DNA of 64,000 nt from an uncultured Nitrososphaerota archaeon (GCA_964408285.1 CAYOYV010000004.1:69950-133949), one strand, 5' to 3'. Numbered from the stretch's first letter, positions 1-64,000 are shown. Notes: generated by a model not told the origin, from the sequence alone. Numbers and translations: made by a program.

Positions 1-2
1 AC

Positions 3-677
3 GTGACTTTCATGCCAAAGCCGTTTCAACGATTTGCAGGAAATGGGATGCACGTTCATCTGAGTCTTTGGGAAAGGAACAACTTGTTCTATAATGGCAA
101 TGATGGCAATGGCATTTCACAGAAGGGCAGATACTTCATCGGTGGCCTTCTCGAATTCTATCCAGAGATTGCCCTAGCGACGAATAGCACGGTGAATTCA
201 TACAAGAGGCTTATTCCTCATCATGAGGCGCCTGTGTATGTGACATGGGGTTTCGGGAACCGCTCAACACTTGTGAGGATCCCAAACTATGGACTAAGGA
301 GCGATTCTCTCAGGGTGGAAGTCAGATCGCCGGATTCGCTATCTGACCCATACTTGGCTTTCGCATCGATCATCAAGGCAGGCGTCGAGGGAATCAAGAA
401 GAAGATAGAGCCTCCTGAGCCCTGTTCAACGAATGTCTACAAGCTATCCCGATCTGAGATCAGGGACTTGCGGATAAAGACATTGCCAAAGAGCCTTATT
501 CAGGCAGTGGAATACGCGACCAATGGGAGAATACTCAAGGAGCTACTCGGGAAGTATTTCGAACGATTCGTTCACCTGAAGCAAAAGGAGTGGAAGGACT
601 ATCTGAGCAATAACGGTGGCAGGGATCGGCCATTCTTCATTGAAGAATGGGAGTTGAAGAAGTATTTCCTTATGTAG
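3..677 (+). CDS. glnA: Glutamine synthetase, C-terminal portion (5' end lies left of the window)
   Basis: GS catalytic-domain motifs: NG.GMHVHLSLW, NSYKRLIPHHEAP, WGFGNRSTLVRIP. The ORF runs off the left edge. Confidence 0.8.
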   Translation: MTFMPKPFQRFAGNGMHVHLSLWERNNLFYNGNDGNGISQKGRYFIGGLLEFYPEIALATNSTVNSYKRLIPHHEAPVYVTWGFGNRSTLVRIPNYGLRSDSLRVEVRSPDSLSDPYLAFASIIKAGVEGIKKKIEPPEPCSTNVYKLSRSEIRDLRIKTLPKSLIQAVEYATNGRILKELLGKYFERFVHLKQKEWKDYLSNNGGRDRPFFIEEWELKKYFLM

Positions 678-746
678 GAATCTTGGATCTGTGAATGGGC
701 CAGAATCGCATTTCCGGTCGAACAACGCAAGAAGGGTCCAGCTGAG

Positions 747-1334
747 CTATTTCCTTCCGACAGTGGTGTTTTTCTCTCTTTCCCATCTTTCTACTTCGCT
801 AAGGAGTGGAGGTCTGACCAAGATGACATTGATCTCTGATGGAAATTGAAGCTGCATTCTCTCATCGTCGTTTATCATCAGTAATCCAGTTTGCCCTTCT
901 TTAAGGGTCTGGGATATACGTTCGACAATATGCCTCCTTCGGCTTTCGACAGCTTTTTTGTAGGCCTCTAGGATTTCTGCCGTGATACTGGCGACCTTCT
1001 GAGATATCTCCTTACTAAGAAATCCAAGTGATAGGAAAACCTGGCAATCGATGATTTGAAGGAATGTCTGTCTGTCCTCCAGTGCCTCAACCTTTCCGCC
1101 GCTTTCTGCTACGTTTTTTATGAATTGAAAGCCTTTCTGATTGATCGCCTGAAGGTGCCTAAGCCCCTCATCGTCAGGGGAATCGTTTGCCTCATGGTAC
1201 AGACTGCTGATATTCCCATAGATCCTTTGCAGTGTTTCTATCTGTTCTCCTATCTGCGTCCAATACTTGTTGGCAAGATCCTCAGGTACCTGATCTCCAA
1301 TCAGAGGAACGCAAAAAAGATTCTTGCTCGTCAT
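747..1334 (-). CDS. Hypothetical protein
   Basis: 195-aa ORF with protein-like composition, separated from its neighbours. No motif recognised. Confidence 0.35.
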   Translation of the reverse strand: MTSKNLFCVPLIGDQVPEDLANKYWTQIGEQIETLQRIYGNISSLYHEANDSPDDEGLRHLQAINQKGFQFIKNVAESGGKVEALEDRQTFLQIIDCQVFLSLGFLSKEISQKVASITAEILEAYKKAVESRRRHIVERISQTLKEGQTGLLMINDDERMQLQFPSEINVILVRPPLLSEVERWEREKNTTVGRK

Positions 1335-1405
1335 TTCCGTTGTATTATGATATTAGATCCCGGTTATTTCTATTTTGTTCTCCGTGTTTTGGGCCGGTCT
1401 AAGGA

Positions 1406-2497
1406 CTATCTCTGGGGCAGATATGTTCGGGCTGCCTCATACATGCTGAGGATATTCTCAACTGGCACATCAGGTTGCATCGAATGTGTCGGCCCGAGTA
1501 TGAGGCCGGTAGGACCGCACGTTTGTATCCGATATCTTATTTCCTCTGCTACCTGTTCTGGGGTGCCATGGGGGAGTGTGCTCTGGACTCCTATTGTGCC
1601 ATCAAAGCATAGTTCGTCTCCATACTTAATTTTGAGTTCAGCTGGGTTCATGCACTCTGGCTGGACTGGATTCAGGATATCCACTCCTATGTCGATGAGG
1701 TCGGGGATTATTGGCTCTATCCAACCATCACTATGAAACATGACGTATGCGCCCCTCTTCTTGAACTCCCGGAACATCCCCGCGTATCTGGGCTTCAGGT
1801 GCCTCCTCCATAGCCTCGGACTCACAATCATGCTATTCTGCGATCCAACATCGTCCCCGTTGCAGACGAAATCGACACCCGCTTCCGCCTCCAGGATTCC
1901 CTGTTGAGTTGAGATGCGGAAGAGTTCGTCCATTAGTCTGATGATTAGAGGATCGTCATTATGCATGCCTATAAGGAATCTCTGCATCCCTGTCAGCTTC
2001 CATGCTGTCTCAAAGACTTGAAGGCAGCCAGATCCCACGTAATGATCTTCATGGCGTCTGCGATAACGGATGATGGCCGTTTGATCCTCGGCGATCACGG
2101 TTGGCCAGATGAAGTCATTCAAATCCTCGATGTGGGTGAAGGGATGTCTATAGTACGAGTATGTGTAGGCGTGCTCGGGGGCCCAAAGGGTCTCCACTTT
2201 CCAGATATTAGTATGCAACTCGAACGGGCCTTCATGGCGTAAGAACCAGCCACCTTCCTCATCCCTTGGAACCGATTGAATCGGAGCATAAGGGCTCTTG
2301 ATGCCTACTCCAGGTGCGCCATACTCGTCAATCCCCAAACACTCATAGACTTCGTCATATTCGGCTTCGCCATGTTTTATCCCCAAGGCACGAACCAACT
2401 TGCTATATGGCTCGGGCCTAATCCTCAGTACTAGGGGGATTCTGTCAAGTTCCTGATGCAAAATAGCACCGATACATCGCTCCCTCGATGAAACCAT
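1406..2497 (-). CDS. Uroporphyrinogen decarboxylase (URO-D) family protein / MtaA-like methyltransferase
   Basis: URO-D fold signatures near the C-terminus (FHSDGWIEPIIPDLIDIGVDILNPVQPE). The 363-aa length is typical. Confidence 0.7.
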   Translation of the reverse strand: MVSSRERCIGAILHQELDRIPLVLRIRPEPYSKLVRALGIKHGEAEYDEVYECLGIDEYGAPGVGIKSPYAPIQSVPRDEEGGWFLRHEGPFELHTNIWKVETLWAPEHAYTYSYYRHPFTHIEDLNDFIWPTVIAEDQTAIIRYRRRHEDHYVGSGCLQVFETAWKLTGMQRFLIGMHNDDPLIIRLMDELFRISTQQGILEAEAGVDFVCNGDDVGSQNSMIVSPRLWRRHLKPRYAGMFREFKKRGAYVMFHSDGWIEPIIPDLIDIGVDILNPVQPECMNPAELKIKYGDELCFDGTIGVQSTLPHGTPEQVAEEIRYRIQTCGPTGLILGPTHSMQPDVPVENILSMYEAARTYLPQR

Positions 2498-2549
2498 CTC
2501 ATGAATCGATCTTGAAGTTCTATTAAGCCTTTGAAGGGCACCTGATGGG

Positions 2550-2852
2550 CTATTGTGAAGGTTTCTGCTTCGGTATCAACAGCAATTGGAACCGAAGGCC
2601 AGTTGGGGCTTCCCTCAGCCCCTCAACCTGAACCTCAGCATTTCCCTTAGCTTCATTCCCCCGGTCATCTATACAGTGGAAATCGACCAATTGGCCAGGA
2701 TCCATCTGTGCAAACTGCCTGATCTCGTCAATCAATTGCTCCCCGTGGTCGATCTCGCCACCTATGTCGATTCCGGCCACCGATGAATACACATAGTGGA
2801 TGTATTCCTGTGGAATCTTGACCCCGTTGATCTGTGCGTAGGTCATCGCCAA
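2550..2852 (-). CDS. Hypothetical small protein
   Basis: 100-aa ORF with a protein-like acidic sequence. It overlaps an alternative minus-frame ORF (2728..3036), so the choice between them is uncertain. Confidence 0.25.
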   Translation of the reverse strand: MAMTYAQINGVKIPQEYIHYVYSSVAGIDIGGEIDHGEQLIDEIRQFAQMDPGQLVDFHCIDDRGNEAKGNAEVQVEGLREAPTGLRFQLLLIPKQKPSQ

Positions 2853-3090
2853 TTGCAGCCGAGTGACGGAATTTAAGGGGGCGTATGTAATCGAAACATA
2901 CAGAATTCAAGTTGCAAGCATGAGCCAAATCACTTCCTGCCATTGTAGGGAAGTCCACTTTAGGGAGTATTGACGACCCCTTGAATCTGATTATTGAAGT
3001 CGCGATCACTCGCGCACGATCGCGTATGCTCCCCATGTCTCGATCTTGGAGGAATTGAGAATCTATGTCTGCAAAAGCTAGAAACCCAGG

Positions 3091-4839
3091 TCAGGCCTGA
3101 GGGAATTCAACTCTTGTCTGCGTTATGCCTGTTGGATAACCATCAAAACGTCCAATCCTCGTTCCGAACTGCGTAGCCAGCTCCTTCTTGTGCCCCATTC
3201 TGATTAGTCTGTTCCATCTTGGGAGAAGGAATGGCGCCCCCCCCATCTCCCAGATAAGGACACCTTGAGCACCTTGATTGTAGAGATCGTTTGCATGTCG
3301 CAGCAATCGATTTGGATCCAACTGCGGAACCATTTTCCTAGGCCACCTTCCGAAATAGCCCCGCCAGTCATAGTCCTCGGGAAAAAGACTTAGGTCTGTC
3401 TGGCCAAGGACGGCCCACAACTTGCATTTCGTTCCCTCGGTCATCCGGACATAGTAATCCAAATTTATGTTCGAATAGATCCTTTCCCTAGAGACTGCGA
3501 GAACGTCTATGAGATCCTCTGCGATCCAAGTTCGGAGATCTAGGGCATTGACTAAGTTCATGTCTGCCCTTCCACTGGGATTTGTTATGAAGGTTGGTTG
3601 GCAGTCCACTTGCGCTGCTAGGGAGATTCTTGTTCGCGTTTTTCTCTCCATGTCGTTCACCTCAGACCTCAGCTTCCTCATGAATTCCGTCATGTACCCG
3701 GCCTTATGCTGCAACCACCTTAGGTCGTTGTCCTCGATCTTTCTAGGGTCCTCCCCGTATTGCTCTATGAAACTATCTACAACAGGGGGCTCGTATAGAA
3801 CCCAAGGAGGAAACCGTGTAAAGTCAAGGTAGATGCCATCGACACCGTATCGGGCTTGTTCTTCGAGTGCAGCCAACTTATGAGCGTTCACCTGAGGGTA
3901 AGCGTGGGATAGATGAACATTGTAGCTGCCGTCCTTATTGATGCAACGAAGGTGCTGATTCTCCCTCTGAAATCTGCCGGTGAAATCATCATTATAGGCT
4001 CCTACGGGGTAAGTGTGATCCACCCTATAGTCAGCATAGATCTCCAATCCATTGTCGTGGCAATAGTCAACAGCCACACGTAAGGGGTCCCATCCTTCCC
4101 TTACGCTGGTTGCCAGGAATTCAGAGCAGAACCTATTGGCGTCATTGAGGAAATCGCCTTTGCCATGGCCAAACACTTCACCGATTTTTGTATGATAGAG
4201 GTAGGTATATGTTGTGCAGGTCGTTCCCCAGCAGATAGTCCTGAAATCAGTCCCTATGAATGGTTCCAGATTCTTCTTTATCGTGTTCGGATCATAGGGT
4301 GGGCTTTCACAGAGAATCTCATGAACATCGAAAACGCCACCACATATCTTTGTCTCCAGTTGCCTCCTCTCCGCATCTGCCCTTGCGACTTCCTCGTCAG
4401 ATAACGGAGCAAGTCTGGCGTAAGCCAGAAAAGCCCTATTCCTATCCGCCTTAAAGAAGTGCAGACTTTGACCAGTGAGATTCGCGTCTTTCCAGTGGCC
4501 CTCCACGATATATCCGTAGGGTTGATTGAGGAATGAGCATCCAGTCACAACGCGTCGAACTTCATCTCCGGTCAACCTCGCCTCCAGTGTGCAAGTCCGC
4601 TGATCAGGTTGGTATATTCCGACATGAATGCCGTACCAGCCCTTCAGATTCAGGGGATACGTGACCTCGGGAACTGAGACGCCAGGCTCTGCCGTCAACA
4701 TTGTTCCTTCCAAAGCCACTGCCTTGTAACGTCTGAGGAGCCAACTATTGCTTTTCTCCGCAAACGAGACAGCGTCATTTGGCAAGCATTTGTCGAAATC
4801 TGAAATCAGGAGCGAACTCCGGGTATCTGGACGTGCCAA
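3091..4839 (-). CDS. Putative glycoside hydrolase, GHL10-like TIM-barrel family
   Basis: The motif YGVDGIYLDFTRFPP resembles the G.DG.HLDY.RYP signature of GH10-like (GHL10) hydrolases. 582 aa, no obvious signal peptide. Confidence 0.5.
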   Translation of the reverse strand: MARPDTRSSLLISDFDKCLPNDAVSFAEKSNSWLLRRYKAVALEGTMLTAEPGVSVPEVTYPLNLKGWYGIHVGIYQPDQRTCTLEARLTGDEVRRVVTGCSFLNQPYGYIVEGHWKDANLTGQSLHFFKADRNRAFLAYARLAPLSDEEVARADAERRQLETKICGGVFDVHEILCESPPYDPNTIKKNLEPFIGTDFRTICWGTTCTTYTYLYHTKIGEVFGHGKGDFLNDANRFCSEFLATSVREGWDPLRVAVDYCHDNGLEIYADYRVDHTYPVGAYNDDFTGRFQRENQHLRCINKDGSYNVHLSHAYPQVNAHKLAALEEQARYGVDGIYLDFTRFPPWVLYEPPVVDSFIEQYGEDPRKIEDNDLRWLQHKAGYMTEFMRKLRSEVNDMERKTRTRISLAAQVDCQPTFITNPSGRADMNLVNALDLRTWIAEDLIDVLAVSRERIYSNINLDYYVRMTEGTKCKLWAVLGQTDLSLFPEDYDWRGYFGRWPRKMVPQLDPNRLLRHANDLYNQGAQGVLIWEMGGAPFLLPRWNRLIRMGHKKELATQFGTRIGRFDGYPTGITQTRVEFPQA

Positions 4840-4935
4840 GAACGTTCAATCCGTTGGGAAATGGCCTTTCATATTAATCTTCTCAGAGACTGAGCTGGAT
4901 TCAATCATAAATATCCTATTCTCATATAGGAAACC

Positions 4936-5889
4936 ATGCGGAGTTCGTACGAGGTTAGGGTGATTGACATTTTGGAGAGGGAGAAGCTGATGGAGCACGT
5001 CTACGAATTACCTCTTCGCGAAAGGAAAGCTGACATCGATGGGCTATGTGTCAAAATAATGACCAACGTGGACGCGTTCAAGGAGATGTTCGAAGACAAC
5101 TTCTATTCGATGAGTGAGGGAATCCGCCCACATGTGAGGTTGTACGTTGTGAACGATGGAACAGCGTTTTCGGTCCTGTATGAACCGATCTCACATACAG
5201 TCTTCATCATGAACTGCGATTACTACGGCTGGATAAAGAGCATCACGCTAGCTGCTGCTGCAGATCTCTTCGAGGAGTACTACTCAGTGCACAGGAGATA
5301 TGCAGTACATGGGTCCCTTGTAGATAAGGGAGGCCGTGGCATTGCCCTCATCGGAACACCGGGCAGTGGAAAGACGACACTTACTTATGGCCTTCTCATT
5401 GAGAAGAAGCATAGTTTCGTCGCCGACGACTGGTTCTTTACAAGATTAATGGGTGATGATGTCATGGCCTACTCTTCTGAGAAGAACTCATACGTCAGAG
5501 CTGATCTCGCGAACCTTTGGCCCTCATTGGCAAGTCTTCTCGAAAAAATAAGATATGATCTGAAGGGCAGGGCGATCGTTGATGTTCGTATGCTCTTTGG
5601 CAGCGCAAGGATAAGGGAGAGCTCCGTCCTGAAGGCAATCATCTTATTGAAAAGGGACAAGTCAGACCCGAGCGTAATCAGTCGCATATCGAGCGATGCG
5701 GCCTTGAAATTCATGCTTGCCAACGATTTCTGCAATCCACATCAATTGATAAGAGATGAGAGGAAGACAACACTCAGGGCCAAGTTCATGAAAGCCTTAC
5801 TCGATGTCGTGCCAACGTATCTACTCAACACGACCGAGACGCCTTCGGAGTCCCTTGGGAGAGTTAAGGAGATAGCAGGCTCAATCTGA
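4936..5889 (+). CDS. HPr kinase/phosphorylase C-terminal-domain-like P-loop protein
   Basis: P-loop GTPGSGKTTLTYGL followed by FVADDWF, matching the HprK-type G.SG.GKS...ADD arrangement. Confidence 0.45.
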   Translation: MRSSYEVRVIDILEREKLMEHVYELPLRERKADIDGLCVKIMTNVDAFKEMFEDNFYSMSEGIRPHVRLYVVNDGTAFSVLYEPISHTVFIMNCDYYGWIKSITLAAAADLFEEYYSVHRRYAVHGSLVDKGGRGIALIGTPGSGKTTLTYGLLIEKKHSFVADDWFFTRLMGDDVMAYSSEKNSYVRADLANLWPSLASLLEKIRYDLKGRAIVDVRMLFGSARIRESSVLKAIILLKRDKSDPSVISRISSDAALKFMLANDFCNPHQLIRDERKTTLRAKFMKALLDVVPTYLLNTTETPSESLGRVKEIAGSI

Positions 5890-5964
5890 TTCGAACAGAC
5901 GGAATAACCCAAGCAAGACCAGTCACCGGAAATGTCAAGAGGATGCAGCAACGTTTTGCAGTCG

Positions 5965-7047
5965 CTAAGGTGTGCCAGTTATTCCTGCCAGCTTGGGGTA
6001 AGGAGTGGCTTCCCATATTGAATCCAAGCCACAGACATATCTCGTGAACCTTTCCAAACCTATGCCAAAACCGGAGGAAGGAGGTATGCCGTCCCGTAGC
6101 ATCTCAAGATACCAACCATATTGGTCGGCATTCTCTCCGGATTCAGTAATCCTAGCGAGCACTTTATCATATTCGTATTCTCTCTCAGCACCGGATGCCG
6201 CCTCTCCAAAGCCATTCGGATATATGAGATCGAAGCAATTCAAAGTACTGGCATCTGTCGGATCTTGCCTATCATAGAAGCTCCTTGAGCCATAAGGGTA
6301 ATCATACACGAAGAAGGGTTCGCTGAACAAAAGGGAGAGTTCTTTTTCTAGGTCGATATCTCCTCTCCAAGGTATTTCAGAATCATAGCCAGCTGGGAAT
6401 CCCTTGGCGTTCAAGAGATCAATGGCCTCTCTGTGTTTGATTCTTTTGAAGGGTATGGACGGCTTGGTCAGTTTGCTGCGAAGAGATCCGAGCAATTCGC
6501 CCCTTTCAGTCAAGATCCTACCTATGACGTTCGCCACCAATTCCTCCAATAATGCCATTGCTTCATGGTACGTCGAATTCGCCTGCTCGACATCTACCTG
6601 ATAGAACTCGCAGAGATGCCTCCTCGTCCTTATACTTTCCACGGGCTCAAGCCTTATGTTTGGAGCGAATAAGTAAATGCTACCGAGAGAAGCTGCAAGC
6701 ATCTGCTTGTACAAAATGGCGCTACTCATTATCTTGTAAGAGGTGCCGTAGAAATCGAAGGTAGCTTGGTCTGCTCCTCTTAATCCGGGGTCAGTCACAG
6801 GGCCTATCACGGGTGGGATTGCCTCTATGAATCCCTTTGAGTCAAGAAATTCCCTAATGTAGGATGACAAGGACCCCTGAATCATAATGACTGCTTTCCT
6901 CGTTGGCCCCCTCAAGAGGAGATGGGCCTTCCTGAGCTCTTGGGGATCCGGTACAGAGATCTGCTCAGGCGACACATCTGTCCCGGGCTTGGGATCCTCA
7001 ATAAGCTTTTCCGTCGATAGACCGTCATTCTTGTACGAAATTGCCAC
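5965..7047 (-). CDS. asnA: Asparagine synthetase A-like / class II aminoacyl-tRNA synthetase catalytic-domain protein
   Basis: Class II aaRS motifs (FYQVDVEQ, GFGIGLERF motif 3) with no anticodon-binding domain. 360 aa, consistent with archaeal AsnA (AsnRS paralog). Confidence 0.65.
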   Translation of the reverse strand: MAISYKNDGLSTEKLIEDPKPGTDVSPEQISVPDPQELRKAHLLLRGPTRKAVIMIQGSLSSYIREFLDSKGFIEAIPPVIGPVTDPGLRGADQATFDFYGTSYKIMSSAILYKQMLAASLGSIYLFAPNIRLEPVESIRTRRHLCEFYQVDVEQANSTYHEAMALLEELVANVIGRILTERGELLGSLRSKLTKPSIPFKRIKHREAIDLLNAKGFPAGYDSEIPWRGDIDLEKELSLLFSEPFFVYDYPYGSRSFYDRQDPTDASTLNCFDLIYPNGFGEAASGAEREYEYDKVLARITESGENADQYGWYLEMLRDGIPPSSGFGIGLERFTRYVCGLDSIWEATPYPKLAGITGTP

Positions 7048-7211
7048 TTGTTGCTTGCCAAACCGAATGAATTACGCGAAATGGGATTTTCCTTCCCGCG
7101 CATCTGTCTGGAAAGGTGCCTCGAAGGACCTCAGGTCGACGAGCCACTGCATGTTCCATCAACTTGGTAAAGAATCTGAACAAGGTTTAAAGGGGGGGTT
7201 TTCTCGGAGCT

Positions 7212-10200
7212 ATGTGGCTGACCAAATCAATGCTTTTTCGCCAGTTCGCTCTTCTGTTGCTGCTAGCAGCATTTGTGTTGGGCCCCTCGCATGTCGTAGT
7301 GGCACAGCAAGACCAAGAGCTTTACAGATTCAATTATCGCGTGAACTTCAATAGCCAAGACGATCTGGTGCCGGAGAGGCTCAATCTTACTTGCCAATTC
7401 TACATCACGACCGCTCGTTCGATAGTACCGCTATCGGTTGTGATTCCTGTCTCAAAGTCCGGGCAATCGACAGGGAACGTGAATGTTACGCTCGATATGA
7501 ATCCAACAGATGTCATTCTGGCTTCGATCGGATCAGACGTGAGTCTGTTGCTCGGCAGACAAAATGCCTTCTATCCAGAAGCACGCGAGAGGAACTTCGT
7601 AATCCAGTGGGAGGTGGAAAGCATTGGAAACCGTTTCGTGTACACGCCTCTCGCGATCCCAAGCCCATACATGGCGTACATGTACTCGAATCTGGCAACC
7701 GATTTGCGAATAAGGCCAACTGGATACTTTGGACGTTCCATAGAAGTTGGAACTAGGTCGATCAATGTCTACATTTCGCTCTCTGCAAGGGCTGGAGACA
7801 AATATGCCTGCGATCCGCTAGGCCTAGAGGACCTAAAGTATTCAATCTCCTTCAATGAGCCCGGACCAATCATCCTCTCAAGGGATCTCTCTTTTGTAAT
7901 AGTCGACGCAAGAAATTCCACAGTCCATATACGGGCATCGTACATGCAATCTGTTCCAGCGCTGCCGAATCAGAAATGGATTGAACTCCCATTTGAATTC
8001 GACATCGAATTGGAGGAAGGACGGCCTTTGGCACTTGGGTCCAGATTGCTCAGCTCCCTCGAAGCTGCGTCCATGGATTGGCTCATGAGGGAATCAGAAT
8101 TCTTGAACAAGAGCAGAGCCGTTGTCCCCGATATAGCGGCCAAGATTAGCCAAGCTAAAGAGGATATTAGCTCTTTTGAGTTAGCCTTCATTGATGATCC
8201 GGCCTCAGCCAATTCCTTTGCCCTGCAGAGGGGTCTGAAGCTGCTAGCTGAGGCCGATGACCAGCTTGCGATTCTGTCTTCAACGCTGAGCCTTTTCGTT
8301 ACGCCGGCCATACTTAGTTTGTTGCTCATATTAGGAGCGATACTGTCGCATCTGTTTCTTAACGGCAATAAGGTTGCTACGCTTGCTATAGCTGGGTTTG
8401 CGTCGCTCTTGGCTGCGGAATTACACCCTGGATTAAGGGTATTCCTGATATCGCTTAGACCGGATTTCACCACTCTCGTTACAGCTGCAATGCCGGTTCT
8501 CTCGTTGCTCTTCACTGGTTTTCTCATATTTCGCGGCTCTGGGCCCCGGTCCCAAGTGGGCCTTGCGATATCTACCGCGATAAGAATGACAAAGACCAGG
8601 AAGCTCAGGGGATTGCTCACCGTATTAGCAGTTGCAGTAGTTGCGAGCGCAGCCGTACCGAGCATAACCGTGAAGACGGTGATGCCAGTGAGAATACAAG
8701 TACTCGAGACTCAATATGAGGGATCGCTCCTGCTGTCTGTCAGCAATTCCTGGAGAATGAGAATGGCTACTCAAGGTGGTGCGGCCTCAGAGGAATCCGG
8801 CTTCTCTTCGATGAGCTCTTCCGAACCCTCTTTCTACGCAATGACTCTGGGCTTCAGGGAATCCACGCCCATATCCCTCGCATTCTACAGGTCCTCTAAG
8901 GCATCAGGCTGCGTCATATTTGCCAATCTCACGTTTCTGGCCAAGTATCTTGGGCTGGCACCACGTGGAGTGAATATCACCAAAGTAAGTCAGGCCATCA
9001 TAGTGAATAGCAGACTGGACACAATCAGACAAGGAGAGACGCTCGTGGTCGCTGGCGTGCCACTTAAGGTCATTGGATTCTTCGATAGCTCAAGTCTCAC
9101 AGATCTGACGGGCAGGCCTCTCGAAGAGCTTATTGAAGGAAATGAGCTGCTCTTTCAGAATCCAACTTGGGATTCCTTGACTTCTCCCGCCTCTAGTCCG
9201 TTTGGGAGGAGTGTTCTTGATCAGCTCATAGCGGAGAGGGCTCCATTTCTACTGTCAACCAAATATGCGCTGCCACCACAGATTGTCGGCGTCGTCGATA
9301 TCAATATGATCTCAGGTATCAACAAACGGAACCTAGTCACTATTTCTGTTGTCGGGACTTTGGGTAGTGAGGTCGATGAGGCGAAATTGGAGGGGACCGT
9401 CAGGGGCCTGATATCCTCGACAAAAAACTCACTATCAATGGTAGACTCAGAGCAAGGAATCTCGGTTGAATTCATTAGCTCTATATCTACTACGATTTCG
9501 GCAAATGGTCAGTCAAAACAACTGGAGATCGATTTCCCTGTCGTGCTGCCGTTGGGAAGCTGGACATCACAACTAATCCTTATGTCAATAGGGGGGCTGA
9601 TAATATATACTGTAATATTGGGGTCGACCGTAGAAAGGGCAAAGGAGTCTGCCACGATTAGCAGCCTAGGGGCTTCTCCGAATTTCATCACGTTCTCCTT
9701 TCTGGCTGAAGGGCTCATGTTGGGAGCAATAGGGGCTGTCATAGGATTCTCGGCTGGATATATTCTCGCAATAGCAATAGGGACGAGTTCCCCAGATGTG
9801 GCCACGGAGTTCCACACTCTGACGCCAATGCTCCTTGTGCTATCCACTTCAATAGTCATTACCGGTTTGGCTTCCATTTCTCCAGCTAGAAATGCTATCA
9901 TGAAGGTCGTGCCCAGTAGGAAGATGCTGACTAGGGGCATAGGAGAGATAAGGATAGACAACACGGGGGCAAGGAGAATCTATGTTCCACTTAGACTCAG
10001 GGAAGGTCAGGTGACTCCGTTTCTAGATTTCATTTCCAGAAGGCTTGGCACCTCTTCCTACTACGAATATGGAATGCGAATCAACGGGTATCAGATAGAT
10101 GACTTGGGCCACAGATTCAAGGTATCTTACACAGGAGCTGGAGGAATCACTGACAGAGTGGCAAACTATGACATGAAAGTCGCATTGGTGCCTGTTGGGG

Positions 10201-10328
10201 ATTATCTTCATGTTGAGTTGGTGGCTCGCGCTGATGACGGAAAATGGACGAAGCTTCACGACTCTTTTCTCAAGGAAATGGTATATAGCATAAGAGACGA
10301 AATCCTGAAGTTCACAGTACCAACTTGA
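7212..10328 (+). CDS. Large ABC-exporter permease with two FtsX-like 4-TM domains and large extracytoplasmic domains
   Basis: N-terminal signal peptide (LLLLAAFVLGPSHVVVA). FtsX hallmarks (TKTRKLRGLLTVLAV; SSLGASPNFITFSFLAEGLMLGAIGAV) and a conserved ~170-aa cytoplasmic tail. Paralog of 20537..23761. Confidence 0.75.
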   Translation: MWLTKSMLFRQFALLLLLAAFVLGPSHVVVAQQDQELYRFNYRVNFNSQDDLVPERLNLTCQFYITTARSIVPLSVVIPVSKSGQSTGNVNVTLDMNPTDVILASIGSDVSLLLGRQNAFYPEARERNFVIQWEVESIGNRFVYTPLAIPSPYMAYMYSNLATDLRIRPTGYFGRSIEVGTRSINVYISLSARAGDKYACDPLGLEDLKYSISFNEPGPIILSRDLSFVIVDARNSTVHIRASYMQSVPALPNQKWIELPFEFDIELEEGRPLALGSRLLSSLEAASMDWLMRESEFLNKSRAVVPDIAAKISQAKEDISSFELAFIDDPASANSFALQRGLKLLAEADDQLAILSSTLSLFVTPAILSLLLILGAILSHLFLNGNKVATLAIAGFASLLAAELHPGLRVFLISLRPDFTTLVTAAMPVLSLLFTGFLIFRGSGPRSQVGLAISTAIRMTKTRKLRGLLTVLAVAVVASAAVPSITVKTVMPVRIQVLETQYEGSLLLSVSNSWRMRMATQGGAASEESGFSSMSSSEPSFYAMTLGFRESTPISLAFYRSSKASGCVIFANLTFLAKYLGLAPRGVNITKVSQAIIVNSRLDTIRQGETLVVAGVPLKVIGFFDSSSLTDLTGRPLEELIEGNELLFQNPTWDSLTSPASSPFGRSVLDQLIAERAPFLLSTKYALPPQIVGVVDINMISGINKRNLVTISVVGTLGSEVDEAKLEGTVRGLISSTKNSLSMVDSEQGISVEFISSISTTISANGQSKQLEIDFPVVLPLGSWTSQLILMSIGGLIIYTVILGSTVERAKESATISSLGASPNFITFSFLAEGLMLGAIGAVIGFSAGYILAIAIGTSSPDVATEFHTLTPMLLVLSTSIVITGLASISPARNAIMKVVPSRKMLTRGIGEIRIDNTGARRIYVPLRLREGQVTPFLDFISRRLGTSSYYEYGMRINGYQIDDLGHRFKVSYTGAGGITDRVANYDMKVALVPVGDYLHVELVARADDGKWTKLHDSFLKEMVYSIRDEILKFTVPT

Positions 10329-10364
10329 CAGCATCGCATCACCTCCTGACTTGAAATCCAACCG

Positions 10365-11396
10365 TCATCGAAGGTACAATTGGCGGTCCACGAATCGACG
10401 CGCATCGTCCATGAGGACATTGGCCACAGACAGCATCGTCTCAGATGAATCGATGTCGAACAACTCCAAACACTTCAGGTGCCTGTTGACCCACTTTCTC
10501 GGATGACCTTGGAATGCATCGGACTGCCCGAACATATCAGGCGGGAGCTTCTGAAGGCTGGTTAGGTCTCTAAAAAGGGAGGATGTCACGAAGGGAAACT
10601 CAATGTACACTATCCAAACGAGATCCCTAGGATCGTTGCGGTAGACTGGTTCTATCCTGTTGTGAAACCAAGCTTCCGAGTTAGGTTGCTGGATCATGTA
10701 CTTCGGACCTATTGATTTTCCCCTGAAGAAACCCCAAATCTCACGATAGCCTTCTTGCAGATGTGATAGCAATTCCTGGCTGTGTTCTATTGTCTTCGGA
10801 AACCCGTAGAGTTGACAGCACCTCGTCACAAAATCTTCAGCTCCGTATTTTCTCACTGCCCGTTCGAGTCTACTGCACCTGCACTTGACGGTCCTGTTCT
10901 CCCCAGCAGCTACCGTTAGAACCATACTCATTGTCCATGCATACAGATGGAGGAATACGATGGTCGATCGAGGGTCAACACTGAGGGCTTCTTCGGCCCT
11001 TCTCAATAAGCCATCAGACTCAGCTAGATCGTTCTGAACCATTTGAAGAAGCTGTTCGTTGAGGTCTCTCGAGCCGAGCTCCTTAGTCATTATACCGTAG
11101 GGATCATAGATCGGGCGCGTTTCATATGGCAAGCGCGACAGGCTTTTCTCCCCAAAAAGGCCGAAGTCTACACTTATGCTGCCCTGCTCAGTGTTCAAGA
11201 CGGTGAACTCTCGATCTCCCTTCAGGATGACCTCAAGATCTATGTCAGAATGGGCCCATGTGTCCTCGTGAGCGAAGGATCCGGCAATGCCGAATGCAAG
11301 CACATCTGGGTTCGCCTTCAACCGCTCGACCTCTTTGGTCAGAACGTCTTTCCATGGAGGAGGAACCTTTCTAATGTCGAAGGGCCTTACATCCAT
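10365..11396 (-). CDS. Nucleotidyltransferase-domain protein (Pol-beta superfamily) with a C-terminal domain of unknown function
   Basis: GS-x9-DxD motif: GIAGSFAHEDTWAHSDIDLEV. 343 aa. Confidence 0.55.
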   Translation of the reverse strand: MDVRPFDIRKVPPPWKDVLTKEVERLKANPDVLAFGIAGSFAHEDTWAHSDIDLEVILKGDREFTVLNTEQGSISVDFGLFGEKSLSRLPYETRPIYDPYGIMTKELGSRDLNEQLLQMVQNDLAESDGLLRRAEEALSVDPRSTIVFLHLYAWTMSMVLTVAAGENRTVKCRCSRLERAVRKYGAEDFVTRCCQLYGFPKTIEHSQELLSHLQEGYREIWGFFRGKSIGPKYMIQQPNSEAWFHNRIEPVYRNDPRDLVWIVYIEFPFVTSSLFRDLTSLQKLPPDMFGQSDAFQGHPRKWVNRHLKCLELFDIDSSETMLSVANVLMDDARRFVDRQLYLR

Positions 11397-11581
11397 CTCA
11401 ATTCTACATAGATCGTTATTACCATTTATTTGTACGTGTTCAGTGAAGGTCTGGCCAAACCGGATCTGGCCTCAAAGGCTGTACTGAGGGTGATTGCACA
11501 ATCGGGGAGGAAGAGCGGGTAGAAGGCCCGATCGCCTAATTCTAGACCAAATAGAAACCAACACTTATAACGCTCGGTAGC

Positions 11582-12124
11582 TTGTCAAGAACCAAACGCA
11601 GGATGGCCAAATTCAGAAAAGTGACTCTGGTTGGGCTGTCCATTGCTACATTGGGGCTATTTGCGGTGCTGGTATTGTCTTTTCCTGTTACGAGTGCGGA
11701 AGAGATGATCAACATTTCGCTCGAACTTAATTCTGGAGCTGAATATGGTCCCCCGAGATCAGGAACCGGCTATCATACCCGAATACTTGGTTGGTCGATT
11801 CTGAAAGGTGAAGTAATGGCGGAAGGTGGAGACATCCATCTGACTGTCATTGGCTACAACACCAAGGACCTCGAGGATGTACAAGTAGGTCAGCATTGCA
11901 GTTTCGCTATCGATCGAGCGGATGATTTGTACACCTTCAGATTCCGCAACTCAGGGATCAGCGCAAGCTTGATCCATTTCACCTTGGAGGAGATCTGGAC
12001 TAGGCCTTTGGCATTCGCCTCAGGTCAGTTTTTCGTGCTGAGTTTGTTCTCAATCCTCCTGTTGGCTATTGGCATAATCATCCTAACCGTGACTTATCTT
12101 CGACATGGTTGGTATTCCACATGA
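11582..12124 (+). CDS. Small secreted/membrane protein
   Basis: N-terminal hydrophobic signal-anchor and a C-terminal TM helix. The listed start is TTG and the first in-frame ATG is 21 nt downstream. Confidence 0.4.
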   Translation: MSRTKRRMAKFRKVTLVGLSIATLGLFAVLVLSFPVTSAEEMINISLELNSGAEYGPPRSGTGYHTRILGWSILKGEVMAEGGDIHLTVIGYNTKDLEDVQVGQHCSFAIDRADDLYTFRFRNSGISASLIHFTLEEIWTRPLAFASGQFFVLSLFSILLLAIGIIILTVTYLRHGWYST

Positions 12125-12153
12125 CAAGAACATAGGCAACGCGCGATATTTCA

Positions 12154-13584
12154 TCATTGGATTTTGTTGATGCTATCTATAATATTGCCTATTCGACTGA
12201 TGTTATGCAGGACTAATCTCATCCGGAAAGAGCTCTTGGGTGCCATTGCCACTTGCCTAAGAAGATAACTTGGTCTAAGCACAAAATCGCGAAAGCCATC
12301 ATGGATCATCCGCTTTATTTCGGCTGAGGATATCCCATCAGGACACGCATCCGACACTAGAACGCCGGTCTCCCAATATTGTTCTTCATCCAGGAGTCCA
12401 TTGATCTTTAACTCATCCCAAATCGCCATTCCAGGATAGGCGATCAAGACATTAAACTGTGGGAGATCTATTGGAAGCTGCTTGGCGAGCTCGAGCGTAT
12501 TATGAATCTCCTCTTCTGTTTCGCCTGGGGCGCCCAAGATAAATGATCCGACTATCATATCTATTCCGGCCATTCTAGCTGCATCAACGGCCTTTCTCCC
12601 CTGATCAATGGAGGCTCCCTTGCCGTAGTAATCTAGGATCCTCTGAGTTCCACTCTCAATGCCGAAGTATATGACCTTGCATCCGGCTCTAGCCAGCTCC
12701 TTGAGCATATCATACGAGCATGTGTCGACCCTTCCTTCACAGAGCCATTCTATATCTAATCTCTCGTCCATTATGCTTCTGCAGAGCTCCATCACCCTCT
12801 TCTTGTTCAAAGTGAAATTGTCATCCACGAAAATGAACTGCCGGAATCCTTGGTCCGAAAGGCACCGTAGTTCCTCCAATACGTTTCTGACGGACCTTGC
12901 TCTCCAAGTCCTATGGGCGAACTCCTGGCAAACACAGAATCTGCATCGATAGGTACATCCTCGGCTCGAAACAATGCTAGTGAATTTCCTAGTGGCCAGC
13001 TTTGCGCCAGCGACCATGGAATGATACTCGGTGTCAAGCAGATTTCGATCCGGGAACGGAATTGAATCAAGATTCTCTATCAAAGGTCTATCCGGGGTCG
13101 AGACCACTGCGCCGGATTTCCTAAAATTGATCCCCGGAACGTCTTCGAGCTTACCTTGATTCCTCAAACGCTCCTCAAGATCGAGTATCGTGGCCTCTCC
13201 TTCTCCTCGGACTATGATGTCCACAGAAGGGTATTTCCCTAGGATTCGATCGGCATTGAATGTTGCATAGTAGCCGCCGAAGAGAATCACAACGCTTGGA
13301 TTCTCCTCCTTGACCTGCTCAGCTATAAGTGCTGCTGTGCGTCCGGAACTAGCAAATGTAGAGAAACCGAGGATTTGCGGGTCCTCCTTCTTCACCCACT
13401 TCAAGGTCTGGTCGATTGTCATACCCTTTGCGGGCTGATCTAGAACTGAGACCTCTACCCCTCTTTCCCTGAGCATTGTTGCCAGATACAATATTCCAAG
13501 TGGGGGCCACGCTGCAATGCCTCTTCTGCTCTCCCACTCAGGAAGATCTTCGTTTGGACTTGGGTTGATGAATGAAAGTTTCAC
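12154..13584 (-). CDS. B12-binding domain radical SAM protein (class B rSAM)
   Basis: An N-terminal cobalamin-binding Rossmann-like region is followed by the CxxxCxxC radical SAM cluster motif (RGCTYRCRFCVCQEF). 476 aa. Confidence 0.8.
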   Translation of the reverse strand: MKLSFINPSPNEDLPEWESRRGIAAWPPLGILYLATMLRERGVEVSVLDQPAKGMTIDQTLKWVKKEDPQILGFSTFASSGRTAALIAEQVKEENPSVVILFGGYYATFNADRILGKYPSVDIIVRGEGEATILDLEERLRNQGKLEDVPGINFRKSGAVVSTPDRPLIENLDSIPFPDRNLLDTEYHSMVAGAKLATRKFTSIVSSRGCTYRCRFCVCQEFAHRTWRARSVRNVLEELRCLSDQGFRQFIFVDDNFTLNKKRVMELCRSIMDERLDIEWLCEGRVDTCSYDMLKELARAGCKVIYFGIESGTQRILDYYGKGASIDQGRKAVDAARMAGIDMIVGSFILGAPGETEEEIHNTLELAKQLPIDLPQFNVLIAYPGMAIWDELKINGLLDEEQYWETGVLVSDACPDGISSAEIKRMIHDGFRDFVLRPSYLLRQVAMAPKSSFRMRLVLHNISRIGNIIDSINKIQ

Positions 13585-13724
13585 TTTCTGATTCCGTGAC
13601 TTCCGGCTGATTTGGTCTTGTATAAAACTGTTTTGAACTGAAGCTACGAAGGAACTCGCCCTCAGAACTCCGGTAAGGATCTTGCATGGTAAAGGACCAC
13701 ACGAATGCTAAGGGAAACGCCGGC

Positions 13725-13985
13725 TCAGAAAGGCTTTACCTCGAATACGTACACTCCAGAGTCAGGAACCTTGCTGATCACGATGGTGTCACTTGGCTTT
13801 GCTATTCTGTGCACCGGGAAGTAAATCCTGCCTTTTTCATCTATCCTTGCTCTGAGTCTTACCCCGACCACGATTATCGGAAAGATGCTTGGGAATGAAT
13901 TCCTGAACTTCTTCGGGATATATATGTAATCATTGTTGACCTCGCTTGGAGAGACTTTTTTTCTGAATACCTCTTCTCTGATCAT
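13725..13985 (-). CDS. Hypothetical small protein, possibly an AbrB/swapped-hairpin-like DNA binder
   Basis: 86-aa ORF sitting in its own intergenic space. The DYIYIPKKFR segment is reminiscent of swapped-hairpin binders. Weak. Confidence 0.3.
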   Translation of the reverse strand: MIREEVFRKKVSPSEVNNDYIYIPKKFRNSFPSIFPIIVVGVRLRARIDEKGRIYFPVHRIAKPSDTIVISKVPDSGVYVFEVKPF

Positions 13986-14091
13986 TCGCGGTCTTCCTAG
14001 TTCCTTTTCAATCCATTCGTCTAGATAAATTCATGCTGAGAGCCTGTAGGGTAGACTCCAAGAAGCCGACCTCAGGATTGCGTGATTGGGA

Positions 14092-15102
14092 TCAGGTGTT
14101 TTCGCGTATCAGTCTTCCGTAGAACTCGCCGGTTGTTGTAAACTTGCCAACGAGGATGTTCTCCGCAGCCCTCCTGTTAACCAAGCCAGTCGATTCATCA
14201 TAAGGCAAATTGGCTGTGCTGGTGTCATATTCGATGTAGGAGAAGAAAAAGGTCGTGCAGAATGGCGAGATATATTCGATGTTGTATGGGCGGGCTGACC
14301 TAACTATGACGGATAGGAGTTGCTGGTCAAGTGGAGCCCAGAAGCTGATAGAATCCCTCCTGAACACGTCTACGCTTGCGGCCACACTGCTTGTAATGGC
14401 ATCAGTCTTGTAAAGCCATGCTTCGTCGAGAATTAGGCTCTTGTTATATTCTCTCGCAATTTCTGCAATGGTCTGGATGCGTTGCAAGAACTCCCCATTG
14501 GTGGGGTATACATGCATCGCGATGAATTCTAGGTCAGTACTAGAGGCGAAGCTCTTGATATGCTCGATATTTCCCCACGTTCCAATCCCTGCCCCGATCT
14601 TCGTCCTGCCCCTATCAAGCCCCTCCAGAACATAGTTGATGTATTCTGTGTACTTCTGAGGGCTCTTCAGCTCCTCCAGGCGAAGAAGGGCGAATTCGGT
14701 GTCTGGTTCTGCGCCTAGGTTCAGGTAATCAGGAGCCAGGTCTCTCACAATGGTAGCGACCATGCATTCCTTTTCGTGAACATATCTAGTCCAAGTCAGT
14801 CCCACATAGCTTATGTTGATATTTGCGAAAGCTGTCCCCGAAAAGATAACTCCTGCCTCCACATTAACCTTCATCCCTCTTGGCCTGGCTTCCTGCATGA
14901 CTAGCTTGTAGAACGCAACGTATTCTTGATAGTTTGGAAAGCTTGGCAAGTACGAGGCATAGCTTATGGCTATCGTCACACCTTCTACTCCAAGCTCGTG
15001 AAGCCGATCAAGATATACAATGACCCCTTGGATCGCATTTGATCTGAGGAGGTCCGGTCCCCTATTAACGTTCGCGGGTAGCAGCTCTGCTCCAAATACC
15101 AC
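14092..15102 (-). CDS. Putative TIM-barrel glycoside hydrolase (clan GH-A-like)
   Basis: NLGAEPDTE (NEP-like acid/base), IAMHVYP and ILDEAW (nucleophile-like) are arranged as in GH5-like enzymes. This is judged by eye only. Confidence 0.35.
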   Translation of the reverse strand: MVFGAELLPANVNRGPDLLRSNAIQGVIVYLDRLHELGVEGVTIAISYASYLPSFPNYQEYVAFYKLVMQEARPRGMKVNVEAGVIFSGTAFANINISYVGLTWTRYVHEKECMVATIVRDLAPDYLNLGAEPDTEFALLRLEELKSPQKYTEYINYVLEGLDRGRTKIGAGIGTWGNIEHIKSFASSTDLEFIAMHVYPTNGEFLQRIQTIAEIAREYNKSLILDEAWLYKTDAITSSVAASVDVFRRDSISFWAPLDQQLLSVIVRSARPYNIEYISPFCTTFFFSYIEYDTSTANLPYDESTGLVNRRAAENILVGKFTTTGEFYGRLIRENT

Positions 15103-15138
15103 CTGATGTTTTCCTTCTACTCCATGCGAATCCGTATA

Positions 15139-15303
15139 TCATTCATACTTGTTCAAGTTTGCCCTCAGAAAAGAGTACATATCACGGTAATCTCCCGGTA
15201 CTGCTGCCGCTTTCAGGAAACTCAGAATGCGGCACAGGATGAGAACGCCAATTGCAGAGAGAATGACGAACGCAATCGCGACTACGATATGGCCAGCTTT
15301 CAC
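15139..15303 (-). CDS. Possible small single-TM protein (GTG start)
   Basis: Hand-translated 54-aa ORF (VKAGHIVVAIAFVILSAIGVLILCRILSFLKAAAV...) in a 424-nt gap between co-directional genes. It is not in the ORF track. Confidence 0.2.
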   Translation of the reverse strand: MKAGHIVVAIAFVILSAIGVLILCRILSFLKAAAVPGDYRDMYSFLRANLNKYE

Positions 15304-15525
15304 GGTCCAGCTTCACCTAGTTCGACTTCTTGCTCGCAGCTGATCTTTGCACAGGATAAACAAATGTGTGGTGACCAAAGGTCTCGAACAACGAAGACGA
15401 TAGGCTGTTGCTTGTATGATCTACAACGTAATGAACTTCCAGACTATTGCAATCTGTAAGATGGGAACTGCGTGGCGCGCGCCGACGGAGATGCTTGGAC
15501 TGAGCGGTTTTGATTCAGACTGGAG

Positions 15526-17010
15526 TCACAGAGTAAATTGCCTGTGATACGGATTCAGGTCAGAGTCGAGTGGCTCATTGTTCCCGACGAGGTGCTGTAC
15601 ATCCAAGGGCAACCTGTTGTAGACCCCTACTTTCCTACCCTTTTTCCAGAACGCGTCTTCAATGACATCATAGAGGGTCTCAAAAACCGGTTTATGCCTT
15701 TCAGTGAAACCCAGCAGGGCAACATCGATCATTAAGGCGACCTCATTGCCTAGGGGATCGTTTGTATACGGAGTTACTGCTCCATATCCCTCTTGACATT
15801 CAGAACAGCCCGTATTATGGATGAAAGTGTAGGGCTCTGTGGGGCTGTTCCACTTATTGTCCAAGGTCTTGAGTCTCAATCCCTCAAGGTATCTCTTTCC
15901 CTGCTGATCTATGAAATTCGATGGTAGATCGTCCTCTGTGGCCTTCACGACTGCATCCATTACAACCCGATAAAGCCCCTCAACAGCTTGGTGGAAGTCC
16001 TTTTGGCCATTGGTGAAGGGCCTACCCAATCTGAATGTCCTTCTCATAATACCATGATAGCCATTGAATGTTGGACTAACCCCCATCGAGACCATATCAC
16101 CTTCCCTTAGCAGATTGTTTGTCGCAGGTCCTATTACTGTATAGTTCCGTTGGCCAGCAGTGACAATAGTGGGGAATCCAGTCCTCCCTGCTCCCAGTTC
16201 CTTCATGACAAAATCTCCAACTCCGGCCACCTGAACCTCTGTCATTCCAGGAGTGGATACAGCCAACATGGCCCTGAAAGCAGCATCTGCTATGATGTTC
16301 GCCATTCCACATATAGCCAGTTCCACATCGGATTTCTCATACTTTATGAGCTGAAGGAGTCTCTCATCGAAAACTACCCTATCTGTCCCAAATATCCTCT
16401 GGAAAAGGACGACATGTTCATACGGTATGAACTGCGGGCTGGAGAGAATCGCAAGGGGTTTAGATTCCGATCTCGTGATATCTTTCAGGATATCTGCGAG
16501 TGATTCGAAACGAGCGTGTCTGTAGTCCTCATCTGATATCTGGAATTCCCTCAGAAGGGCAATATCAGCACCCGATTGCTCAACTCCCTCTTCCATGACA
16601 TGCCCTCCTTCAGAGCCAGCAAGCACAACTGGTGTACCATCGGCTGGAACGAGAATCCCGTAACGCTCTATGATCGGGTCAAATATTCCAGCGAGCCATG
16701 CCACATCGGATCTATCGAGTTCGCTGCCACACGCGTAAGCAATTCCGTAGCCCTTCATTCTCATTGCATCTTGCACTGCGGCCCACCTCTTCTTGTACTC
16801 ATCTCTCTCTATTCGCAATCCAAGATTCACTTTGTCTTTGGTTCCCTCAATTATCTCAGCCGCAATCTGGATCATTTCTTCTCGACTCGGATTACGCTCC
16901 ATTCCCACTGACCACCTGAATCTGATCAGGTGTCTGGATTCTGCCCTTATATCCATTCTCGGTTCGTGCCTTTCGACCAATTGACGCTGTGCGAAATGAC
17001 ACGCAAGCAT
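15526..17010 (-). CDS. M24-family metallopeptidase (Xaa-Pro aminopeptidase/creatinase-like) with a C-terminal extension
   Basis: A creatinase-like N-domain precedes a pita-bread region (GFPTIVTAGQRNYTVIGPATNN...DMVSMGVSPTFNGYHG). Confidence 0.6.
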   Translation of the reverse strand: MLACHFAQRQLVERHEPRMDIRAESRHLIRFRWSVGMERNPSREEMIQIAAEIIEGTKDKVNLGLRIERDEYKKRWAAVQDAMRMKGYGIAYACGSELDRSDVAWLAGIFDPIIERYGILVPADGTPVVLAGSEGGHVMEEGVEQSGADIALLREFQISDEDYRHARFESLADILKDITRSESKPLAILSSPQFIPYEHVVLFQRIFGTDRVVFDERLLQLIKYEKSDVELAICGMANIIADAAFRAMLAVSTPGMTEVQVAGVGDFVMKELGAGRTGFPTIVTAGQRNYTVIGPATNNLLREGDMVSMGVSPTFNGYHGIMRRTFRLGRPFTNGQKDFHQAVEGLYRVVMDAVVKATEDDLPSNFIDQQGKRYLEGLRLKTLDNKWNSPTEPYTFIHNTGCSECQEGYGAVTPYTNDPLGNEVALMIDVALLGFTERHKPVFETLYDVIEDAFWKKGRKVGVYNRLPLDVQHLVGNNEPLDSDLNPYHRQFTL

Positions 17011-17851
17011 GGAGCATCTTTATAGATTCCAGAACAGACTTGTATACCGGAGCGAGTTGAAAGGAACGGTGGACAAGGGACGAAAGCAGAGGGTTGTACT
17101 CGCGGTGGGAGCGCACCCCGATGATGTAGAGTTTCTCATGGCCGGAACTCTTTCCCTTCTTCACAAGAGGGGATGGGATGTCTGCATAGCAACGATTTGT
17201 ACTGGAGACATGGGATCGATGGAGCTGAGAAAAGAGGAAATCTCCAGCAAAAGGTTCCAGGAGGCCAAAAGCTCCGCGAGAATTCTCAGAGCGCCCTATG
17301 TCTGTCTCGGAGAGTCCGATCTGCACATAGTCTTCGACAACCCCACCCGTTCAAAGGCAATTGAGCTAGTAAGGAAGATAGATCCTGCCATTGTCATCAC
17401 TCACTCTCCGGAGGACTACATGTTCGACCACCAGTTGACTGCAGATCTGATGTGGGATGCTTGTTTCAGCGCATCGATTCCAAATTATGCGACCGATCAG
17501 GCCAACCCGGCAAAGCCGACTAAGAGGACACCATACCTTTACTACTCCGATGCTGTGGGGGGCTTGGACAGATTCGGCCGAAGGGTTCGGCCGGATTTCT
17601 ATGTAGATATAGGTTCAACGATGAACATAAAGGAGAAAATGCTAACAAGACATGAGAGCCAAAGGAGGTGGCTGCGCGAGCAACACGGAATCGACCAATA
17701 CATACTTCAGATGAAGAAATGGTCAAAGGAAAGAGGATCGGAGATTGGCAGGAAGTACGCAGAAGCATTCCGTCAGCACAAAGGCCATCCATTCCCAGAA
17801 AGCAATATTTTGGTGTCAATCCTTGGCCGGGGGTACATTGAGGTTGGTTGA
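17009..17851 (+). CDS. LmbE/PIG-L family N-acetylglucosaminyl deacetylase
   Basis: VLAVGAHPDDVEF...ATICTGDMG is the PIG-L signature. Confidence 0.7.
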   Translation: MEHLYRFQNRLVYRSELKGTVDKGRKQRVVLAVGAHPDDVEFLMAGTLSLLHKRGWDVCIATICTGDMGSMELRKEEISSKRFQEAKSSARILRAPYVCLGESDLHIVFDNPTRSKAIELVRKIDPAIVITHSPEDYMFDHQLTADLMWDACFSASIPNYATDQANPAKPTKRTPYLYYSDAVGGLDRFGRRVRPDFYVDIGSTMNIKEKMLTRHESQRRWLREQHGIDQYILQMKKWSKERGSEIGRKYAEAFRQHKGHPFPESNILVSILGRGYIEVG

Positions 17852-17883
17852 TCACCTACCAGTGTTTCTTTTGCTCACTCATG

Positions 17884-18744
17884 TTATTGTTGACTTGCGC
17901 AAACAACCTGTGAATCCGAAATCTTCTCGGCCAATATTGTCAAGGAATCGGATTCCAGTCCAAAATGGTCGGATAGATCGCCATAGATCTTGACAAGCGT
18001 CATTCCAACTTTCTCCAACATGAGGGTCAGTTCTGGAATCGTGTATTCCCTGAAACTGCTGATGTACGTCTTCGTCGTGTTGGTCTCCTTGTCAAGGACT
18101 TCCTCTTCAATATTGAGTCTGCTCGTGATGATGTCGAATGTCCAAATCGAACGTACTTTATGGGATTCATAGTCGTATTCGCTTGTGCCGACATATTTCC
18201 TTATGTAAGCGTCTCTGTTGTGTAAATCTAGCAAGAGCTTTCCGTCCTCAGTCAGTGCTTGAGACACCAATTGCAGGACTTGCTCATTTTCCTTGTCCGA
18301 GAAGAAGCCGAAACTTGTCCCCCAGCTCACCACGGCATTGAATTGATGACGATAATCTAGTTGTCTCATATCTCCTTGGACGAAGTCGACTCTTACTCCC
18401 TGATCTCTGGCCAATTGCCTTGCGATCTCAAGGAGGTCGTCGGAGAAGTCAAGGCCAACGACCCGGTATCCCATTCTCGCAAGTTCGATGGAGATCCTGC
18501 CGTAACCGCAACCTAGATCCAATATCCGAGCCCCGGATGGAATCTTCAGTGCATTTACTATGAAGCGTGCAGATCGAACATTGACTTCCTTCGACTTCAT
18601 CGGTTCCAATAGGAGCCACTCCTTTGTGAAGTATGTCTTCCACCAATCCTGCAAGTTTCTCCTCGCATTGCGCTCTCGCATAAGGCTACCAGGACAACCT
18701 GGCAGAATATCTACATTAAAGTTTGCAAGCATCGACTTAGACAT
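17884..18744 (-). CDS. Class I SAM-dependent methyltransferase
   Basis: Motif I ILDLGCGYGRISIELARMGYRVVGLDFS with an acidic post-I motif. Confidence 0.8.
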   Translation of the reverse strand: MSKSMLANFNVDILPGCPGSLMRERNARRNLQDWWKTYFTKEWLLLEPMKSKEVNVRSARFIVNALKIPSGARILDLGCGYGRISIELARMGYRVVGLDFSDDLLEIARQLARDQGVRVDFVQGDMRQLDYRHQFNAVVSWGTSFGFFSDKENEQVLQLVSQALTEDGKLLLDLHNRDAYIRKYVGTSEYDYESHKVRSIWTFDIITSRLNIEEEVLDKETNTTKTYISSFREYTIPELTLMLEKVGMTLVKIYGDLSDHFGLESDSLTILAEKISDSQVVCASQQ

Positions 18745-18880
18745 ACCATTGGTTCTGACCTGCTTTCCGGCAGTTGATCTACCTGCTTCTTGAGCCCAAC
18801 AATTCCTTGAGATCTATCAATTAGGTTCCGCTCTACAATCCTTAATAGTCTAATCACGTACCGCCTTCATTCAGAGAGAT

Positions 18881-19240
18881 ATGGTAGAAGAAGTGGCCTG
18901 TGACATTTGCAGCGCCAAGGTTCCAAAACCAAGTGGATATCTTCTCAATTCAAGTGAGGTTATCAACTCGTCGAGATATTGGCAACGGTACTACGAATAT
19001 CACAAAGACGAATTCCAATTCATGGGAATTTCGTCTTATGAAGGATTCAGACGCAATTCGATCTTATGGAACACGACCTACAACACATTGGCAGGTCAAC
19101 GGACTCCTTGGCTGGTATGTGATAGCTGTATTGCGATCTTCAACGTTGATCGTCAAAGGGCTAGACGACATGCCGAGCAGTGGTGGGAAAGTGGAGGATC
19201 TTTTCAACCCGCAAATTGGTGGGAATTCTGGAAGAAATAA
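18881..19240 (+). CDS. Hypothetical zinc-ribbon-like protein
   Basis: CDIC...CDSC pairs (CxxC x~70 CxxC). 119 aa, Trp-rich C-terminus. Confidence 0.35.
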   Translation: MVEEVACDICSAKVPKPSGYLLNSSEVINSSRYWQRYYEYHKDEFQFMGISSYEGFRRNSILWNTTYNTLAGQRTPWLVCDSCIAIFNVDRQRARRHAEQWWESGGSFQPANWWEFWKK

Positions 19241-19255
19241 CTAGCGCAGGTGATC

Positions 19256-20398
19256 TCACTTCCGCTCCATTCGTCTCTTACCTAATTCGGCGCAAAGATC
19301 CAGATACAACTTGATTGCCTGCGGGGGCGTATTCCAAGGGATGTGGTTCCCAACGCAGAAGACATAGCCGCCAGTCATGCTGGCTGTCTCCACCATTCGC
19401 AACACCATATCCTCTATTTCGAGGTGATCATTGCGTAGAAGGATTCTGCAATCTCCCTCTCCAGCCAAGAAGCAGTTGCGATATTTTCTGGCGATGGCAC
19501 GATAATCGGTGTATGGTTCGCTTATGATGCCTCTCGCACCACAGGCCATGACATCATCGACATAGGCGTCCATGCAACCATCCGACATGAAGATCACTTC
19601 CTTCCCTGCAGTCTTGACGATATCCCAGAATTCCCTGTAGCGGGGAAATATGTAGCGACGCATCCATTCTGGAGACAACACTGGCCCATGTGAGCTGACG
19701 ATATCGTCATGGCAGATCACGAAATTGACCGGTAACCTTGCAAAGACGCGAAATACCCGTCTGTTGATCTCTGCGAATTCATCCATAATGCGAGCGAAGC
19801 GCTCGTGAAGGCACGTTCGGAGGAAAAGATTCCACCCAAATGTGAGAAGTGGCCACATGAACATCGTGTTGTAGAAGCTCACGGAAGCTGTGGATCCATC
19901 CGGAGCGCTGTCACGCCACTCCGATGGGTAGTTGACGCGATATGCTTTGTAAAGTGCCTCTTCGGTCCTATAGTCATGTGATTCGACGACCGGGATCTCC
20001 CTGAAGTCCCCTTGTTTCAGTGGCGAAAAGGCAAACACATCTTCCGGAGACTTGAACTGCTGCCCCCAATTCCAGTGACTCGTGATTGAATCTCCCCACC
20101 GAACGTACCGCCGTCCCTTCTCGTCGGCGAAAGAGCTTCCCCTGCCCAAGCCCAACTGCGGTCGAGGAAGTGGATCGTCTTTGCCTGGGATAGGGAGCTC
20201 AAGCTGTGGATAGAGCTCGGCCATCTTCTGACGACATAGGCGAGGGTGCTCATAGTAATCAATGCCTGTCAGGTAGGTCTCGGCATCCGGACAGGACCAG
20301 TGCTCCCAATGGGGAATGCGCTGGGGCCAACGCCCCATGAAGGCCAGGTATTTGTCGCTATGCTCCACCATAACGAACCAGAACCGGATTCGGAACAA
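19256..20398 (-). CDS. URO-D family protein (second copy; methyltransferase MtaA/uroporphyrinogen decarboxylase-like)
   Basis: URO-D-like core (IFMSDGCMDAYVDDVMACGARGIISEPYTD). 380 aa. Confidence 0.65.
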   Translation of the reverse strand: MFRIRFWFVMVEHSDKYLAFMGRWPQRIPHWEHWSCPDAETYLTGIDYYEHPRLCRQKMAELYPQLELPIPGKDDPLPRPQLGLGRGSSFADEKGRRYVRWGDSITSHWNWGQQFKSPEDVFAFSPLKQGDFREIPVVESHDYRTEEALYKAYRVNYPSEWRDSAPDGSTASVSFYNTMFMWPLLTFGWNLFLRTCLHERFARIMDEFAEINRRVFRVFARLPVNFVICHDDIVSSHGPVLSPEWMRRYIFPRYREFWDIVKTAGKEVIFMSDGCMDAYVDDVMACGARGIISEPYTDYRAIARKYRNCFLAGEGDCRILLRNDHLEIEDMVLRMVETASMTGGYVFCVGNHIPWNTPPQAIKLYLDLCAELGKRRMERK

Positions 20399-20536
20399 GC
20401 ACGATCATATATAGGAGTAACTCATGCCAAGAAGCCCCATCTAGCCGTGCATGTCGAGTGCTTCCAATCAGGGGCGGGAGCTCTAATTCTCAAGCGCGGT
20501 GTGTTTGCTCCTGAGCGGGCGCGATCTGATAGTAAG

Positions 20537-23500
20537 TCACTGCTCCTTTTGCCAATGTCTCGATAAGGTGATTCTGAGCAGTTCCTCCCGCAAGTCATAG
20601 ACCATCTGTCTGATCAGACTTTGTTGGTCTCTGATCCACTTGTCCTCTGGGCTTGTCACGACGAGTTCGATCTGATAGAACTCCTTGGCGGGAATATAGC
20701 GAATCTTTACTTTGTAGCGAACTATTCTCTCGGAATATCCAACGAATCCCCTGTAATCAAGAAGCAGGGATTCTCCATCAGCCTGTCTCTCGCGCGAACT
20801 GATGTTCACGCCGTAATGAGTGCCCGAGTAGTGACGATCCAAGCCTGAAACGAAAGCTGAAAACCGGACAAGCTGCTCCTTTCTGAGCCTTATCGGTATC
20901 AACACTCTCCTTGAACCATCTTTCTCCACGTTGATTTCTCCGATATCTTTGCTCAGCATGATCTTGCTGGGGACTACTTTTAGTATAGCCTCCTTGGCAG
21001 GGAATACGGACCCGAGGCTTGTTACAATCAGTGAAACAACGAGGACAAGGAAGAGAGAAGTCAAGCTGTGCAGCTCCGACGCTATCTCGGGAGAGCTTAC
21101 TCCTATCCAATACCCCCAAGCATACCCCATGATGTAACCGGTACAAGCTCCAATAATCCCCAGCATTAGCCCCTCGGCAACGAACGAATACGTGATGAAT
21201 GCTGGCGAGGCCCCCAAACTTGACATTATGACCGATTCTTGTCTTCGTTCGTAGGTGGAGTTCAGAACAACGCTCAGGGTAATCAGCGTTCCGATCGACA
21301 TCAATATGATTTGAGCATACCAAGTGCCGAATATCATTGATTTCGGGAAATCCATCTGCAACGTCGTTGACCTAGACCCGCTTTCTATCATCGCTGAATA
21401 GGACGACATGTAACTCAATGTCATGGGTATCGGACCCATCTGCTTCGTAGCGCTGAGCCAAACCTTGTGGGAGGAGATCAGCGACTTGAGATAGTCTTCT
21501 ACTACTGGCAACTGGTCCTGTTTACCATGCTCGCCGACTAGGAGAATGACCCTATTGCGAAGACAGGGGTACTTGGAGACATCTACCTCGCCTATCGCCA
21601 ATACCGGAGTCGGAATATGAAATCGTTGATTGCCGCTGAAGTCCTTCTGTGCAATAAGAGTTGATATTGGCTTAGGAGGTGAAGTCAGGGAATCCCAGTC
21701 GGGGTCACCAATGAAAAGCTCCATCTTTTCAAGGTATTCCTCAAATCCATTTCCGTTGGGCAATCTCAGAGTTGACGGTGCAAATGACCCAGCGGTCACT
21801 AGTCTTGCCCCTTCAATCATAAGCGAAGATGGCATTGGTTGGTCGGGGCGAATCAGTTCCTCGTTGATGAATACAATTCCAGCCTTGTTTTCCATTGAAG
21901 GAGATTTTTGAAGCTTAAGTCCGCAATAGCGACATAGCAAGGTCAGGTTGGCGAATATCACTGAGCCGCTGAGACCTGGCGAGATGTGAACTGAAAGATA
22001 AACTGGGGTATATTCTCTCAATCCCAATTTTCTTGCGTTGAACATTGCTTCGTCATAGCTCATCGGGATGAAGCCACTACTCTCCTCGAATATGTCCCCC
22101 GTTGGTGTTCTCACTACGAAGTTGGATGACCACACATTTGAGAAGCAGACAAGTGTTTGACTGGCTGGCTCTGAGATAGTGGTCTGAGAAACTATTGGGA
22201 AAACCATCTTGAGCGTCAAGCTCGGCACGATTGCCATAGCTATTACGATGACGGTAGCTATTGTCAATGCTCCGCGGAGCTTTCTACTTTTGATCAACCT
22301 CACGGCATTCGAGAATGAAAGGCTGTATATTGACGCGGTTCCGGAGTACCTGAGAATCGCGATTGCAGCAAGCAGAAGGAAAACGAGGCTCGTGCCGGAC
22401 GAGAGGGCAAATATTGATGTATAAGGGCGAAGACTTGGGTCCGATAATGCCTCTGTCGACATGATTGGCAAGGAGAAACGCAGAAGCCTCAATCCTGAGT
22501 GGATCTCAAACATCAAGGCTGCGATTACCACGAACAAGAATATCGTCATCTTCCTGCTGCCGTTGAACAGGAAGTGAGAGATTATCGCTCCCATGACAAA
22601 AACAATGACTGATATGACAGGAGCAACCAATATCCCAGAAGAGAAAATCAGTTCCCTTATTTCGTGATGACCCTGTGAAATGAGTTTCAACGCTCTCTCT
22701 AAGGGGAAGACATCAGATGATCTCTGGAGTCGCTCGCCATTGATCCCGAGATCCAAGAGATCTGCGTTTGCCTGCTCGAACCTGCTCGCTGTCTCAGGCA
22801 GGAATATGCGCGTCTTATTGAGGAGCGTCATGTCATCGTTCATCGTCGTAGCTGCCCAGATTGAAATCTGTTCACCCAATTCAGGGCCGATTCCTATCGT
22901 ATAGCCCCTTGACAGATTCAGTCGTAATGAGAATGGAATGGAGATGGTCCTGTTGAGCAACAAGTCAGGAATCCTCCTGAGATACGATCCTGACAGGAGA
23001 AGGTCCGTGATGTTACTGCGAACTATCAGGAGGCGCGGATTTGACCCAGAGCCAATGACTATATGAGCGTTCTCTGACTGATCGAGCCATATCCCTGAGC
23101 CAAACTTCTCAAGGGGTGATAGATCGAGTTCACATTTCCTTGCTTGACTTGCTCGAAGTGTGAGATTGATGCCGATGATCCTCTGCTCCGGGGAATCCTT
23201 CTGCAGGAAACAAATCAGGGATGAGGAGAACTCCAGCTGACTTTGCAGTGTTCTTGCGATTGCGGATTGGGAGGGTGAGAACGAAACCAGTTGCCTGGTA
23301 ATGTATCGGTAGAGATCACCATCGAGTTGAACGTCCCATCTCATGGGCGTACTCAACCGACTGCCGCCCATGGATCCGACAATTGAGGTCAGGGAACCCA
23401 AATGCAAGCATGAATCCGCGTACAATCCAACCAAGACAAAATACTCTCTATACGATTCAGTGTATGGGACAGCAAACATCTGGGTGATTGTTGAGTTGGA

Positions 23501-23761
23501 GGAATGATCGACGCTCCACGGAAAAGCGAGTCTCTTAGACACAGATCCTTTCGTTGGGTAGGTCGCCGCCATGTTAGTTTCAAAAGTGAAATTTATCGGG
23601 GAAACAGATGTCCACTGGTCAAGAACTGTTCTCACATTGAGGACTATGACATGCTCCAGGTCTGAAGCAGTCTGTCCATAGGTGCTAGACGTAACCGTGA
23701 CTAGCAGTAACATAATAATTATGAAGAAGCACAAGGTAAAGTGGCGCATGGCGTGCAACAT
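20537..23761 (-). CDS. Large ABC-exporter permease with two FtsX-like domains (paralog of 7212..10328)
   Basis: Signal peptide, then FtsX motifs IKSRKLRGALTIATVIV and SSLGASPAFITYSFVAEGLMLGIIGA. The C-terminal cytoplasmic domain aligns with the first copy. It is divergently paired with the ABC ATPase at 24004. Confidence 0.75.
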   Translation of the reverse strand: MLHAMRHFTLCFFIIIMLLLVTVTSSTYGQTASDLEHVIVLNVRTVLDQWTSVSPINFTFETNMAATYPTKGSVSKRLAFPWSVDHSSNSTITQMFAVPYTESYREYFVLVGLYADSCLHLGSLTSIVGSMGGSRLSTPMRWDVQLDGDLYRYITRQLVSFSPSQSAIARTLQSQLEFSSSLICFLQKDSPEQRIIGINLTLRASQARKCELDLSPLEKFGSGIWLDQSENAHIVIGSGSNPRLLIVRSNITDLLLSGSYLRRIPDLLLNRTISIPFSLRLNLSRGYTIGIGPELGEQISIWAATTMNDDMTLLNKTRIFLPETASRFEQANADLLDLGINGERLQRSSDVFPLERALKLISQGHHEIRELIFSSGILVAPVISVIVFVMGAIISHFLFNGSRKMTIFLFVVIAALMFEIHSGLRLLRFSLPIMSTEALSDPSLRPYTSIFALSSGTSLVFLLLAAIAILRYSGTASIYSLSFSNAVRLIKSRKLRGALTIATVIVIAMAIVPSLTLKMVFPIVSQTTISEPASQTLVCFSNVWSSNFVVRTPTGDIFEESSGFIPMSYDEAMFNARKLGLREYTPVYLSVHISPGLSGSVIFANLTLLCRYCGLKLQKSPSMENKAGIVFINEELIRPDQPMPSSLMIEGARLVTAGSFAPSTLRLPNGNGFEEYLEKMELFIGDPDWDSLTSPPKPISTLIAQKDFSGNQRFHIPTPVLAIGEVDVSKYPCLRNRVILLVGEHGKQDQLPVVEDYLKSLISSHKVWLSATKQMGPIPMTLSYMSSYSAMIESGSRSTTLQMDFPKSMIFGTWYAQIILMSIGTLITLSVVLNSTYERRQESVIMSSLGASPAFITYSFVAEGLMLGIIGACTGYIMGYAWGYWIGVSSPEIASELHSLTSLFLVLVVSLIVTSLGSVFPAKEAILKVVPSKIMLSKDIGEINVEKDGSRRVLIPIRLRKEQLVRFSAFVSGLDRHYSGTHYGVNISSRERQADGESLLLDYRGFVGYSERIVRYKVKIRYIPAKEFYQIELVVTSPEDKWIRDQQSLIRQMVYDLREELLRITLSRHWQKEQ

Positions 23762-24003
23762 CAGAATGTGAGGGCTACATTCTTTTATGTCTTGCCTTCT
23801 TTAGAGGGAACTCGTCTGCCCGGACGTGATAGGCTTCCCCATCTTACCTTTCAACAGCCGCAGTGCAAGATACGTCATGGAGCTCGTCTTCTTTTGTTGA
23901 GTTTCCGTGCGCGTGTGGTAGAGGCCATTGTTGTTCACTAGACACCGGAATAGAAAGATTATATCCATCCGATCCAATTGCAGAACAATCCGTCAAGTGT
24001 GAA

Positions 24004-24792
24004 ATGCCCGTGTCGAGTTCAGCCGGGGAATTGGGAATAAGGTGTGAGAGAATCTGGAAGAGTTTCGGAGAAGTAGTCGCATTGGATGGGATCGACCTTA
24101 GAATGCCGAATGGTCTTGTGCATTCGCTGCTGGGCCCAAATGGCTCTGGAAAGAGTACCTTGATGAAGGTTGCCATCGGTCTCTTGAAACCTGACTCCGG
24201 AAGGGCGCTCGTAAATGGAATAGATCCAAGAATAGATCCAATATCAGTGAGGAAAATCGTAGGATACATGCCAGAGGAGGTGGTGGCATATGACAGTCTC
24301 AATCCAGCGGAATATCTCAGCTTCATAGCCAGCTTGTACGAGATGCCAAGGGAATCTCTGGAAGTTAGGTCGAGAGCTCTGTCCAAACTTCTTGCTTTGG
24401 AGGAATACATGTCAAAACCCATAGGGGAACTCAGTCATGGAAACAGGAGGAAAGTGTTGTTAGCGGGCAGCCTCATTCATGACCCGTCGGTTCTGATCTT
24501 GGATGAACCCTTCTCAGGGTTAGACCCCGAATCTGCGAAGATATTGAAGGAGGCATTATTAGATTACGCCTCTCGGGGCAAGACGGTGATCATATCAACA
24601 CACGTTCTGGAAATCGCAGAGGCCGTCTCGAAGCAGGTCGTTATAATGCAAAGAGGCAGGATTGTTGCGGAAGGTCCAGTTGACTCACTGAGGTCGATGA
24701 CAGGCGCAAAGGATCTTGAGGAAGTCTTCATTCAGGTGACCGGAGTGAGCGGAGAGATCCAAGACCTACTTAGGGCTCTGAAGGAGTTGTAA
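24004..24792 (+). CDS. ABC transporter ATP-binding protein
   Basis: Walker A LLGPNGSGKSTL, signature LSHGNRRKV, Walker B ILILDEPFSGLD. The ORF track extends to a GTG at 23863, and 24004 is the first in-frame ATG. Confidence 0.8.
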   Translation: MPVSSSAGELGIRCERIWKSFGEVVALDGIDLRMPNGLVHSLLGPNGSGKSTLMKVAIGLLKPDSGRALVNGIDPRIDPISVRKIVGYMPEEVVAYDSLNPAEYLSFIASLYEMPRESLEVRSRALSKLLALEEYMSKPIGELSHGNRRKVLLAGSLIHDPSVLILDEPFSGLDPESAKILKEALLDYASRGKTVIISTHVLEIAEAVSKQVVIMQRGRIVAEGPVDSLRSMTGAKDLEEVFIQVTGVSGEIQDLLRALKEL

Positions 24793-25174
24793 GAGCACGC
24801 GATCCTAGCTGTTGAAAACCGAGAAGGGTTACTCATGGAGCATCGGCCTCGAGATTGGTGGAGGGACGAATTGGGCGATCTTATCATCGAAGAACGCGGA
24901 TTTGACCCGCTCGAGGGTCGTAGCATGCCAGGATTGCACTCGTCAACGGAGATTGCGCAATGACTCATGACCTCAGCATTTGTAGGCACTTCATTCCAGA
25001 GTTGGAGCATATGCTGAAAGAAGCAGGAATGTGTGCAAGGGTTCTTTATGGCGCTCTCGACGATTCTAGGTACAATCTTAATGTCATTAGACGGCGATGT
25101 TTGTGGAAAAGGCATGAATTCTATGGACATTCCCAGACGTCAAACGCGGCTGAAGCAGAACATCCTGAGGATTA

Positions 25175-25849
25175 TCAACTGATTATTCTCCTTCCGCAAT
25201 GCCAACAGAACTTATAGTACAATTCATTTTGTTCTAGGCAATAAGGGCATAGGTGCTTGGCAATCTCCCTAGGTGCGTTCCCTGAACTGGCTTTCTCTCC
25301 CTTCTTGGAATCAATACTGCCTGCTCCTCTCCCTCCCATGCGATGATCCGGGAGCTTTTGTTGGGCCCCAACGAGAAGACTCTCGTCCTTTAGCTCCGCC
25401 AGACTTCGCTTTCTCATCTCAGGGATAAGTCCGTCCCCGGCAGATCCGTCCCCCATTCGATTGCATTGCGCAACGGTCGTATAGAAGCAGTTGAATGTAT
25501 TGTTTTGGTAATACAAGTTACCGTCTTCGATATTCGAGAGCTCTTCGATTCTGCCGTTACGCCAGTCCAACATAGCTAACCAAATCGTTGAATAGCAGGG
25601 ATTCTGACAAGAAATCGTCAACATGATATTTCCATGACAGAACTGAGAACTATGGTGCATGTACGTTCCAAAGTGGAAAGGGCGTTTAGAAAGAAGAGGT
25701 AGCAAGGCCTCTCTTCGATCACCTAAGAGACGGGGGTAAGGAGGGACATTGGTTATTTCAAGGTGGTATGTCTTGTAAGCTGAATCAATTTGGAAATCGC
25801 GATCTGCTTTGCCGCGGTACATCCACTGAAGAATCGGATTCGGACTCAC
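25175..25849 (-). CDS. Hypothetical protein with a C-terminal zinc ribbon
   Basis: CPYCLEQNELYYKFCWHCGRR at the C-terminus. 224 aa. Confidence 0.35.
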   Translation of the reverse strand: MSPNPILQWMYRGKADRDFQIDSAYKTYHLEITNVPPYPRLLGDRREALLPLLSKRPFHFGTYMHHSSQFCHGNIMLTISCQNPCYSTIWLAMLDWRNGRIEELSNIEDGNLYYQNNTFNCFYTTVAQCNRMGDGSAGDGLIPEMRKRSLAELKDESLLVGAQQKLPDHRMGGRGAGSIDSKKGEKASSGNAPREIAKHLCPYCLEQNELYYKFCWHCGRRIIS

Positions 25850-26583
25850 ATCGCATTTGATCCTGATCTCAAGAACCTAGACTCGATGGATCAACGAGAA
25901 CATTGAAGAGTCGCTGTCTTTACACCATTGATTTCAAAATCGAGAGCGAGATTTATGATGAATTGACTAGGTAGTTGGAAAAGGAGGACAATCCGTGACA
26001 CTGGATGATTGCGCGCTTGAACTAAGGATGGTATGGCAGATCACACCGACTTATCCTAGAACTCACTGGACAATTTACTCGATATGGCTCAAATGCCGCC
26101 AATCATGAAGTGACTGAAGTAATCGTCCGCCCGCGCCCTCCATTCAGGAGTCGTTCCCCTTCCTCGATCCACAGTCTCACCTCCTCCCTCGTCAGTTGGC
26201 TCTTCAGGTAATCTGCCTCATTGAAGTGCTCGAGGATCCATTTGCCTTCTTCGACTATGATTCTGCCGGCGATTCTCCTGTCCATACGGATGGCGCATTA
26301 ATTCCTTCAGGACGAATGCTTATATCTATTAATGTCGAAATAGAAAATATTGAATATATAGAGTATGAACTGGTGGCCGTCGTACGAGGATATCGAATCA
26401 AATAGACAAGCCATTACGGGAGATTTTCTAAGATATTCCGTTGAGTATGGTCAAAGAGGGGCGATCAGACGGCTTCAAGAAGATCTGAGTGGGAAGATGA
26501 TTACGCCAAGACAAACATGCGGAACTCGGGCTATAGCACAGCAGGCCTAAAACAAATAAACATCGAGAAAGGGGAGATTTGCA

Positions 26584-27966
26584 TTGAAGGTTCTGGTTCT
26601 GGGAATAGATGGGGCTCCTCCTAATCTAATCGATGAGTGGATCGAGCATTTACCAACCTTCAGGAGATTTAGGGAGAGAGGCATTTTGGGTAAAGTGATT
26701 CCTCCCATTCCAGCGCAGACGCCTGTTGCCTGGGCTACCTTCACGACTGGAAAGAACCCCGGAAACCATGGAATCTTCAGTTTTGCCCTGAGAAGTGCAG
26801 GGACTTACAAAAGAAAGATCATTGGGCCGGAGATGCTAGCATCCAAGAGCCTATGGTGCGTTCTGAGAGATAATGCGAAACGAATAGGCTTGGTCAACGT
26901 TCCCATGAGCGATGTAGAAGAAGTCAAAGGCTTCATCATACCGGGGTTCCTATCGAGAAGTGAAGGCATCCCTTACCCGAGTAGAGTAAGAGATAAGATC
27001 AGGAGAAGATTCAGGGCAGAAAAAATCGCTGGTGACTTGGGCGTAGAAACTCTGGAGCGAGTGCGGAGCGATCCAGCTCTCTTTTTCAGGAGAGTCAATG
27101 ATATGACGGACGAGATGGCTGATGTCTCGCTTTACTTACTTGAGGAGGAAAGTTGGGATTTCTTCATGATGGTCTTCATGGGAATGGACAGGATCAATCA
27201 CTTCTTCTGGAAGCATATAGACAAGGCTCATCCGAAATACGAAGCGAATGAGTATAGCCGGCTTGCCAAGGAATTCTACATCAAAATCGACAGGATAACA
27301 GATGCAGTCATGAACTCCGTCGATAATACCTTGGTGATTCTCTTATCAGATCATGGATTCTGCAGTGTCGGGAAGGAAGTGATGGTGAACAATTATCTAG
27401 AAGAACTGGGATTGCTGGAGAGAAGTGGGAGCGGCATAGATCCACGAAGAAGCAAGGCGGTTTCATATGGATACGGAGACATCTGGCTGAACGTTAGGGG
27501 AAGGGAGCCAAATGGCCTGATAGAACCCGGCGACGAATATGAACAGGTCAGGGACATGATAATCAGTCAACTGGGCAGAATAACAATCAAGGGGGAACTT
27601 CCATTCAAACATGTTAAGAAGAGAGAGGAAATATATCGCGGCAGCCACCTGAACGAAGCTCCAGATTTGTTGGCGATATTCAACGTAGGCTGGCAAGCTG
27701 TGAGAAGACCGGAAATTATGCAGAAAAGGGACTCGAAATCGTATATCAACGAGGACCCGATGTGGAGCGGAGGGCATGATGGAGCTCATGACCCCGCAGA
27801 TGTTCCGGGAGTCCTAGGTCTCCTAGGGCCTGGAGTGCAGGGGGAAAAAAGCATTATGGCCAATCTCTGTGACATGGCCCCAACAATACTGGATCTCATG
27901 GGCATCAGTATTCCAAATGATATGGATGGAATTTCTCTCGCAACGGCCATCACGAGCAGAAGATGA
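26584..27966 (+). CDS. Alkaline-phosphatase-superfamily protein (nucleotide pyrophosphatase/phosphodiesterase-like)
   Basis: N-terminal KVLVLGIDGAPPNLIDEW metal-site region typical of the type I phosphodiesterase/AP family. 460 aa, TTG start with SD AGGGGAG. Confidence 0.6.
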   Translation: MKVLVLGIDGAPPNLIDEWIEHLPTFRRFRERGILGKVIPPIPAQTPVAWATFTTGKNPGNHGIFSFALRSAGTYKRKIIGPEMLASKSLWCVLRDNAKRIGLVNVPMSDVEEVKGFIIPGFLSRSEGIPYPSRVRDKIRRRFRAEKIAGDLGVETLERVRSDPALFFRRVNDMTDEMADVSLYLLEEESWDFFMMVFMGMDRINHFFWKHIDKAHPKYEANEYSRLAKEFYIKIDRITDAVMNSVDNTLVILLSDHGFCSVGKEVMVNNYLEELGLLERSGSGIDPRRSKAVSYGYGDIWLNVRGREPNGLIEPGDEYEQVRDMIISQLGRITIKGELPFKHVKKREEIYRGSHLNEAPDLLAIFNVGWQAVRRPEIMQKRDSKSYINEDPMWSGGHDGAHDPADVPGVLGLLGPGVQGEKSIMANLCDMAPTILDLMGISIPNDMDGISLATAITSRR

Positions 27967-28052
27967 GATATTCAGCCCTTGCTGACTCCGCACTCGGATG
28001 CCGAGATCGCGGGCCAAAGCATAAATCATTGTGACCGCCCACGAGGCAGCCA

Positions 28053-28238
28053 ATGACGAACAAAAAGAAGGTTCCAGTATATATCTCCCGAGCTCTCTAC
28101 GAGAAAATAGAGCAGCAAGTGAGGGAGAAAAAGGGACAATTCAGAGGCGTTGAGGATTATGTATCGCATGCGCTTGGTAGGGTCATCCGGGAAGAGGAAA
28201 TAGCGAGAAGGATTAGAACCATAGGATACCCGGAGTAG
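28053..28238 (+). CDS. Ribbon-helix-helix (CopG/Arc-like) small DNA-binding protein
   Basis: 61 aa, KKVPVYISRALYEKIEQ beta-strand/helix pattern. The stop lies 2 nt before cysD. Confidence 0.4.
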   Translation: MTNKKKVPVYISRALYEKIEQQVREKKGQFRGVEDYVSHALGRVIREEEIARRIRTIGYPE

Positions 28239-28240
28239 AA

Positions 28241-29119
28241 ATGCGACAGATGGACAAAAACCCACAGGCTGAGCTTCCAGTTCGAGCCCCGGGCCAACCG
28301 TATCAATACTTGGACGAACTGGAGTCCAGGAGTATCTATATTATCCGGGAAGCCTACAGTAAGTATAGGAATAGACTCGCTGCTCTTGTCAGTTGGGGGA
28401 AAGACTCCACCACAATGCTTTACTTGGCTAGGAAGGCCTTTTTTGGTGATGTTCGAATACCAATCGTTCACATAGATACCTCGTTCAAGTTCAAGGAAAT
28501 ATACGAATTCAGGGGTGAGATCGTCAAAGAGTGGGACCTTAGACTCTTGATAGCACAGAATGAGGTGGAATTGGGAAAGGGAATGAGTCCGGAGAGGGGA
28601 AGATTCGAATGCTGCACTGCACTGAAGACGGAGGCCCTTAGGCAAGCAATGGAAGAGTTCAATCTGAAGGCCATTCTTTTGGCAATAAGAAGGGATGAGC
28701 ACGGAATCAGGGCAAAGGAGCGGTATGTTTCCGGGAGAGACCGAAACTTCAGATGGCATTACGAAAATCAACCACCGGAGTTGTGGGAACAGGTTAATGA
28801 TCTAAGGGAAACAGCGGGCGAAACACATGTCAGGATCCATCCAATGTTGCACTGGACAGAACTTGACATTTGGAGATACATAAGAAGGGAAAAAATCCCC
28901 GTAGTCGGTCTCTATTTTTCCGGAACTAGAAAGGTTGGATATAGATACAGGAGTATTGGTTGCGAGAGGTGCTGCATCCCGGTGGAATCAAACGCGGGTA
29001 CGGTGAATCAGATAATAGAAGAACTAGAAGCAACAAACGTCCCCGAGAGAGCCGGAAGGGCCCAGGACAAGGAGAGAGCCTTCATGATGCAAAAACTCAG
29101 AGCTCTTGGATATATGTAG
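28241..29119 (+). CDS. cysD: Sulfate adenylyltransferase subunit 2 (PAPS-reductase fold)
   Basis: PP-loop SWGKDSTTMLYLARKAF and the following conserved CysD region. An SD (GGAG) sits 5 nt upstream of the ATG. Confidence 0.8.
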   Translation: MRQMDKNPQAELPVRAPGQPYQYLDELESRSIYIIREAYSKYRNRLAALVSWGKDSTTMLYLARKAFFGDVRIPIVHIDTSFKFKEIYEFRGEIVKEWDLRLLIAQNEVELGKGMSPERGRFECCTALKTEALRQAMEEFNLKAILLAIRRDEHGIRAKERYVSGRDRNFRWHYENQPPELWEQVNDLRETAGETHVRIHPMLHWTELDIWRYIRREKIPVVGLYFSGTRKVGYRYRSIGCERCCIPVESNAGTVNQIIEELEATNVPERAGRAQDKERAFMMQKLRALGYM

Positions 29120-29137
29120 GTTCAATGATAAGAAGCC

Positions 29138-30343
29138 ATGAAAATAGTCATAGTTGGAGACAAGGATCATGGGAAGTCAACTCTAATCGGGAGACTACTA
29201 TACGATACGAACTCCATATCTCACGAAAAACTCGAGGACATTCGAAAGACGCGTCGGATGCATTATGGGGGGACTAGCGAATTGCAATTTTCCTTCATCA
29301 CAGATGCCCTTGAAGAGGAAAGAAAGCAAGGGCTGACAATCGAGACAACTCAAGCGTTCTTCAGCAGCGGCAAAAGGGAATTCTCAATAATAGATGTGCC
29401 CGGTCATAAGGAGTTCCTGAGGAATATGGTGACAGGAGCCAGTCAAGCCAATGCCGCAATACTCATAGTCGATTCGAAGGAAGGTATGAGGGAGCAAACC
29501 AAGAGACATGCATACATCTTAGAGTTTCTAGGCATAGAACAAGCGATCGTTGCAGTGAACAAGATGGATCTAATAGGGTTCAGTGAACGGCGATTCAATC
29601 AGATAAAGAACGATTTGGAGGAATACCTGAATCAAATCGGAACAAGGCCAAAATGCTTCATCCCGATTTCAGCCTACAAGGGAGACAATGTTGTGATGCG
29701 GTCCCACAATATGCCTTGGTATTCAGGAAAAACGGCTATCGAAGCTCTAGATTCATTTAAGGAAGTTCCCAGAGAATACGATTTTCGGATGCCAATACAA
29801 GACGTATACGAAATCGGAGGGGATAAGATATCCGTTGGTACCATATTGTCGGGTTCGCTCTCAAGGGGCGAAAGGGTAGGGATATTCCCACTCGGAGGAG
29901 AAGCCAGAATCCGGGGAATTATCACGTTTGAGGGAGATTTGGAAGAAGCTACGAAACCCAGAAGCATAGGCGTCATATTCGATGGAGGCTCACCAGTGGG
30001 GAGAGGGAATATCCTCTGTAAAGGGAGAAATCCCTTGACTTTGACCAGGACAGAGGCCTCGGTGATCTGCATGTCCGATGGATTGAGGGTTGCAGGCAAG
30101 TACGGATTCCGTTGTACGACTCAAGAGACAGGATGTACACTTGAAAAGATAGTTGAGAGAATAGACACAACAACCCTAGAAAAAATGGCAGGCGATTACA
30201 GTCTACGAAAAACCGAAATCGGGAAAGTCATACTTGAGTTTGAGAGACCAATTGCCCTTGAGAGATTCACCGCGCTCCCAGAATTGGGAAGATTCGTTCT
30301 TGAGCAACACGGTGAGATAGTGGCAGGAGGCGTAATAACCTAG
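29138..30343 (+). CDS. cysN: Sulfate adenylyltransferase subunit 1 (GTPase, EF-Tu-like)
   Basis: G1 [27 protein letters not shown]. 401 aa (short form with no APS-kinase fusion). Confidence 0.8.
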
Positions 30344-30513
30344 ACCCGCCTGCAGAATTCCTCGATCTTTCCCCGTATTCGCAAATCAGTTACGTACTGC
30401 CGATCTGCACACCGAACAGGAAGTGCCAATATGCCTAGATAAATCGACAGTAACGGTTTCTTCAGGGTCGTCCCTCACTATCTGTTGTATAGAGTCCCTG
30501 TGGGCCTCTTCCG

Positions 30514-31089
30514 CTAGTAGTTCTCTGAGATCAACTCATAGAATCCTTGCGGATGCTTACAGGCCGGACATACTTTCGGTGCTTCCTTTCCTTCGTGGAC
30601 ATATCCGCAATTTCTGCACTTCCATTTTACAACCCTATCCTTCTTGAACACCGTGTTATTCTTGACGTTCTCCAAGAGTCTTCGATACCTTTTCTCGTGC
30701 TGTTCTTCCACCTCGCCGATCTGTTTGAATGAATCCGCGACCTCTGCGTATCCCTCTTCTCTCGCCACATCCTGAAATCCGGGATATATAGTTCCCCATT
30801 CCTTCTTTTCTCCTTCTGCAGCGGCAAGGAGATTCTCAGTGGTTGTCCCTATCTTCCCAGCTGGATAGCTAGCTTCTATTGTGACATCCCCGCCTTCAAG
30901 GTATTTGAAGAAAACCTTTGCATGTTCCTTTTCATTGTCTGCGGTCTCCTGAAATATGCCAGAAATCTGTTCGAACCCTTCCTTACCAGCAACGCTTGCA
31001 AAGTACGTGTACCTATTCCTTGCTTGACTCTCTCCTGCAAAAGCCTTTAGGAGATTCTTCTCGGTTTCACTACCCTTAATTTTCTTCAT
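30514..31089 (-). CDS. rbr: Rubrerythrin with a C-terminal rubredoxin-like domain
   Basis: Di-iron ExxH helices (EKEHAKVF, EEQHEKRY) and a C-terminal CRNCGY...CPACKHP. Confidence 0.85.
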   Translation of the reverse strand: MKKIKGSETEKNLLKAFAGESQARNRYTYFASVAGKEGFEQISGIFQETADNEKEHAKVFFKYLEGGDVTIEASYPAGKIGTTTENLLAAAEGEKKEWGTIYPGFQDVAREEGYAEVADSFKQIGEVEEQHEKRYRRLLENVKNNTVFKKDRVVKWKCRNCGYVHEGKEAPKVCPACKHPQGFYELISENY

Positions 31090-31209
31090 CTTTCAAGCGC
31101 CTACAAAATTGATTCGTTCTGAATGGAATATAAGCTTATTGTGAACAGGGAACGCCCACTTCCGATTCGGGAGCTGAATTACTGCAAGAGAGAGCTTGTT
31201 CAGCGAGTT

Positions 31210-32232
31210 CTATGTGCCTCGTAGTTTGCTGGGTATGGGCGATCCTATGTCCTTGTAGGCCATTTCTTCAAGTCTTGTTGCTCTCAAGCCCCATACGCCA
31301 GGGCACAAACACTCCTCTTTTCCCTGCATTGATCTGATGAAATTCACGTCCAAGTTGGGACTTGGCTGAGAGAGGTTTCCCCTATCGATTCTTGAGATGT
31401 CGCCTTCTTGGTTCTGGACATACAGATTACCTTCCAAAATGGACAGACCTCCCTTCGAGCACCAGACCCTAACTTCTTCATATATGGCTGTGGTCATCGT
31501 GGGTGCTGCGCCGGATATTGATATATTAGCTATCGCACCGTTGGAGAGCTCTATTGCAAGGCAGCTATATATATCGACTGCCTCTCCGCGCCTATCCATC
31601 AAGGCCTTCACTCTAACTGGCTCAGAGTTGGTTATCCACAGGATGGAGTCAATGAGATGAGTTCCGGATGCTTTGATCTGCCCGCCTCCGGACAGTTGGG
31701 GGTCAAGATACCATTTGCCAGCTGCAAAGAGATTTTGCACAAGCCATGCAACTATGAAATGGGGTTGCCCCAAAGAGCCCTGCAGCAGTAATTGCCGTGC
31801 GTGGAAATATTCCGGCTGGCAATGTCTCTGATAACCGACAGCCAGTATCCGATTTCTTGACTTGGCCTCCAAGACCATCTGCTCTGCTTCTACGGAGTTC
31901 ACTGCCATGGGTTTCTCTACTAGGACATGCAGGTTCTTTGACAGTGCTTTCATGACGTTGTCGAAGTGCAGTGCATTCGGCGTGCATATTATGATGGCAT
32001 CCATACCGACTTTCTCCAGCATGGAATCGTAATTGGTGAACACAGCATCAGAGCCATTGGGCTTTGGACAAAGACTCCGGAAACGGTTCGCGTAGTTCCT
32101 GAGGTTCTCGGCCCTCTCCGGTATCGTGTCACAGAAACCCACTACCTGTATCTCTCCTTCGGGTAGGGTGGAAAGCCTAGATACATGAGTGCCACTTGCT
32201 CCTCCACAACCCAAGATGGATACTTTGATCAT
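31210..32232 (-). CDS. Gfo/Idh/MocA family NAD(P)-dependent oxidoreductase
   Basis: N-terminal Rossmann region KVSILGCGGASGTHV and the ELLEKP-like consensus (VLVEKPMA). Confidence 0.75.
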   Translation of the reverse strand: MIKVSILGCGGASGTHVSRLSTLPEGEIQVVGFCDTIPERAENLRNYANRFRSLCPKPNGSDAVFTNYDSMLEKVGMDAIIICTPNALHFDNVMKALSKNLHVLVEKPMAVNSVEAEQMVLEAKSRNRILAVGYQRHCQPEYFHARQLLLQGSLGQPHFIVAWLVQNLFAAGKWYLDPQLSGGGQIKASGTHLIDSILWITNSEPVRVKALMDRRGEAVDIYSCLAIELSNGAIANISISGAAPTMTTAIYEEVRVWCSKGGLSILEGNLYVQNQEGDISRIDRGNLSQPSPNLDVNFIRSMQGKEECLCPGVWGLRATRLEEMAYKDIGSPIPSKLRGT

Positions 32233-32348
32233 ACGCTCGCAGCCGTTAAGACGGTCTTTGGAGTCTTTAAAGGATTCTCAATCTCCATCTCGGATCCCTA
32301 TGCGTTCTGCAATTCTGAGTTGAAAAGACGGGTGATGGGCATCTCATT

Positions 32349-32753
32349 TTGATTCTGCCAATCGGCGGTGTTCTCCTAAGCTTTCGAGGCAATTTGTCGG
32401 AGACGCGCTTGAAGGCGTGCACCAACGATTATAAGCGGCCTGACCCTTCAATGCCAACTATGAGTTACGGTGGGAGAAGGAGATTCAATAGGAGAGGCTA
32501 CCGAAGAAGGGAAGGCTTCGAAAGGGAGATGCACAAGGTCACTTGCTCCGACTGCGGCAAGGAGACCGAGGTCCCTTTTAGGCCAGACGGTTCGAAGCCT
32601 GTCTATTGCAGCGATTGTTTTGCGAAGAGAAGAGGAAGATTCAGTGGCAGAGAGAGACCAGCTAGACGGGAGGACACCGGCTCAAAAGTCATAGACTTGA
32701 TTGAAGAGATACGGGCCGATGTCAAGGCGATCAAGGAAAAGATAGGCGCTTGA
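32349..32753 (+). CDS. Arg-rich zinc-ribbon protein
   Basis: CSDCGKETEVPFRPDGSKPVYCSDCF (CxxC-x17-CxxC), an R/G-rich N-terminus and a charged C-terminus. Its stop overlaps the downstream ORF. Confidence 0.45.
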   Translation: MILPIGGVLLSFRGNLSETRLKACTNDYKRPDPSMPTMSYGGRRRFNRRGYRRREGFEREMHKVTCSDCGKETEVPFRPDGSKPVYCSDCFAKRRGRFSGRERPARREDTGSKVIDLIEEIRADVKAIKEKIGA

Positions 32754-32812
32754 TGCGACGCGCGCGACAACGATTCATTTTCTTCATTCGAGAGGCTGGA
32801 CTCAAGGCGCTT

Positions 32813-33598
32813 ATGTCGAAAAGCTTATGTCTGCCTCTAGCCGCCAAATTGCCGGTGATCGATACGAACCTAATTGTCGCAGAGGACTACAACGAGATGA
32901 GCAAGAAAGCAGCTTCAATCGTGGCAGGGGAAATGAGGAAAAAGAAGAATTTCGTGCTAGGCCTTGCCACAGGCAGCACGCCGCTTGGGCTCTACAAGGA
33001 GTTAATCAGGATGCATACTGAAGAAGGACTCGACTTCTCAAGTGTGAGGACGTTCAACCTCGACGAATATCTGGGTCTCCCACCAAATCATGAGCAAAGC
33101 TACAATTACTTCATGTTCAAGAATCTTTTCGACCATGTAAATGTGAATAAGAAGAACGTGCACATTCCAGATGGAAAGGCAAAGGATCCGGAAGCATTCT
33201 GCAGGGAATACGAGAAGATGATAAAGGAAGCGGGAGGAATAGACCTTCAGATATTAGGCATTGGGGCGAACGGCCACATAGCTTTCAATGAACCGGGATC
33301 TCCAGCTGATTCTAGGACAAGAATAGTGAGCCTCACGGTTCAGACTATAAAGGACAACGCGAGATTCTTCACCAACGAAGCGGAGGTTCCCCGTAAAGCC
33401 ATATCGATGGGCATAGCCACCATAATGGAAGCAAGGAAGATCATTCTGTTGGCAAGCGGCAAGAACAAGGCAGATGCAATAGCGGGGACGGTCGAAGGCA
33501 AGCCAACCGTTCACGTACCGGCTTCTCTTCTCCAGAAACACCCGGATGCAACAGTAGTGGTGGATAAGGAAGCAGCTTCAAAGCTCGCCAGAAAATAG
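32813..33598 (+). CDS. nagB: Glucosamine-6-phosphate deaminase
   Basis: LGLATGSTPLGLYKELI and the downstream NagB core. The start is placed at the in-frame ATG (MSKSL...) and the ORF track extends to 32750. Confidence 0.75.
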   Translation: MSKSLCLPLAAKLPVIDTNLIVAEDYNEMSKKAASIVAGEMRKKKNFVLGLATGSTPLGLYKELIRMHTEEGLDFSSVRTFNLDEYLGLPPNHEQSYNYFMFKNLFDHVNVNKKNVHIPDGKAKDPEAFCREYEKMIKEAGGIDLQILGIGANGHIAFNEPGSPADSRTRIVSLTVQTIKDNARFFTNEAEVPRKAISMGIATIMEARKIILLASGKNKADAIAGTVEGKPTVHVPASLLQKHPDATVVVDKEAASKLARK

Positions 33599-33686
33599 TC
33601 CACTCGATTCTATAGGGCGTCTGCTTCGACTATTCCAGTAGAGTTCTTCGCATCCAGTGTGATTCTGGGATGAAGGCCAACTAGTG

Positions 33687-33705
33687 AATTCAGGATCTGA
33701 ATTCG
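33687..33705. promoter_or_regulatory. 8-bp perfect inverted repeat GAATTCAG-N3-CTGAATTC between nagB and the GNAT gene
   Basis: Read directly from the sequence. It lies 72 nt upstream of the GNAT start. Confidence 0.3.
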
Positions 33706-33776
33706 AGCGAAAGAAAAGCAAGAAGTGAGAAAGATTCATCTCTCTCGATGAATCGCTTGAATCGAATTAACACAAA

Positions 33777-34277
33777 ATGATGGCCTGCATCATTCGGCCG
33801 TATTCTTCTAAGGACGCTGAAAATTATGCGGATACCCTTTTGCGGACCTGGCCGTGCGAAAGCATTCAGGAAGCCAGAAAAAACGTTGCCATGGCTGAGA
33901 GGAAGTGTACCAAAGCAAAGCATGGAGAGGAGCTCTGGGTAGCGGAGATCGAGGGACGGGCCGTGGGCTTCATATTGCTTCAATTCACCGGACTCTGGGG
34001 CAGCAAGGGAGAGGCCTTTGACCAAAAAGCAGTGGGCATCGACTGGTTCGACATAAACCCGGATTTCCAGCGTAAAGGTGTAGGAAAGCAATTGCTACTC
34101 AAAGCCGAGGAGAGAGGAAGATCGCTTGGACTTAGTATCCTGTTCATGCACACAAACGTACAGAATCTGGCCATGGTGAACTTTGCCTCAAGAAACGGAT
34201 TCAGATTCGAGAGGTACATCAAGGAATTCTGGGGGAAAGGAACGGGTGACGCATTTCTCCTGACCAAGAAGATCTGA
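33777..34277 (+). CDS. GNAT family N-acetyltransferase
   Basis: GNAT motif A QRKGVGKQLL. 166 aa. Confidence 0.7.
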   Translation: MMACIIRPYSSKDAENYADTLLRTWPCESIQEARKNVAMAERKCTKAKHGEELWVAEIEGRAVGFILLQFTGLWGSKGEAFDQKAVGIDWFDINPDFQRKGVGKQLLLKAEERGRSLGLSILFMHTNVQNLAMVNFASRNGFRFERYIKEFWGKGTGDAFLLTKKI

Positions 34278-34348
34278 ACTCATTCTATCAATCGTTCGAC
34301 AAACAGGCCGGCTTCTGGACTAACGCTTCCTTCTCAACCACCTGCGAC

Positions 34349-34792
34349 TCATGGTAGGACCACCATTCTTGAGTAGTCCACGCCACCAGAGGTACGCAGC
34401 GTTATTGTCACAGTCAAGCCTGAGGTCAGAAGCGCGTTTCCGTCAGTTGACCTTAGGGGAAATTGGACCCTCAGACTGATGCCCTGTCCCGTTGGTGCCG
34501 CGAGAGGCAGAGCCGGAGTTACAGTGGCCCCGCTCCATGCATAATAGGGCTTGCCATTGATCATCACCTGGGTCACCGTTGTATCCGAAGAGCCCTTGTT
34601 CGTGAAATTCGCGATGACGGTGAAGGTGGTGCCTGCGATGGAAGGAACTGCCTGGGTCAATTCAAGCCTTTCGGACCTAGTATAAGTGGCCACCAGGCCG
34701 CCCATCCAGATCGCAACCGCGATGGCAAGTGGTATTCCAACTGCAACAATGACTACAGTTGTAACTACCGGGCTCAATCCTTTGTTGTCCAT
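34349..34792 (-). CDS. Archaeal type IV pilin-like protein (class III signal peptide)
   Basis: N-terminus MDNKGLSPVVTTVVIVAVGIPLAIAVAIW is a typical archaeal prepilin/archaellin-like signal (G/SP cleavage context followed by a hydrophobic helix). Confidence 0.55.
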   Translation of the reverse strand: MDNKGLSPVVTTVVIVAVGIPLAIAVAIWMGGLVATYTRSERLELTQAVPSIAGTTFTVIANFTNKGSSDTTVTQVMINGKPYYAWSGATVTPALPLAAPTGQGISLRVQFPLRSTDGNALLTSGLTVTITLRTSGGVDYSRMVVLP

Positions 34793-34822
34793 CGCTTCTG
34801 CAGAGCTGTCTGCTCTTTTTTG

Positions 34823-34830
34823 TTATATAA
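34823..34830 (-). promoter_or_regulatory. Candidate archaeal TATA box for the pilin-like gene
   Basis: TTATATAA lies 31 nt upstream of the start codon on the transcribed strand, in the spacing expected of a short-leader or leaderless archaeal promoter. Confidence 0.35.
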
Positions 34831-35038
34831 GCCGGCGTGTGAATTCGGCTAGACTAACAGCACGCGTTTCTATGCCTCCTCCCAGCAATATGTAGAGCGG
34901 CCGTGCAATCTGCCATTTTCCCGTAGCCAAAAAGCCCCTCATCTATAAATTCCGCCGCGTGCCGATTTGGTGATTTGCGCCCCCGACAAATTTTGATATG
35001 CCCAGCATACAAGTCCAACGGTGAGAGGAGCGATTGCA

Positions 35039-36343
35039 GTGACAAAGATCACCTATCTGGGAGCCGGCAGTGCCTTCGCACCTGTCCTGAGCAAGGACAT
35101 TTTCCAGATACCCGGCCTAGAGGAAGGCGAGTTATGTCTTGTGGATGTGGATCCTGAGCGACTTGGTCTGTCCTGTGAAACGACCAAGATCGTAAATGAG
35201 AAGTTGGGCAAAAAATGGGCCATCAGATCATCGACCGATCGCAGGGATCTATTACAGGATTCTGATTTTGTAATAAACACGATCGAGGTCAGCGGAATGC
35301 AGACAGTCAGGTACGACTACGAGATTCCCCTGAAATATGGCGTCGACCAATGCATAGGAGACACCATAGGTCCAGGCGGAATCATGAAGGCTTTGAGGAC
35401 AATTCCCCCTTGGCTCGGCATTCTAAGGGATGCAGAGGACCTGTGCCCATCTGCCTACGTCCTGAACTATACAAACCCAATGTCGATGATGATGCTCGCC
35501 ACGTTCAGGTCCTCCAAGATGAAGGCAATCGGTCTGTGCCATTCTGTTCAGGGTACATCCATGGCCTTGGCGGAATTCCTAGGAGTTCCTTACAACGAAC
35601 TGGAATGGCAATGTGCGGGAATAAACCACATGGCGTGGTTCACGAAACTCGCCCATCAAGGAAGGGACATGTATCCGACTCTAAAGAAGAGGGCAAGAGA
35701 TGACAAGGAACTATACGAAAGAGATCCGGTGAAATTCGAGATTCTTTTTCACCTAGGCTACTATGTCACTGAATCCAGCGGCCATATGTCTGAATATGTC
35801 CCGTACTTCAGAAAGAGATCTGACCTAATCGATAAGTATTGCAGGGAGGGGTATCGCGGTGGCAGGGGTTTCTATGCGAGGAATTGGCCCGATTGGAGAA
35901 AGAGTCTAGACGAAAGGAGAAAAAGGATCATCCGCGGAGACGAAGAACCAGATCTTAAAAGGAGCGTTGAGTATGCTTCTGAGATCATCGATGGGATTGT
36001 CTTCGACCGTCGAAAGGTGATCCACGGCAATGTCCAGAACACTGGGCTAATAACCAACCTGCCTCGGAACGAGGTCGTGGAGGTTGCATGCTTAATCGAC
36101 CGCAATGGCATCAGCCCAATTCATTTCGGAGAACTGCCGCCGCAACTTGCCGCGCTGAACAGGTCGAACATGGCGGTCTACGACATGATCGTAAGGGCAA
36201 TCATGAACAACAGCTATGAGATGGCAGAGCAGGCCTTGATGCTCGACCCCTTGACTTCTGCAGTCTGTTCGCTTGAAGAGATAAGGGCCATGTTCGCTGA
36301 GCTCTACAGGGCTGAGAAGGAGTACATCCCGGAACTGGAATAG
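35039..36343 (+). CDS. Glycoside hydrolase family 4 (NAD+/Mn2+-dependent alpha-glucosidase/galactosidase)
   Basis: N-terminal MTKITYLGAGSAFAP dinucleotide fold plus the GH4 core. The start is placed at the second GTG, preceded by GAGAGGAG, and the ORF track starts at 35021. Confidence 0.8.
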   Translation: MTKITYLGAGSAFAPVLSKDIFQIPGLEEGELCLVDVDPERLGLSCETTKIVNEKLGKKWAIRSSTDRRDLLQDSDFVINTIEVSGMQTVRYDYEIPLKYGVDQCIGDTIGPGGIMKALRTIPPWLGILRDAEDLCPSAYVLNYTNPMSMMMLATFRSSKMKAIGLCHSVQGTSMALAEFLGVPYNELEWQCAGINHMAWFTKLAHQGRDMYPTLKKRARDDKELYERDPVKFEILFHLGYYVTESSGHMSEYVPYFRKRSDLIDKYCREGYRGGRGFYARNWPDWRKSLDERRKRIIRGDEEPDLKRSVEYASEIIDGIVFDRRKVIHGNVQNTGLITNLPRNEVVEVACLIDRNGISPIHFGELPPQLAALNRSNMAVYDMIVRAIMNNSYEMAEQALMLDPLTSAVCSLEEIRAMFAELYRAEKEYIPELE

Positions 36344-36425
36344 GGTCATCAGCCTGATGGATTTCGGATCGGGTATGTAGATGGCTGGTCTAGCGCCGCG
36401 CCAAAAGATCTAGCTGGGATGTGAT

Positions 36426-36977
36426 CTATCCCACAGAGCGTACAATTGTCTTCATTTCCGCGAACATTTCCCTTCTCGCTCTGCAGATTGGACAGACATA
36501 CGGGGGTTCCTCCCGGAAGCATACGTAGCCACATTGCTTACAATACCAGATTCTCATATTTGTGGCCGATATTCCCATTTCGGCACTTGTGGAATTTGCT
36601 TCATGTGCTTTCTCAACTTGAGATCGATGTACTTCGCTGCTGAGTGAAATCATCTTCTCCTTGGGCCTACGTTCTGGAATCGGCCCTGTGGGTTTTCTAC
36701 CCTCGAACACATCCTTCCTTACGTAAAGTGCGCAATAGCAATGTCCATACTCTTCGGCATCGGGGTCCCGGTAATCACAAGGGCATATTATGTCCCTATC
36801 AAACTCGAATTTCCCGATGGCAAGCCTACACGGACATGACGGATAGCCGTAGCGCTCCTCATTCTGCTTAAGTCCCTCAAGGAGGTCATTGAGGAAGTCA
36901 GGGTCAGGGTTCAGATAGTAGCCATGGGCTTTCGCGTCAATCTCAGCCCTTTGCCGGACGTACTCTATGGTTGTCAT
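36426..36977 (-). CDS. Ferredoxin:thioredoxin-reductase catalytic-subunit-like protein fused to a rubredoxin domain (FDR-like)
   Basis: CPC-x16-CPC-x12-CYC cluster (CPCRLAIGKFEFDRDIICPCDYRDPDAEEYGHCYC) and a C-terminal CKQCGY...CPICRA rubredoxin knuckle pair. Confidence 0.7.
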   Translation of the reverse strand: MTTIEYVRQRAEIDAKAHGYYLNPDPDFLNDLLEGLKQNEERYGYPSCPCRLAIGKFEFDRDIICPCDYRDPDAEEYGHCYCALYVRKDVFEGRKPTGPIPERRPKEKMISLSSEVHRSQVEKAHEANSTSAEMGISATNMRIWYCKQCGYVCFREEPPYVCPICRARREMFAEMKTIVRSVG

Positions 36978-37276
36978 ATCTTAAGGGCCTCCCTTATGTC
37001 CTCCCTGCGAAAACCAGTAATAAGTACATTGTCATCTATGATGATAGTTGGATAGTTCAGACTTCCGCCTCTTTTCCTTATGTCCCGTGCTATTTCTTCG
37101 TGGTCTTTCTCGTCACAAAGGTCAACATCGACATATTCATACTCAACGCCTTCCGCCTTTAGGAATTTCTTAGTGAGCTTGCACCATGCACATGTGCTTA
37201 GCGCATATATGCGAACTTTGTGTTGATTGTTCTTGCCGGGGACTTTCACAATCTTCATTTGCCGCCCACGCCTCAA
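36974..37276 (-). CDS. Glutaredoxin/thioredoxin-like small protein
   Basis: Active-site CAWC in a YALSTCAWCKLTKKFL context. 100 aa. Overlaps the FTR-like gene by 4 nt. Confidence 0.7.
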   Translation of the reverse strand: MRRGRQMKIVKVPGKNNQHKVRIYALSTCAWCKLTKKFLKAEGVEYEYVDVDLCDEKDHEEIARDIRKRGGSLNYPTIIIDDNVLITGFRREDIREALKI

Positions 37277-37326
37277 GTTCCGGGGTATTAGGCCTTATGC
37301 TACGGGCGTTCTGGTTTTCCTGTGTC

Positions 37327-37926
37327 TCAGACCTCGCTGCATTCCTGCCTAGATTCAAGGAATTCCTTCGCCCTGCGATGAACCTCATCGTACAAACTGC
37401 TGCCATGAGAGTCTATTGCTACGACCATTGGGCCCATTTTCTCAATCGCCAGCAGCCAGATGGCCTCGGGAGTCCCAAGTTCAATCCATTTCACTCCCTC
37501 GACTCTCTTTATCGCTTTAGCCATCAGAGCGCCGGCTCCACCGGTGATTGCACAGTAGACCGCCCCGAATTCGCCCATGGCCCTTGAAGTAAGAGCACCC
37601 ATTCCGCCCTTTCCAATCACCATCCTGACTCCGAACCGGCTTATGATCTCTGGCTGAAACCGCTCCATCCTTGCGCTCGTAGTTGGTCCAGCAGCCAAGA
37701 TTTCCCATTGCTCCCCGACTCTCCTCACCAACAATCCACAATGGTATATGGCAGAACCCCACAGCTCAAATGGTGGCGGTTTCCCAGCGATGGCGAGCTC
37801 GTGTAATCTACTGTGTGCTCTGTCACGCGCAACAACTATCTTTCCGTCGAGATGAATGATGTCCCCGATCCTGAGATCCCTGACATCCCGTTCCGAGAGC
37901 GGGGTGGTCAAAACTTGGAATCTCAA
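37327..37926 (-). CDS. Fe-S hydro-lyase (class I fumarate hydratase/tartrate dehydratase) beta subunit
   Basis: RIGDIIHLDGKIVVARD...GKGGMG core of the FumA C-terminal/TtdB family. Confidence 0.75.
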   Translation of the reverse strand: MRFQVLTTPLSERDVRDLRIGDIIHLDGKIVVARDRAHSRLHELAIAGKPPPFELWGSAIYHCGLLVRRVGEQWEILAAGPTTSARMERFQPEIISRFGVRMVIGKGGMGALTSRAMGEFGAVYCAITGGAGALMAKAIKRVEGVKWIELGTPEAIWLLAIEKMGPMVVAIDSHGSSLYDEVHRRAKEFLESRQECSEV

Positions 37927-37938
37927 TTGGTGTTCACC

Positions 37939-38808
37939 TCACCCCTTCGTTTCTTGGCCGATCTCCGATATCTCGGATTCATCAATGAACATCGATGCCC
38001 TTCTCAGAGCCCAACAAGCCATTGATGCTGCGACTGGAAATGAAGCAGTGTGTCTATGTGCGTGTTCCACGTTCACCCATAGAGATGTCCATCTGCCTCC
38101 CAGCCCCATAGGCCCAATCCCGGTGGAGTTGATCGCCAGGAGCAAGCGTTTCTCAAGCGTCGCCGCTTCGGCATTAGTGTTTTTTGAACCCACCTCCCTG
38201 AGTAGGGCTTTCTTCGAAAGAAACAGCGCCGCATCTGAACTCCCTCCTATCCCCACTCCGATTATTGTGGGGGGACATGGCTTGCCACCAGCCTCGACGA
38301 TCCTGTTCAGGACGAATCTCTCCACTCCTTCAATCCCATCGGTCGGATTCAACATTGCCGTAGAGGTCATGTTATCGGAACCAGCGCCCTTAAGCAGCAC
38401 CGTTAGCTCGATCTGACCAAAGGCGGAGGCCGGCTCCCAAACTATGAAGGGTGAATATCTACCCAGATTATTGCCACTGTTCTCTCCAGTAAAGACATCG
38501 ACCATATTTGGCCTGAGAGGGATTTCATCTGTTGCTCTCGCAGTAGCACCTGTCAACACCTTCTCAATTATGTTCAACGGTCCTTCGCTCTTGACATAGA
38601 AGGTGATAGAGCCGGTATCCTGGCAAAGAGGCAGGCCCTCTGTCTTTGATATCTCCACGTTCCTCAGCATAGACTGAAGTATCAGTCGTCCGATCTCGCT
38701 TTCCTCCTTATCGTGGGCATTCTTCAGCGCGCTCTCGATATCTGTCGGGAGAAAAGTGGCAGCTCTCCTTATTAACTCGACAACTCTGTCCTCAAGTGAG
38801 TTGCTCAA
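37939..38808 (-). CDS. Fe-S hydro-lyase (class I fumarate hydratase) alpha subunit
   Basis: CQDTGSITFYV and the FumA N-terminal-domain pattern. Adjacent to the beta subunit. Confidence 0.75.
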   Translation of the reverse strand: MSNSLEDRVVELIRRAATFLPTDIESALKNAHDKEESEIGRLILQSMLRNVEISKTEGLPLCQDTGSITFYVKSEGPLNIIEKVLTGATARATDEIPLRPNMVDVFTGENSGNNLGRYSPFIVWEPASAFGQIELTVLLKGAGSDNMTSTAMLNPTDGIEGVERFVLNRIVEAGGKPCPPTIIGVGIGGSSDAALFLSKKALLREVGSKNTNAEAATLEKRLLLAINSTGIGPMGLGGRWTSLWVNVEHAHRHTASFPVAASMACWALRRASMFIDESEISEIGQETKG

Positions 38809-39020
38809 GACTCCTCACTCCCACCTGGATCCTAAGTATCCAATCTTAAAGCTAATCCAATGCCAGATATATGTGGCACGTAGCTAGACCTGATATGCTA
38901 ATCTGCTTGCGTCTGTTGTTCGATTTCTACAAAAAGGTAAATCCTTGAGTCCTGAAGAAAGTCCTTCCTTGAGATAGGGATGGAATATAAATCAGGACTA
39001 GGGCAATGATGGAGTAGCCA

Positions 39021-40304
39021 TTGGTCAGTGATGAGGATATTGGGAGGAAGTCCATCGAAATACACTCTCGCTACAGAGGCAAGATTGACCTTTGCACAAA
39101 GGTGCCCATCTCCGGGCTATCGGACTTCAACTACCTCTATACACCTGGTGTAGCGGAGCCAAGTAGGAGGATAGCTGCCAATCTTGAACTAGCATATGAT
39201 TTCACAAACAAGGGCAATATGGTAGCGATACTTACGGATGGCTCAAGGGTTCTTGGTCTTGGCAACATAGGGCCTGAGGCGGCGCTTCCAGTCATGGAAG
39301 GCAAAGCTCTGCTATTCAAATATCTGGGAGGCGTGGATGCCCTTCCTTTATGCGTTAAGGCACAAACGAGTGCGGATCTTGTCGACATAGCGAAGAAGAT
39401 CGCTCCTTCATTCGGAGGCATCAATCTCGAGGACATAGAATCCCCGAAATGCTTTGTGGCATATGATTCGCTCTGCAACTCCCTGGGGGTACCTGTATTT
39501 CATGACGATCAACAGGGCACGGCTACTGTCGTCTTGGCTGGGCTTGTCAATTCCCTCAAGATTGTGGGAAAGAAACTCTCAGAGGCGCGAATAGCCATCA
39601 TAGGTGCAGGAGCGGCAGGAATAGCGACCGCGAACTTACTCCTAAAGGCTGGTGCGTTAGGATCGAACATAGTGCTCTGCGACAGCAGGGGGGTACTCTA
39701 CGACGGCAGAGGCGACATGGACGAGCACAAGAGCATGATCGCAAAAATCACGAACAAAGAACGATTGGAAGGCCCAGTCGAATCCGCACTTGAAGGCGCC
39801 GACGTCATGATAGGCCTGTCTAAGCCTGGGCCCTGGATCAAAAATCAATGGATTAAGGAGATGGCAAACGATCCAATTGTTTTTTCCCTGGCGAATCCAA
39901 CACCGGAGATCTGGCCCAAGGATGCGTTGGAAGGTGGAGCCAAAGTAGTGGCCACTGGCAGAAGTGACTTCCCGAATCAGATCAATAACTGTCTGGCCTT
40001 TCCATCGATATTCAGAGGCGCATTGGATATAAGGGCGACGCAAATAAACGACAAGATGCTGATAGAGGCAGCGGATACGCTTGCTCACTGTGCGGAACCG
40101 AATCTGAACCCAAACATGATCGTTCCAACAATGGAAGACACCTCTGTTTTCATCGAAACAGCGTTCGCCGTGGCGAAGGAGGCAATGCGGACTGGAGTTG
40201 CGAGATCTAGCTTGTCCGACAATGAGCTAAGGTTTGGCATCGAAAACAGGATCCTCCGAGTGAAACGACTAGTTAAGACGTTAATGGGAAGTGAATTGAT
40301 CTAG
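39021..40304 (+). CDS. Malic enzyme (NAD(P)-dependent malate dehydrogenase, decarboxylating), short form
   Basis: Malic-enzyme N-domain and the NAD site IIGAGAAGIATANLL. 427 aa, TTG start. Confidence 0.8.
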   Translation: MVSDEDIGRKSIEIHSRYRGKIDLCTKVPISGLSDFNYLYTPGVAEPSRRIAANLELAYDFTNKGNMVAILTDGSRVLGLGNIGPEAALPVMEGKALLFKYLGGVDALPLCVKAQTSADLVDIAKKIAPSFGGINLEDIESPKCFVAYDSLCNSLGVPVFHDDQQGTATVVLAGLVNSLKIVGKKLSEARIAIIGAGAAGIATANLLLKAGALGSNIVLCDSRGVLYDGRGDMDEHKSMIAKITNKERLEGPVESALEGADVMIGLSKPGPWIKNQWIKEMANDPIVFSLANPTPEIWPKDALEGGAKVVATGRSDFPNQINNCLAFPSIFRGALDIRATQINDKMLIEAADTLAHCAEPNLNPNMIVPTMEDTSVFIETAFAVAKEAMRTGVARSSLSDNELRFGIENRILRVKRLVKTLMGSELI

Positions 40305-40351
40305 GGAGACATATCATGGCGCAGACGGCGTCCTCTATGGAATTCCAATCG

Positions 40352-41515
40352 CTATACAAGTAGAAGGATAAAGGCAGCTAATATCGTGATCACTCCGCTC
40401 GCAATGAAGGGGTAGGTTATGTTGACTGAGGCCAATATCCCAGCAATGAAGGGAGCCGCTATACTGCCGATGGAACCTATGCCAGTGACTTTATTCGAGT
40501 CAGCACCCCTGCTGTCCTCTCTGCAATAGCTCTGAATGAGGGCACTGTGAATCGGAGTCCAATAAGCAGCTGCCAATAGGTCATGGGACACCCATACAAC
40601 CGTAGCCAAGAATAGATCTGATATGAGCGCCGTCACGGCTATGGATAGGCCTTGATATATCATAAGGAGAATCATTACGGCCTTCGATGGGAGCTTCTTG
40701 AGGAGAGCAAGCACCCTATCCGCGAATATCAAAGGTAGGGCGAAGCAAAGTCTATGAACAGTGAGAATGACCGACACCGTTGCATCGTCAACTCCGAACC
40801 TCTTGATGAAGAATAAGGGAGTCATGAATCCGTGACTACATCCAAATCCAACTGCCATGACAAGGCCCGAAATGGCGAAGATACTCAATTCCCTAGGCAG
40901 ATATGGCCCGGCCACTCTTGACTGCTTCTCCGTGACAGCTTCGGGGCGTTCCTCATGGAACGAGAAAGCAAATAGGAAGAATGCCACAGCTACAACGAGG
41001 GATGAGGCCCAAAAAGCCAGATTGAATGATGAGGCTGCAAGAATTAGTCCCGCTCCCAGGAGCCCCATCGCTTGAGAGAAATATTCCATCCCGTTGACTA
41101 TTGAGTAGGCGGCAAGGAATTTCTTCCTTGTAAGCTCGAAGAGAAGGACATTGTGAACGGAGTTTCTGGTCGAAAGGGAGGCCGAGTTTCCTACGGAAAG
41201 CACAAGCACCTCCCATAGACCTCTGAAGAAAGGGACGAAGAAATTCACCACGCTGGAGGCCGCCAAGCTGATCGAATAGAATAGTTTCCTTCCCTGAACA
41301 TCAGACTGCGACCCGATTAGGACAGTCAAGCCAGCTATCGTTGCCGCGGTTATGCTGAATAGAATGCCCATCTCTCTGAAAGTCACCCCTATCCAGTCCA
41401 AGTACAGAGGGAACAATACTTCATAGGCTCCTGTTGCATAGCCGAAGAGCAAGGAAACGAGTACCAAGGTACGGACGTTTCTGTTCAATAGCGCTCCCCA
41501 AGGACTGCAGACCAA
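40352..41515 (-). CDS. MFS transporter
   Basis: 12 predicted TM segments and an MFS motif-A-like loop GSQSDVQGRK. Confidence 0.7.
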   Translation of the reverse strand: MVCSPWGALLNRNVRTLVLVSLLFGYATGAYEVLFPLYLDWIGVTFREMGILFSITAATIAGLTVLIGSQSDVQGRKLFYSISLAASSVVNFFVPFFRGLWEVLVLSVGNSASLSTRNSVHNVLLFELTRKKFLAAYSIVNGMEYFSQAMGLLGAGLILAASSFNLAFWASSLVVAVAFFLFAFSFHEERPEAVTEKQSRVAGPYLPRELSIFAISGLVMAVGFGCSHGFMTPLFFIKRFGVDDATVSVILTVHRLCFALPLIFADRVLALLKKLPSKAVMILLMIYQGLSIAVTALISDLFLATVVWVSHDLLAAAYWTPIHSALIQSYCREDSRGADSNKVTGIGSIGSIAAPFIAGILASVNITYPFIASGVITILAAFILLLV

Positions 41516-41614
41516 TCATAAAAAGCTGAGGTTTGCTTGTAGACATCTTGAGAGTGCCCAAGATCTCATTGTCGCGAATGACGCAGAGTTTCGTATCTGT
41601 CCTAGTCGCTGGGT

Positions 41615-42249
41615 CTAGGATTTGGTCTTCCTTTTTCTCTGCCGTTTCTGAACAGCGACGCTCCTGAATTCTTTCACTGCGTCGGATGCAATCCAGCGGG
41701 CGACATCGGAATTCATACGCTGGATTTCCTTCGCAGCATGGATGGCGGCCCGGTTCAGGTTTGGATTTCTTTTCCCTATGTTCCTAAGGGACCAATTGAC
41801 GGCTTTCCTTACGTAGTTCCTTTCATCCGTAGCGGCTCTCTTCATCGCTGGGAGCAATAGGATGATTTTTTCGTCTTCAGCATCCCTGTCGTGCCACGCA
41901 ATGCAGGCAATCATTGCGAAGGCGGTTCTCTTCACGAATTCCTCTTCGCGCGTGGACCATTCGAGGATTTTCTTCCAGGCAAGGGGAGTCTTCTCGAAAA
42001 GTTCATGCAAACTTGGTCGCAGACATCCCAAGAGTCTATGTCATTAACCCAACTCTCCATTTGGTCCTCTGTCAACCTATCTGGTTCCTCGATCATGGCG
42101 ACAACAATCCTTGCCTCCGGTATTCTTGTTTTCCACAAATCGAGCGGCAACCTGTGATCCTTCCCGCATTCCTTGGCTATCCTTCGCATGTCCGGAACCG
42201 GGACCGCGCGCGCCAATCTTCGTTCAATGCTCATGCCGTACCGCGCCAT
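41615..42249 (-). pseudogene. AlkD-like HEAT-repeat DNA alkylation repair glycosylase, apparently frameshifted
   Basis: Two overlapping minus-strand ORFs in different frames (41932..42249 N-terminal part, 41615..42031 C-terminal part) together resemble a ~210-aa AlkD-like protein. Confidence 0.4.
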
Positions 42250-42507
42250 CCCCTCAAGTTGCCCTAGCCTTTAGTTTCCGTAGGACCTCCTGAACTAAGG
42301 CCATGGCCTGACGTGGGTTCTCAAAGCCAAAAATGAGCTCCGAACATCGCACGTTATCGACCTTTTGTGGTCAAGAAGTACCCGCGTTGTCGAGCGCCCT
42401 TCCGAGTTCGATGTCTATCTTGGATCATAGGATCCTAGTAACAGCATGTAACGATATCCTGATATATCTCCGGTCGAGATCGCACATTCTGTATTAAGCT
42501 TACACGC

Positions 42508-43620
42508 GTGAAAGGGGCGATGACTACGGAGTATGCAATTGAGACGATCGATCTAGTCAAGAGGTATCCAACAAGCGCCAGAAGGGAGAGGGATGGTCCT
42601 GGTGGTCATATCGGCCGACAAGTTACCTCTTTCAGCGGCGTATTCAATGCTCTCAAGGGATCGAAGGGGCCTTTCGTCGAGGCCCTCAGAGGAGTCAGCC
42701 TAAAGGTAGATGGGGGACAGATCTTTGGTGTGTTGGGACCAAATGGCGCTGGCAAGACAACCTTGATCAAGATCCTCTGCACTCTAGTGATTCACGATGA
42801 AGGCGAAGCCTATGTTAACGGGTTCGATGTCAGGAAGGAACCCGTCGAGGTGCTTAAGAACCTTCAAGCGGTCTTACCGGAGAGCAGGGGGTTCAATTGG
42901 AGGCTGACTGGAAGGCAGAATCTGGAATTCTATGCGTCGCTCTATGGACTCAGAGAGAAAGAGGCGAAGGAGAGGATTGATTATCTTCTGGAATTCACTG
43001 GCCTGATGGAACGGGCGAATGATGGCTATCAGCGCTATTCTAGTGGGATGCAACGCAAGTTGTTGCTTTGTAGGGCTTTGCTCAGAAGTACGCGCACACT
43101 GCTCTTTGATGAGCCAACAGCGGGCTTGGATCCTGCCTCCGCGACTGAATTCCGCAGCCTCCTGCGTGACAAGCTAACCCGTGAGGAGGGAAAAACAATC
43201 CTTCTTAGCACCCACAATCTATATGAGGCCCAAGGCATATGCGATCGAATAGCTATCCTCGATAGGGGGAAGATAACAGCGTGTAATGCGCCCGACAACA
43301 TACGTTACATGATGTTCGACGAGAAGATTTTCGAGATCACTTTCATCAATGCGACCTACAACGATGAGCATGAGAAGATGATCGATGAACTGGAGGAAAT
43401 CCCTGATGTGCATGGTGCCACTCCAGACGTAGATATGGAGGGGGAGTTCCTTGGGGTTTCCGTACGAGTGAACAAGAACATGGATCTCTCAGATATCTTG
43501 GATGTCATCATAAAGAGAGGATTGAAGATAAGGATGATAAACACCAAGGAGCCTAGCTTGGAGGACGCTTTCATGGCCATTACGGGAAAGCATGGAGGGC
43601 ATGGGGATTGGGGGAAATAG
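42508..43620 (+). CDS. ABC transporter ATP-binding protein (ABC-2 type, with a C-terminal domain)
   Basis: Walker A GPNGAGKTTL, signature YSSGMQRKL, Walker B LLFDEPTAGLD. Confidence 0.8.
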   Translation: MKGAMTTEYAIETIDLVKRYPTSARRERDGPGGHIGRQVTSFSGVFNALKGSKGPFVEALRGVSLKVDGGQIFGVLGPNGAGKTTLIKILCTLVIHDEGEAYVNGFDVRKEPVEVLKNLQAVLPESRGFNWRLTGRQNLEFYASLYGLREKEAKERIDYLLEFTGLMERANDGYQRYSSGMQRKLLLCRALLRSTRTLLFDEPTAGLDPASATEFRSLLRDKLTREEGKTILLSTHNLYEAQGICDRIAILDRGKITACNAPDNIRYMMFDEKIFEITFINATYNDEHEKMIDELEEIPDVHGATPDVDMEGEFLGVSVRVNKNMDLSDILDVIIKRGLKIRMINTKEPSLEDAFMAITGKHGGHGDWGK

Positions 43621-43624
43621 AAAG

Positions 43625-44437
43625 ATGGAGATTCCTATAGAGCTGCAGCAGATCTTGGCCTTCACAAAGAGAGACTTTCACAGTTGGACAACCTATAGGG
43701 CTCTGGTGATCACACAAATCATTAATGTCTTCATAGGTGTCCTTTCCTGGGGGGTAGGAGCGGCCTATGTACAGAAACCAGTCGCGGAGATGTATGGCAG
43801 CGACTACATATCCTTCCTCCTAGTGGGAATAGCGATCGGGAACCTGATAATGCCACTTGCACAGGGATTTCAAGCTCTGAATCCTTGGACCCTCGAAACA
43901 ATCTTGATGACGGGCATAAGCACCACGGTGTTTGTTATTGGCAACGTTATGTGGACATACATCTTCTCTATAATCACATTCATCCCTTATCTTATCATCG
44001 GCATCAATTTCTTCGATGTTAAGCTGAATGCAAACATACCCTCAGTCATCTTTGCCTTCGCGATCTCAGCTGCGATATTGATTGGTCTGGCCATGATCTC
44101 CACGGGTTTGAGGATCGTGACCAAGTCGATGGATCCTATCACCTGGGCCATCAACGTACTCCAGAACCTCCTTTCAGGTATTACCTTTCCCGTGATCTAT
44201 CTAGACATGATATTCTTTCCCGGTGTCTCAACGATCTCGTGGCTGCTTCCCCAAACGTGGGTCTATCACCTGTGTCGGTTATCCATGCTAACCAATGCTT
44301 CGCTCTTAGACCCTAGAATCTTGGTAGAGTTTCTAAAGGGATCCATATTTGCCGTCATAGTCCTACCAATTGGCTACAAGATATTCCAATGGGGATTGAC
44401 CAAATCCAAACGGGAAGGAACTCTAGGTTGGTATTGA
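43625..44437 (+). CDS. ABC-2 family transporter permease
   Basis: 6 TM segments, immediately after the ATPase. ATG at 43625 preceded by GGGGG. The ORF track extends upstream to 43592. Confidence 0.65.
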   Translation: MEIPIELQQILAFTKRDFHSWTTYRALVITQIINVFIGVLSWGVGAAYVQKPVAEMYGSDYISFLLVGIAIGNLIMPLAQGFQALNPWTLETILMTGISTTVFVIGNVMWTYIFSIITFIPYLIIGINFFDVKLNANIPSVIFAFAISAAILIGLAMISTGLRIVTKSMDPITWAINVLQNLLSGITFPVIYLDMIFFPGVSTISWLLPQTWVYHLCRLSMLTNASLLDPRILVEFLKGSIFAVIVLPIGYKIFQWGLTKSKREGTLGWY

Positions 44438-44707
44438 TTTTGTTCCCCTTGGATCAAGTAGAGACGCCCATGCTGCTCTATTGATGAAAGTCGAAGGAGG
44501 ACTCTTATCGCTGATTTCACTCAGATCTGCCGGTGGCCTAGGATAATAGAAAATTGGAGCTTGATCCTAGGACTGCTCTTTGAGAGTTGGAATGGTACCA
44601 AGAGGGCTGTGTTTGCCCATCGGAATCAACAAACCCAATTGACTCTACTCCTCCGAGCACAGAACATCAGGGACAACTAGCTTGGCCCTAGGAAAGGCTC
44701 CTTGCTC

Positions 44708-44809
44708 CTACTTCCCGCAACAATCCTTGTACTTCTTCCCACTGCCGCAGCCGCACGGGTCGTTTGGTTTCGTTTTCTTCTTTCCTTTCGCGAATTTTTT
44801 CCCCGGCAT
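44708..44809 (-). CDS. 33-aa lysine-rich SEC-C-motif zinc-binding peptide
   Basis: The hand-translated minus strand gives MPGKKFAKGKKKTKPNDPCGCGSGKKYKDCCGK*. CxC-SGKKYKDCC is the SecA C-terminal SEC-C motif. Not in the ORF track (under 60 aa). Confidence 0.45.
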   Translation of the reverse strand: MPGKKFAKGKKKTKPNDPCGCGSGKKYKDCCGK

Positions 44810-44843
44810 TTTCTGATTCCAAAATGGATAAAGCTGGGCCTGA

Positions 44844-44851
44844 TTATTAAA
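44844..44851 (-). promoter_or_regulatory. Candidate TATA box upstream of the SEC-C peptide gene
   Basis: TTTAATAA on the transcribed strand, 35-42 nt upstream of the ATG. Confidence 0.25.
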
Positions 44852-45048
44852 TTTTCCCGTTCAGCATTAGGCTTTCTGCATCTGATGGCAATTGTGCTAG
44901 TATCTTTCTCGAAAGATTGCAGTCTCCGGGAGGACGTAGTTGAACCAACGGACCTCTGCGGGAAGCCCCCCGTTGATCGGCAGCCGTAAGTGACTTGATA
45001 GACAAGATTAATTACTTTTCAATTCTGCCATACTGAAGCGGGGATACA

Positions 45049-45861
45049 ATGAAGTCATGCATAAACGGGGCCACCACAATGCCATATAACCTCGAACATG
45101 ACATCAAATCAGCGAACAAAGTCGGCTTTAAGGGAGTGGAGATCTGGGTCAGCAAGCTTAGGGAATTCCTGAGGGACCACACAGAGGAGGTCCTGAAGCG
45201 CCTGCTAAGTGACTCAGCGATATCTGCCCCCTCCCTTTGTGCGTTCAGTGGGTTCATCTATTGCTCCGAAGGGGAGTTTGGCAAAAGGGTCCAAGATCTA
45301 AAGAACCTCTTAAAAGTGGGGCAAACTGTCGGCACCGAGTACGTCATAGTATGTGCAGAGGGCTTCGGGGACAGAAGAATTGAGGAGGCAAAGCATGCAC
45401 ATATCTCTAGGATAAGAAGACTGAGCTCGATCACTGGCGACTATGGAATCAAGATAGCGATGGAATGGTTTTGGGAACTGCCGCTAGCAATAGAAATCGT
45501 GAGGGAAATAGATGATGAGAGAGTTGGCCTGTTAGTAGATACATTCCATTGGTATAGGGGAGACGGGAATCTCGAGCACCTCAAGCAAGTGCCATCCGAC
45601 AAGGTCTTTTTCCTCCATGTGAACGATTGTGAGGATCTACCGAGAAATGATTTGACGGACAAGAATAGGCTCTATTGTGGAAAGGGAATTCTGCCTCTGT
45701 CTGATTTATTCAGCATATTCAGGGACAAGAATTACGATGGATATCTCTCAGTCGAAGTATTCAGAGAAGAGTATTGGAAGAAGGATCCAGAAGAAATCTC
45801 TAGTATGGCCTACAGAACTCTCACAGAAACCGCATCAAGATGTGGATTCTCGCTTTCTTAG
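45049..45861 (+). CDS. Sugar phosphate isomerase/epimerase (xylose-isomerase-like TIM barrel)
   Basis: IAMEW...HVND pattern. 270 aa. Confidence 0.65.
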   Translation: MKSCINGATTMPYNLEHDIKSANKVGFKGVEIWVSKLREFLRDHTEEVLKRLLSDSAISAPSLCAFSGFIYCSEGEFGKRVQDLKNLLKVGQTVGTEYVIVCAEGFGDRRIEEAKHAHISRIRRLSSITGDYGIKIAMEWFWELPLAIEIVREIDDERVGLLVDTFHWYRGDGNLEHLKQVPSDKVFFLHVNDCEDLPRNDLTDKNRLYCGKGILPLSDLFSIFRDKNYDGYLSVEVFREEYWKKDPEEISSMAYRTLTETASRCGFSLS

Positions 45862-46037
45862 GGTAGCTCTCGAGACCTGCCTGTTTGCCAAGCTATGCTA
45901 GAACCCTGCCTTTCCCTAGATGCTTCGGAGCATTCAACGCGCCCGGAATACAACAAGAAAATCATTTTCTGCAAGCAAAAAAAGATTCTTTTCCCAAACG
46001 GCTTATCATCGTTCATTATACAAGATTCTCCGATTGA

Positions 46038-46826
46038 ATGATGGCGAAGATATCACTTGGTTCGATCTTAGGAGGAGGAGTTGCAGCCCTATTGATGGGA
46101 TTCTTGACAGATTCAATATTGCTCGATATAGCGCATAGAACTGGGGTGATTGAAGGGGCATCCTCCTTGGCATCCTTGCCAGCGGTAATGGCTATGCTGC
46201 TATCGGTGTCATATTTTCTGGGGGCCAGCCTCACAAAGGAGCTGCTCTTTGCCATGGTGGCAAGCCTGATTCTCTTCGCCAGCGGGATCATGGCCGTAAG
46301 GGCGCGCCTTCCCCCTGCTCCAGTTGGCATCGCTTCTGGACTGGTTTCTTTTGTCATACTCAGGAAATTGTTCACCAGAAACAAACCAGATCTGCACGAC
46401 ACCGAAAAAACAAGAAACGCGCTCAGCAATAGGACAATAGTCGCATATCAGAGGGTCAATGTTGACGACCTAGAGCGAATCAGTGATGCCCTCTACAGCA
46501 TCAGGAATACTGCCCTTTTCGTTAAGCCCTCTCTGCTGAAGACAAGGATCTTTGCAGTGCTTTCCATCGATGATGTTGACAGGGGAATTCTGGATCGCTC
46601 CCTCGAAACGCTGCCGGTGAACTACGCAATCCTTGAGACCGAGGATCGCGGCGAGCATAGTGCCTATGTAATACTCACATCTGAGGGCATGTTTACGAAG
46701 AGCAACCTCGAGAAAGAAGTAGCGAAAGTACTAAGCTCTGCAAATATCCTGACATTGCAGGGAGCGGAAATCGTCCCATCAGACGAAGCGAGTAATCCAA
46801 TCACTGCTTGGGAGATAGGGAAATGA
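46038..46826 (+). CDS. Membrane protein with a cytoplasmic C-terminal domain
   Basis: Four N-terminal hydrophobic segments and a ~140-aa soluble tail. Overlaps the next gene by 19 nt. Confidence 0.4.
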   Translation: MMAKISLGSILGGGVAALLMGFLTDSILLDIAHRTGVIEGASSLASLPAVMAMLLSVSYFLGASLTKELLFAMVASLILFASGIMAVRARLPPAPVGIASGLVSFVILRKLFTRNKPDLHDTEKTRNALSNRTIVAYQRVNVDDLERISDALYSIRNTALFVKPSLLKTRIFAVLSIDDVDRGILDRSLETLPVNYAILETEDRGEHSAYVILTSEGMFTKSNLEKEVAKVLSSANILTLQGAEIVPSDEASNPITAWEIGK

Positions 46827-47044
46827 GCCAGGTAGCCAACCGTGCCGAAGATGAGGAGAAGGAATTCGCTGAAAGCATCTTGAACTCTCTTCTGCATGCT
46901 CCCGTGGATCTTTTTGACGCCAAGAAGGATGAAAAACTGAAGGCAACTCTAGACAGGCTTGTCTCGGAGGGAAGGGTCGAACTGGTGTACAGACTGAGAG
47001 AGCAGAAGAGGCGCGGCAGGAGGATTTACTTGGTGAGGCTATGA
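46808..47044 (+). CDS. Small acidic protein with a basic wing-like C-terminus (first gene of the overlapping operon)
   Basis: 78 aa ending RVELVYRLREQKRRGRRIYLVRL. ATGA overlap with the next gene. Confidence 0.35.
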   Translation: MGDREMSQVANRAEDEEKEFAESILNSLLHAPVDLFDAKKDEKLKATLDRLVSEGRVELVYRLREQKRRGRRIYLVRL

Positions 47045-48297
47045 TGAGCAGGGCAGAGCGCCTCCTGATTGAAAACTCGATAGTGCCCTCTGAGGGTCAA
47101 ATATTCGCCGAGGGATCCGAAGTCGTGGAAACCATAAAGTCGAAACTTGAGAACTATGTGCATCTGAACCCGCGGCCTGTCGCGACAGAAAGGGAGGTTG
47201 TCTCTCTGTTGGGCCTGAACGCTTCCATTCGTCCTTTCAGGGTACCAGAAGTCGAAGATCCCTATAGCTACGTCGCGAACCTGGTTGAGGTCCTGAAGAG
47301 CACAATGCACGTGGACGATTTTTCTGCTTCGATATTGAAGAAGGTCCTCTACACATTGGTCGCCTCACATAAGGAACCTACAATCGAGCTGGTCAGGGAA
47401 ATGGTGGAGGAGGAGGCGACATACTTGACCGCGACTGAGTATATGAGCGTCAGGAGGCTAGAATCCGTCCTCGCGGACATGACAGTGGGAACCTTCGGAT
47501 CAGCCATGAAGGAGGAAAGGCTTGAACTCCAAGGTAGAGTCCTCGTAGCGATACCCGACGAGTTTCCCGTCATGTTCCGCTACGTTCCATTGGCAGTAGT
47601 ACTACTGAGACTCATTCACATGAAGGTGGACACTCCTATCATAATATCAGATGTCGAGGGCTATGTCCCCAGCAGAAGCAACGTTTTGCGCGAAGAGAGG
47701 GCCGTCATGTTCGAGCGGATATCTTACTTTGTGCGGTTATTCGACATCCTATCCAGAAGGAGAAGCATGGTCCTGCTTCAGAGCATGAGCTCAACTCTCG
47801 TCGCTTCCGAAGTCTTAATGAATTCCCGCAACATAATTCTCCGGAGGCCTAGAACTGATCAAGAGTTAAGGACTTTCGAGGGATTTGGAATACAATGGGA
47901 GAGACTGGCCCCCACCGACGCGATAATGCTGAGTCCTGCTTCCAATCTCTTCGCAAAGAGACTCAGAATTCAGCAGGTGAGGCTTGAGGAAATCAAGGTT
48001 ACACGAGAAATACCTGTACAATACTACTGCGTCCAACCAATTCTCAAGAGGCTTTTCGGAGGGGACTGGGAGAAAGCTGTGGATATATTGAAGTTCGTTC
48101 GGGATTCGCAGCCCGTTAACCTCGAAAGCCTGGAGACTTATGCTGAGACGAAGTTTGGAAAAATCAAGACTCTCAGGACCTTGATCTCTGTTGGCATGGT
48201 CCAATCATCCAAGACTCTAATGGGGCTCTCATACAGCATCACAAAAAGGGGAGAGAAGGCAATAGGAGAGATTGAAGAAGGAGGCCGGAAGTCGTGA
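47041..48297 (+). CDS. Hypothetical 418-aa protein with a winged-helix-like C-terminal region
   Basis: No NTPase motif. The C-terminal ~90 aa have an HTH/wH-like pattern. ATGA overlaps on both sides. Confidence 0.45.
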   Translation: MMSRAERLLIENSIVPSEGQIFAEGSEVVETIKSKLENYVHLNPRPVATEREVVSLLGLNASIRPFRVPEVEDPYSYVANLVEVLKSTMHVDDFSASILKKVLYTLVASHKEPTIELVREMVEEEATYLTATEYMSVRRLESVLADMTVGTFGSAMKEERLELQGRVLVAIPDEFPVMFRYVPLAVVLLRLIHMKVDTPIIISDVEGYVPSRSNVLREERAVMFERISYFVRLFDILSRRRSMVLLQSMSSTLVASEVLMNSRNIILRRPRTDQELRTFEGFGIQWERLAPTDAIMLSPASNLFAKRLRIQQVRLEEIKVTREIPVQYYCVQPILKRLFGGDWEKAVDILKFVRDSQPVNLESLETYAETKFGKIKTLRTLISVGMVQSSKTLMGLSYSITKRGEKAIGEIEEGGRKS

Positions 48298-48779
48298 TGG
48301 AAGGAACGGAAGCTACTCCGTTGCCAGAGGAGGACATTTTGTTCCAAAAGACAGGACTGAGATGGTATGTGGGGTTCCGTCAAATCCCGTCAAACATACC
48401 TATCGGAAGTGTAGAGGCTGAGATCAAAACGGTCTCGACTCGGAATGGAATCTATGTCCTCAGAAGGCTTCTGTTGCGCCCGAAGCTTAGACAGAACAAG
48501 ATAGTCGAGATTCAGGCCGAACTCTATCCACTGTGCAAGTTCAAGGAAATACTGAAAGCAGAAGTGAAACGACTCAGCTACATCAAGGATTGCCAGGATG
48601 AGATCGCGGAAGCCAAGAGTGAAATCAATTCCTGCAGCAATGGCTTGAGCAGAATCTCTTGGTTGTTGAGCCAGAAGGAAAGAGAAACAGTGGAGATAAG
48701 TGAGGAGATCCAGTTCTGCAAGAACCATTTGGGCATCCTCAGGAAGTTGATAGCGGAGGCAGAGAAAAACAATGGGTGA
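48294..48779 (+). CDS. Coiled-coil protein
   Basis: The C-terminal 80 aa are heptad-like and E/K-rich. Overlaps both neighbours. Confidence 0.4.
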   Translation: MMEGTEATPLPEEDILFQKTGLRWYVGFRQIPSNIPIGSVEAEIKTVSTRNGIYVLRRLLLRPKLRQNKIVEIQAELYPLCKFKEILKAEVKRLSYIKDCQDEIAEAKSEINSCSNGLSRISWLLSQKERETVEISEEIQFCKNHLGILRKLIAEAEKNNG

Positions 48780-49758
48780 AGAAACGGAGGAAACGGGACA
48801 AACTAAGGCTTGTCAGCTTTCCGATCTGAGCGGGCTTGGAGACAAGAGCATTGAGAGGCTCAATTCCATCGGAATCTACAGCGTCAGACAGCTCGCACTG
48901 TACAACAAGACTGAGATACTCGACTATCTTTCCGACTTTGATCCGCCCCGCCTCACCAGGGCCTTACATCAAGCCAGGGCCATCTGCTTTCCACCTAGGA
49001 CATATACTGGGGAAGAGAAGGAAAAAGGAGTCAGGGGACTTGATAGACTTCCGTCAGGTCTCAGGAACTTGGATGCACTGCTCGGAGGAGGTCTTGCGCA
49101 GACCTTCATATACGAACTAGTCGGCGAGTACGGAGTCGGAAAGACCCAAGTTTGTCATCAACTCGCAGTGCAAGCCCACATGAACAGATGGGGTACCTAT
49201 TACATAGACACTGAGAACACCTTCAGAATAGACAGGATCGCCCAGATGGCTCAAAGGTTCGGCCTGAAGGAATCCATAGAAGGAGGACAACTGAGACATA
49301 GCGTTCTTACTTCGACGCCACTGAATGTAGACCAGCTGATCGATGTCATCAGAATTGAACTTACGAATGCCGTGGAGCAAAAGAACGTGAAACTGTGTGT
49401 CCTAGATAGCTTGATTGCCCAATTCAGGAGCGAGTTCAAAGGCAGAGAGCATTTAGCAGAAAGGCAACAGACATTGAGCTATGTGCTGGGTTGGCTTCTG
49501 AGGGCCGCAATGCTCTATAAGATATTCGTAGTGATCACCAACCACATAATGGCACAACCAATGGGCTATGCTCCAGCAAAGGCTGCTGGAGGTCATGTCG
49601 TAGAGCACGGCACCACTTACAGGCTCTTCATAAGGAAGGAGAAAGAGAAGTTCGAGATGAGCGTTGAGGATGCCCCAGATCTCCCGTTTGGAGCGAGCAT
49701 TCAGTATACGATTGGTGAAGGCGGCCTGTTCGAAGCAGAAGAGAAACGGAAAAAATGA
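48772..49758 (+). CDS. RadA/Rad51-family recombinase-like ATPase with an N-terminal HhH domain (divergent)
   Basis: HhH (LSDLSGLGDKSIERLNSIGIYSVRQL). Walker A GEYGVGKTQ, IDTENTFR, Walker B KLCVLDSLIAQFRSEF, AERQQ, GGHVVEHGTTYRLFIRK, DAPDLP. Colinear with canonical archaeal RadA, at roughly 40-45% identity by eye. Confidence 0.75.
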   Translation: MGEETEETGQTKACQLSDLSGLGDKSIERLNSIGIYSVRQLALYNKTEILDYLSDFDPPRLTRALHQARAICFPPRTYTGEEKEKGVRGLDRLPSGLRNLDALLGGGLAQTFIYELVGEYGVGKTQVCHQLAVQAHMNRWGTYYIDTENTFRIDRIAQMAQRFGLKESIEGGQLRHSVLTSTPLNVDQLIDVIRIELTNAVEQKNVKLCVLDSLIAQFRSEFKGREHLAERQQTLSYVLGWLLRAAMLYKIFVVITNHIMAQPMGYAPAKAAGGHVVEHGTTYRLFIRKEKEKFEMSVEDAPDLPFGASIQYTIGEGGLFEAEEKRKK

Positions 49759-58774: not shown

Positions 58775-59815
58775 CTAACCTCCCACGAGATACTCCCTTG
58801 GGAAGATACCGGAGACTCTCCAAATCATACCCCTACCAATAATGCCTTCCTCTCTACATCTCAGAAACATCTTTCGCGCGTATGCGATATGATTTTTCAG
58901 TCTCTGTCCCTTCAGGAAATCCTCGTGCATTTCTCGCTCTCCTATCTCGTATACATGCATGATTGCCCAGCAGAATGTTTCGAACAGATGCAAGGGCCAA
59001 AAAAAGGAAATTCTCCTGCGTAGCTGAGGATCTTTTCGGAGGATTTCGTATTCGTCAAGGAATAGCTTGCTATGATGTGCATCTAAGTCAAATGAATCGA
59101 TCATTATGGCGATCTCCAAAGCCGGGTCCATCAATCCCAAGTCCTCCCAATCAATCAGCATGAGTTTTCCATTTGAGAAGATGACATTCTGCGGTGCGAT
59201 GTCCCCATGCGCGAGAACGCATACGCGCCTCGGAACGGGTTTCAATCCCTGAAGTCTTCGAAATGAATCGAGGAACATCTTTTGAAATTCCACGCTCCAG
59301 CCGAAGTAGATCCCTGTCTTACGCTTGATATAGTTGATTTCTCTCCTTATGGACTTCAGAATCAATGCTCTTGATGGCGGAACCCTAGTGATCTTCTTTG
59401 CTATGCGGCTCAAGTCGGTGTTGTGGAGTCTGGCGATCGCCCTTGCAAGTTGCTTCACGATTTTCGCGTTCTTCCTCTTGATTCTATCCAAGCTTGATCC
59501 ATCCACGTATTCAATCACTGTGAAGGGGCCGCCAGCAACTCTTGCTGATGATTCAAGATGAAAGACCTTGGGCGCTATCCCGAGGGATTCAACGGCTTTG
59601 AGAGAATTGTATTCCCGAGTCGTCTTGTGCCATTCACTTTTGTCTATGTTAACGCGAACGACAAACTTCCTCCCGTCCAGTGAAGCTAGATAATTGACGT
59701 GAGCCTCTCCTAGCCCCAGCTTCCTCACTTTGGCCCTTCTGATGCTACGTAGGCCGAGTGTCCCAGGGTCCATCTTCATCAAGTACTCTCGGATCCGATT
59801 CTCGGTGTCACTCAT
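58775..59815 (-). CDS. Aminoglycoside/choline-kinase-like phosphotransferase (APH family)
   Basis: Brenner motif VLAHGDIAPQNV and LIDWEDLG (DFG-equivalent). Confidence 0.65.
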   Translation of the reverse strand: MSDTENRIREYLMKMDPGTLGLRSIRRAKVRKLGLGEAHVNYLASLDGRKFVVRVNIDKSEWHKTTREYNSLKAVESLGIAPKVFHLESSARVAGGPFTVIEYVDGSSLDRIKRKNAKIVKQLARAIARLHNTDLSRIAKKITRVPPSRALILKSIRREINYIKRKTGIYFGWSVEFQKMFLDSFRRLQGLKPVPRRVCVLAHGDIAPQNVIFSNGKLMLIDWEDLGLMDPALEIAIMIDSFDLDAHHSKLFLDEYEILRKDPQLRRRISFFWPLHLFETFCWAIMHVYEIGEREMHEDFLKGQRLKNHIAYARKMFLRCREEGIIGRGMIWRVSGIFPREYLVGG

Positions 59816-60078
59816 CTTTTAGCATGCTCCGGAAGCCTCTGATGGATTTCCTAGAGGCGAACTTATACATTTCCAAAGAACGTGCGGATTGCATTCGCTC
59901 TGTGCGCATTACCTGATGGGGCAGTTCATGGGTAGAGCGTCACTCGCTCATCTGATACATCCGAAAGCTCAGGAAATTGCAGACTGCATTGCGCGAGCGA
60001 ATTCGTGCGCCTTAACCCGGCCTTCGGTTGGGATAGTCTTTTATGCCTAGCGGCGCAATCGAATATGAGTAAAGGCCG

Positions 60079-63000
60079 TTGTCTGCGGTTGAGCATCTTC
60101 AACATGGCCGTTACACTATCTTGAAGAAGATCGGGGAAGGCGGGAGGGGCCAGGTTTACAAGGCAAGAGATACGGTCTTGGATCGGGTTGTCGCAATAAA
60201 GGTGCTCAAAAGCACCCTGCAAAGCGAAGAAGCGTATTCACGATTCATCCGAGAGGCACAGGCTGTGGCGAGGCTGAACCATCCAAACATTGTTTCGATT
60301 TATGATGTCGGCAAGGAAGGAGAGACACAATTCCTAGTCCTAGAATATGTCGACGGTGGTTGCTTGAGCGATCTGATTGCGACTTATCCAGAACATAGGT
60401 GTGATGTTCCCACAGTATTGAGGGTCTGCATGGACATGTGCAGTGCCCTCCAATACGCTCATTCGCAAGGCATCCTACATCGAGACATCAAACCCCAGAA
60501 CATTATGATAACCCAAGAAGGCACCGCCAAATTGATGGATTTTGGCCTAGCGAAAATGCTCGGACAGCCTGAGTTGACACAGGAGGGAGTGATAGTCGGG
60601 ACCGTCGCATATCTGGCTCCTGAAATCGCACTGGGAAAAAGTGTGGACGCACGTTCAGATTTGTATTCGTTTGGTGCAGTTCTCTATGAGGCATTGACGG
60701 GCAAACCCCCCTTCGTCGGGGATGATCCTGTGAAGATCATATTCAGCCACATTCATGACTATCCTGTTCCACCGAGTAAGGCGAATCCATCAATTCCGCA
60801 GCCTCTGTCCGAGTGCACAATTAAACTGCTCGAAAAGGATCCGGAAAGGAGATATAGCTCTGCAGCGGATCTGCTCAAGTCCCTGAGAGAAATCACAGAT
60901 GGTCTCTCGAGGGAGGTGCTCACGCCGTATCGCGAACCCAGTAGGACAGTGCCAAGCGCACGTCCAATAGGGTCTAAGGAAATCCGGCTGGTCGATAGGG
61001 ACGAGGAGATGGCTATTCTTCGGGAGGTCGTTGATAGAACAGTAGGTGGTGAAGGCCGGCTTGTCTTTCTTCACGGAGAGGCCGGAATAGGCAAGACAAG
61101 ATTGACCAGGGAGTTGGGAACCTATGCACGTCTGCGTGGAATGCGCGTTCTGCATGGGAGATGCCCAGCGCTGTTTCACGTGGATGGCATCCCTCCCTAT
61201 TCTTTGTGGAGTGAAACCATCAAAGATTACTTGGAATTTTGCACGCCCGATCAACTATATAGGGTGATGGGCTTCTATCCGAGCGAGGTTTCAAAACTCG
61301 TTCCAGAAATAAAGCAAAGGTTAGGCGCAATTCCTCCTTCTCTGCCCATAGGTCCGGAGCATGAACGAGACAGGTTGTTTGAAGCAGTTTCTCAGTTCAT
61401 CGCCAATGTCTCCAAAGAAACTCCCCTAGTCGTCGTTCTTGACGACTTACAATGGACTGACCAAACGTCTCTATTATTGCTGGATTACCTGGGCCGGGGC
61501 GTTCACAGGACGCCATTGCTTATAGTTGGTGCATATCGCGAATCGGATATTGATGAGAAGCATCCTCTTTTTTCGGTAATGACGGATCTCAATAGAGAAC
61601 GTGTTCTCCAATCGATCTCTCTGAAGCGCATGTCCTACGAAGAGGTAAGTGAAATGATCAAACGGATTCTTGAACAAGAAGATATCCCAGGAGAATTCTC
61701 CCAGCTGATCTATGCGAGGACGAGAGGGAATCCCTTCTTCGTCGAGGAGGTGATAAGGTGTCTAAAAGAGGAGGGAACAATACGTCACGAAAACAACCGT
61801 TGGAAGATCGAGCAGATATCACGGATCGAGTTCCCTGATACGGTCAAGAGCGTATTGAAGGCGCGGATAGGCAGGATCGATGAGGAGTGTCAAAATGCTC
61901 TGACACTGGCTTCATTCATTGGAAACAATTTTACATTCGAAGCCTTGTTAGCAGTGACTGGTATTCAGGAAGATAAACTGCTGGGACTAATGGACAGAAT
62001 AATCAGAACCGGTATGGTGAAAGAGAACGTCATTAGAGGCGAAGATGTGTATTCGTTCGAAGATGCCGTCGTGAGAGACCTGCTGCACGAAGAAGTGAGT
62101 CACCTCAGGCACAAGAAACTTCACACAACAGTCGGAACTGCCTTGGAAAGGGCATATGCGTCAACGATCGATCAGCATTTTGGAGAATTAGGGTATCATT
62201 TTCTTGAAGGGGGAGATAAGGAAAGGGCTCTTGATTACTTTATGAAGGCGGCTGAGAAAGCAACAGGAGTTTACGCTCACCAAGAGGCAATCTCCTATCT
62301 TAAACAGGCTCTTGTAATCATAGAAGGCAAAGGAGGCAATACCGAAGAGAGAGCTCGTCTGACAGAGACGCTTGGCAACCTAGAGGCATGGATCGGCGAA
62401 ACTGATGCATGTATGGCATATTGGAGCAAGTCATTGGAACTGTGGAATCAAGCCGGGGATAGAAGGAGCGTTGCAAGGCTTCACGTAGCAATGGCAAAGA
62501 TGCTCTGGGAAATCGGAGACAAGGAAAAGGCCACCGAGCATCATAACGGCGCCCTGCAAATTCTGGAACAAGGGCCCGAAACCGTTGAATTGGCTGGCCT
62601 CTATGAGGACATTTCACACATGCTTTGGAGGACCGGCGAAAGTGCCAAAGCTCTTCCATTTGCAAACAAAGGCTTGGAATTGGCAGAGAAGTTGGCCAGC
62701 CCTCAGATCCTCGCGGATTCCTACAACAATCTTGGCGTGATGGCCTTGTATTCAGGACAAACGGAGAAGGCAAAGGAGCATTTCGAACAGGGATTGAAAA
62801 TAGCCACCGAAAACAACTGCACAAGAGCCGCCCTTCGTCTTTACCACAATCTTTCAGCAGTGTATGAAGCGATTGGGGGCTATCAAGTGGGATTTGAAGC
62901 TGCCGAGAAGGCATTCGAGCTCTCAAGGAAATTCGGTCTGATATACCAAATCCTTTGGACTGGCATAAACCTCGCGGGATATCACCTCATGAGGGGCGAG

Positions 63001-63735
63001 ATGCAAGTGGGCCTCAACTTAGCCGAGGAAATGCTGTCGCTTAGCAAGAGAACGAAAAATGCAATAAATGAAGCTTCAGCGATGGTTATGATAGCTTTAT
63101 TCTACGGGCTCTCTGGAGATTGGGAGAAAAGCACTGCATACTTCACAGAATCCTACGCTTTGGCGAAGAAGACTGGGGATTATCAGATTCATGGATTCTC
63201 TGCTTATTACTTTGGGTGGCTGTTTCTAGAAATGGGAAACCATATGGAGGCAGAGAAATATCTCAATGAGAGCAGGAGAATCTTTGAAACAGCCCATGAC
63301 GATGCTCAGCTATTCCCTTTCATATTACCAGTGCTTTCACAGCTGTATCTCGAGAAGGGCGAAGTTGACAAGGCAAGAGAACTAATCGAGAGGATATCCG
63401 GGTATGGATACAGCAACAAGAACCCCCTAATCACGGGGATTGGCGATTGCTTGAAAGCAATGCTATTTAGGGAACAATGCAATCTGAAACAGTCTCTGGG
63501 TTATTTCGAAAAAAGTCTTCAAGAGTACCGAACCCTTGACTTACAGGAAACCGACATCTGGACGTACTGCCAGCTCCTATACGACTACGGTCTTTTCTTC
63601 CTGAAAAGGAATGAAGAAGGAGACATGGACAGAGCCTTCTCATTTCTGGATCAAGCTCTAGAGATATATCACCGAGTCGGTGCGAAGAAAAGAATAGAGA
63701 GAATAGTGGCAAAAAAGAAGCTGATGACAGCATAG
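60079..63735 (+). CDS. Ser/Thr protein kinase fused to an AAA-type ATPase and a long TPR-repeat region (1218 aa)
   Basis: Hanks kinase GEGGRGQVYKA, VAIKVLK, HRDIKPQNIM, DFGLA, APE. P-loop FLHGEAGIGKTRL and Walker B VVVLDDLQWTD. About 500 aa of TPR-like repeats. TTG start. Confidence 0.8.
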   Translation: MSAVEHLQHGRYTILKKIGEGGRGQVYKARDTVLDRVVAIKVLKSTLQSEEAYSRFIREAQAVARLNHPNIVSIYDVGKEGETQFLVLEYVDGGCLSDLIATYPEHRCDVPTVLRVCMDMCSALQYAHSQGILHRDIKPQNIMITQEGTAKLMDFGLAKMLGQPELTQEGVIVGTVAYLAPEIALGKSVDARSDLYSFGAVLYEALTGKPPFVGDDPVKIIFSHIHDYPVPPSKANPSIPQPLSECTIKLLEKDPERRYSSAADLLKSLREITDGLSREVLTPYREPSRTVPSARPIGSKEIRLVDRDEEMAILREVVDRTVGGEGRLVFLHGEAGIGKTRLTRELGTYARLRGMRVLHGRCPALFHVDGIPPYSLWSETIKDYLEFCTPDQLYRVMGFYPSEVSKLVPEIKQRLGAIPPSLPIGPEHERDRLFEAVSQFIANVSKETPLVVVLDDLQWTDQTSLLLLDYLGRGVHRTPLLIVGAYRESDIDEKHPLFSVMTDLNRERVLQSISLKRMSYEEVSEMIKRILEQEDIPGEFSQLIYARTRGNPFFVEEVIRCLKEEGTIRHENNRWKIEQISRIEFPDTVKSVLKARIGRIDEECQNALTLASFIGNNFTFEALLAVTGIQEDKLLGLMDRIIRTGMVKENVIRGEDVYSFEDAVVRDLLHEEVSHLRHKKLHTTVGTALERAYASTIDQHFGELGYHFLEGGDKERALDYFMKAAEKATGVYAHQEAISYLKQALVIIEGKGGNTEERARLTETLGNLEAWIGETDACMAYWSKSLELWNQAGDRRSVARLHVAMAKMLWEIGDKEKATEHHNGALQILEQGPETVELAGLYEDISHMLWRTGESAKALPFANKGLELAEKLASPQILADSYNNLGVMALYSGQTEKAKEHFEQGLKIATENNCTRAALRLYHNLSAVYEAIGGYQVGFEAAEKAFELSRKFGLIYQILWTGINLAGYHLMRGEMQVGLNLAEEMLSLSKRTKNAINEASAMVMIALFYGLSGDWEKSTAYFTESYALAKKTGDYQIHGFSAYYFGWLFLEMGNHMEAEKYLNESRRIFETAHDDAQLFPFILPVLSQLYLEKGEVDKARELIERISGYGYSNKNPLITGIGDCLKAMLFREQCNLKQSLGYFEKSLQEYRTLDLQETDIWTYCQLLYDYGLFFLKRNEEGDMDRAFSFLDQALEIYHRVGAKKRIERIVAKKKLMTA

Positions 63736-63797
63736 TCTCGATGAGCTATACGAGATTATGGTTGTCTGCCCAATCAGCTGGTGCACGCCAGTTCGAA

Positions 63798-64000
63798 TCA
63801 AGCGGAGGCCTTGCTGGACCTAGTCAAATACCTGATTCCCACTGCAATCAGCCCGACCGTCACTACGATCGCACTCGCGGAAGCTGCCCAAGCAACTTCC
63901 TGTACTGGCATCTGCTTGTCCATGATCGCGACTAGTGCCCAGACAATAACTGCCGCGTATGCAATGTCCCTCCTGTTGAATATGACGATGAGGGTTGTGG
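63798..64000 (-). CDS. C-terminal part of a membrane protein entering from the right edge
   Basis: Hand translation of the minus strand gives ...AAVIVWALVAIMDKQMPVQEVAWAASASAIVVTVGLIAVGIRYLTRSSKASA*. The 5' end lies beyond the window. Confidence 0.35.
   Translation of the reverse strand, partial: TTLIVIFNRRDIAYAAVIVWALVAIMDKQMPVQEVAWAASASAIVVTVGLIAVGIRYLTRSSKASA

Follow-up and report, generated by a model that had tools for sequence, protein, structure and literature searches.

A lysine-rich, 33-residue stand-alone SEC-C protein encoded by its own small gene in an archaeal genome

The stretch of DNA analysed here (64,000 nucleotides, hereafter the window) carries a 33-codon gene on its minus strand. 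Translation of the minus-strand ORF at 44708..44809 yields exactly MPGKKFAKGKKKTKPNDPCGCGSGKKYKDCCGK, in full agreement with the peptide that a preceding sequence-only reading of this DNA had proposed. The features of the locus are as follows.

44708..44809, minus strand: coding sequence of the mini-protein, 33 aa, with the ATG at 44807..44809 and the TAG stop at 44708..44710
44765..44809, minus strand: lysine- and glycine-rich leader, residues 1-15, sequence MPGKKFAKGKKKTKP, predicted to be disordered
44711..44764, minus strand: SEC-C or SecA-like metal-binding knuckle, residues 16-33, sequence NDPCGCGSGKKYKDCCGK, Pfam PF02810
44843..44855, minus strand: TATA-type promoter element AAAATTTAATAAT, an all-A/T 13-mer at -34 to -46 from the ATG
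44844..44851, minus strand: TATA core TTTAATAA, at -35 to -42 from the ATG
44702..44989, plus strand: antisense "shadow" ORF of 95 aa, in the codon-aligned antisense frame of the mini-gene

An in-frame TGA (44861..44863) is located 17 codons upstream of the ATG, and reading of the sequence between the two revealed no ATG, GTG or TTG; therefore, 33 residues is the maximum length of the product. Lysine accounts for 11 of these 33 residues and the net charge is about +9, which bears out the description of the peptide as extremely lysine-rich and free-standing. Leucine is absent, and the only serine codon is AGT. In larger proteins, a positively charged linker comes before the knuckle, and the leader (residues 1-15) takes its place here. 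Structure prediction with AlphaFold2 from a two-row alignment reached moderate confidence (overall pLDDT 65), with a pLDDT of about 53 for residues 1-10 vs 70-74 for the knuckle, the metal not being part of the model. A Foldseek search of the PDB with this 33-residue model returned no match, as expected at such a length.

The same 33-mer was called as a gene with a PF02810 domain on metagenome contigs of the same population (L001-L005) that come from independent assemblies, and an F6L variant of it was called on L009 and L010. Since these contigs are >99.7% identical to the window, they confirm the sequence and not selection on the ORF. An identical 33-mer was also found to be encoded on L012 and L013 in a metagenome scan, and the sequence is present in NCBI, JGI, ENA and Logan, with its cluster nameless in every source. 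The sequence-only reading had called the gene unannotated, which is correct for the ORF track at its disposal but not elsewhere, as the calls on L001-L005 demonstrate. We also considered that a 52-aa ORF (44847..45005, minus strand) and the mini-ORF might together represent a larger, frameshifted gene. This was rejected because the members of the family described below are 31-33 aa long and because the TATA box sits at the end of the 52-aa ORF. No Rfam families or tRNAs were detected in the window, which leaves no RNA gene as an alternative.

Residues 16-33 matched the Pfam SEC-C profile (PF02810) with 30.7 bits (E 2.8e-7), compared to a gathering score of 20.4, and cover profile positions 2-19 of 19 (18/19). 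The predicted ligand cysteines are C19, C21, C30 and C31, with the spacing CXCX8CC (C19-G-C21-(GSGKKYKD)-C30-C31). SecA-like metal-binding domains (MBDs) are defined by CXCX8C[H/C] spacing, a conserved serine and an aromatic residue (10.1101/613315). In the window peptide, the serine lies two residues after the second cysteine and the aromatic residue four residues after the serine; these two residues, Ser23 and Tyr27, align with Ser-889 and Tyr-893 of E. coli SecA and are invariant in a seven-member alignment of the family. The basic residues of the KKYK face (K25, K26 and K28) are retained, and K14 precedes them. At the level of sequence, the window peptide thus carries every defining feature of the SecA-like MBD family, of which it is a predicted member.

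In comparisons with the PDB, the window peptide aligned with zinc-binding domains of SecA (1SX0, 1TM6) and with the SecA peptide of a SecB complex (1OZB), and the best match was the C-terminal motif of YchJ (9L6B chain C, E 4.8e-6). Together with the Pfam score, these alignments support the earlier claim of a complete knuckle of the SecA C-terminus type. The NCBIfam models for YchJ, YecA, SWIM/SEC-C and MetAP (the last a weak match to NF008970) were matched only over their terminal ~25 positions and far below their cut-offs. The strict knuckle motif (44717..44755) was found a single time when the window was translated in six frames, and in 0/100 shuffles. The SEC-C match is therefore not a chance event, as it exceeds the Pfam threshold and its motif is unique in the window and absent from the shuffled sequences.

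On the opposite strand, the ORF track had listed the 95-aa ORF, which the sequence-only reading regarded as dubious. It is the longer of the two ORFs, and if it were the real gene, the SEC-C match on the minus strand would be incidental. The ORF does exist at 44702..44989, but it had no match in Pfam or NCBIfam, and it was never chosen by gene callers on the same-population contigs. The frame stays open only because the sense strand contains no TTA, CTA or TCA codons, a consequence of the missing leucine and the AGT serine codon of the peptide, and its leucine- and phenylalanine-rich translation mirrors the lysine codons opposite. In relatives of the mini-gene, the same antisense frame is interrupted (L052, L079 and L066), its length varies between 34 and 108 aa, and no similarity was seen among the stretches beyond the mini-gene (best E = 0.3). 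Conservation of the plus-strand ORF, which had been named as an observation that would count against the minus-strand gene, was thus looked for in the relatives and not found. Additionally, the third-position bias follows the minus-strand frame. We conclude that the 95-aa ORF is an antisense shadow and not a gene, and we consider the opposite view practically out of the question.

The TATA core TTTAATAA at -35 to -42 corresponds to the TATA-like box that had been noted about 35 nt upstream, and it occupies a position used by other genes of the window. Ahead of these genes, at about 28-45 nt from the start codon, are A/T-rich TATA-type boxes and not bacterial -35/-10 pairs. Upstream of the 38 other window genes with an intergenic upstream region, A/T-rich 8-mers were enriched between -50 and -21 (0.32-0.34 per bin) over the background further upstream of the same genes (0.05-0.16 per bin). 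All-A/T 8-mers are found at 0.08% of window positions, and about 1% of random 21-nt spans contain one. An unsupervised EM motif search of the upstream regions converged on a purine-rich motif, not on the TATA box. Directly before the TATA-type element of the mini-gene lies the purine-rich sequence GGGAAAA, which could serve as a BRE. The usual archaeal distance between TATA box and transcription start implies a 5' leader of about 10-12 nt.

TATA-like boxes were likewise located 31-45 nt upstream of the mini-genes in L052, L068, L078, L079/L098, L099, L101 and L103, and an oligo-T tract directly follows the stop codon in most archaeal members examined. Unlike in most of these relatives, no T5 tract was found within 60 nt of the stop codon of the window mini-gene; its terminator is weak, which is a small weakness of the case for a gene. 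We conclude that the minus-strand ORF at 44708..44809 is a true gene of an archaeal genome, forming a unit by itself under its own promoter, and we are highly confident that both the minus-strand gene and its assignment to the SEC-C domain are right.

The host is an archaeon. The window encodes a RadA/Rad51-type (RadA-like) ATPase and an archaeal-type asparagine synthetase A (AsnA), the latter scoring 423 bits against an NCBIfam cut-off of 368. All named homologs of this AsnA are archaeal (Heimdallarchaeota, Thermoprotei, Caldarchaeum/Aigarchaeota, Thermoplasmata and Bathyarchaeia), with a best non-self identity of only about 59%. The gene content of the window is heterotrophic and includes a sulfatase, GH2 and GH4. 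To our knowledge, archaea have neither SecA nor SecB.

We searched 1.84 billion representative sequences with the window peptide and obtained 199 matches at E <= 1e-3. Among these, only the F6L variant matched over the full length, while the others share the knuckle alone; a query padded to 40 aa returned the F6L variant only. The metagenome scan seeded with the peptide recovered mostly C-terminal tails of SecA-sized ORFs, and the knuckle is 81-88% identical to such tails (L014-L022). The same scan also yielded free-standing relatives of 31 aa (L052 and L068) and 32 aa (L078, and L079/L060 with a TTG start). A longer form of 45 aa was found in L062/L066, and it looks bacterial because the mini-gene in L066 adjoins a bacterial HU gene. 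The exact mini-proteins of L052, L068, L078 and L079, four loci of archaeal appearance, were absent from a collection of 15 billion proteins. A scan of viral contigs found no relatives, and thus nothing to suggest that a virus carries the gene.

A profile search with the family alignment identified archaeal relatives of 31-33 aa, which NCBI names "SEC-C (metal-binding) domain-containing protein". They are encoded by Candidatus Bathyarchaeota (P0321, P0323, P0355 and P0371), Thermoproteota (P0354, P0359 and P0396) and Hydrothermarchaeota (P0088). Many stand-alone SEC-C proteins are bacterial as well, from Chloroflexota, Peribacteria, Lachnospiraceae and Desulfobacter. We conclude that the window peptide belongs to an annotated class of stand-alone SEC-C proteins of archaea and bacteria. 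The idea that this is an unannotated type of gene does not hold, given that NCBI has already annotated the class in public archaeal metagenome-assembled genomes (MAGs). Among 31 papers found to mention the SEC-C motif or domain or SecA-like MBDs, no title or abstract referred to free-standing or archaeal forms.

The archaeal members follow a common pattern, M-[S/P]-x, then a Lys/Gly-rich leader and then KP[D/N]DPCxCGSGKKYKDCCGK(K). The leader, 10-15 residues long, is found in every archaeal member, and all members of 31-33 aa begin 10-15 codons ahead of the knuckle and end at most 3 codons past CCG(K/Q). The conserved homologs whose existence had been proposed as a check on the gene were thus found, at 31-33 aa and with an invariant CxC...CC spacing. 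In the seven-member alignment, the columns P-x-D-P-C-x-C-G-S-G-K-x-Y-K-D-C-C are invariant, and the window peptide fits every one of them. Many archaeal members carry an additional CGCG or CxC at the N-terminus (MSCGCGG.., MPC..), resulting in six cysteines within 32 residues. The window peptide, which starts with MPGKKFAKG, has no N-terminal cysteine, and the same is true for P0345 and P0339; the extra cysteine pair is thus a trait of a subgroup and not of the family as a whole. The family loci represent independent archaeal lineages, with a locus GC of 41-55%.

For an estimate of selection, seven family members were compared over the 18-codon core. Differences at codon positions 1, 2 and 3 numbered 32, 20 and 209. 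Synonymous vs non-synonymous changes stood at 186 vs 35 overall and at 111 vs 29 once the seven codons imposed by the search pattern were set aside; ascertainment inflates the amino-acid identity in this comparison, and the places of the start and stop codons are not dictated by it. L079 and L098, the latter from the complete Bathyarchaeota chromosome CP070709.1, form an orthologous pair in conserved synteny and hence allow a cleaner comparison. Their neighboring genes share 89-95% protein identity. The two mini-genes are 86% identical on the DNA level, with 8 synonymous and 5 non-synonymous codon changes, and thus evolve faster than their neighbors (93.6% DNA identity for the Mrp-like gene). 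Amino acids differ only in the leader, at the N/D position, at the variable x of CxC and at the last residue but one; every cysteine, the serine, the tyrosine and KKYK are kept. Conserved as well are the upstream TATA box, a GGAGG (SD) and the downstream oligo-T tract.

The position of the mini-gene is not conserved across lineages. In the window, it is flanked by a divergent gene for a sugar-phosphate-isomerase-like TIM barrel and a convergent gene for an ABC-2 exporter. The closest relative of the TIM-barrel gene in the genome collection is that of a Nitrososphaera sp. MAG (54% identity), and no SEC-C ORF was present at the syntenic site of this MAG (L006), the only archaeal relative there. 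The L052 mini-gene has a URO-D gene as its neighbor; six loci (L092-L097) with a URO-D of at least 90% identity to it were likewise searched over 2.5 kb, and no frame contained a SEC-C motif. Because of its absence from L092-L097 and L006, we consider the mini-gene a patchy or relocating accessory and not a part of a syntenic core.

Where the mini-gene is present, its neighbors differ. In L098, it is located among genes for a Zip permease, a radical SAM protein, thioredoxin, an Mrp/ParA-like ATPase, NifU, a flavin reductase, VIT1 and MoaE, and this neighborhood recurs in L079/L060. It follows a MazG-like gene in L099/L100, sits between an AAA_14 ATPase gene and a downstream ABC operon in L101/L102, and is placed between a methyltransferase gene and GatE/GatD in L103. 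A Chloroflexota 33-mer (L011) adjoins an AhpC/Redoxin gene. ABC transporters in the window and in L101 suggested a recurring neighbor, which we rejected, as the ABC pairs share no more than 35% and 27% identity and differ in arrangement. No translation or ribosome genes recurred beside the mini-gene across the neighborhoods compared.

Among proteins of known architecture, the C-terminal MBD of SecA (PF02810; 1SX0, 1SX1, 1TM6 and 1OZB) shares with the window peptide the CXCX8C[C/H] spacing, the serine, the tyrosine, KKYK and the preceding (R/P)ND/EP, and its knuckle is about 75-80% identical. SecA tails likewise have a positively charged flexible segment before the knuckle. In contrast, the window peptide stands alone at 33 aa, whereas the SecA knuckle forms the last ~20 residues of an ATPase of ~900 aa; the peptide has CGC where SecA has CPC, and CC where E. 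coli SecA has CH. An identity as SecA was rejected, since the 33-aa ORF contains no DEAD-like motor, preprotein cross-linking domain or helical scaffold, and the flanking genes for a TIM-barrel protein and an ABC-2 transporter contradict it further. The roles of the SecA knuckle in SecB docking and autoinhibition cannot apply in an archaeal host without SecA and SecB.

The closest counterparts are NCBI SEC-C proteins of 29-36 aa (for example P0321, P0088 and the Chloroflexota protein MBI2980543.1), which have the same architecture, length and KP[DN]DPCxCGSGKKYKDCCGK core. From many archaeal stand-alone members, the window peptide differs by its lack of the N-terminal cysteine pair (MSCGCGG.., MPCCG..). 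YchJ (UPF0225; 9L6B and 9VXG) and YecA (UPF0149) of E. coli and Salmonella share SecA-like MBDs, and those of both proteins co-purify with iron (10.1101/613315). They possess a body of 130-220 aa (an NTF2-like or UPF0149 domain) that is absent from the window peptide, and an identity as YchJ or YecA was rejected because only the last ~25 positions match, with 18-32 bits vs cut-offs of 120-158. Two reports on Haloferax volcanii describe C(P)XCG micro-proteins (HVO_0758, HVO_2753) that are also archaeal, shorter than 70 aa and equipped with a single Cys4 site, and that are mostly of unknown function (PMC6562870, PMC10716476). According to the second of these, they carry two C(P)XCG motifs (PMC10716476). 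Their knuckle is a different one, a zinc ribbon or treble clef. They do not share the lysine richness of the window peptide and have no SEC-C Pfam match. We rejected a Haloferax-type identity, as the window peptide combines CxC with CC in place of two CPXCG/CXXCG motifs; the resemblance would be one of functional analogy only.

Based on homology, one Zn or Fe ion would be coordinated by the four cysteines with the aid of Ser23 and Tyr27, and metal binding would fold the last ~18 residues into a compact knuckle that exposes the basic KKYK face. The metal-loaded peptide, with its charge of +9, could then serve as a module that docks electrostatically on a polyanionic surface; the likeliest such surface is that of the ribosome near the exit tunnel, in the uL23 region. 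Such docking would depend on the metal and on the thiol redox state. The SecA tail that carries the knuckle has reportedly been cross-linked to the ribosome near the exit tunnel, in this same uL23 region. Neither SecB nor SecA can be the partner here, because archaea have neither. The isolated SecA MBD, fused to SUMO, co-sediments with 70S ribosomes, and even bacteria that lack SecB conserve its basic residues, the ones in contact with SecB or the ribosome (PMC6620043). We favor the ribosome as the target because of this co-sedimentation and the lack of SecA and SecB in archaea. SecA-like MBDs are also present on bacterial MetAP and on a eukaryotic L35a, both of which are ribosome-associated (10.1101/613315). 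From among the functions suggested by the sequence-only reading, ribosome binding and metal chaperoning are reasonable, while SecB binding is unlikely in an archaeal host.

A different emphasis would place the function in metal or redox handling, with the peptide as a small Fe/Zn buffer, a metallochaperone or a thiol-based redox sensor, and the lysine tail serving only solubility or targeting. SecA-like MBDs co-purify with iron, prefer Fe over Zn via the conserved serine and have been proposed to sense metal identity or redox state (10.1101/613315), and YchJ, a bearer of these motifs, has been reported as a ROS-sensing factor (PMC13377102). The six cysteines in 32 residues of many family members fit with such a role, as do the Zip, NifU, VIT1, Mrp and thioredoxin genes around the mini-gene in L098 and L079/L060 and the AhpC/Redoxin gene beside the Chloroflexota 33-mer (L011). 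However, the metal-gene neighborhood is confined to one lineage; other members lie beside MazG-like, AAA_14, methyltransferase and GatDE genes, and the window mini-gene beside a TIM barrel and an ABC-2 exporter, with only the canonical four cysteines in its product. One metal per 33 residues would also make a poor buffer unless the protein were very abundant, and metal handling alone does not account for the strong conservation of the basic KKYK face. We regard this reading as the main rival and a serious one, somewhat less likely than docking and in itself rather unlikely. It is improbable that the peptide acts as a nucleic-acid-binding regulator, in the manner of a minimal zinc-finger micro-protein that attaches to DNA or RNA by its knuckle and lysine tail and so influences transcription or the fate of RNA. 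While its net charge of about +9 would suit this role, about 18 folded residues are unlikely to recognize a sequence without a partner or oligomerization. For YchJ, binding to a specific promoter sequence and a positive surface charge are reported (PMC13377102), yet this binding was not ascribed solely to its SEC-C motif. One-domain zinc-finger proteins of Haloferax volcanii are reportedly numerous and phenotypically important (PMC6562870, PMC10716476), but these use two C(P)XCG motifs and hence a different knuckle, and no conserved pair of regulator and target gene was seen beside the mini-gene.

The mini-gene could also be a non-functional relic that persists by chance, for instance the stranded 3' end of a secA gained by horizontal transfer or of a gene for a larger SEC-C protein. 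The identity of its knuckle to the tails of SecA-sized ORFs (81-88%, L014-L022) and the patchy distribution are consistent with this origin. Against it, independent archaeal lineages (GC 41-55%) share the architecture of 31-33 aa, each with its own TATA-like box and mostly with an oligo-T tract, the changes are mostly synonymous with invariant ligands, and the flanks in the window contain no SecA-like sequence, with an in-frame stop just upstream. The relic reading is largely refuted, and we consider it very improbable.

Metal-dependent docking of the free knuckle to the ribosome or another polyanion is the reading that we tentatively prefer, as a possibility suggested by analogy to SecA and with considerable doubt. 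The precedent for ribosome binding is limited to E. coli SecA fusions and bacterial ribosomes, and a +9 peptide would be expected to stick to many polyanions in vitro. Further, the patchy presence is unlike that of a constitutive ribosome component, given the absence of the mini-gene from L092-L097 and L006. The lack of recurring translation or ribosome genes beside it, the moderate confidence of the structure model and the missing Foldseek match also speak against this reading. This patchiness, together with an evolution faster than that of neighboring genes, argues against an essential ribosomal component, and the functional claims are accordingly tentative. The more specific proposal, that the whole family of SecA-type knuckles of about 32 residues is a metal- or redox-gated factor docking at the ribosomal exit site (uL23 region), is a speculation that we think unlikely to hold.

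Taken alone, the locus is a routine call of a small gene, relatives of the same kind being already annotated. Its wider value lies in a natural experiment, in which the SecA knuckle is stripped bare and kept in organisms without SecB or SecA. The SecA knuckle is usually explained by SecB docking and SecA autoinhibition. According to a proposal credited to Jamshad et al. and Cranford-Smith et al., the primary conserved activity of the knuckle is metal-dependent ribosome binding, and a free peptide that binds ribosomes or carries iron would support this proposal. In that case, the peptide would also add one more to the very small set of characterized archaeal micro-proteins. Genes of 31-33 codons are at the edge of the limits of gene callers, as the cases of L052, L068, L078 and L079 show. 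The six-cysteine subgroup near NifU, Mrp, VIT1 and Zip could link docking at the exit site to iron status. If exit-site docking is true, the SEC-C knuckle would be an ancient, portable ribosome-docking module that was borrowed by SecA, MetAP and others, and archaeal ribosomes would carry an unrecognized accessory mini-protein that responds to Fe/Zn or to oxidation.

The neighbourhood of the SEC-C mini-gene is conserved between the complete Bathyarchaeota chromosome CP070709.1 (L098, 1..5875) and the loci L079/L060, and contains many metal and Fe-S genes. The gene order in the L098 lineage was found to be:

Zip permease, radical SAM, thioredoxin, Mrp/ParA-like ATPase, NifU, flavin reductase, mini-gene, VIT1, MoaE

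At another locus, L052 (1988..4122), the mini-gene is flanked by genes for URO-D and DUF998. When this locus was compared with L094-L097, relatives whose URO-D is at least 90% identical to that of L052, we observed the order DUF998 - URO-D - GFO and no mini-gene. Therefore, the L052 mini-gene coincides with a local rearrangement.

We found none of the exact mini-proteins of four archaeal-looking loci (L052, L068, L078 and L079) in a collection of 15 billion proteins, while several of the proteins neighbouring these mini-genes do occur in it. Genes of 31-32 codons thus seem to be frequently overlooked by gene callers.

A separate recurring architecture was observed in proteins of about 156 aa in L046, L048, L051, L082, L086 and L088, as well as in L057 and L065 (156-173 aa). 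In the ~156-aa proteins, a SEC-C-like match with 86-90% identity to residues 12-32 of the window peptide, which served as the query, seems to be located near the N-terminus and is followed by a conserved domain of about 130 aa ending in ...YPATGGHS.

Several other genes were noted in the window. A four-gene cluster encodes products of 418, 161, 328 and 265 aa, and is also present on L003-L005 and L009, which are contigs of the same population:

47041..50552, plus strand, four-gene cluster

The 328-aa product (48772..49758, plus strand) is a RadA/Rad51-like ATPase scoring 212 bits, below the RadA equivalog cut-off of 259, and is therefore a RadA paralogue. Of its partners, the 418-aa protein of the cluster and an adjoining 262-aa protein (46038..46826) were scanned, and neither had a family match.

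On the same-population contigs L001, L002, L009 and L010, a DNA_alkylation-repair (PF08713) gene is apparently split, with one ORF of 105 aa and another of 106 aa sharing 4 nt. Its window position was transferred from L009 by alignment of that contig with the window:

~41615..42249, minus strand, split PF08713 gene

The ORF pair may be a pseudogene resulting from a frameshift, a case of programmed frameshifting, or a gene that is encoded in two parts.

Additionally, three large proteins of this archaeal genome were recorded:

7212..10328, plus strand, paralogous protein of 1038 aa with a C-terminal FtsX-like permease module
20537..23761, minus strand, paralogous protein of 1074 aa with a C-terminal FtsX-like permease module
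60079..63735, plus strand, 1218-aa fusion of a Ser/Thr protein kinase, an AAA_16 ATPase and TPR/MalT-like repeats

The permease module (about residues 790-925) is the sole recognisable domain of the two paralogues.

Many archaeal members of the mini-protein family have one additional Cys, or a pair of them, at the N-terminus (MSCGCGG.., MSCSCGS.., MPCCG..), giving a total of up to 6 Cys in 32 residues:

P0321, P0323, P0355 and P0371, Ca. Bathyarchaeota proteins
P0354 and P0359, Thermoproteota proteins
L078, 2977..3075
L079, 2075..2173

Unlike these members, the window peptide is without the extra N-terminal Cys. The additional cysteines could provide a second site for a metal or make these proteins a variant that binds a cluster.
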